This document shows positions 1 through 20,000 of a stretch of DNA of 20,000 nt, in pieces. Source of the DNA: an uncultured virus (IMG/VR IMGVR_UViG_3300030202_002850) (lineage: Duplodnaviria; Heunggongvirae; Uroviricota; Caudoviricetes); IMG/VR virus record IMGVR_UViG_3300030202_002850, positions 51,221-71,220 of that record. One strand, given 5' to 3'. The translations under genes were made by a program, and so were the position numbers. The stretch's first letter is position 1. Every line of letters starts with the position of its first letter. The notes beneath the pieces were generated by a model. It worked only from the letters and a program-made list of their open reading frames with translations. It had not been told where the DNA came from and did no database searches.

Positions 1-104
1 ACGGTAATCTCCATAGTTAAGGAATGAGTTTCGCCGGGATCACACTCAGCTAAGGCTTCCCTCATTTCTGGTGTACTTAGGTCTATAGTAACTTGATTTG
101 CCAT
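1..104 (-). CDS. Hypothetical protein, 5' part only (MANQVTIDLSTPEMREALAECDPGETHSLTMEIT...), runs off the left edge
   Basis: Manual translation: ATG at 104, open to position 1, GAGGG upstream; divergent from terminase with a 32-bp gap. Confidence 0.6.
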   Translation of the reverse strand, partial: MANQVTIDLSTPEMREALAECDPGETHSLTMEIT

Positions 105-127
105 AATGCCCTCTATTCGTTTACATT
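98..127 (+). promoter_or_regulatory. Putative sigma70-type promoter for the terminase (TTGCCA-N18-TACATT), 9 nt before the ATG
   Basis: Hexamers at 98-103 and 122-127; same geometry as the promoters at 3195-3224 and 15821-15850. Confidence 0.45.
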
Positions 128-136
128 AGCACACAT

Positions 137-1609
137 ATGCCGTTAGACGCTAGTGGCTACTGGTATCCATCAATAAGCCCTAAACAGTTAGAAATATTCA
201 ACTGCAACAAAAGATACCTACTTGTGAGTGGCCCTCGCTACTCCAGTAAGACTATAGGAGTATTACATAGATTGATGAGACACTGCTGGGAAACCAAAAG
301 TGGTCGAGTTGGAATCTTTTGCAAGACAATTAGAAACGCAAAGTCTGGAGTATGGAGTGACTTAATAGATATTATCATTCCAGAATGGGTAGAAAACCTT
401 GAGGGTTTTGAGCTTACAGTACCCCCCAAAGTAGACGGTGTTACTAAAATGCACTACATGAGGATATCAAACATCCACGGCAACGAAACAGAAATACAAC
501 TGCATTCACTAGACAACGACCATGATATCGAGGAAAAAATTAAAGGTACTCGGTTCTCTATGATATTCTTTTCAGAGCTTTCAAACTTTAAAGACAACTG
601 TGTGTTCACAATTAGTAAAGGACAGTTGCGATTGCCCGGATTAGATTACGGTAGACATCAGTGGATAGGGGATACAAACCCGGCAGAAGAGGGAACAAGT
701 TCATGGATATACAAATTATGGTATGACGAGCCAAATAAAGAAGACCACCCAGACCCTGAATACGCTAGTCAATTTGCAATCATAGAATCAATGATACATG
801 ACAATCCTTACCTCTCTGAATGGGATAAAAAAGATTTAATAGCAACATTTAGAGGAGACCCAGAAATGTACGACAGATATGTTTTGGGAAAGTGGACTGC
901 AAGTAGCACTGATTCTCACTTCGGGAAAGTGTTTAAACCAGATATCCATGTTATCGGGGATGTGGAAAGCCCAATAGAAGATGAATGGGAAGTTATTCTT
1001 CCATCAGATGGATGCACTGAACTTATAGGAGGCTGGGATTTAGGAGACAGGAATCATGCTTTTCATATTATGGAAAAGATAGAAACAGTCAACGGTGTAA
1101 GGTGGTCAGTTTTAGATGAGCTAGTAGTGCTACACGCAGACGTAAGTTTAGAAGACTTTGCGGGGGAGGCACTTGATAAGATAGAAAAGCTAGAAGAGTA
1201 TATTGGAAATCAAGTCAGATGGACTCATTGGTCAGACAACTCATCAATGATTAGGTACAGGGCATCTGCAAACACATACGACCATAGGGTTATAGCGGCT
1301 GCAAGTGACGGTAAGATAAACCTAATAGGAGCGCCTAAATTCAGTGGATCAGTAAGGCAGAGAGTAAAACTAATAAAAGATTTATTAATGCAAAATCGAT
1401 TACATGTTAGCGCTCACTGCCAACGAACAATCGACATGTTAAAGTTTTTAAGAAAAGGAAAGTCTGCTGGTCAGTACGTCACATCTGACGACAATAAGCA
1501 CAGCTTTGACTCTTTAAGTTACGCTTTGATTGGTGAAATGAGTTCCGACCTGATAATATCCAACGCTCCGACAAGCGGAAAAATTGGCTTAACTTCCCTC
1601 CCACTTTAA
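137..1609 (+). CDS. terL: Phage terminase large subunit
   Basis: 490 aa; Q motif (PKQ), Walker A-like LVSGPRYSSKT, Walker B-like MIFFSE, motif III DTNP, DNPYL, RYVLGKW, RNase H-like nuclease IGGWDLG and KHSFDSLSY. Confidence 0.92.
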   Translation: MPLDASGYWYPSISPKQLEIFNCNKRYLLVSGPRYSSKTIGVLHRLMRHCWETKSGRVGIFCKTIRNAKSGVWSDLIDIIIPEWVENLEGFELTVPPKVDGVTKMHYMRISNIHGNETEIQLHSLDNDHDIEEKIKGTRFSMIFFSELSNFKDNCVFTISKGQLRLPGLDYGRHQWIGDTNPAEEGTSSWIYKLWYDEPNKEDHPDPEYASQFAIIESMIHDNPYLSEWDKKDLIATFRGDPEMYDRYVLGKWTASSTDSHFGKVFKPDIHVIGDVESPIEDEWEVILPSDGCTELIGGWDLGDRNHAFHIMEKIETVNGVRWSVLDELVVLHADVSLEDFAGEALDKIEKLEEYIGNQVRWTHWSDNSSMIRYRASANTYDHRVIAAASDGKINLIGAPKFSGSVRQRVKLIKDLLMQNRLHVSAHCQRTIDMLKFLRKGKSAGQYVTSDDNKHSFDSLSYALIGEMSSDLIISNAPTSGKIGLTSLPL

Positions 1610-1664
1610 TCTTAGGAGCTTTAAACGGACTTTTTCTTGCCACTTTTTTTCTTACATAAGCTCA

Positions 1665-1952
1665 TCACCATTTAACTTTGTGCGACCAATAGCGAGCGGA
1701 TAATTTTGAAGGGCTGCTATCTTGAGCATTGTGCCTAGCATAATAACTGGCTTTCCTTGCTTTGTCTTTAGCACTCGTAGGGTTTTTACCCGCACCTTTC
1801 ACTCCTTGCTGCCCAAATCTTATTGTCTTTATCTTGTCGCCATCTTTTGCAACAACAACGTGAGACTTTGTTTTATGATTCGGAGTTCTTTTTGGTTTGT
1901 TGAACCCGCTTACTCCCGCTCTTGCGAGTCTTGGGTCTTTTTTCTTTGGCAT
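1665..1952 (-). CDS. Small basic viral protein, DUF5754/DUF6321-like
   Basis: 95 aa, K/R-rich; KTIRFGQQG...RKASYYARH...SARYWSHKVKW pattern recalled from a family widespread in marine phages and large DNA viruses. Confidence 0.7.
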   Translation of the reverse strand: MPKKKDPRLARAGVSGFNKPKRTPNHKTKSHVVVAKDGDKIKTIRFGQQGVKGAGKNPTSAKDKARKASYYARHNAQDSSPSKLSARYWSHKVKW

Positions 1953-2292
1953 TAGTTACTTTCTTTTTAGGTGTTTTCTTTTTAGCTACTTTCTTTCTAG
2001 CTCGTACTCTAGGCTTGCTAATCTTTTGAGTACTGCCTTTGTCCAGTCTGGTGCGGCTTTTGCAGCATCCTGAAACTGGGGGTGTTCGACCATCTCTTCG
2101 ACATTGTTCAGCTTCGTCGTCGCACAGCCCTGAACCATTAACCCTGTCAACAGCATCATTAATAAAATCAATTTTTTCTTCATACCTTTTTTGAGCTTTT
2201 GTTTCTTTTCGGAATTCATCTATCTTTAGAAAAAGCCGCCCCAATATAGGAACGGCTTTGATTAAAGAGGCTATCAGTTTAAGGATGCCCAT
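1873..2292 (-). CDS. Putative inner-membrane spanin (Rz-like) with basic C-terminal extension
   Basis: Follows a holin-like gene; hydrophobic/amphipathic N-terminus, helical middle with Cys residues; fully contains a lipoprotein gene in another frame. Confidence 0.5.
   Translation of the reverse strand: MGILKLIASLIKAVPILGRLFLKIDEFRKETKAQKRYEEKIDFINDAVDRVNGSGLCDDEAEQCRRDGRTPPVSGCCKSRTRLDKGSTQKISKPRVRARKKVAKKKTPKKKVTNAKEKRPKTRKSGSKRVQQTKKNSES
1986..2183 (-). CDS. Lipoprotein, putative outer-membrane spanin (Rz1-like)
   Basis: Start at 2183 gives MKKKLILLMMLLTGLMVQG|C (basic n-region, h-region, lipobox); 65 aa; embedded in 1873..2292. Confidence 0.7.
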   Translation of the reverse strand: MKKKLILLMMLLTGLMVQGCATTKLNNVEEMVEHPQFQDAAKAAPDWTKAVLKRLASLEYELERK

Positions 2293-2307
2293 TACACTTT
2301 AACAGTA

Positions 2308-2487
2308 TTAAGCTTCCCCGTTTGCAGCCTTCTCTGCTTTCTTTACGCCGTGGCGCAAGAATAAGGCTAACAGACTTGTGATTACTACGTTTGTGGCAGC
2401 ACCTAGCTCAAGCTCACCAGTAAAATAACCAGCGACTCCAGCAATTGCTCCAGTAATAGCAGTCCAAAATGTTTTTGATTTAATCAT
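2308..2487 (-). CDS. Holin-like 2-TM protein (59 aa, MIKSKTFWTAITGAIAGVAGYFTGELELGAATNVVITSLLALFLRHGVKKAEKAANGEA); not in the ORF track
   Basis: Manual translation; ATGA overlap with the upstream gene; KSKTFW N-terminus, two hydrophobic segments, basic C-terminus. Confidence 0.75.
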   Translation of the reverse strand: MIKSKTFWTAITGAIAGVAGYFTGELELGAATNVVITSLLALFLRHGVKKAEKAANGEA

Positions 2488-2831
2488 TTCTTCTTACGAT
2501 TTTTTGGTTTCGGTTTGTTAACTTCAACTGCTCCCAACTTTACAACAGTAGACCCTACCTTATTGGTAATGGTTAATGTTGGAAATGGAACGTCAATAGC
2601 TAGGTAAGGAACTTTAAAGAAAAGCCCTTCAGGAGAAACCTTAGCATCTGGAACAGTTCCAGCTTTTGCACCTAAGCAAAGAGATGGAATTGGCCAGCTA
2701 AGTTTTTGCCCGAACAGTTTAACATTAGGTGAAGGTTTTAAACCCGCACCAAACAAACTGCTTGCACTGGCGTTAGACGTTAATCCGAATAACACCCCAA
2801 TTAGTAATACACAACTTAATCTTTTCTTCAT
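2484..2831 (-). CDS. Hypothetical exported protein with signal peptide
   Basis: 115 aa; MKKR plus hydrophobic core plus ASA cleavage-like site; beta-rich mature part and basic tail; ATGA overlaps at both ends. Confidence 0.75.
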   Translation of the reverse strand: MKKRLSCVLLIGVLFGLTSNASASSLFGAGLKPSPNVKLFGQKLSWPIPSLCLGAKAGTVPDAKVSPEGLFFKVPYLAIDVPFPTLTITNKVGSTVVKLGAVEVNKPKPKNRKKK

Positions 2832-2983
2832 CTTGATTTCAGTAGGTTTAATATCTTGAGTATGATATAGACGAGGGTAGCAACACTAATAGCTACTTTT
2901 AGTAAAATATCTATTTGAAGCATCCAGTTTCCTATCCCAAGCCCCGCAGATGCGAAGACTTTTATATCGTCTATAACCCTCAT
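2828..2983 (-). CDS. Small membrane protein, holin-like (51 aa, MRVIDDIKVFASAGLGIGNWMLQIDILLKVAISVATLVYIILKILNLLKSR); not in the ORF track
   Basis: Manual translation; fills the gap exactly, TGA overlaps the next ATG; hydrophobic C-terminal helix. Confidence 0.7.
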   Translation of the reverse strand: MRVIDDIKVFASAGLGIGNWMLQIDILLKVAISVATLVYIILKILNLLKSR

Positions 2984-2986
2984 TCA

Positions 2987-3184
2987 TTACCCTTCAGACT
3001 CACTTGAGTCAGGCATTTCTATTTCTGGAGCAGGGCTTTCTGCAAGCCCACACTTAGAAGCAACTATTTGAGCTGCTTGCTTAACTTGATCATGTTCCGC
3101 CGCAGTTAATCTTGCTTGGGCTGCGGCATTAAACAGAATCTGCACAGCAGTCTGTACTTGTTGGTCTTTATTATCATCTGCCAT
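2987..3184 (-). CDS. Hypothetical protein (Ala/Gln-rich helix, acidic tail)
   Basis: ORF track 2987..3196; start moved to MADDNK (3184) because the ATG at 3196 lies in the predicted -10 box. Confidence 0.65.
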   Translation of the reverse strand: MADDNKDQQVQTAVQILFNAAAQARLTAAEHDQVKQAAQIVASKCGLAESPAPEIEMPDSSESEG

Positions 3185-3194
3185 AGGCGGGATC

Positions 3195-3224
3195 ATTGTA
3201 GCACCTTCTTTAAATATGTGGCAA
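3195..3224 (-). promoter_or_regulatory. Putative sigma70-type promoter TTGCCA-N18-TACAAT with extended -10 TG
   Basis: Minus strand reads TTGCCAcatatttaaagaaggTGcTACAAT, then 10 nt to the ATG at 3184; lies in a ~120-bp intergenic gap. Confidence 0.6.
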
Positions 3225-3314
3225 TATTCATAAACAACAATATCTGGGCCAGTTATTTACTCTTACTGCATTCACCCTTGCAAGTATCCTCAAAGCAGTC
3301 TTTGTTGGTACACA

Positions 3315-3578
3315 TTAGGTCTTCTTTCTTTTAGTGTTCGTGACTCTCCTCGGCTTCCCTGCTGGTTGACCAAGACGTTTCTTCTCTCCTATCTTCTTTT
3401 TCTTCTCAGTAGCCGACATCTCCCCGCTAGTCTTTGGGGTAGAAGCATTCACACGCTTAGACGGTCGGCAGTATGGTGTTCCACGCTTCTCGCCCTTAGA
3501 GCGCCCACACTCCTTGCCCGTCTTAACGTCCTTCCACTTCTCCTTGTGCCAGCGGCGCAGACCACCAGAGTAAGCCAT
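3315..3578 (-). CDS. DUF5872-like basic protein, C-terminal-half homolog
   Basis: GLRRWHKEKWKDVKTGKECGR...PYCRPSKRVNASTPKT motif; start MAYSGG at 3578 via TAATG overlap with the upstream stop. Confidence 0.7.
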   Translation of the reverse strand: MAYSGGLRRWHKEKWKDVKTGKECGRSKGEKRGTPYCRPSKRVNASTPKTSGEMSATEKKKKIGEKKRLGQPAGKPRRVTNTKRKKT

Positions 3579-3742
3579 TACGACCACCTACCTCCCTTTT
3601 CCTTATACCACTTAGCGGCATAAGAGTTAGAGTAAGCTGAAGGGTGTACCTTGTACTTTTTCTTGGCCTCGGACTGCGCCCTTGACCAAAGAGAAGGATT
3701 ACTCGGCTTCGGCTTCTTCTGAGCTTTCTTCTTCGTTGCCAT
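3578..3742 (-). CDS. DUF5872-like basic protein, N-terminal-half homolog (MATKKKAQKKPKPSNPSLWSRAQSEAKKKYKVHPSAYSNSYAAKWYKEKGGRWS)
   Basis: LW..A..EAKKKYKVHPSAY...YKEKGG motif; ATG at 3742 preferred over the track start at 3829. Confidence 0.7.
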   Translation of the reverse strand: MATKKKAQKKPKPSNPSLWSRAQSEAKKKYKVHPSAYSNSYAAKWYKEKGGRWS

Positions 3743-4136
3743 CAGTGTCACCTTCCGCTTCTGAAGTGTCTTCCTCAACAGGCTCAGGCTCAGGTGTAGG
3801 CTCAGGTGTAGGCTCAACAGTAGTATCAACCGTTATCTCTGGAGCTTCAAACTCCTCAACACGTTTAGGCTGTGCTTTCTGTGCCTCTATCTGAGAATCC
3901 AAACTAGCTATCCAATTGTTATCAGCAGCAAACTGTGACACTAGAGTGTTAGCCTGTTCTTTGAACTCATTGAGCATCGGCATACTATCCATTGGATATT
4001 TGTATATCCCGTCAATGTATGAACTGTTCCCGTCTGGGTCTGTTGCTTGGAGTCCTATGACAACCTCGCAAACACAGTTGGGATCATCTGATTTATGGAG
4101 AGGCTCTAGCCTCACGCATCGGTATGTATTAGCCAT
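3699..4136 (-). CDS. Hypothetical protein, possibly tail-fibre-associated; Pro/Glu-rich acidic tail
   Basis: Start MANTY at 4136 with AAGGA upstream; the track extension to 4232 overlaps a separate small gene. Confidence 0.7.
   Translation of the reverse strand: MANTYRCVRLEPLHKSDDPNCVCEVVIGLQATDPDGNSSYIDGIYKYPMDSMPMLNEFKEQANTLVSQFAADNNWIASLDSQIEAQKAQPKRVEEFEAPEITVDTTVEPTPEPTPEPEPVEEDTSEAEGDTDGNEEESSEEAEAE
3781..3816. repeat. Short tandem repeats (ggctca / ggctcaggtgta) encoding EPTPEPTPEPEP
   Basis: Directly visible 12-bp and 6-bp units. Confidence 0.8.
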
Positions 4137-4137
4137 A

Positions 4138-4254
4138 TCAATATCCTTTCTTAGGTTTTCTTCCTTTAGGTTTAGCGCTTCCTTTAGGTTTGGCACTTCC
4201 TTTTTTCGGTGGTCTTCCCACTTTACTTCCATAAGTTCCGGGGCCGTGTGGCAT
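4138..4254 (-). CDS. 38-aa basic peptide MPHGPGTYGSKVGRPPKKGSAKPKGSAKPKGRKPKKGY; not in the ORF track
   Basis: Manual translation; AAGGA upstream; MPxGxGTYGSxVGRP is a recurrent small-ORF motif in aquatic phages; 18-bp tandem repeat encodes GSAKPK twice. Confidence 0.8.
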   Translation of the reverse strand: MPHGPGTYGSKVGRPPKKGSAKPKGSAKPKGRKPKKGY

Positions 4255-4271
4255 ATCTCTATTTCCTTTCT

Positions 4272-4895
4272 TTATTTTGCTTGTGTGTCTACTGGTTCCA
4301 ATGTAGATGCCAGCATCTGTGTAAATCTTGCAAGTCCTTCGGCTGGTGGATTCTGCGTTGCTTCAACGTCTATTGAATAACGTGCTGAGAAGTCTGTTTC
4401 CCTAGTGTTTTCACTCTTAGTAGTAACGCTACCAGTGTGTGAGTTAGAATGACTGCCCCCAGCTTCAAATCCTACCCCCCAAAAATGTCCACTAACAGAA
4501 GCGTGACCTTCAGTTTTAGATTCATCTTTCTGAGTATTCTCTGATGACTCGGTGTTAGATGAATGACTCTTAACCTCCATATCAAAATGCACCTTCACAT
4601 CTGATATAGATAAGTTAGGTATCGTTACCATCGTTAATAACGGCATCTTCACCATCTGTTTTTGAGGAGTAGTTCTCCCCTTGATAAGCCGTTCAACTTC
4701 TACGTCAACGGTACGGGTTCTAGTTTTCTTTGGATCGTCTGGATCANNNNNNNNNNCGATAGAGGATACGAAATCCAAAGTTACGCCAGCTAATTTCTTC
4801 TGGCCTTTAGCCGCTGAAACTAGCGGATCTACTATGAGTTCCGAGATCGGTAGACCTTGGAAATCCTTTAATTGTGCGTCATCTGCTCCGGGCAT
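4272..4895 (-). CDS. DUF2589-like protein (long type)
   Basis: FQGLPISELIVDPLVSAAKGQ...LDFV, MPLLTMVTIPNLSISDVKVHFDMEVKS and C-terminal ATQNPPAEGLAR motifs; spans a 10-N gap at 4747-4756. Confidence 0.8.
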   Translation of the reverse strand: MPGADDAQLKDFQGLPISELIVDPLVSAAKGQKKLAGVTLDFVSSIXXXXDPDDPKKTRTRTVDVEVERLIKGRTTPQKQMVKMPLLTMVTIPNLSISDVKVHFDMEVKSHSSNTESSENTQKDESKTEGHASVSGHFWGVGFEAGGSHSNSHTGSVTTKSENTRETDFSARYSIDVEATQNPPAEGLARFTQMLASTLEPVDTQAK

Positions 4896-4899
4896 AATA

Positions 4900-5289
4900 T
4901 TATATTGTAGGTATTAATTTTACCAAGTTATCCCCAACCCTTGCCATGCCTTCAGCTTGACTTGTGCTGGAAAATTTTATCTTAACATTAGCCATTTTAG
5001 ATTTTCTTAATTTACCTAAACAGCCAATTGCTTTCTCTCCATCGTGATCTAGGTTTACCTCTAGGTCTACCTCGCATGTATCTATCTTTAATGTGTTGTG
5101 AGGGACTAACGTAAACAATGGAACCTCAACTTCCTTATCGTTTAATGTCATCTTCACAGTTTTTGCCGTTCCGTCTTCGTTGAAATAACCATCTCTAACA
5201 CTGTTAGATAGATTCTCTTCAACTGATTTTTGCGCGTGTACTACTGCTGAGTAGATTCCGTCGAATATGTTTTGTAGTTCCCCTGCCAT
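4900..5289 (-). CDS. DUF2589-like protein (short type)
   Basis: IFDGIYSAVVHAQ...YFNEDG...VPLFTLVPHNTLKID...VKIKF...AEGMARV; shares VPL.T.V and AEG.AR motifs with its neighbour. Confidence 0.8.
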   Translation of the reverse strand: MAGELQNIFDGIYSAVVHAQKSVEENLSNSVRDGYFNEDGTAKTVKMTLNDKEVEVPLFTLVPHNTLKIDTCEVDLEVNLDHDGEKAIGCLGKLRKSKMANVKIKFSSTSQAEGMARVGDNLVKLIPTI

Positions 5290-5627
5290 TATTCAATAAT
5301 TTCCGAAGTTCCGTAAGCTGCCGTGTATTTCAACCTCAAAGAGTCCACATGCTTTTCAATCTCGTCAATATCTTTCTCTAAATATCGCAACCTCATATTC
5401 TGCTCAGCATCATCAGGAAGAGCGCCAAGCTCTCCTCTTGGCCACTTTATCCTAAACTCAGAATTAGCTCCAACATTCTGCTCCATTCTCATTATTTGAA
5501 TTTCGATTTGTTGGATTCTGCTAGTCAGCCCAAAGTAACCCCAAACCGCCATTGCACTCACAACTACAATTTGTATAAGCCATTTAAGGTTTATACCCAA
5601 GTTAGTATTATCATCTAAGTCTGCCAT
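5289..5627 (-). CDS. Membrane-anchored coiled-coil phage protein
   Basis: One TM segment (WLIQIVVVSAMAVWGYFGL), heptad-like helices, NSEFRIKWPRGELGALP motif. Confidence 0.75.
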   Translation of the reverse strand: MADLDDNTNLGINLKWLIQIVVVSAMAVWGYFGLTSRIQQIEIQIMRMEQNVGANSEFRIKWPRGELGALPDDAEQNMRLRYLEKDIDEIEKHVDSLRLKYTAAYGTSEIIE

Positions 5628-5895
5628 AATTCATTTCCATTAATGCGGGCATTGCCCTAAATTTATTAGTCGTAACACCCCAGTCAAAAATACTTTTTTC
5701 CTCTTGTGCTGGATGTGTCGGGTAATACTCTATATCTAATCCACCAAAATCCGCTTCAAGGCTTTTAATGTTTTTGCAACCAGAGCCGAATAAAATACAA
5801 ATAATAGATAGTAAAAAAATAATTACCCACCTATGAACCTCCTCTTTATATCTGGCCCAGATATTATCCCTGTAAACTATTTCTTCTTTTATCAT
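5611..5895 (-). CDS. Putative lipoprotein / membrane protein
   Basis: WVIIFLLSIICILFGSG|C lipobox-like segment after a long n-region; overlaps both neighbours. Confidence 0.65.
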   Translation of the reverse strand: MIKEEIVYRDNIWARYKEEVHRWVIIFLLSIICILFGSGCKNIKSLEADFGGLDIEYYPTHPAQEEKSIFDWGVTTNKFRAMPALMEMNYGRLR

Positions 5896-6308
5896 CTTTT
5901 CCTTCCTGTTGGCTTTTCAACCAACTCGACTTTCATAGGCTCCTTCTCGCTCCCTTTCGGAAGATACTCAGGAGCATGGTTGGTTAATACTTTTTCACAC
6001 GTTAATGTTGATAATACCGTGTTTCTAACTCTCATAGCCGTTTGCCTATCTTCCATATAAAACACTGTCTCCCTAGCTCCTATCCTTGCTATACGGGCTT
6101 GTCTTCCATTCAGGAAAACTATCTCATCCACCGCCCATTGTTTAGAAAAATAAACCCCAAGCCCTGCGGCAAACTCTTGAATTAATTCTCTGAATAACAG
6201 TAATGCTACTCCAGCAGCAAACACCCAGATCCATTCAGTCATAAGACCCTTAGCTGCTCCTTCAATTATATTTGGATTACTTAATTGCTCTATTAAATTA
6301 GTATTCAT
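5892..6308 (-). CDS. Minimal MscS-family-like protein (TM3 plus beta-domain)
   Basis: LLFRELIQEFAAGLGVYFSKQWAVDEIVFLNGRQARIARIGARETVF...RVRNTVL aligns by eye with the MscS consensus (LAFQD.L.N..AG.......PF.VGD.I...G..G.V..IG.R.T.......IPN..L). Confidence 0.7.
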   Translation of the reverse strand: MNTNLIEQLSNPNIIEGAAKGLMTEWIWVFAAGVALLLFRELIQEFAAGLGVYFSKQWAVDEIVFLNGRQARIARIGARETVFYMEDRQTAMRVRNTVLSTLTCEKVLTNHAPEYLPKGSEKEPMKVELVEKPTGRKR

Positions 6309-6331
6309 GGATTATTTATTCTCCAAATCTT

Positions 6332-6403
6332 CTATTCTCTACACCCCGCCCCTACCCATATTACAAAAACGGATAGTGCTATAATTATTATCCATCGCTT
6401 CAT
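6332..6403 (-). pseudogene. Truncated lipoprotein ORF (MKRWIIIIALSVFVIWVGAG|CRE*)
   Basis: ATGA-coupled to the upstream gene; complete lipoprotein-like signal peptide, then TAG after only three mature residues. Confidence 0.4.
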
Positions 6404-6624
6404 GGTTCTGTTGCGTGGCAGTTATAACACCGATCTACCACTTCTATTGTTTTGTGAAAATCATCTAACTCTAACATCGTTTTAAACTCATGCTGATAAT
6501 GGTGACACACAGCTATGTCTGATGATCTCTTAGCCTTACTAATTGCTCCCACATACATAGAATACAAGATACCTAACATGACTATTACTATTAGTAGCTC
6601 AAGTATTGTGTGGGAGTTTTCCAT
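6400..6624 (-). CDS. Prepilin/pseudopilin-like small protein with C-terminal CxxCH motif
   Basis: SHTILELLIVIVMLGILYSMYVGAISKAK...C resembles [28 protein letters not shown]...C; CYNCH near the C-terminus; TAATG coupling to the tail-fibre stop. Confidence 0.7.
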   Translation of the reverse strand: MENSHTILELLIVIVMLGILYSMYVGAISKAKRSSDIAVCHHYQHEFKTMLELDDFHKTIEVVDRCYNCHATEP

Positions 6625-9600
6625 TAGATCTGCCCCTCATACTCAACGTCATACCGTTCAACATCTGCACGTTCTCCGTAAATAGTGTAGTAGCAATCAA
6701 TGTCTGCTCCATTAGCCTCACCAATCTTCACCTCTACGTTAGATGCACTAATCACATACAACTGCTGAAATGATCCTTTAGGTGTTAGCTGGACAGTAAC
6801 CGTGCCGTCTCTAACCAACCCTGCCCAGTAATCTGGTAGATCAATCGTGTCACCTTGAACTTCCCCACGTTGATAAACCCCAATCTCTGGCCCTTCCAAA
6901 CTTGAGTGACGAAGTTTGTGACCAGTTTTAGTTGGGTGATTAATTTTAAATGATTTACTAATGCCACCAACGTCACCGTTTATATACATATTACCACTAG
7001 CAAAAATGGCGTAACTGCTATTAGGACTAGTACCAACTCCGAGTCTTGTAGTGATCTGGGCATCTCCCACAACGTGTAGGTTTTCATCACCGGGGGATGT
7101 CTTGTTAACAGTTAGTGAATGGTCGGAGCCATTGTAAAATAAACGTGGTGCTTGTTTGACTGTTGTGCTTGCTGTGTAAACCGCTATGTTTCCATTAGTT
7201 GTGCTAGTCGTAACTGAGCTTGATGAAACTGTACCACTGCCACTGCCGCTAGACGCACTATTCCAAAGGACAGACCCAGAAGATGATTTAAGTGCAATTG
7301 CGTCAGTGCCAATTTCTAAGTACTGGTTACTGCCTCCACTGAATGTGATTCTAGAGTTAAGGGTTAGGTTTCCACTAAGGGATAGATGCCCATCCTCATC
7401 CAAAGTCATGCGGTCATAACCAGTTCCACCTTTGGTTGTAGAAAAAATTAAATCAGCATCACCATCCCCCGCAAATTCGGTACGAATAGTTCCTTCAGCA
7501 GCAGCAGAACTACTGTTGATTTTCATTTGGATAGCACAGAAACGACCAGTGTTAATTGATCCACTGTCGCTATTACGCAGCACCAAAATAGAGTCAGACT
7601 GATCGTTTAAATTAAATGAAGTATCTGCACTTGGGAAAGCAACCTCCAAGCCCTCAGTGAACGGTGCAGATGTCCCAATTCCTACCTGACCTCCAGTAAA
7701 CCAAGAGGAACCATCAGTATGAATCTGAACCTTTTGTGTTCCTCCATCCTTGTAAGCACGGATTAAACAGTCGTTACCAGACTGACGAACATTGAACATC
7801 GCATCGCCAGCGGAATCTTTCATGTTCAGTACATTGGTTCCATCGCCAGTACTTTTAATTAAGAAAGCATCAGATGCATCTGCGGCAACATTAACGCCTA
7901 AGTTAGTTAAATGAGTTCTACCCTCAACCTTTAAGCCTAAATCTCCTGAGTCAGCATTTGTAATGTGCAGCGGATAATTCCCAGTGTTAGCCTCAATAGT
8001 ACACGCACCACTAGCACCTACAGCAAAACGAGTGTTACCGCTATCGCCCTTACACCTAAAAATATTTCCACTGCCTTGCTGAACATCAAGGGCTGTATTG
8101 GATGGTACGATTCCAATTCCAACGCCCCCTGAACTAATTTTTAATCTACCAATCGCACTAGTACCAAATGTCAGCAGTTCATTATCATGGTTGTACTCTA
8201 TGTACCCTCTATACTTCTGATTACCATTTACACCATCACCAAAATAAATTGAACCCGTATGAGAAGTCCCAGAGCGAATAGTCATTCCAGCGTGACCGCC
8301 AGTATGCCCTAGAACAAAATCGTCAGCAGTTGATTCTGCATAAGTGTCAGGAGGCAGGGCGTTTAAAAATAATCTTTTACTATTATCAACTGCTAAACAT
8401 TCAGTGTCATGTAAAAATACTGCAAACCCATCAACCTCATCTGATCCATCGTGAAGTGATTTTAATTCAAGCTCGTTTGACGTAGCTCCACCCCTACGCC
8501 CAACTCTCAAGAATGTTGACCAAGAAATTCCTCCGTCTGTTGGGTCTAAAATATCAAGGACAGTAGCTCGGTTCGTACTAGGGTTTCTGTTAAAAGATAA
8601 TTTACCGTGTAATGTGGAATGCCCGTCCTTGTCCCAGTATTGAACCGCAGTTGTTCCCGTCCCTTCTGTACCAGCATCACCCAAAGTTGGAACCCGTGTG
8701 TTGTTATCTCCTCTCAGTAGTGCGAAGTAACCTTTTCCAGCAGAAATTTTGTAAGCATTTGTAAACGCCCACATTCTTTCATTGCCCGTCCAACTTGCTC
8801 CAGTATTCCAAACCAAAAATCCTTGACTGCTTAACCTAGCTCCTGATCCTCCTGAGTCGTATTGAACCGAATAACCACGGAGAGTGTGAGTCATTGGATC
8901 GCTAAACGAAGTGCCGGGTCTACCAATTTTAACCCCACCAACCTCCATGCGAAGCACACCAGAAGTTCCTAAAACATCAGCTTGAATATAACCACCGCCA
9001 TGTGTGCCAATGATCCTTGTGTTAGCGTTGTTCCAGTATAAACCATAACCATTGTCCAACTGTATATTACCATTCCCGACTGTGAATTTTTCAGCGATCT
9101 GGCTTGGGCTTTTTCCTAACCCTGTTTTACCAGCACCCGTTACGATTAATGCAGATGCGTCACCTCCAGTGTTAACCCTTAGTCCCATCGCAGACGTTCC
9201 AGAAGAAGCTATTTGAACATTAAGTCCGTTGTCCTCCGACTGAGTTCCGCTATTGTATAAATATGCAAGAAAAGCACTGTTCCCTAAATCACCAGTTACA
9301 TGGAGGAGGCTTGTGGGCGATACAGTTCCTACCCCTAGCGACCCCGTAATTGTAGCTCCAGCGGAAGTCGTCTCAAACTTCTTTGACCCATCGTAAAAAA
9401 GCTCAACTGCACCGTTATTGCCAGTACCATCCTTTTTAAAAATAGCAGAGAACTTTTGTCCACCCTTGTATGAGAAATTTAAATTACCAGCATTAGTGCC
9501 TTGCTGCATATATGTGTTAGACCCGTCATGGAATATTTGAAGATCGTCACCACTGCCCCAAACAGATTTAACATTATCGTTGGCACGGGTGAGTTCCATG

Positions 9601-12600
9601 CTCTCATCCCACTCCCAGAATTTTCCGTTATCTGCCCAAAACCTTACATCATGCCCACTACCGTTTGCTCCAACTGTTAACGGTTTGTAGACATTAAAGG
9701 ATGACGAGTTAAACTCTACTACGCTAGTTGACCCAGCGTTAAGCCTACGCATCCCAGAATCGTCTACATATAACCTAAATGAGTTAGTGCCGTTGACAAC
9801 AGCAATACCATCCGTGTTGGTTCCCGCTGGTTGGGCCACACCAAAATGTCCGTAACCTGAGAGGTCTGTTGAATTAACTGAAACGTGTTGGGATTCGTTA
9901 ATCCGCATCGCCTCAACTAGATTAGGCCCACCAGATGCGTTAGATGTCCAAAACCCTATAGATCCAGTGTGAGTTGCTCCCGGCTCAAGCACTTGGATTC
10001 TTGCAGTAGCATTTGAGTTTCCAGTTGCATTGCGAGTAAAATCAATATTGCGAACATGACCTGACGAATTATCAATTTGTAATTTAGTTAAGTCGGTTGC
10101 TCCATCAACAAACAAATATCCGTAGACCTCAGTATTGCTTGCGATAGAAGTCGTAGATGACGATATGGTCATTCTAGTTGTCCCAGCACGTTGGATTAAA
10201 AAATTGTGGCTAGAATTTGTTCCAACGACAGCATCACCGCCTGCACGGTTAGCAGTTAGGCGAGCTATGACTGTCCCACTTTTTACTATGTTCTGAAATA
10301 AAGGAGCGTTATTTGCGGTGCTACCAGTTGTTAAGTCACCAGTAGGTATTTCAACATTTCCTCCCGGCAGAATTGTAAGACGATCTACTAAAGTATCATC
10401 TGCCGTTCCCGGTGTTGCGAAAGCTATTTTAGCGGGAGCAGAAACAGTGTTCGCCGCTCCATGACGAGTAACAGTTATAGCCGCTGAATTTCTGTAGCTA
10501 GAACCAGAAGGAGCGTATGCTACATAAGAAGTTGTACCGATAATGTCTCCATCACTTGTTCCTGTCGGGCTTGCTTCTGTTCCAGTTGATCGTTGGAAGA
10601 ATTGCCTCACCGCCCCCGAACTGTGTCCAGAGCCACTGTAATGCAACATCAGGTGATTCCCGTCTGCTGCTGAAATATGTAATGATTTAGCTGGGGCTGA
10701 ATTTCCTATGCTGCAATTTCCATTGTTCCTCACGAAGAATCCCGTCCCTGCTCCAGTGTAGGTTGCAAGTGCATAAACAGTCGTTCCCGAATTAGCAGAA
10801 CAATCAATGCTTAGACCGTAACCATTTGTGTGTGTATTTTTAATACGAGCAGCCCAATCAGCTTCATTCTCTAAAACATCAAGGCGTACAGCGGGTACGC
10901 AGTTAATTCCAAAATCCCCACTTGTATCTAGGATCATTTTTACGGAATTGTTATTTAGGAAATATAAGTTCTGATTATTCGCAGCATTTAAATAAGTTGA
11001 CCCAGCAGAACTTTGAATTAATGCGTAGTTCCCCGTTCCACCAGCATCAATGTGAGAAAATCCAGCGTAATCACTATGTCCGATGTATCCAACTTTAGCT
11101 CGGCCTAAAACATGGTAACTGTCGGTGTCGTTTAAGGCTTCTAACCTACCGCTTTCATGTATGCTGAGTTTGCCAGCAGATGTACCAATGTCTAAATAGT
11201 CATTCGGATCGGAACCTGACCGTCCAGAAATTGTCCACGTTTCATTACCCGTGGCGGTCATGGTTATAAAATTATTGTTGTCTGCTCGCTCAGTAATAAA
11301 TCCACCATCAGCAGTTACCGACCCAGAAAAATCTCCAGCCGTTCCATAAATTAACCAACGCTTGTTACTCAGACCCAAACCGTAACCGGGGTCATTAGGA
11401 TAGAGTGCCGAACTAGAAATTATCGCTCGTTTAGTTCCAGAAGCACTTCCCGATACACCGCCAGCAGTGTGTTCACTGGTAGCAGCAGTCCTAAACTGCA
11501 TAGCACCAGACTCGTTCATTATGGAAACGCCTTGGCCGCTGGTTCCAGTTTCTAAAAATAATCTAGGACTTAGGTTATCATTTTCGCCACCCTTAATAAC
11601 CACCCCATCAGCACCATCTGTGCCTTGCAGAACTATTCGGTTTGAAAACTCATTAACGTCACCCAACTTTGCCAACTGTTCATAGCAAGAGATTTTGTCT
11701 AAGTTGAAACTACTACCGCTGTCACTTGCCCAAAATGCTAGGCTAGTGTCGGTAACAACAATTTCTACAGTATATGTTCCGGGGTTGTGATCGGTATAAC
11801 CTGAGTAAACATAGCCAGAACTTCCAGCCATGTTGCCAATCCATATTTTAGCAACCCCCGAACCCCCTACAGTAAAAGTAAGTTTGAATGTTTTGCCCTT
11901 GTCAGCAGCAGTGAATATAGATTGCTGAGTTAGTTGGTTGCTTCCAGAAGTTGTATTGAATGTTGCAACACCTGACCCTAGCACCCAACCTGATCCTAAT
12001 GTCCAATTGCTTGTGCTGCTAAAATCGCCATTAGAGATTCTGTTAGTTGTGCTGTAAGTTTTAACAACACCTCGCACGGAAGGAATATTTACACCCAATG
12101 AACTGATACGCATCCTTTCCGTCAACGCACTCATCGCACCTTTTCCAGTAGAAAAAATTAATTCTCCGTGGTAAGGGTCTGCTCCTGTTAGGCAAGTGAT
12201 TGAAGCCCGATGATAAGAGTTACCAAAAGAGGCAAATGTAATTGCTGAAGAATCTGTCGTTCCACCAGCGGTATTATCCAACATTAATACTGGGCCTAAA
12301 CCATTTGAATTTGACTTAGCTAAATGAAGGAGTTGTGACGGGGCAGTTGTACCTAACGCTGCGAAGCCACTACTAAGAATATTAAAATTATTTGCCGAAG
12401 CCTGTGCTGCTGCACCAAAACCTAAAACACTATTCTCAGCGACGATATATGCACTTGTGTCGTTGTCTGCGACTCTAAGTTTAGCCCTGTTGGTTCTAGA
12501 TTTTACCGTTAGCCCAACTTCAGCCCCACCTTCAGAATTAAACGTGACTAATTTTGTTTCGCCATTAACAGAGTTGCCAACTTGAAGGTTGTTAGAAAGA

Positions 12601-14432
12601 ACAATATCTGTTGCATCAAAACTAATTTTCTCTGTTCCACCATACTGGAATATCGCCCTGCCAGATCCCGGTGGAATAATGTTAATACGAGCATTAGCGT
12701 TAGTTCCTGTTGGTGTAATTGTTAACTGTGCCGCTGCATCAGTGGAGGTAATGGAAAGATGTCCAGCAGACGATATGGCTAACCTCTCAGTTAAGCTACT
12801 GCCAGAACCAGAAGGTGAAGTGTAAAATTTTAAATCACCATCATCCCCACTAGAATGAGAGCGGATCATCGCAATGCTGTTACTGTTATTTGCAAACAGA
12901 ACCTGACCAGCATCACTACCTCCTGTCCTTTTACCTTCTAATTTTAAAACAGCAGCGTCACCCGTTTTATCATTGTGAATATGCAGTTGAGTGTTTCCAG
13001 AGGTTGCTGAGTTATGTAAATGTAAGAGGCTTGTCGGGGATACTGTTCCCAGCCCTAAATTGCCACCCGTAAACCAACTGTTTCCATTACTGGATAAACC
13101 AACCTTACTTGAATTATTTTTGTCTAAAACATACGCAGCACCATCGCCATCTGCGTCTTGGTAAACTCCAAATATTTTGTCGCTGTCAAGTGAACTAATA
13201 ACTGCAAACGGGTACGAGGAATTGCCCCCACTTTTAATTGTTGTTGCACCAGCAGACGATATAGTTAGCCTCTCTGCATCGTCGGTGAACATCCGAATTG
13301 ACCCTGCCTTTTTATGCAGAATGTCTAGATGACCAGCATCGCCAGTGACACCAATCATGCTTATGGTTGAGCCACTATCTTTCAACTCAATGTAACCAGT
13401 AGCATTCGTTCCCCATGTTCCTCCATCTTGGATCGTTAGCACTGGAGCAGATGAATATAAATGTAGGAGACTTGATGCTGAAGTAGTTCCAAGGCCAGTG
13501 TTGCCTCCATCTAAAACTACTAAGGCAGAAGCGTTGTTTCCAACGATGGTGCTTGAACCTGATCTATAAATTATGTTCGCAGAATTAGCTGCATTGTTTA
13601 GTGTGTCTGCATTAACTATTCCCGTGACTTTGATTCCAGTAGTTAATGTTTCCAGCTTGAGACTGTTGTTGTGGTACAGCTTAACTGGCCCATCTGGTTC
13701 AAACGTGGCTAGTTTTTCTGAAGACCCGTATTTGTAAAATCCATTGTCAGCAGTTCCCGCAACTTCAATTTTTAATCCACCAGTGCCTTGGTCTTGGATC
13801 AGCGAATTAGAACCGTCATGTTTAATAATTAAATCGCCGCCAGTTCCAATAGAAATTCTATCATCATCAGCTAACTCTAAATCGCCTGAGAGTGTTAACG
13901 TGTCATCAACAGTTACGGCTCCGTTAAAATATGACGTTCCGTTATTGTAAAAATCAAAACTGTTATTAACCGAACCTACATTGAGTTTTCCAAAAAGATG
14001 CCCTGTTCCTGTTGCGGTTATTGCTCCTCCAAAAGTACAACTGCCATCGCTATTTAAAGCAAACTGGTGCAGAGAACTTATATCATTGTAGAAGCTCAAT
14101 TTCGTATCAGCTTCATATTGAAACACCCGCCACTTATCTGTGCCTCCTCTTTGGAAAGCAATTGAAGTGAGTGATCCTCCAGAGCTAATAGTAGGGTTAA
14201 GCCTTAATATCTTATTAGTGGAAGTAGATATTGTTAACGCACCACTAAGTGTGCCGCCAGCTAAAGGGAGATAACTTGTGGATACAGATGGGTTGAGATG
14301 GATTACTCCATTGGCAGCGGCGTTGCCAACATATAACTTACTGTCTGAAAGATTAACCGCTAACTCGCCAGCCGCTAACCCGCTAGGTACGCCAGCAGAT
14401 GTACGCCGTTTAATCTGAAGTGTGTTGGCCAT
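6624..14432 (-). CDS. Giant tail fibre / receptor-binding protein (2602 aa)
   Basis: N-terminal IKRR...LAAGELAVNLSDSKLYVG fibre anchor; many GxxGxGTxSP..LLH / ERLTISS fibre repeats; G/S/T/N-rich; C-terminal SKSFKINHP..LRHSSLEGPE..VYQRG domain typical of aquatic phage fibres. Confidence 0.88.
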   Translation of the reverse strand: MANTLQIKRRTSAGVPSGLAAGELAVNLSDSKLYVGNAAANGVIHLNPSVSTSYLPLAGGTLSGALTISTSTNKILRLNPTISSGGSLTSIAFQRGGTDKWRVFQYEADTKLSFYNDISSLHQFALNSDGSCTFGGAITATGTGHLFGKLNVGSVNNSFDFYNNGTSYFNGAVTVDDTLTLSGDLELADDDRISIGTGGDLIIKHDGSNSLIQDQGTGGLKIEVAGTADNGFYKYGSSEKLATFEPDGPVKLYHNNSLKLETLTTGIKVTGIVNADTLNNAANSANIIYRSGSSTIVGNNASALVVLDGGNTGLGTTSASSLLHLYSSAPVLTIQDGGTWGTNATGYIELKDSGSTISMIGVTGDAGHLDILHKKAGSIRMFTDDAERLTISSAGATTIKSGGNSSYPFAVISSLDSDKIFGVYQDADGDGAAYVLDKNNSSKVGLSSNGNSWFTGGNLGLGTVSPTSLLHLHNSATSGNTQLHIHNDKTGDAAVLKLEGKRTGGSDAGQVLFANNSNSIAMIRSHSSGDDGDLKFYTSPSGSGSSLTERLAISSAGHLSITSTDAAAQLTITPTGTNANARINIIPPGSGRAIFQYGGTEKISFDATDIVLSNNLQVGNSVNGETKLVTFNSEGGAEVGLTVKSRTNRAKLRVADNDTSAYIVAENSVLGFGAAAQASANNFNILSSGFAALGTTAPSQLLHLAKSNSNGLGPVLMLDNTAGGTTDSSAITFASFGNSYHRASITCLTGADPYHGELIFSTGKGAMSALTERMRISSLGVNIPSVRGVVKTYSTTNRISNGDFSSTSNWTLGSGWVLGSGVATFNTTSGSNQLTQQSIFTAADKGKTFKLTFTVGGSGVAKIWIGNMAGSSGYVYSGYTDHNPGTYTVEIVVTDTSLAFWASDSGSSFNLDKISCYEQLAKLGDVNEFSNRIVLQGTDGADGVVIKGGENDNLSPRLFLETGTSGQGVSIMNESGAMQFRTAATSEHTAGGVSGSASGTKRAIISSSALYPNDPGYGLGLSNKRWLIYGTAGDFSGSVTADGGFITERADNNNFITMTATGNETWTISGRSGSDPNDYLDIGTSAGKLSIHESGRLEALNDTDSYHVLGRAKVGYIGHSDYAGFSHIDAGGTGNYALIQSSAGSTYLNAANNQNLYFLNNNSVKMILDTSGDFGINCVPAVRLDVLENEADWAARIKNTHTNGYGLSIDCSANSGTTVYALATYTGAGTGFFVRNNGNCSIGNSAPAKSLHISAADGNHLMLHYSGSGHSSGAVRQFFQRSTGTEASPTGTSDGDIIGTTSYVAYAPSGSSYRNSAAITVTRHGAANTVSAPAKIAFATPGTADDTLVDRLTILPGGNVEIPTGDLTTGSTANNAPLFQNIVKSGTVIARLTANRAGGDAVVGTNSSHNFLIQRAGTTRMTISSSTTSIASNTEVYGYLFVDGATDLTKLQIDNSSGHVRNIDFTRNATGNSNATARIQVLEPGATHTGSIGFWTSNASGGPNLVEAMRINESQHVSVNSTDLSGYGHFGVAQPAGTNTDGIAVVNGTNSFRLYVDDSGMRRLNAGSTSVVEFNSSSFNVYKPLTVGANGSGHDVRFWADNGKFWEWDESMELTRANDNVKSVWGSGDDLQIFHDGSNTYMQQGTNAGNLNFSYKGGQKFSAIFKKDGTGNNGAVELFYDGSKKFETTSAGATITGSLGVGTVSPTSLLHVTGDLGNSAFLAYLYNSGTQSEDNGLNVQIASSGTSAMGLRVNTGGDASALIVTGAGKTGLGKSPSQIAEKFTVGNGNIQLDNGYGLYWNNANTRIIGTHGGGYIQADVLGTSGVLRMEVGGVKIGRPGTSFSDPMTHTLRGYSVQYDSGGSGARLSSQGFLVWNTGASWTGNERMWAFTNAYKISAGKGYFALLRGDNNTRVPTLGDAGTEGTGTTAVQYWDKDGHSTLHGKLSFNRNPSTNRATVLDILDPTDGGISWSTFLRVGRRGGATSNELELKSLHDGSDEVDGFAVFLHDTECLAVDNSKRLFLNALPPDTYAESTADDFVLGHTGGHAGMTIRSGTSHTGSIYFGDGVNGNQKYRGYIEYNHDNELLTFGTSAIGRLKISSGGVGIGIVPSNTALDVQQGSGNIFRCKGDSGNTRFAVGASGACTIEANTGNYPLHITNADSGDLGLKVEGRTHLTNLGVNVAADASDAFLIKSTGDGTNVLNMKDSAGDAMFNVRQSGNDCLIRAYKDGGTQKVQIHTDGSSWFTGGQVGIGTSAPFTEGLEVAFPSADTSFNLNDQSDSILVLRNSDSGSINTGRFCAIQMKINSSSAAAEGTIRTEFAGDGDADLIFSTTKGGTGYDRMTLDEDGHLSLSGNLTLNSRITFSGGSNQYLEIGTDAIALKSSSGSVLWNSASSGSGSGTVSSSSVTTSTTNGNIAVYTASTTVKQAPRLFYNGSDHSLTVNKTSPGDENLHVVGDAQITTRLGVGTSPNSSYAIFASGNMYINGDVGGISKSFKINHPTKTGHKLRHSSLEGPEIGVYQRGEVQGDTIDLPDYWAGLVRDGTVTVQLTPKGSFQQLYVISASNVEVKIGEANGADIDCYYTIYGERADVERYDVEYEGQI

Positions 14433-14435
14433 GTA

Positions 14436-15596
14436 CTAAAATGTTCCACAGTCTATGATTGATGAATCTTTAATGAATGTAGCTGAATCAAAAATTGTTA
14501 ATGGCACATCACTGAATGCATATTTTTTTGTATCACCACCCGCTGTAACATAAACAATCTTGTCGTTCCCTACTGGATCAGAAGCTCCGTTTGCTAGTTC
14601 TTCCAGATCAACAGACAAGTTGACAGTTCCTGTTGTCCCTCCTCCAGCTAGTCCCGTTCCCGCAGATACAGCCGTTATATCTCCAGCATAACTACCAGTA
14701 ACAAAAGTATGTATCTGATCTGCTGTTGCTAAGTTAGCTCCTCCATCTGCTATTGCTTCTGTAGTAACCTTTGATGTAGGAAGGGTTCCATTAATAGATG
14801 ACGCACCTAAGTTGACACGCATCTGTGTGTTGTGAATCTCTAAGCCGCCATTTGTGGTTAAAGCTGCATTTAAAGTATTACCACTTTTACTAATTCCATT
14901 TCCAGCAACTATCTGACCAGCCCCTGAAAATTGGGTAAACTGAATGGCGGTAGATCCAATTGTAATTGCATTGTTGGTTGTTAAAACAAATCCATTATCC
15001 GCATTTGCAGTACCCTCCTCAACAAACACAAAAGCATTTGCAGTTACCTCATCGTTCTCATCAAAGTCAGTTGCCCTAGAGAATCCTTTAGACGAATCAG
15101 CGTAGGTGTAAATACCATTTGCTGCATCTGCCGCATCATTGGAAGCTTGTGACTTAACTAAAACCCTATCTCCGTCAGCAAGAGTTACACCATCAATAAC
15201 ATTTTGACCTCCACTTGTTGATCCTCCGTAGCTGTTAGGAAAGCCACTAGGCATAACAGTTGTTGTGGCAACTCGCACTGATTCTTTTACATCTAATCCT
15301 TGAACATGAGAATCAACATACCGCTTGTTAGCCGCATCTGTTATGCTTGTTGGGTCAGCAAGATTGGTAATCTTCTGGCTGTTCATAGACAAACTACCAG
15401 TAGGGGCAATTAGGTTATTAATTGCTCCACCAATAATGTGCATTGAACTAGCAGAGAAATTAGGCGCACTCCCTTCAGTTCCAGCACCTATATACAAAGC
15501 TTTACTGCCTTCAGCATAAGCCATCTCACCTTGCCTTAAATTTGGATTTGGCGCAGATGATCCAGTGCTGCGTTTAATTTTAATTGTGTTACTCAT
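14436..15596 (-). CDS. Tail fibre / tail-associated structural protein (386 aa)
   Basis: IKIKRS...LRQGEMAY N-terminus; KITNLADP..DAANKRYVD; GLDVKESVRVATT; DGDRVLVKSQ..NGIY; FVEEGT; FTQFSGAGQI; ends IDCGTF. Confidence 0.85.
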   Translation of the reverse strand: MSNTIKIKRSTGSSAPNPNLRQGEMAYAEGSKALYIGAGTEGSAPNFSASSMHIIGGAINNLIAPTGSLSMNSQKITNLADPTSITDAANKRYVDSHVQGLDVKESVRVATTTVMPSGFPNSYGGSTSGGQNVIDGVTLADGDRVLVKSQASNDAADAANGIYTYADSSKGFSRATDFDENDEVTANAFVFVEEGTANADNGFVLTTNNAITIGSTAIQFTQFSGAGQIVAGNGISKSGNTLNAALTTNGGLEIHNTQMRVNLGASSINGTLPTSKVTTEAIADGGANLATADQIHTFVTGSYAGDITAVSAGTGLAGGGTTGTVNLSVDLEELANGASDPVGNDKIVYVTAGGDTKKYAFSDVPLTIFDSATFIKDSSIIDCGTF

Positions 15597-15811
15597 TAGA
15601 AATATCCTCCATCAGTTGTTTTATTAAATAGTTCTTGGGTGTTAAGAGTCCCAACAGCATCGCCTTCTATGCCAAGAATATTTTTTATATGCTCAGCTTG
15701 ATCGGGAGTGTTGTGAGCAAACAAGTCAGGAGGAGTTAGCTCAACCGCTCTTTTCAAAGAAGCGTCAAAGCTGTTTGGTCTTCCTGTATTGCGCCTTTTA
15801 GTAATCGCCAT
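15596..15811 (-). CDS. Small tail-associated hypothetical protein
   Basis: 71 aa, ends DGGYF like the neighbouring DCGTF terminus; TAATG coupling to the next gene. Confidence 0.7.
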   Translation of the reverse strand: MAITKRRNTGRPNSFDASLKRAVELTPPDLFAHNTPDQAEHIKNILGIEGDAVGTLNTQELFNKTTDGGYF

Positions 15812-15820
15812 TGAAGGCGA

Positions 15821-15850
15821 ATTGTACCATTAAGGTGCTTTTTCTGTTAA
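15821..15850 (-). promoter_or_regulatory. Putative sigma70-type promoter TTAACA-N18-TACAAT (extended -10 TG) for the tail operon
   Basis: Minus strand TTAACAgaaaaagcaccttaaTGgTACAAT, 9 nt before the ATG at 15811. Confidence 0.5.
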
Positions 15851-16375
15851 ATTAACCTCTACGTTATTTTGAACAGGAACAACCACATGCTCAGGAATCA
15901 TGCCTTGAAATTTTCTTTTCTCCTGAGGCTTCTCTAGCATTTGATTACTAGCCATTTTGTAAATCAGTTCAGCATTGCGCGAAATCTGATTTGCTAAACT
16001 AGCCCCTGCCGAAGCAGCTTTTATTCTAGTTTCATCATCTGGACTGCTTTTAGCAACAGACATTGCTACATCAAGTAACTCATCAAGTCTGTCATCTGAA
16101 ACTAAAACACGGCCAAGAGCCACTCTTATTGCACCAGCTTGCTCAGCAGCAATGCCAACATTTTTAAGCTTTCTAACTGTCTCTGCTCTAAGCTTTGTGA
16201 GACCAAGCTCTGATGCAGCCTCATCTATGTCCTCATCTTTAAGTCGTGATTCCGCATCATCGCCTTTATCAATAAGAGTTGGCTTTTCAATAACTGGCCC
16301 AGATATAGGATCACTTATTTCTGATGGAGTCTCCCCATCCGTATTCTCTGGCAATTGGCCCGATTCTGTTTTCAT
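15830..16375 (-). CDS. Hypothetical protein (acidic disordered N-terminus, helical core)
   Basis: 181-aa ORF in operon orientation. Confidence 0.75.
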   Translation of the reverse strand: MKTESGQLPENTDGETPSEISDPISGPVIEKPTLIDKGDDAESRLKDEDIDEAASELGLTKLRAETVRKLKNVGIAAEQAGAIRVALGRVLVSDDRLDELLDVAMSVAKSSPDDETRIKAASAGASLANQISRNAELIYKMASNQMLEKPQEKRKFQGMIPEHVVVPVQNNVEVNLTEKAP

Positions 16376-16643
16376 TTTCTCTTAACCAGCAATCAACATT
16401 ATACTTTGCCTTCAAAGGCATAAAGCACAAGCAACCCATAACATTACCGTTTTCTTCGACAGTCTCCTTACTTCCACAAGTCTTTAATTGAGTATGGTAT
16501 ATCGGACACTGGGCGCACTTCTTTAATCTCTCCTTGTATAAGCCCACTCTCTGGGGATTTAAGCTGTTCTTCCCTGTTGTCGCTGACAATAAAAGACGGG
16601 ATGCCTTGAGGAGACGTTGGACGCACTCTGCCTTTGGGGACAT
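16311..16643 (-). CDS. Cys-rich putative metal-binding protein (DUF6171-like pattern)
   Basis: ERLKKCAQCP...TCG...GCLCFMPLKAK...CW; start uncertain (ATG at 16643 chosen). Confidence 0.65.
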   Translation of the reverse strand: MSPKAECVQRLLKASRLLLSATTGKNSLNPQRVGLYKERLKKCAQCPIYHTQLKTCGSKETVEENGNVMGCLCFMPLKAKYNVDCWLRENENRIGPIAREYGWGDSIRNK

Positions 16644-17396
16644 GTGACACCAAATATTGACCGCGCTTACCACCGCCATTACGAATTGCCGCACACGGTA
16701 TAGACGTTTGCGTAACATATTTTGCAAAAAAACTAAAAATTTTACTAGCGTTTGATTTAACTAAATTCAAAAATCTTTTACCATATCCTGTAGATCCCAG
16801 ACTAGCTCTCTTGCTTTTTTCGTAATCCCCTGTAACCCTATACCACTGCCTGTTTACAGATATGTCTAAATTCCAACCTATAGTTGAATTTATTTTATTA
16901 AACTCGCATAAATCAGTATTGTAAATTTCCGAATCCCAACCGACATTGTAGAGATATGAATCAACTAATTCCTTTGGTGTGGTTTTTAAAGATGGCACTA
17001 ACCGAGGAAATTTAGCGCTCAATATTTCTTTCCAGTTTTTCCTGTAAGGAAAAGCATGGATTTCAGCGAACCCTAAATTTATTGATTTATTTTCTTCAAT
17101 TAAATACGCAGGGGCTTCTTGTATTATTGCCATCCAAACAGCTTTCATTACTGCTGGCCTTGCTCCAGTTCTTCTAGCCAACCAGTTTATAAAATCTACA
17201 GCTTCTTTTTCTTTCTTCTTTTCATCTTCTTCTTCTCCACATCCTCCAGATGTTGGCTCAACCAACTGGCTTCCTTCTCTGCTTCCTCTTTTGATTCGTG
17301 GATCACTTTCAAAATCGGAGGAAACTCCTTCTTGACCAGCCTCTGCCCTGCCACTACTGGGTAAGGCATTGCTGGGTTCTTTATCATTACCCTCCA
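16468..17396 (-). CDS. Hypothetical protein with HU/IHF-like segment
   Basis: DFINWLARRTGARPAVMKAVWMAIIQEAPAYLIEENKSINLGFAEI resembles HU helix1-helix2-beta1 (ELI.AIAE.TG.SK......V.A....I...L.....V.L.GFG.F); start uncertain. Confidence 0.55.
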
Positions 17397-17447
17397 TAAA
17401 CCTTTGTGTTCCTCTGTAAAGACTTCTAGTAAACCTAATTGTGACAC
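17196..17447 (-). CDS. Hypothetical protein with basic C-terminus (probable GTG start, MSQLGLLEVF...)
   Basis: Part of track ORF 17196..17600; GTG at 17447 follows a TTGCTG-N17-TAATAT promoter-like sequence. Confidence 0.55.
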   Translation of the reverse strand: MSQLGLLEVFTEEHKGLWRVMIKNPAMPYPVVAGQRLVKKEFPPILKVIHESKEEAEKEASWLSQHLEDVEKKKMKRRKKKKL

Positions 17448-17762
17448 AACAAGACGGCATATTAAATATTGTTTGACATAACAGCAAGAATAGTTTTCTG
17501 TCTGTCGCAGACATACTTCTGACGAAAGAGAATGAAACGTCAGCGAGGGTGAGGGGTGTTCTGGAAAAGGCTCCCGCTTGTAGAAAAGCATTAATACCAA
17601 CTCTTCGTTAAATTTAATATCGATGTGCGTTTTTAAGACGCGACCGCCATTGCCTTGTGCAGAGTTAATTTGCTTATGGAATTACAGGATGACCGAGTTC
17701 CGCTAGTCTCAGCTAAGCAAATATGTTCCGAAACCATGAAACCTATACGAACTATGGTTAAG

Positions 17763-17944
17763 ACTACTTCCTCCCAGTAGGGAGTAGTGTGTCCTCCTCC
17801 AATCCCCCTACCGAACATAGCTAAGTTATATTACTGGGGGTTTTTTAAATAAACCCCCTTAGTTAACTGAGGTACATATTATGTATGTACATAAGCAGTA
17901 TCAGAATAAAATGTTTGGAAAGATATGTAAAAAGATGTAAAAAG
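17763..17944. repeat. Cluster of inverted repeats and short direct repeats in the divergent intergenic region
   Basis: ACTACTTCCT/AGGGAGTAGT (17763-17788), GGGGGTTT/AAACCCCC (17836-17858), near-palindrome CCTTAGTTAACTGAGG (17857-17872), GTACATA/TATGTAC (17872-17890), ATGTAAAAAG twice (17925-17944). Confidence 0.75.
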
Positions 17945-17955
17945 TCCTTGTAACA

Positions 17956-18285
17956 ATGTCTCACTATGTTATACATCGTGAACCCGGAGATGGAGGATTG
18001 TATTTCTGCGAAACATGTGGAGATCTTTATTTCTCTCCTCTGCCAGATGTGCCGACAATTTGTTTAGATTGTCTGTACTCTAACAGAAACAGGAATAGAT
18101 TAATTAAGGTTTATGGGCCTAGTTATAAAGACAGCTTAGAAGAAAACACCATGCTTACCCAATCTGAGGTTGGGAACATCATGGGAATAAGCAGACAACG
18201 GGTTCAGCAAATTGAGATAATCGCTATGGCTAAGGTTAGAGCCTATCTAATCAAATCAAACGAAACTAAAATAAAACTAAGCATA
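17956..18285 (+). CDS. Zn-finger plus sigma70 region-4-like HTH, reading in frame into ssb
   Basis: CETC-x14-CLDC; MLTQSEVGNIMGISRQRVQQIEIIAMAKVR matches the sigma r4.2 pattern TL.EIG...G.SRERVRQIE..AL.KLR; start may be TTG at 17998. Confidence 0.7.
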
Positions 18286-18621
18286 ATGAATCAAGTTGCA
18301 ATAGTAGGTAAAGTAGTAAGAGATGCACAAGTAAGAGAAACCAAAAATGGTAATCCAATGCTTACTGTGACAATCGTAACAGAAAAAGTAGGAACAGAAG
18401 ATAGAACTTTCCAGACTTATTGGGATGTTCTGTCATTCGGTGATAAAGCAATTTCACTTGCTGATAAGTTGAAAGAAGGGGCTGCTGCCTTTGCTACTGG
18501 CGAAGTTTCTGTTTCAACATACGAGAATAAAGATGGTGCAACAAAAGCATCTCTTAAATGCGTAGGAACAGTAGGTGTAATTGGTGGCATCCCAAAAGAT
18601 GACACTGATCAAATGTTTTAG
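18286..18621 (+). CDS. ssb: Single-stranded DNA-binding protein
   Basis: MNQVAIVGKVVRDAQVRETKNG...YWDVLSFGDKA...LKEG...GEV...YENKDG OB-fold pattern; short acidic tail DDTDQMF. Confidence 0.88.
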   Translation: MNQVAIVGKVVRDAQVRETKNGNPMLTVTIVTEKVGTEDRTFQTYWDVLSFGDKAISLADKLKEGAAAFATGEVSVSTYENKDGATKASLKCVGTVGVIGGIPKDDTDQMF

Positions 18622-18802
18622 TCAAACATGGTGTCTAGGGAGATCCTAGAACAATGAGGGGGTGATGTGACCCCCTTGTCTGAAACAATAAACTAAAACT
18701 AAGCAAGCAAAAGAGCATGGTGTTTGGGGAGATCCCAAAACAAGGACAATACACTCACCCGTTATCGCCTCATAGAAACACTCTTTTGTTTGCTATTTTT
18801 TT
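18615..18802 (+). ncRNA. Tandem pair of unclassified structured RNA elements (CATGGTG-stem-GAGAT-stem-ACAA ... GAAACA)
   Basis: 28-nt cores at 18627-18654 and 18716-18743 differ only by two compensatory base-pair swaps; closing stems 18615-18622/18692-18699 and 18702-18715/18781-18794; T7 run follows. Confidence 0.6.
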
Positions 18803-18804
18803 AA

Positions 18805-18999
18805 ATGAATAAAAAAGATAAGTCGCCTAGCGAAAACTTAAACCCCGGAAGCTTAGAAGCTGTAGGTAAAGGTTGTCTTTGTCCTGAAATAGACAATAGA
18901 CACGGAAGGGGCTGGCCCGGTGAAAACGGAAAACCAGTGTTTTATCTAAGTGATCAATGCCCAATGCATAAAACAAAAACAAAATCAGATAAAGAATAG
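18805..18999 (+). CDS. Small Cys/His phage protein, putative Zn-binding
   Basis: NPGSLEAVGKGCLCPEIDNRHGRG...CPMH pattern (CxC...CxxH). Confidence 0.75.
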   Translation: MNKKDKSPSENLNPGSLEAVGKGCLCPEIDNRHGRGWPGENGKPVFYLSDQCPMHKTKTKSDKE

Positions 19000-19473
19000 A
19001 TGGACTTCCTTAATAATAGATTAAATAACCCAAAACAAAAAAACCCCGCACCGATGAACAATGTTCAATTAACTTCTCTTCAAGCAGAGCAAATGATTAA
19101 CAGCTTAATTGAATCTAAAAGCGTAATACCAAAGAAAAAACTAGCCGAGTTATGCTATAGCGGTATGGAGTTAAAAACCCATATGGGCTTAGAGAGGCTA
19201 CTTGTAGCTATGGATGCTTGTGAGCTTTTCGATAAAAAACAATCTGATTATGGAAGTAGAAACATAGACAGTTGGGGTGAGAAAAATATGAACACACTTG
19301 GCATTGCTGTAAGGATTAATGATAAGATTCAACGCCTAGCCAACTTAACAAAGAAACAAATAGCCAACAAAGGTGAACCAGAAGTAAAGGACGAAAGCTT
19401 ATCAGATACTGCAATAGACATAACAAATTACGGGGCGATATTAATGCTAATATTGGAGAACCGCTGGACTTAA
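19000..19473 (+). CDS. DUF1599 / nucleotide-modification-associated domain 1-like protein
   Basis: LFDKKQSDYG...GIAVRINDKIQRL...DESLSDTAIDITNYGAI, MazG-like helical family signature. Confidence 0.75.
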   Translation: MDFLNNRLNNPKQKNPAPMNNVQLTSLQAEQMINSLIESKSVIPKKKLAELCYSGMELKTHMGLERLLVAMDACELFDKKQSDYGSRNIDSWGEKNMNTLGIAVRINDKIQRLANLTKKQIANKGEPEVKDESLSDTAIDITNYGAILMLILENRWT

Positions 19474-19712
19474 CCAAGCCAGAAAAGATTAAGGACGAGA
19501 TAAGCGAAATAGCAAGCGACCTTGCTGAGTACTTTTCAGAAATGGGTGTAAGTTCTATTGATATAAACCCTAGCAGCATTGAAGAAATATTAGACGGAGT
19601 TGATTCATACGCAGCATTTGAGATAGGAAGAATGATTTGTTTAGTTGATCTCTTGAATCAATTCTTTATTAAACCAGATATTAAATGGATAGCTAAACCA
19701 GAAAACAATTAA
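19464..19712 (+). CDS. Acidic hypothetical protein (82 aa), probable CTG start; not in the ORF track
   Basis: Open frame (M)DLTKPEKIKDEISEIASDLAEYFSEMG...KPENN; CTG at 19464 has GGAG 6 nt upstream and the ORF overlaps the previous stop. Confidence 0.6.
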   Translation: MDLTKPEKIKDEISEIASDLAEYFSEMGVSSIDINPSSIEEILDGVDSYAAFEIGRMICLVDLLNQFFIKPDIKWIAKPENN

Positions 19713-19797
19713 CCCCCTCCTACCCACCCAAGTCCCGTCCCCCAACGGGCAGTATGCTGATGTGTTCTCAATGGTTAAGGACAAACAGGAGGGGGTT
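19711..19797 (+). other. Intergenic structured element with perfect 11-bp closing stem
   Basis: AACCCCCTCCT (19711-19721) pairs with AGGAGGGGGTT (19787-19797); internal CCCGT/ACGGG hairpin. Confidence 0.55.
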
Positions 19798-19808
19798 TCC
19801 TTTTAAAA

Positions 19809-19994
19809 ATGGACACAGACCTACTAAATAAATTAATACTACAGCTTCAATTAAAGATTTCTTCAAGTGAAGTAGAGGTTTCAGAACTAACACAAGACTT
19901 AGAGGTCATTAGGGCGCACATAAACGCAGATGACATAGAAGTTAAAAACATGGGAGAACCTTGGGTTAGTAAAAAAAAATGCCTAAAAAAATAA
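19809..19994 (+). CDS. Hypothetical coiled-coil protein
   Basis: 61-aa ORF in operon orientation, Leu heptads. Confidence 0.6.
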   Translation: MDTDLLNKLILQLQLKISSSEVEVSELTQDLEVIRAHINADDIEVKNMGEPWVSKKKCLKK

Positions 19995-20000
19995 GGATAA

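Follow-up and report, generated by a model that had tools for sequence, protein, structure and literature searches.

A conserved pair of DUF2589 genes at the end of a phage late operon, a possible accessory of host lysis

Introduction

The gene pair studied here can be set beside several known systems. In phages, holin-endolysin(-spanin) cassettes sit at the end of late operons among small membrane proteins, and bacteria use holins and endolysins for the release of proteins as well. The Bacillus prophage PBSX carries the lysis module XhlA-XhlB-XlyA, with whose XhlA the phrog_1193-like neighbours of DUF2589 genes described below can be compared. Among pore formers, gasdermins are cytosolic, and aerolysin and alpha-haemolysin form beta-barrels. 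In proteins with ring-building motifs, e.g. SpoIIIAG and FliF, hairpin inserts also make beta-barrels, which are soluble. Nearest to the present pair, however, are cassettes of genes from the family DUF2589 (PF11655) in cellular genomes, archaeal ones included.

DUF2589 had been taken for an uncharacterised family, and this appears to be correct. In the full-text literature outside subscription journals DUF2589 receives passing mentions only and PF11655 none at all. One mention is a table row in a study of the carbapenem response of B. fragilis, the other a single sentence on the induction of AF0414-AF0417 in work on A. fulgidus. Further, searches of the PDB by sequence and by profile give no relative, only four rows at chance level (E 0.18-0.74).

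Here we describe a DUF2589 pair in a stretch of 20,000 nucleotides (the window), which is the final 20 kb of a 71,220-bp IMG/VR virus record rated complete by CheckV. The best matches of the large terminase subunit (TerL) of this phage have 24-29% identity and belong to haloarchaeal viruses and to Gordonia phage Jace; as judged by sequence, the phage is without a close cultured relative.

The pair has in common with the cellular and archaeal cassettes the family model, the adjacency of a long and a short gene, and the framework FDMEVK...ENTR..D.SAKY...EGLAR. It differs from them in lacking the partner of 85-114 residues, the lipoprotein-like partner and the adjacent hydrolase, and its short copy has 129 residues where the cellular ones have 144-200. 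The resemblance to holin-endolysin cassettes lies in the position of the pair, which has small membrane proteins around it where the late operon ends, and in the fact that the pairs of relatives adjoin leaderless enzymes of the GH24, GH19, GH108, M15 and Amidase_2 types. However, the DUF2589 proteins have neither a transmembrane helix nor a holin match, and the pair in the window has no adjacent endolysin.

Results

Two DUF2589 genes in a packed late operon

The minus strand of the window carries a long and tightly packed late operon. The features that concern us, in the order of transcription, are the following.

6624-14432, minus strand: fibre-like protein of 2,602 aa, with which the listed part of the late operon starts
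6400-6624, minus strand: small protein with one hydrophobic segment by hydropathy
5892..6308, minus strand: 138-aa protein with one hydrophobic segment (translation and hydropathy scan)
5611..5895, minus strand: 94-aa protein whose single hydrophobic segment ends in GSGC; overlaps both neighbours
5289..5627, minus strand: 112-aa membrane protein, in which a charged, helical region comes after a hydrophobic N-terminal segment
4900..5289, minus strand: short DUF2589 paralog, 129 aa, with the core that it has in common with the long copy
4272..4895, minus strand: long DUF2589 paralog, 207 aa, the canonical form of the family
4748..4757: run of 10 N inside the long gene, read as XXXX at residues 47-50
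4392..4571, minus strand: codes for residues 109-168 of the long copy, a candidate beta-hairpin that is polar, rich in Ser/Thr/His and has the tip FWGVGF
3699..4232, minus strand: acidic protein just downstream of the long copy, in an ORF of 177 aa
137-1609, opposite strand: TerL, converging on the late operon

After the acidic protein, more small basic and membrane proteins follow as far as position 1665, and at least four small membrane proteins flank the pair in the window. Scans for promoters and terminators do not rise above shuffled sequences: 23 promoters are found where 27.5 are expected, and 4 terminators where 9.4 are expected.

The initial annotation had placed two adjacent, paralog-like genes of 129 and 207 residues at exactly these positions and called both DUF2589-like. 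Both genes are there, on the minus strand and separated by 4 nt, and Pfam agrees with the assignment: PF11655 matches the long copy with 96.6 bits (E 2.4e-27, profile positions 1-152 of 154) and the short one with 46 bits (E 9.1e-12), the curated gathering score being 23 bits. No other PF11655 match occurs in the whole 71,220-bp record. For the long copy we find 92 homologs, the nearest of which is 94% identical and likewise has 207 residues; for the short copy there are 32, with 52-98% identity, all of them PF11655. The two copies are very diverged from each other (BLASTP E 0.026); when their family profiles are compared, the N-terminal helix and strands one to three align with a probability of 74% (E 2.8e-5).

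It had also been considered that the run of N in the long gene might join unrelated pieces of DNA. This is excluded: the run pairs without gaps with 10 bases in three related loci (L003, L005 and L009), which, together with the homologs of 207 residues, indicates that it is in register.

Neither DUF2589 protein of the window has a family in PHROGs, PADLOC or NCBIfam, and neither matches a holin family in Pfam or PHROG. Neither N-terminus has a hydrophobic segment that could serve as an export signal, and a crude hydropathy scan flags no transmembrane segment in either protein.

The gene just upstream, for the 112-aa membrane protein, has a stop codon that overlaps the ATG of the short DUF2589 gene by 1 nt (TAATG), which suggests translational coupling. 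Its product has a single hydrophobic segment in a crude hydropathy scan and matches phrog_20984 (E 1.4e-21) and, weakly, phrog_1193 'hemolysin', of the XhlA type (E 7.3e-4). It is absent from the related loci, i.e. it forms a singleton cluster. A neighbour of 69 residues in another viral locus (L048) also has a weak match to phrog_1193 (E 2.9e-5). Both thus resemble XhlA of PBSX as small, membrane-anchored coiled-coil neighbours; these XhlA-type matches span only 26-53 residues. In contrast to the PBSX module, no XhlB-type holin or amidase lies beside the 112-aa protein of the window.

The 94-aa protein is possibly a lipoprotein, going by its sequence; Pfam and PHROG give no match, and its family (f68) also adjoins the pair in L003 and L004. 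For the 138-aa protein no family is found in Pfam, PHROG, PADLOC or NCBIfam. The acidic protein downstream probably starts at Met33 (position 4136) and would then have 145 residues, because its relatives begin at an internal Met. It has no match in Pfam or PHROG. Its family (f7) is found beside the pair in 13 related loci and is a conserved downstream neighbour in the clade of the window.

No wall hydrolase is found in the window by Pfam, PHROG or NCBIfam. The sole wall enzyme found in the genome is a DPBB_1 protein of 144 residues, located about 42 kb from the pair.

DUF2589 genes occur as pairs in phages and in cells

To describe the surroundings of the family we use two surveys, one of the best 80 of 284 confirmed viral loci and one of the best 80 of at least 502 confirmed places in cellular genomes, where genes were called with a GC3 filter. 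In 78 of the 80 viral loci a long copy has a short one next to it in the same orientation, and the two exceptions are cut by the end of a contig or locus. The short copy comes first in 54 loci and the long copy in 24. In cellular genomes the pairing is found in 76 of the 80 loci. Both the statement that DUF2589 occurs as gene pairs in bacteria and the proposal of a two-component system are in line with this adjacency and co-orientation.

The family is large and widespread. Among 1.84 billion representatives there are 3,083 clusters (50% identity, E<=0.001), and the record titles name Pseudomonadota, Desulfobacterota, Bacillota, Actinomycetota, Spirochaetota, Planctomycetota, Acidobacteriota and Bacteroidota as well as archaeal bins. 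In 50,697 GenBank phage records, tblastn with the long copy of the window and with a distant viral long copy gives no match.

A search for longer proteins found no fused forms, which is weak evidence, and all of 18 longer representatives carry PF11655 alone, with no wall enzyme fused to it. Some cellular homologs have C-terminal extensions of about 170 residues without a Pfam match, which by eye look like coiled coil.

Leaderless wall hydrolases recur near the pair in cells

The most frequent neighbour of the pair in cellular genomes is a protein of 85-114 residues without a Pfam family, found in 60 of the 80 loci. Twenty-eight loci have a lipoprotein-like protein of about 150 residues, and 14 a third DUF2589-like paralog. 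Regulators are also found: a LuxR-type response regulator in 14 loci, an AraC-type regulator in 7 and an OmpR-type regulator in 6.

Four families that bind or cut the cell wall recur close to the pair. They are GH108 with PG_binding_3 (16 loci), GH19 (12), a PG_binding_1 protein (9) and Amidase_2/phage lysozyme (3), and in 40 of the 80 loci at least one of them lies within four genes. Within this distance these families account for 41 of 645 genes, and beyond it, in the same loci, for 1 of 500 (Fisher p 8e-10, a value that overstates the independence of the loci because they are phylogenetically redundant, with e.g. 13 from Luteibacter). All 42 such genes are co-oriented with the pair, 31 adjoin it directly, and none has an N-terminal hydrophobic run. 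Four enzyme families, differing between phyla, occupy this slot, which is the mark of a functional link, and we regard the link between the DUF2589 pair and leaderless wall hydrolases in cells as strong.

A further statement, that DUF2589 is sometimes near R-body (reb) loci, finds no counterpart here: no Reb family is present among the 32 recurrent neighbour families scanned from the 80 cellular loci or among 100 viral neighbour representatives.

Neighbourhoods of the pair in phages

When one representative of each recurrent neighbour cluster and some selected singletons are scanned, a Pfam-confirmed endolysin is found within five genes of the pair in 13 of the 80 viral loci, which belong to five lineages. 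The enzymes are the GH24 phage lysozyme (L040-41; L044-46; L048-50, with L060), Peptidase_M15 (L052-54) and GH19 (L061). By our estimate, chance would give roughly 13 of 80 if a phage of 60-100 genes has one lysin; direct adjacency alone, with 7 loci of 3 lineages, is estimated to exceed chance weakly.

The clade of the window consists of 36 loci (L003-L038) and the window itself. Here the pair typically follows tail-fibre-like genes, which stand directly or within two genes before it in e.g. L010, L016-19, L021 and L026-28, and representatives of these fibre families carry Peptidase_S74. Downstream of the pair there is either the conserved acidic protein (13 loci) or a protein of 71-92 residues (11 loci), and next come small membrane proteins, of families found in 24, 12 and 6 loci. 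One neighbour, of 82 residues in L036-38, has a weak match to a holin PHROG (E 5e-4). No wall hydrolase turns up near the pair in the 36-locus clade among the neighbour families scanned.

The other partners of the pair are not found in this clade either. A Zn-ribbon protein of 67 residues flanks the pair in 21 of the 80 viral loci, which belong to a distant clade, and it is in no locus of the clade of the window. An HMM of the cellular partner of 85-114 residues gives nothing at E<=1 among 1,237 viral and window ORFs. The acidic protein, in its 145- or 177-residue form, was also considered as a diverged version of this partner and is ruled out, with an hhalign probability of 0.1%.

Outside the clade the surroundings differ. 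In L043-47 the pair sits between the TerS and TerL genes, together with a lysozyme, and in L052-53 it adjoins a DNA polymerase. Patatin and a nuclease are near the pair in L067-69 and L073, a TonB-dependent receptor in L065, and HSP20 in L039 and L052-54.

The place of the pair behind tail-fibre-like genes in many loci of the clade, in a late region, close to TerL and followed by small basic proteins, might point to a component of the virion or of its ejection apparatus, i.e. a packaged or tail-associated protein pair that makes a channel through the host envelope at infection. We give this a low probability. The family has at least 502 places in cellular genomes, beside response and AraC-type regulators and with no phage genes around; in other phages (L043-47, L052-53) the pair is outside the structural modules, and no structural PHROG family matches it.

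The wide variation of the phage neighbourhoods, where patatin and nuclease, TonB-dependent receptor and HSP20 genes all occur, would agree with some other late or accessory role apart from the envelope, e.g. anti-defence, superinfection exclusion or host takeover. Such a role appears distinctly unlikely to us: PADLOC gives no match, and the wall hydrolases of the cellular loci, which are recurrent, co-oriented and mostly adjacent, would be left unexplained.

The hairpin region of the long copy

To place the candidate hairpin in its family we aligned 42 long-type homologs (alignment A1), 20 from the marine phage clade and 22 of the cellular type. All of them have the same framework, in which FDMEVKS is followed by a variable hairpin and then by G-S-V...ENTR..D.SAKY...EGLAR. 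As the hairpin region lies inside this framework in all members, it is ancestral to the family. The Ser/Thr-rich stretch with FWGVGF noted initially is thus present at residues 109-168, but it is a conserved family feature and not an insert peculiar to this copy. At the same place the short copy has a basic loop of 19 residues with a conserved Cys (alignment A2); as far as the alignments tell, the short paralog either lost the hairpin region or never had it.

Between the anchor motifs there are 52 residues in the phage clade against 36-40 in the cellular forms. Compared with the cellular homologs, the hairpin of the window is 12 residues longer, much more polar and rich in His. Its mean Eisenberg hydrophobicity is -0.12, Ser and Thr make up 35% of it, and apolar residues are confined to the roughly 8 positions that flank the tip on either side. 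In the phage clade, conservation is lower in the first arm (0.52) than anywhere else in the protein; tip (0.70) and return arm (0.73) come close to the core (0.72-0.82).

The beta alternation was measured as the hydrophobic moment at 170 degrees and compared with 500 shuffles, for 40 members, since the anchor motifs are missing in two of the 42 rows of A1. In 28 of the 40 the z-score is above 2, and the cellular members reach 2.2-4.3, whereas the long copy of the window has 1.3, which is not above chance. The alternating residues ascribed to this protein therefore hold for the family but not for the protein itself. Taken together, the polar hairpin, the z-score of 1.3 and the poorly conserved first arm make a membrane-spanning barrel doubtful here.

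The stretch nevertheless resembles beta-barrel pore formers in being rich in Ser/Thr/Gly, in its aromatic tip and in its position between two long strands, and the cellular homologs show the alternation. The initial annotation had seen in this a likeness to aerolysin, and the long copy might be a secreted beta-barrel toxin of that type, freed at host lysis and acting against other cells with the short copy as a helper. The amphipathic hairpin of the cellular homologs would fit such a toxin, and the neighbouring leaderless hydrolases could serve as its release device. We consider this very improbable. Signal peptide and transmembrane segment are absent from both proteins, no aerolysin, ETX/MTX2, leukocidin or other toxin family matches in Pfam (E<=0.01), and the hairpin of the window is mostly polar, too much so to span a bilayer except at the tip. 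Further, the predicted core is small and contains long helices, unlike the all-beta fold of aerolysin; there is no match to pore formers in sequence or, with a poor model, in fold; a hairpin-less paralog is obligatory; and no protease partner is seen. In the absence of an export signal the DUF2589 proteins are instead like the gasdermins.

Predicted structures

The AF2 monomer models made from the alignments are poor, with a mean pLDDT of 54.1 for the long and 56.4 for the short copy. Both agree on the topology, in which a long helix at the N-terminus leads into a beta-hairpin and a short helix; two long strands with a loop or hairpin between them come next, and a helix forms the C-terminus. 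In the long copy the pLDDT is below 50 over residues 106-171, i.e. between the long predicted strands at 95-110 and 167-181. A prediction of the complex of long and short copy scores 0.26, with the mark at 0.32. Models of this quality should count neither for nor against an extended hairpin or a ring.

Fold searches with these models find no relative with a named fold. In Foldseek against the PDB the best E-values are 0.79 for the long and 1.2 for the short copy, and VIA-align against 48,161 chains gives matches at the level of helices only, the best having Z 4.5 and 4.1. The ESM Atlas has nothing at or above 0.8 once PF11655 clusters are excluded, and BFVD contains one viral homolog (A0A516MP19, E 3.4e-9) without a named fold.

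A hairpin as polar as that of the window, without significant alternation, could also belong to a soluble cytoplasmic oligomer. The two proteins would then form, from their alpha/beta core, a ring, collar or scaffold whose hairpins make a soluble beta-barrel, as with the ring-building motifs, and which controls, sequesters or activates a partner such as a wall hydrolase without entering the membrane. The strict pairing fits a hetero-oligomer, and the coiled-coil-like extensions of about 170 residues in cellular homologs would suit a scaffold. We hold this to be unlikely, though by no means negligible. The fold searches, in which VIA-align matches helices only, lend it no support, and the conserved aromatic-glycine tip together with the amphipathic hairpin of the cellular forms (z up to 4.3) looks more like a membrane-contacting element.

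Discussion

The observation that started this work is real: the pair is a genuine conserved module. As to its function, we tentatively favour, at less than even confidence, a DUF2589 module of two proteins directed at the host envelope in the late phase of infection, where it would most likely assist in lysis. The membrane-inserting or lysis-aid role proposed initially is supported by genomic context only, i.e. the 41 of 645 against 1 of 500 genes in cells and the endolysins in five phage lineages. In favour of an action on the envelope are the pairing, the cellular hydrolases, the alternating hairpin of the family, the conserved tip and return arm, and the membrane-protein neighbours. Against it stand the lack of a hydrolase beside the pair in the window, the polar hairpin, the lack of a confident AF2 hairpin or of a match to any lysis family, and the fact that the Zn-ribbon partner and the small cellular partner are both absent from the window.

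If the pair does act on the envelope, the following course can be proposed. Without an export signal in either sequence, both proteins would be made in the cytoplasm, and the long subunit would co-assemble with its hairpin-less short partner through the alpha/beta core common to both. Having no transmembrane helix, they would need to act from the cytoplasm by way of the beta-hairpin, and the conserved Trp/Gly-tipped hairpin of the long subunit would engage or permeabilise the cytoplasmic membrane from inside. Enzymes that degrade the wall, or other lysis factors, could then act, so that a protein which is not a holin would do holin-like work. In the marine phage clade nothing but the pair would be left of the module; it stands where the late operon ends, with tail-fibre genes on one side and small membrane proteins on the other. 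The co-assembly, the membrane insertion and the link to lysis are what we infer from sequence and gene context.

What the window contributes is a minimal variant from a marine phage, without partners and with a longer, more polar and His-rich hairpin. On a wider and rather doubtful reading, DUF2589 pairs may be a new class of cytoplasmic membrane breachers that use a beta-hairpin, a soluble-subunit analogue of holins which gives leaderless hydrolases access to the wall in phages, bacteria and archaea; the marine phage pair with its long His/Ser-rich hairpin would then be the minimal form. Should the pair instead be a scaffold or a part of the virion, it would be an ordinary phage gene pair without assigned function.

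The strict two-paralog organisation and the recurrent adjacency to hydrolases point to an undescribed route by which the envelope is controlled or breached. If this is true, lysis by phages, and regulated autolysis or the release of proteins in bacteria, would gain a non-holin route, and the minimal phage pair would offer a handy system of two genes in which to test it.

Genes around the DUF2589 pair

Several small genes, all on the minus strand, flank the two adjacent DUF2589 genes.

Small genes flanking the pair (window coordinates)
1665-1952, 3315-3587 and 3578-3829, minus: small, very basic proteins
1873-2292, minus: 139-aa ORF with an N-terminal hydrophobic segment
1986-2219, minus: 77-aa ORF with a lipoprotein-like signal, a hydrophobic stretch ending in VQGC
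6400-6624, minus: 74-aa protein, its gene immediately following that of the fibre

The strongly basic, Lys/Arg-rich proteins form a series downstream of the pair, and among them we found matches to DUF5872 (E-value 3.6e-13), phrog_7595 (4.5e-35) and phrog_27331. Comparable basic proteins are again found near the pair in related loci, where one neighbour family (f16) is present in 9 loci.

Also downstream of the pair, the 139-aa ORF encloses the entire 77-aa ORF in a different frame. In phage lambda, Rz and Rz1 form an embedded spanin pair, and the nested arrangement seen here resembles such pairs. No PHROG match was obtained for either of the two ORFs. Further, comparable lipoprotein-like (family f8) and N-anchored (family f18) proteins occur near the pair in relatives.

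The 74-aa protein combines a hydrophobic N-terminal segment with a tail rich in Cys and His (C..H...H, C..C.H). A match to phrog_13280 was obtained for it (E-value 2.5e-5), and it is conserved in two of the related loci, L003 and L004.

Neighbours of the pair in other phages

Genes near the pair in other viral loci (locus coordinates)
L067-L069 and L073, around 1467-5952: CAP-family protein, patatin-like phospholipase and secreted non-specific endonuclease, preceding the pair
L039, 3671-4144, and L052-L054 (e.g. L053, 239-718): HSP20 small heat-shock genes, no more than a few genes from the pair

The first group consists of jumbo-phage loci on viral contigs of about 270 kb. The HSP20 genes lie close to the pair in two phage lineages that are unrelated to each other.

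Other features of the virus genome

Further genes of the 71,220-bp virus record (G000)
Window 137-1609, plus: terminase large subunit
Window 6624-14432, minus: giant protein of 2,602 aa, its C-terminus matching two PHROGs of unknown function
Window 17956-18621, plus: 221-aa protein
G000 13750-14184 (L083), plus: 144-aa DPBB_1 protein (RlpA-like lytic transglycosylase) with an N-terminal hydrophobic segment
G000 20178-29660, minus: giant protein of 3,160 aa, nothing matched

No Pfam family was found in either giant protein. The DPBB_1 protein is the sole recognisable wall enzyme of the genome, and its gene is located within the replication region, about 42 kb away from the pair. There are two N-runs in the record, one of 28 bases (49116-49143) and one of 10 bases (55967-55976); the latter is the run within the long DUF2589 gene.

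Among 50,697 GenBank phages, the closest matches to the terminase large subunit come from haloarchaeal siphoviruses and Gordonia phage Jace. Because these best matches are just 24-29% identical, the phage belongs to a lineage without a cultured relative in that set. It also encodes an unusual fusion: in the single 221-aa protein, residues 65-95 match a Sigma-70 region 4 helix-turn-helix (E-value 3.1e-8) and residues 111-201 an SSB domain (E-value 3.2e-13).

What the first reader, a model, noticed from the sequence alone, without database searches (positions are those of the whole stretch)
18615..18802. Tandem, covarying structured RNA motif directly after ssb
Seen: CATGGTGTCTAGGGAGATCCTAGAACAA (18627-18654) and CATGGTGTTTGGGGAGATCCCAAAACAA (18716-18743). 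All four differences fall in a 6-bp stem and are pairwise compensatory (C-G to T-A, A-T to G-C). CATGGTG, the GAGAT pentaloop and ACAA are invariant. Each copy continues with a variable insert (a 7-bp AGGGGGT/ACCCCCT hairpin in copy 1), then a shared GAAACA. Each is enclosed by its own unrelated closing stem: 8 bp in copy 1, covering the ssb stop codon, and 14 bp with one G-U in copy 2, which favours + strand RNA. A T7 run follows. Inference: a multi-stem ncRNA under structural selection, such as a protein-binding or antitermination site (boxB-like pentaloop), riboswitch, ribozyme or processed small RNA. I cannot match it to a family I know.
Basis: partly seen in the sequence, partly recalled or inferred. 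Interest (0 to 1): 0.85.

Follow-up and report, generated by a model that had tools for sequence, protein, structure and literature searches.

The report
New widespread structured RNA, tandem pair
Right after the ssb gene of this marine virus sit two copies of a small folded RNA that also occurs in over a hundred other viruses and in some ammonia-oxidising archaea, matches no catalogued RNA family, and has an unknown job.

Summary
Both copies are exactly where stated, and their stem differences are compensatory.

This is not a local duplication. Pattern scans plus a covariance model gave 110 distinct members in IMG/VR, metagenomes and genomes, with GC 31-70%. On 102 of them, 91.6% of P1/P2 cells pair, against 35-45% when partners are slid. 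G-U outnumbers A-C 126 to 37, which points to a + strand transcript.

No Rfam 15 family matches, even at E<=10 over 21 copies.

The core is: P1 | NAUGGUG | 6-bp P2 with GAGAU loop | ACAA | variable region | (YAU)GAAACA | P1.

Context is not tied to ssb:
- It sits between varied phage genes.
- It sits in tRNA arrays with tRNA-like spacing.
- It is tandem in three lineages.
- It lies 230 nt from a pistol ribozyme.
- It reaches 15-16 copies per genome in one Nitrosopumilales genus, each behind a TATA-like box.

I read it as a new autonomous RNA class. My leading guess for its action is self-cleavage (about 0.3), which is untested. The rivals are a stable trans-acting RNA, a sensor/attenuator, or an end-protecting terminator.

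The parts
17956..18621 (+). Upstream ORF of 221 aa: a sigma-70 region-4-like HTH (residues 65-95) followed by an SSB OB-fold (residues 111-201). Stop codon TAG at 18619-18621.
18615..18699 (+). Copy 1 of the motif, whole unit from the first to the last base of P1.
   Evidence: (64.4 bits with model R1)
18615..18622 (+). Copy 1, P1 5' strand GTTTTAGT. It contains the ssb stop codon and pairs with 18692-18699 (ACTAAAAC).
   Evidence: extends to 10 bp in L308-310
18627..18633 (+). Copy 1, junction CATGGTG.
   Evidence: AUGGU invariant in 102 of 102 aligned members (partly forced by the search patterns)
18634..18650 (+). Copy 1, P2 hairpin: TCTAGG / CCTAGA with loop GAGAT (18640-44).
   Evidence: 98.5% of cells paired; all 6 pairs show changes on both sides
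18651..18654 (+). Copy 1, junction ACAA. RNAalifold pairs the AC with the GU of GGUG, leaving a bulged G.
18657..18676 (+). Copy 1, variable-region hairpin AGGGGGT / ACCCCCT (P3).
   Evidence: -15.2 kcal/mol; covaries to GGAGG/CCTCC in L308-310
18682..18687 (+). Copy 1, junction GAAACA.
   Evidence: 109 of 110 members GAAACA, 1 GAAATA
18692..18699 (+). Copy 1, P1 3' strand ACTAAAAC.
18702..18794 (+). Copy 2 of the motif, whole unit.
   Evidence: (71.7 bits)
18702..18715 (+). Copy 2, P1 5' strand AGCAAGCAAAAGAG. It pairs with 18781-18794 (14 bp, one G-U).
   Evidence: compensatory changes in L307 and L308-310
18716..18743 (+). Copy 2 core: CATGGTG, P2 TTTGGG/CCCAAA with loop GAGAT (18729-33), ACAA.
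18744..18774 (+). Copy 2, variable region of 31 nt with no convincing hairpin.
   Evidence: -0.9 kcal/mol
18775..18780 (+). Copy 2, junction GAAACA.
18781..18794 (+). Copy 2, P1 3' strand CTCTTTTGTTTGCT.
18796..18802 (+). T7 run directly after copy 2's P1. Together they look like an intrinsic terminator. The run is kept as T5-T6 in all 5 relatives.
18805..18999 (+). Next ORF (64 aa, no family match). Its ATG starts 2 nt after the T run.

Best explanation
The two elements are tandem copies of a widespread structured RNA class that is not yet catalogued.

Architecture. Each copy is a self-contained module on the + strand transcript. A closing stem P1 of free sequence (4-17 bp) encloses a near-invariant core: NAUGGUG, a 6-bp P2 capped by GAGAU, ACAA, a variable stretch of 8-44 nt that forms a hairpin in some members, then (YAU)GAAACA.

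What this implies. The core is kept letter for letter across viruses with GC 31-70% and in Thaumarchaeota chromosomes. So it must act through its own fold, or on something universal. It is not a regulator specific to ssb.

Mechanism I commit to. It is a small self-cleaving (self-processing) RNA that punctuates transcripts. Here it would separate the ssb message from the downstream genes. In tRNA arrays it would help free its neighbours.

Shown: the family, the two covarying stems, the strand, and the range of contexts.
Inferred: that it is transcribed as part of the ssb operon, and that it is released as a discrete RNA.
Guess: catalysis. No cleavage site is known.
For: Family and structure:
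- Of 37 IMG/VR matches to the exact core, 17 have P2 6/6 paired and the other 20 have 0-4 paired, a bimodal split.
- 110 distinct members were pooled.
- On 102 of them aligned to model R1, 91.6% of cells pair against 34.9-44.7% with slid partners. The covariation score is 1.017 against 0.13-0.18. 0 of 500 shuffles reached the observed value. All 16 pairs show changes on both sides.
- G-U 126 vs A-C 37.

Not a known family.

Self-contained module found in many contexts:
- Neighbouring genes are diverse, including SSB, terminase then portal, RecA with an intein, D5 primase and NinB.
- 14 of 110 members have a tRNA within 400 nt, all on the same strand. Gaps from upstream tRNA end to P1 are 0, -1, 2, 1, 1, 10, 0, 3. 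Gaps from P1 end to downstream tRNA are 4, 2, 4, 3, 4, 10, 3, 4, 3. That is the spacing of another unit in the array.
- Tandem pairs occur in three unrelated lineages: the window virus plus 5 of 5 relatives, G003, and archaeal G007.

Ribozyme-like niche:
- A true pistol ribozyme (70.4 bits) lies 230 nt upstream on the same strand in L114.
- Distribution is sporadic with lineage bursts. One Nitrosopumilales genus has it in 3 of 3 genomes (15, 1 and 16 copies), but only 1 of 121 genomes sampled from the class has it.
- HDV-like theta ribozymes of phages are likewise found within 5 nt of tRNAs (PMC10879173, passages read).

Conserved unpaired nucleotides: about 20 positions in junctions, a bulge and a loop.
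Against: - No cleavage was observed or can be observed with these tools.
- A contig from an RNA library (run X20) runs through copy 1 unbroken, 18541-18699. So at least some molecules are uncut there, or the contig comes from DNA in that library.
- The core is more conserved than in most small ribozymes. Part of that invariance was forced by my search patterns.
- In Thaumarchaeota a TATA-like box about 24 nt before P1 suggests transcription starts at P1. That leaves nothing upstream to cut off.
- As I recall, most orphan motifs found next to ribozymes did not self-cleave when tested.
- Only 1 pistol neighbour was seen among about 60 loci scanned with Rfam.
Confidence: 0.3

Rival explanations
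1. A stable small RNA that acts in trans. It would be cut out by the enzymes that process its neighbours (RNase P and RNase Z in tRNA arrays) or be made from its own promoter. Its invariant core would bind a universal partner such as the ribosome, a translation factor or a metabolite, or it would act as a decoy. Tandem copies would simply raise the dose.
For: - tRNA-like spacing inside tRNA arrays.
- A long P1 closes both ends, median 9 bp and up to 17 bp.
- Archaeal copies have a TATA-like box at about -41 to -36 from CATGGTG, and they lie after the upstream gene's own hairpin plus T-run.
- An RNA-library contig covers copy 1 whole.
- GOLLD and ROOL are precedents: phage RNAs of unknown function, often near tRNA islands (PMC12286853, passages read).
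Against: - The partner would have to be shared by bacteria and archaea, and none is identified.
- No conserved protein gene accompanies the motif.
- 15-16 copies per archaeal genome with differing P1 and variable regions is odd for a single trans-acting RNA.
Confidence: 0.25
2. A ligand- or ion-sensing aptamer that controls read-through. Binding would lock P1. In copy 2, P1 together with the T7 run would then terminate transcription before the downstream genes. Two aptamers in tandem would sharpen the response.
For: - P1 followed by a T-rich stretch is enriched: 28 of 110 members have at least 5 T in 7 just after P1, against 11 of 110 at +40 nt and 6 of 110 before P1.
- The next ATG often follows within about 10-15 nt. 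In the window it starts 2 nt after the T run.
- Archaeal copies start transcripts 160-480 nt upstream of genes, often PQQ beta-propeller genes (9 of 15 loci).
- Conservation is at the level seen in aptamers.
Against: - Downstream genes share no function in phages.
- 12-13 members sit between or beside tRNAs.
- By my crude ORF calls, L111, L113 and L129 have only convergent genes downstream.
- P1 is long and stable, with no recurrent alternative pairing seen.
- 82 of 110 members lack the T-rich tail.
Confidence: 0.17
3. A passive end structure. It would be an elaborate terminator or exonuclease block that stabilises the upstream message (here ssb), or a site cut by a host RNase. The core would be kept for folding only.
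For: - The motif begins 6-25 nt after the upstream stop codon in 11 of 24 IMG/VR loci.
- T-rich tails are enriched.
- In the window lineage, P1 of copy 2 plus the T run is conserved.
Against: - A simple hairpin would do this job. About 20 invariant unpaired nucleotides across two domains of life are not explained.
- tRNA-array and promoter-proximal archaeal copies do not fit a 3'-end role.
- No single RNase is shared with that specificity.
Confidence: 0.12
4. A DNA-level element, such as a single-strand hairpin for replication, nicking or transposition, or a REP-like repeat.
For: - It lies next to replication genes in some loci: SSB, D5 primase, RecA, NinB.
- It is multicopy and dispersed in two archaeal lineages.
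Against: - Strand asymmetry of wobble pairs, G-U 126 vs A-C 37.
- Co-orientation with the upstream gene in 18 of 24 loci, and with every adjacent tRNA.
- One or two copies per phage genome.
- No HUH or transposase gene nearby.
Confidence: 0.03

Closest known systems
Small self-cleaving ribozymes found in phages and metagenomes by genomic association (pistol, hatchet, twister-sister, twister, hammerhead)
   Same: Size of 60-110 nt. Free-sequence stems around a few conserved junction nucleotides. Enriched in phages. Sits in intergenic spots of any kind. Occurs in tandem. Sporadic distribution with lineage bursts. One member lies 230 nt from a real pistol.
   Different: None of their Rfam models matches at E<=10 in 21 copies. 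The core letters and the architecture (two obligatory stems plus an optional third) are different. Cleavage is untested.
HDV-like theta ribozymes of gut phages (PMC10879173; passages read)
   Same: Sit within a few nucleotides of phage tRNA genes. There is an invariant C in the last junction before the 3'-terminal strand.
   Different: Theta and HDV-like ribozymes are nested double pseudoknots in which the 5'-most strand pairs internally (recalled). Here the 5'-most strand pairs with the 3'-most strand, with covariation in all 10 pairs. Also, this motif flanks tRNAs on either side.
GOLLD and ROOL RNAs (PMC12286853; passages read)
   Same: Phage and prophage RNAs of unknown function, often near tRNA islands, with no known protein partner.
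   Different: Those are 500-800+ nt ornate RNAs that form cages and are in Rfam. This motif is 60-110 nt with two obligatory stems, and it also occurs in archaeal chromosomes.
Intrinsic (Rho-independent) terminator
   Same: In copy 2 a 14-bp stem is followed directly by T7. 28 of 110 members have a T-rich tail.
   Different: The 'loop' of that stem is an 80-nt conserved structured core. Most members have no T tract. The simple terminator scan does not call it.
Unnamed candidate structured RNAs from IMG/VR (Fremin et al. 2023, PMC10690425; passages read)
   Same: Same source collection and same kind of object: covarying intergenic RNAs of about 65 nt, some of them tRNA-associated. This motif may be among the 8,495 candidates.
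   Different: I could not check. The two large supplementary files were too big to be searched, and the 6 files that were searched hold no sequences matching the core. The main text describes nothing like it.

Membership tests
Any Rfam 15 family (4227 models) | Covariance-model score at or above the gathering score, or a recurrent sub-threshold match on the motif | tested here: not met
   0 matches at gathering score in the window. At E<=10 on 18550-18850 there was nothing on the motif. At E<=10 over 20 other members no family falls on the motif.
Pistol / hatchet / twister / twister-sister ribozymes | Match to the class consensus (Rfam models) | tested here: not met
   No match. As a positive control, the pistol model finds a real pistol at 70.4 bits in L114/L066, beside the motif rather than on it.
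Hammerhead ribozyme | Three obligatory helices around the two conserved core strands and a cleavage triplet (core recalled, not typed) | tested here: not met
   The junction strands are NAUGGUG, ACAA and GAAACA. The third helix is optional: inserts go down to 8 nt, and only 53 of 110 fold at <=-3 kcal/mol. No Rfam match.
HDV-like / theta ribozyme | Nested double pseudoknot in which the 5'-most strand (P1) pairs with an internal strand, with cleavage at its 5' end | tested here: not met
   The 5'-most strand pairs with the 3'-most strand. 10 of 10 pairs show changes on both sides and 87.4% of cells pair.
HDV-like / theta ribozyme | tRNA within +/-5 nt of the ribozyme (PMC10879173) | tested here: inconclusive
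   True for part of the family only. 14 of 110 members have a tRNA within 400 nt, most at 0-4 nt, on either side.
Riboswitch | Lies in the 5' leader of functionally coherent genes | tested here: not met
   Phage neighbours are diverse. Some members sit in tRNA arrays. Some have only convergent genes downstream. Archaeal copies do often precede PQQ-propeller genes, in 9 of 15 loci.
Riboswitch | Expression platform that competes with P1 | tested here: inconclusive
   P1 plus a T tract occurs in 28 of 110 members. P1 is long (median 9 bp, up to 17), and I found no recurrent alternative pairing.
Riboswitch | Binds a small ligand | not testable with these tools
   Needs in-line probing or binding assays.
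boxB / nut-type antitermination hairpin | Short hairpin with a GNRA-like pentaloop that works with a phage N-type protein and bacterial Nus factors | tested here: not met
   GAGAU could be GNRA-like. But the same core is in Thaumarchaeota chromosomes behind TATA-like boxes and in tRNA arrays. The loop is only one of four conserved parts.
Intrinsic terminator | Stem followed at once by a U tract | tested here: met
   Copy 2: a 14-bp P1 plus T7, kept in 5 of 5 relatives. It is not a family-wide feature: 28 of 110.
STAXI motif (ssb-associated tandem pseudoknots; recalled) | Match to the Rfam STAXI model | tested here: not met
   No match.
Type III toxin-antitoxin RNA repeats (ToxI-like) | Near-identical short tandem repeats upstream of an endoribonuclease toxin gene | tested here: not met
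   The copies share only the core and have unrelated P1 stems. The downstream ORFs match no toxin family. Contexts elsewhere are diverse.

The most novel reading that the evidence does not exclude
This is a new class of natural catalytic RNA, a small self-cleaving ribozyme. It would be shared by tailed viruses of many bacterial phyla and by Nitrosopumilales archaea, and used to punctuate operons and tRNA arrays. It would be the first such class with a burst of promoter-driven copies in an archaeal chromosome.
Probability: 0.27. Interest if true: 0.92.

Novelty: categorically new. Interest (0 to 1): 0.8.

Why it matters
- **Size of the gap in the catalogues.** A 60-110 nt RNA with about 20 invariant unpaired nucleotides, two fully covarying stems and over 100 distinct members in soil, freshwater and marine data is absent from Rfam 15.
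- **What the cross-domain conservation implies.** Conservation across bacterial viruses and archaeal chromosomes means the core acts by itself or on something universal. That is the signature of ribozymes and of aptamers for central metabolites, and few new classes of either are found now.
- **Relevance to phage tRNA islands.** The motif adds a small, tractable member to the unexplained set of phage RNAs that live in tRNA islands (GOLLD, ROOL, theta ribozymes). It could clarify how phages process or protect their tRNA arrays and operon transcripts.
- **Ease of testing.** The motif is short enough for direct tests: self-cleavage, in-line probing, crystallography or cryo-EM.

Tried and rejected
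**Searches that found nothing**
- Rfam at the gathering score and at E<=10 found nothing on the motif.
- Five full-text literature searches found no description. They covered core letters; phage motif terms; new ribozyme classes; Thaumarchaeota plus ribozyme; and RAGATH/pistol. A 2026 preprint on new ribozyme classes has 0 mentions of phage or tRNA (term search only).
- In the Fremin et al. supplements, 6 files searched gave 0 occurrences; two large files and one further file were not searched.
- Earlier notes of this scan hold nothing relevant.

**Structural ideas**
- Kissing between the GAGAU loop and the variable region: I looked by eye at about 15 members and found no consistent complement.
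- A CCA tail after P1: 10 of 110 members, not enriched.
- A fourth short helix, CAUG with (C)AUG: 84% of cells are compatible, but one side is invariant, so it is unproven.
- P3 as an obligatory stem: rejected.

**Mapping onto known folds**
- Mapping onto the HDV-like, hammerhead or hairpin-ribozyme folds from memory failed on topology.

**Reads**
- The X20 RNA-library contig stops at 18699, which is the last base of copy 1's P1. No RNA contig covers copy 2 or 18700-19050.
- Contigs cannot show RNA ends or absence, only one run is involved, and DNA may be present in the library. I draw nothing from either point.

**Host of the window virus**
- No AmoC (the control also rang nowhere).
- No DNA similarity to the four motif-rich archaeal genomes.
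- No cultured phage shares the region.

**Other**
- The simple terminator scan does not call copy 2.
I used the search for related loci instead.
Full report
**1. Observation**

- Copy 1 core lies at 18627-18654 and copy 2 core at 18716-18743.
- They differ at four positions, which form two compensatory pairs in a 6-bp stem.
- CATGGTG, the GAGAT loop, ACAA and a later GAAACA are shared.
- The 16-base pattern occurs twice in the 20-kb window, against 0.02 expected. 0 of 200 shuffles gave 2 or more.
- It occurs only twice in the whole 71,220-bp virus record, both on the + strand.
- The 201-nt region folds better than shuffles on the + strand (z = -4.56) and a little less well on the - strand (z = -3.90).
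- The upstream ORF ends with an SSB OB-fold, and its TAG stop is at 18619-21.

**2. It is a family, not a local duplication**

*IMG/VR, exact core.* The scan gave 37 loci. In 17 the two N6 blocks pair 6/6. In the other 20 they pair 0-4 of 6, which is the chance background.

In the 17, a free-sequence stem directly encloses the core, and GAAACA (once GAAATA) follows 8-44 nt after ACAA. Neither feature was asked for by the pattern.

*Further scans.*
- Dropping the first three letters while requiring GAAACA showed C, U, A or G at the first position.
- The genome collection gave 9 true members out of 26 matches.
It gave 75 distinct true members and 28 chance matches.
- Pooled, I hold 110 distinct members with GC 31-70%.

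*Covariation.*
- A MAFFT alignment of 22 members gave P2 99.2% paired, with all 6 pairs changed on both sides. P1 also had all 10 pairs changed on both sides. 0 of 500 shuffles reached the observed score.
- With covariance model R1, 102 copies were aligned.
- In that alignment 91.6% of cells pair, against 34.9-44.7% when the 3' partners are slid. The covariation score is 1.017 against 0.13-0.18.

*Caveats.*
- Members were picked by patterns that fix the core, and by P2 pairing of at least 5/6. P1 of at least 4 bp was also required for the pooled set. So core invariance and P2 pairing are partly by construction.
- The P1 covariation, the bimodal split and the model-found archaeal copies are not by construction.
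- The A5 alignment is fitted to the model.

**3. Strand and molecule**

- G-U and U-G cells number 126. A-C and C-A cells number 37.
- The motif is co-oriented with the nearest upstream ORF in 18 of 24 true IMG/VR loci, by crude ORF calls that include 2 duplicates.
- It is co-oriented with every adjacent tRNA.

This fits a + strand transcript rather than duplex DNA.

An assembly from an RNA library (run X20) holds a 159-nt contig covering 18541-18699. It bridges copy 1 whole. That library may contain DNA, so this is only a hint of expression.

**4. Anatomy**

*Consensus.*
- P1 is 4-17 bp, median 9. Its last pair is mostly G-C.
- N-A-U-G-G-U-G follows. N is C in 85, U in 14, A in 8 and G in 3 of 110.
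- P2 is 6 bp.
- The loop is GAGAU. Model-found or related copies show GAGAC, GAGAA and GGAAU.
- ACAA follows. AC is invariant; the AA varies in archaeal copies.
- A variable stretch of 8-44 nt comes next.
- A semi-conserved YAU precedes GAAACA: C 66, A 73 and U 86 of 102.
- GAAACA is followed by the P1 3' strand.

*A subclass.* 21 of 110 members have one extra base 5' of the core and two extra A bases 3' of it.

*The variable stretch.* It is a strong hairpin in copy 1 (-15.2 kcal/mol) but not in copy 2 (-0.9). Only 53 of 110 fold at -3 kcal/mol or better, and 2 are under 12 nt. So "P3" is optional.

*Possible extra pairs.*
- RNAalifold on the unfitted alignment adds G-C and U-A pairs between GGUG and ACAA, with a bulged G. 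Both are invariant, so this cannot be tested.
- CAUG could pair with (C)AUG-G in 84% of cells. One side never varies, so this is unproven too.

*Copy 1 closing stem.* Family comparison and the relatives L306-310 support GTTTTAGT/ACTAAAAC as its closing stem. They do not support the minimum-energy pairing that uses up GAAACA.

**5. The window lineage**

Five IMG/VR relatives have the same 221-aa ORF at 83-100% identity. All keep both copies in tandem, the T run, and an ATG right after it.

Compensatory changes appear in:
- P2 of copy 1 (TCTAGG/CCTAGA to TCGCAG/CTGCGG),
- P3 of copy 1,
- P2 of copy 2,
- the long P1 of copy 2.

**6. Context elsewhere**

*Neighbouring genes.* They include SSB, terminase followed by portal, a RecA with an intein, a D5-type primase, NinB and a DnaA-like HTH. 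In 11 of 24 loci the core starts 6-25 nt after the upstream stop codon.

*T-rich tails.* At least 5 T in 7 follow P1 in 28 of 110 members. The figures are 11 of 110 forty bases further on, and 6 of 110 before P1.

*tRNAs.*
- ARAGORN finds a tRNA within 400 nt in 14 of 110 members, always on the same strand.
- Gaps from upstream tRNA end to P1 are 0, -1, 2, 1, 1, 10, 0, 3.
- Gaps from P1 end to downstream tRNA are 4, 2, 4, 3, 4, 10, 3, 4, 3.
- A tRNA-Arg(tct) / motif / tRNA-Asn(gtt) cassette recurs in five contigs.
- Rfam confirms tRNAs beside further members.

*Tandem pairs.* They recur in G003, a 193.8-kb virus, and in an archaeal genome.

*Pistol neighbour.* In L114 a pistol ribozyme (70.4 bits) lies just after a stop codon, 230 nt upstream of the motif on the same strand.

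**7. Archaea**

*Occurrence.*
- Four of the nine genome hits are in two Thaumarchaeota/Nitrosopumilales MAGs.
- Model R1 finds 15 and 8 copies in these genomes.
- In the genus of the first, 3 of 3 genomes have it: 15, 1 and 16 copies, some on contigs over 200 kb.
- Among 121 genomes sampled from the class, only that same genome has it (stricter filters applied).

*Neighbours.* They are cellular genes: SecY/L15, HemD, NAD kinase, MazE/PIN. In 9 of 15 loci they are tandem PQQ beta-propeller genes.

*Position and promoter.*
- The motif lies after the upstream gene's own hairpin plus T run.
- It is co-oriented with the upstream gene in 11 of 12 cases.
- An A/T-rich TATA-like box peaks at -41 to -36 from CATGGTG, about 24 nt before the extended P1.
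- I infer that the motif has its own promoter and sits at the 5' end of a transcript. The copies are paralogues, so this is not 16 independent observations.

**8. What it is not**

- No Rfam 15 family matches, while the pistol model works as a positive control.
- The topology excludes an HDV-like fold, because the 5'-most strand pairs with the 3'-most strand.
- The optional third helix and the junction letters exclude a hammerhead.
- A boxB-type site that depends on bacterial factors does not fit the archaeal copies.
- A riboswitch is hard to square with the tRNA arrays, the diverse or absent downstream genes, and the long P1.

**9. Most likely function**

The motif is an autonomous module whose invariant unpaired nucleotides are kept across two domains of life. 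So it works through its own fold, or on a universal partner.

Its niche is that of small self-cleaving ribozymes:
- it is enriched in phages,
- it sits in any intergenic slot,
- it occurs in tandem,
- it lies beside tRNAs, as theta ribozymes do (PMC10879173),
- it lies beside a pistol,
- it shows lineage bursts.

I therefore put self-cleavage first at about 0.3.

The remaining odds are:
- a stable trans-acting small RNA, 0.25,
- a sensor/attenuator, 0.17,
- a passive end structure, 0.12,
- a DNA-level element, 0.03,
- the rest for something not thought of.

Nothing here shows catalysis.

**10. Novelty**

- The family is absent from Rfam 15 and from the papers I could search.
- It may be among thousands of unnamed IMG/VR candidates (PMC10690425), whose large alignment files could not be searched.
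- As a family it is new. Its kind of function is open.

Noticed in passing
window 17956-18621 (+): A single 221-aa ORF joins a sigma-70 region-4-like HTH (residues 65-95) to an SSB OB-fold (111-201), with an in-frame ATG at 18286. All five relatives match over residues 1-221. It could be a real fusion or two genes read as one.
   Followed up: partly
window 137-1609 (+): The large terminase's nearest cultured relatives are haloarchaeal tailed viruses (27-29% identity), followed by a Gordonia phage. So the host of this marine virus may be archaeal. No AmoC was found, and there is no DNA similarity to the motif-rich Nitrosopumilales genomes.
   Followed up: partly
window 6624-14432 (-): A giant ORF of 2602 aa. 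Only its last 190 or so residues match PHROG families, and those have unknown function.
   Followed up: no
L114 2711-3075: A pistol ribozyme sits directly after a stop codon. About 220 nt of non-coding sequence follow, then the motif. The stretch between them could be an RNA excised at both ends.
   Followed up: no
L169, L174, L176, L181, L185 (Nitrosopumilales genome G006): Arrays of tandem PQQ beta-propeller genes. Each ends in a membrane anchor plus an RRKK-type tail, and each is followed by a GGCCTTGC...GCAAGGC hairpin with a T run. A short palindrome (TTCGTCAAT...ACGAA type) lies about 55-70 nt upstream of the motif.
   Followed up: no
L027, L202, L208, L213, L239: A conserved cassette of tRNA-Arg(tct), motif, tRNA-Asn(gtt) in five different contigs, with P1 of 11-17 bp.
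   Followed up: partly
L058 449-556: A 108-nt tRNA match (32.9 bits) about 70 nt downstream of a motif copy. It may carry an intron or a long extra arm.
   Followed up: no
window 18640-18645 and 18627-18630; family-wide: The core holds self-complementary stretches: CAUG twice per unit, and GAUC formed by the loop plus the closing C in 81 of 102 members. These could allow pairing between copies or between molecules.
   Followed up: no
family-wide P1: The 5' strand of P1 is rich in G and purines and the 3' strand is rich in pyrimidines (G-C 600 vs C-G 320 cells). The 6 nt after P1 are depleted in G.
   Followed up: no
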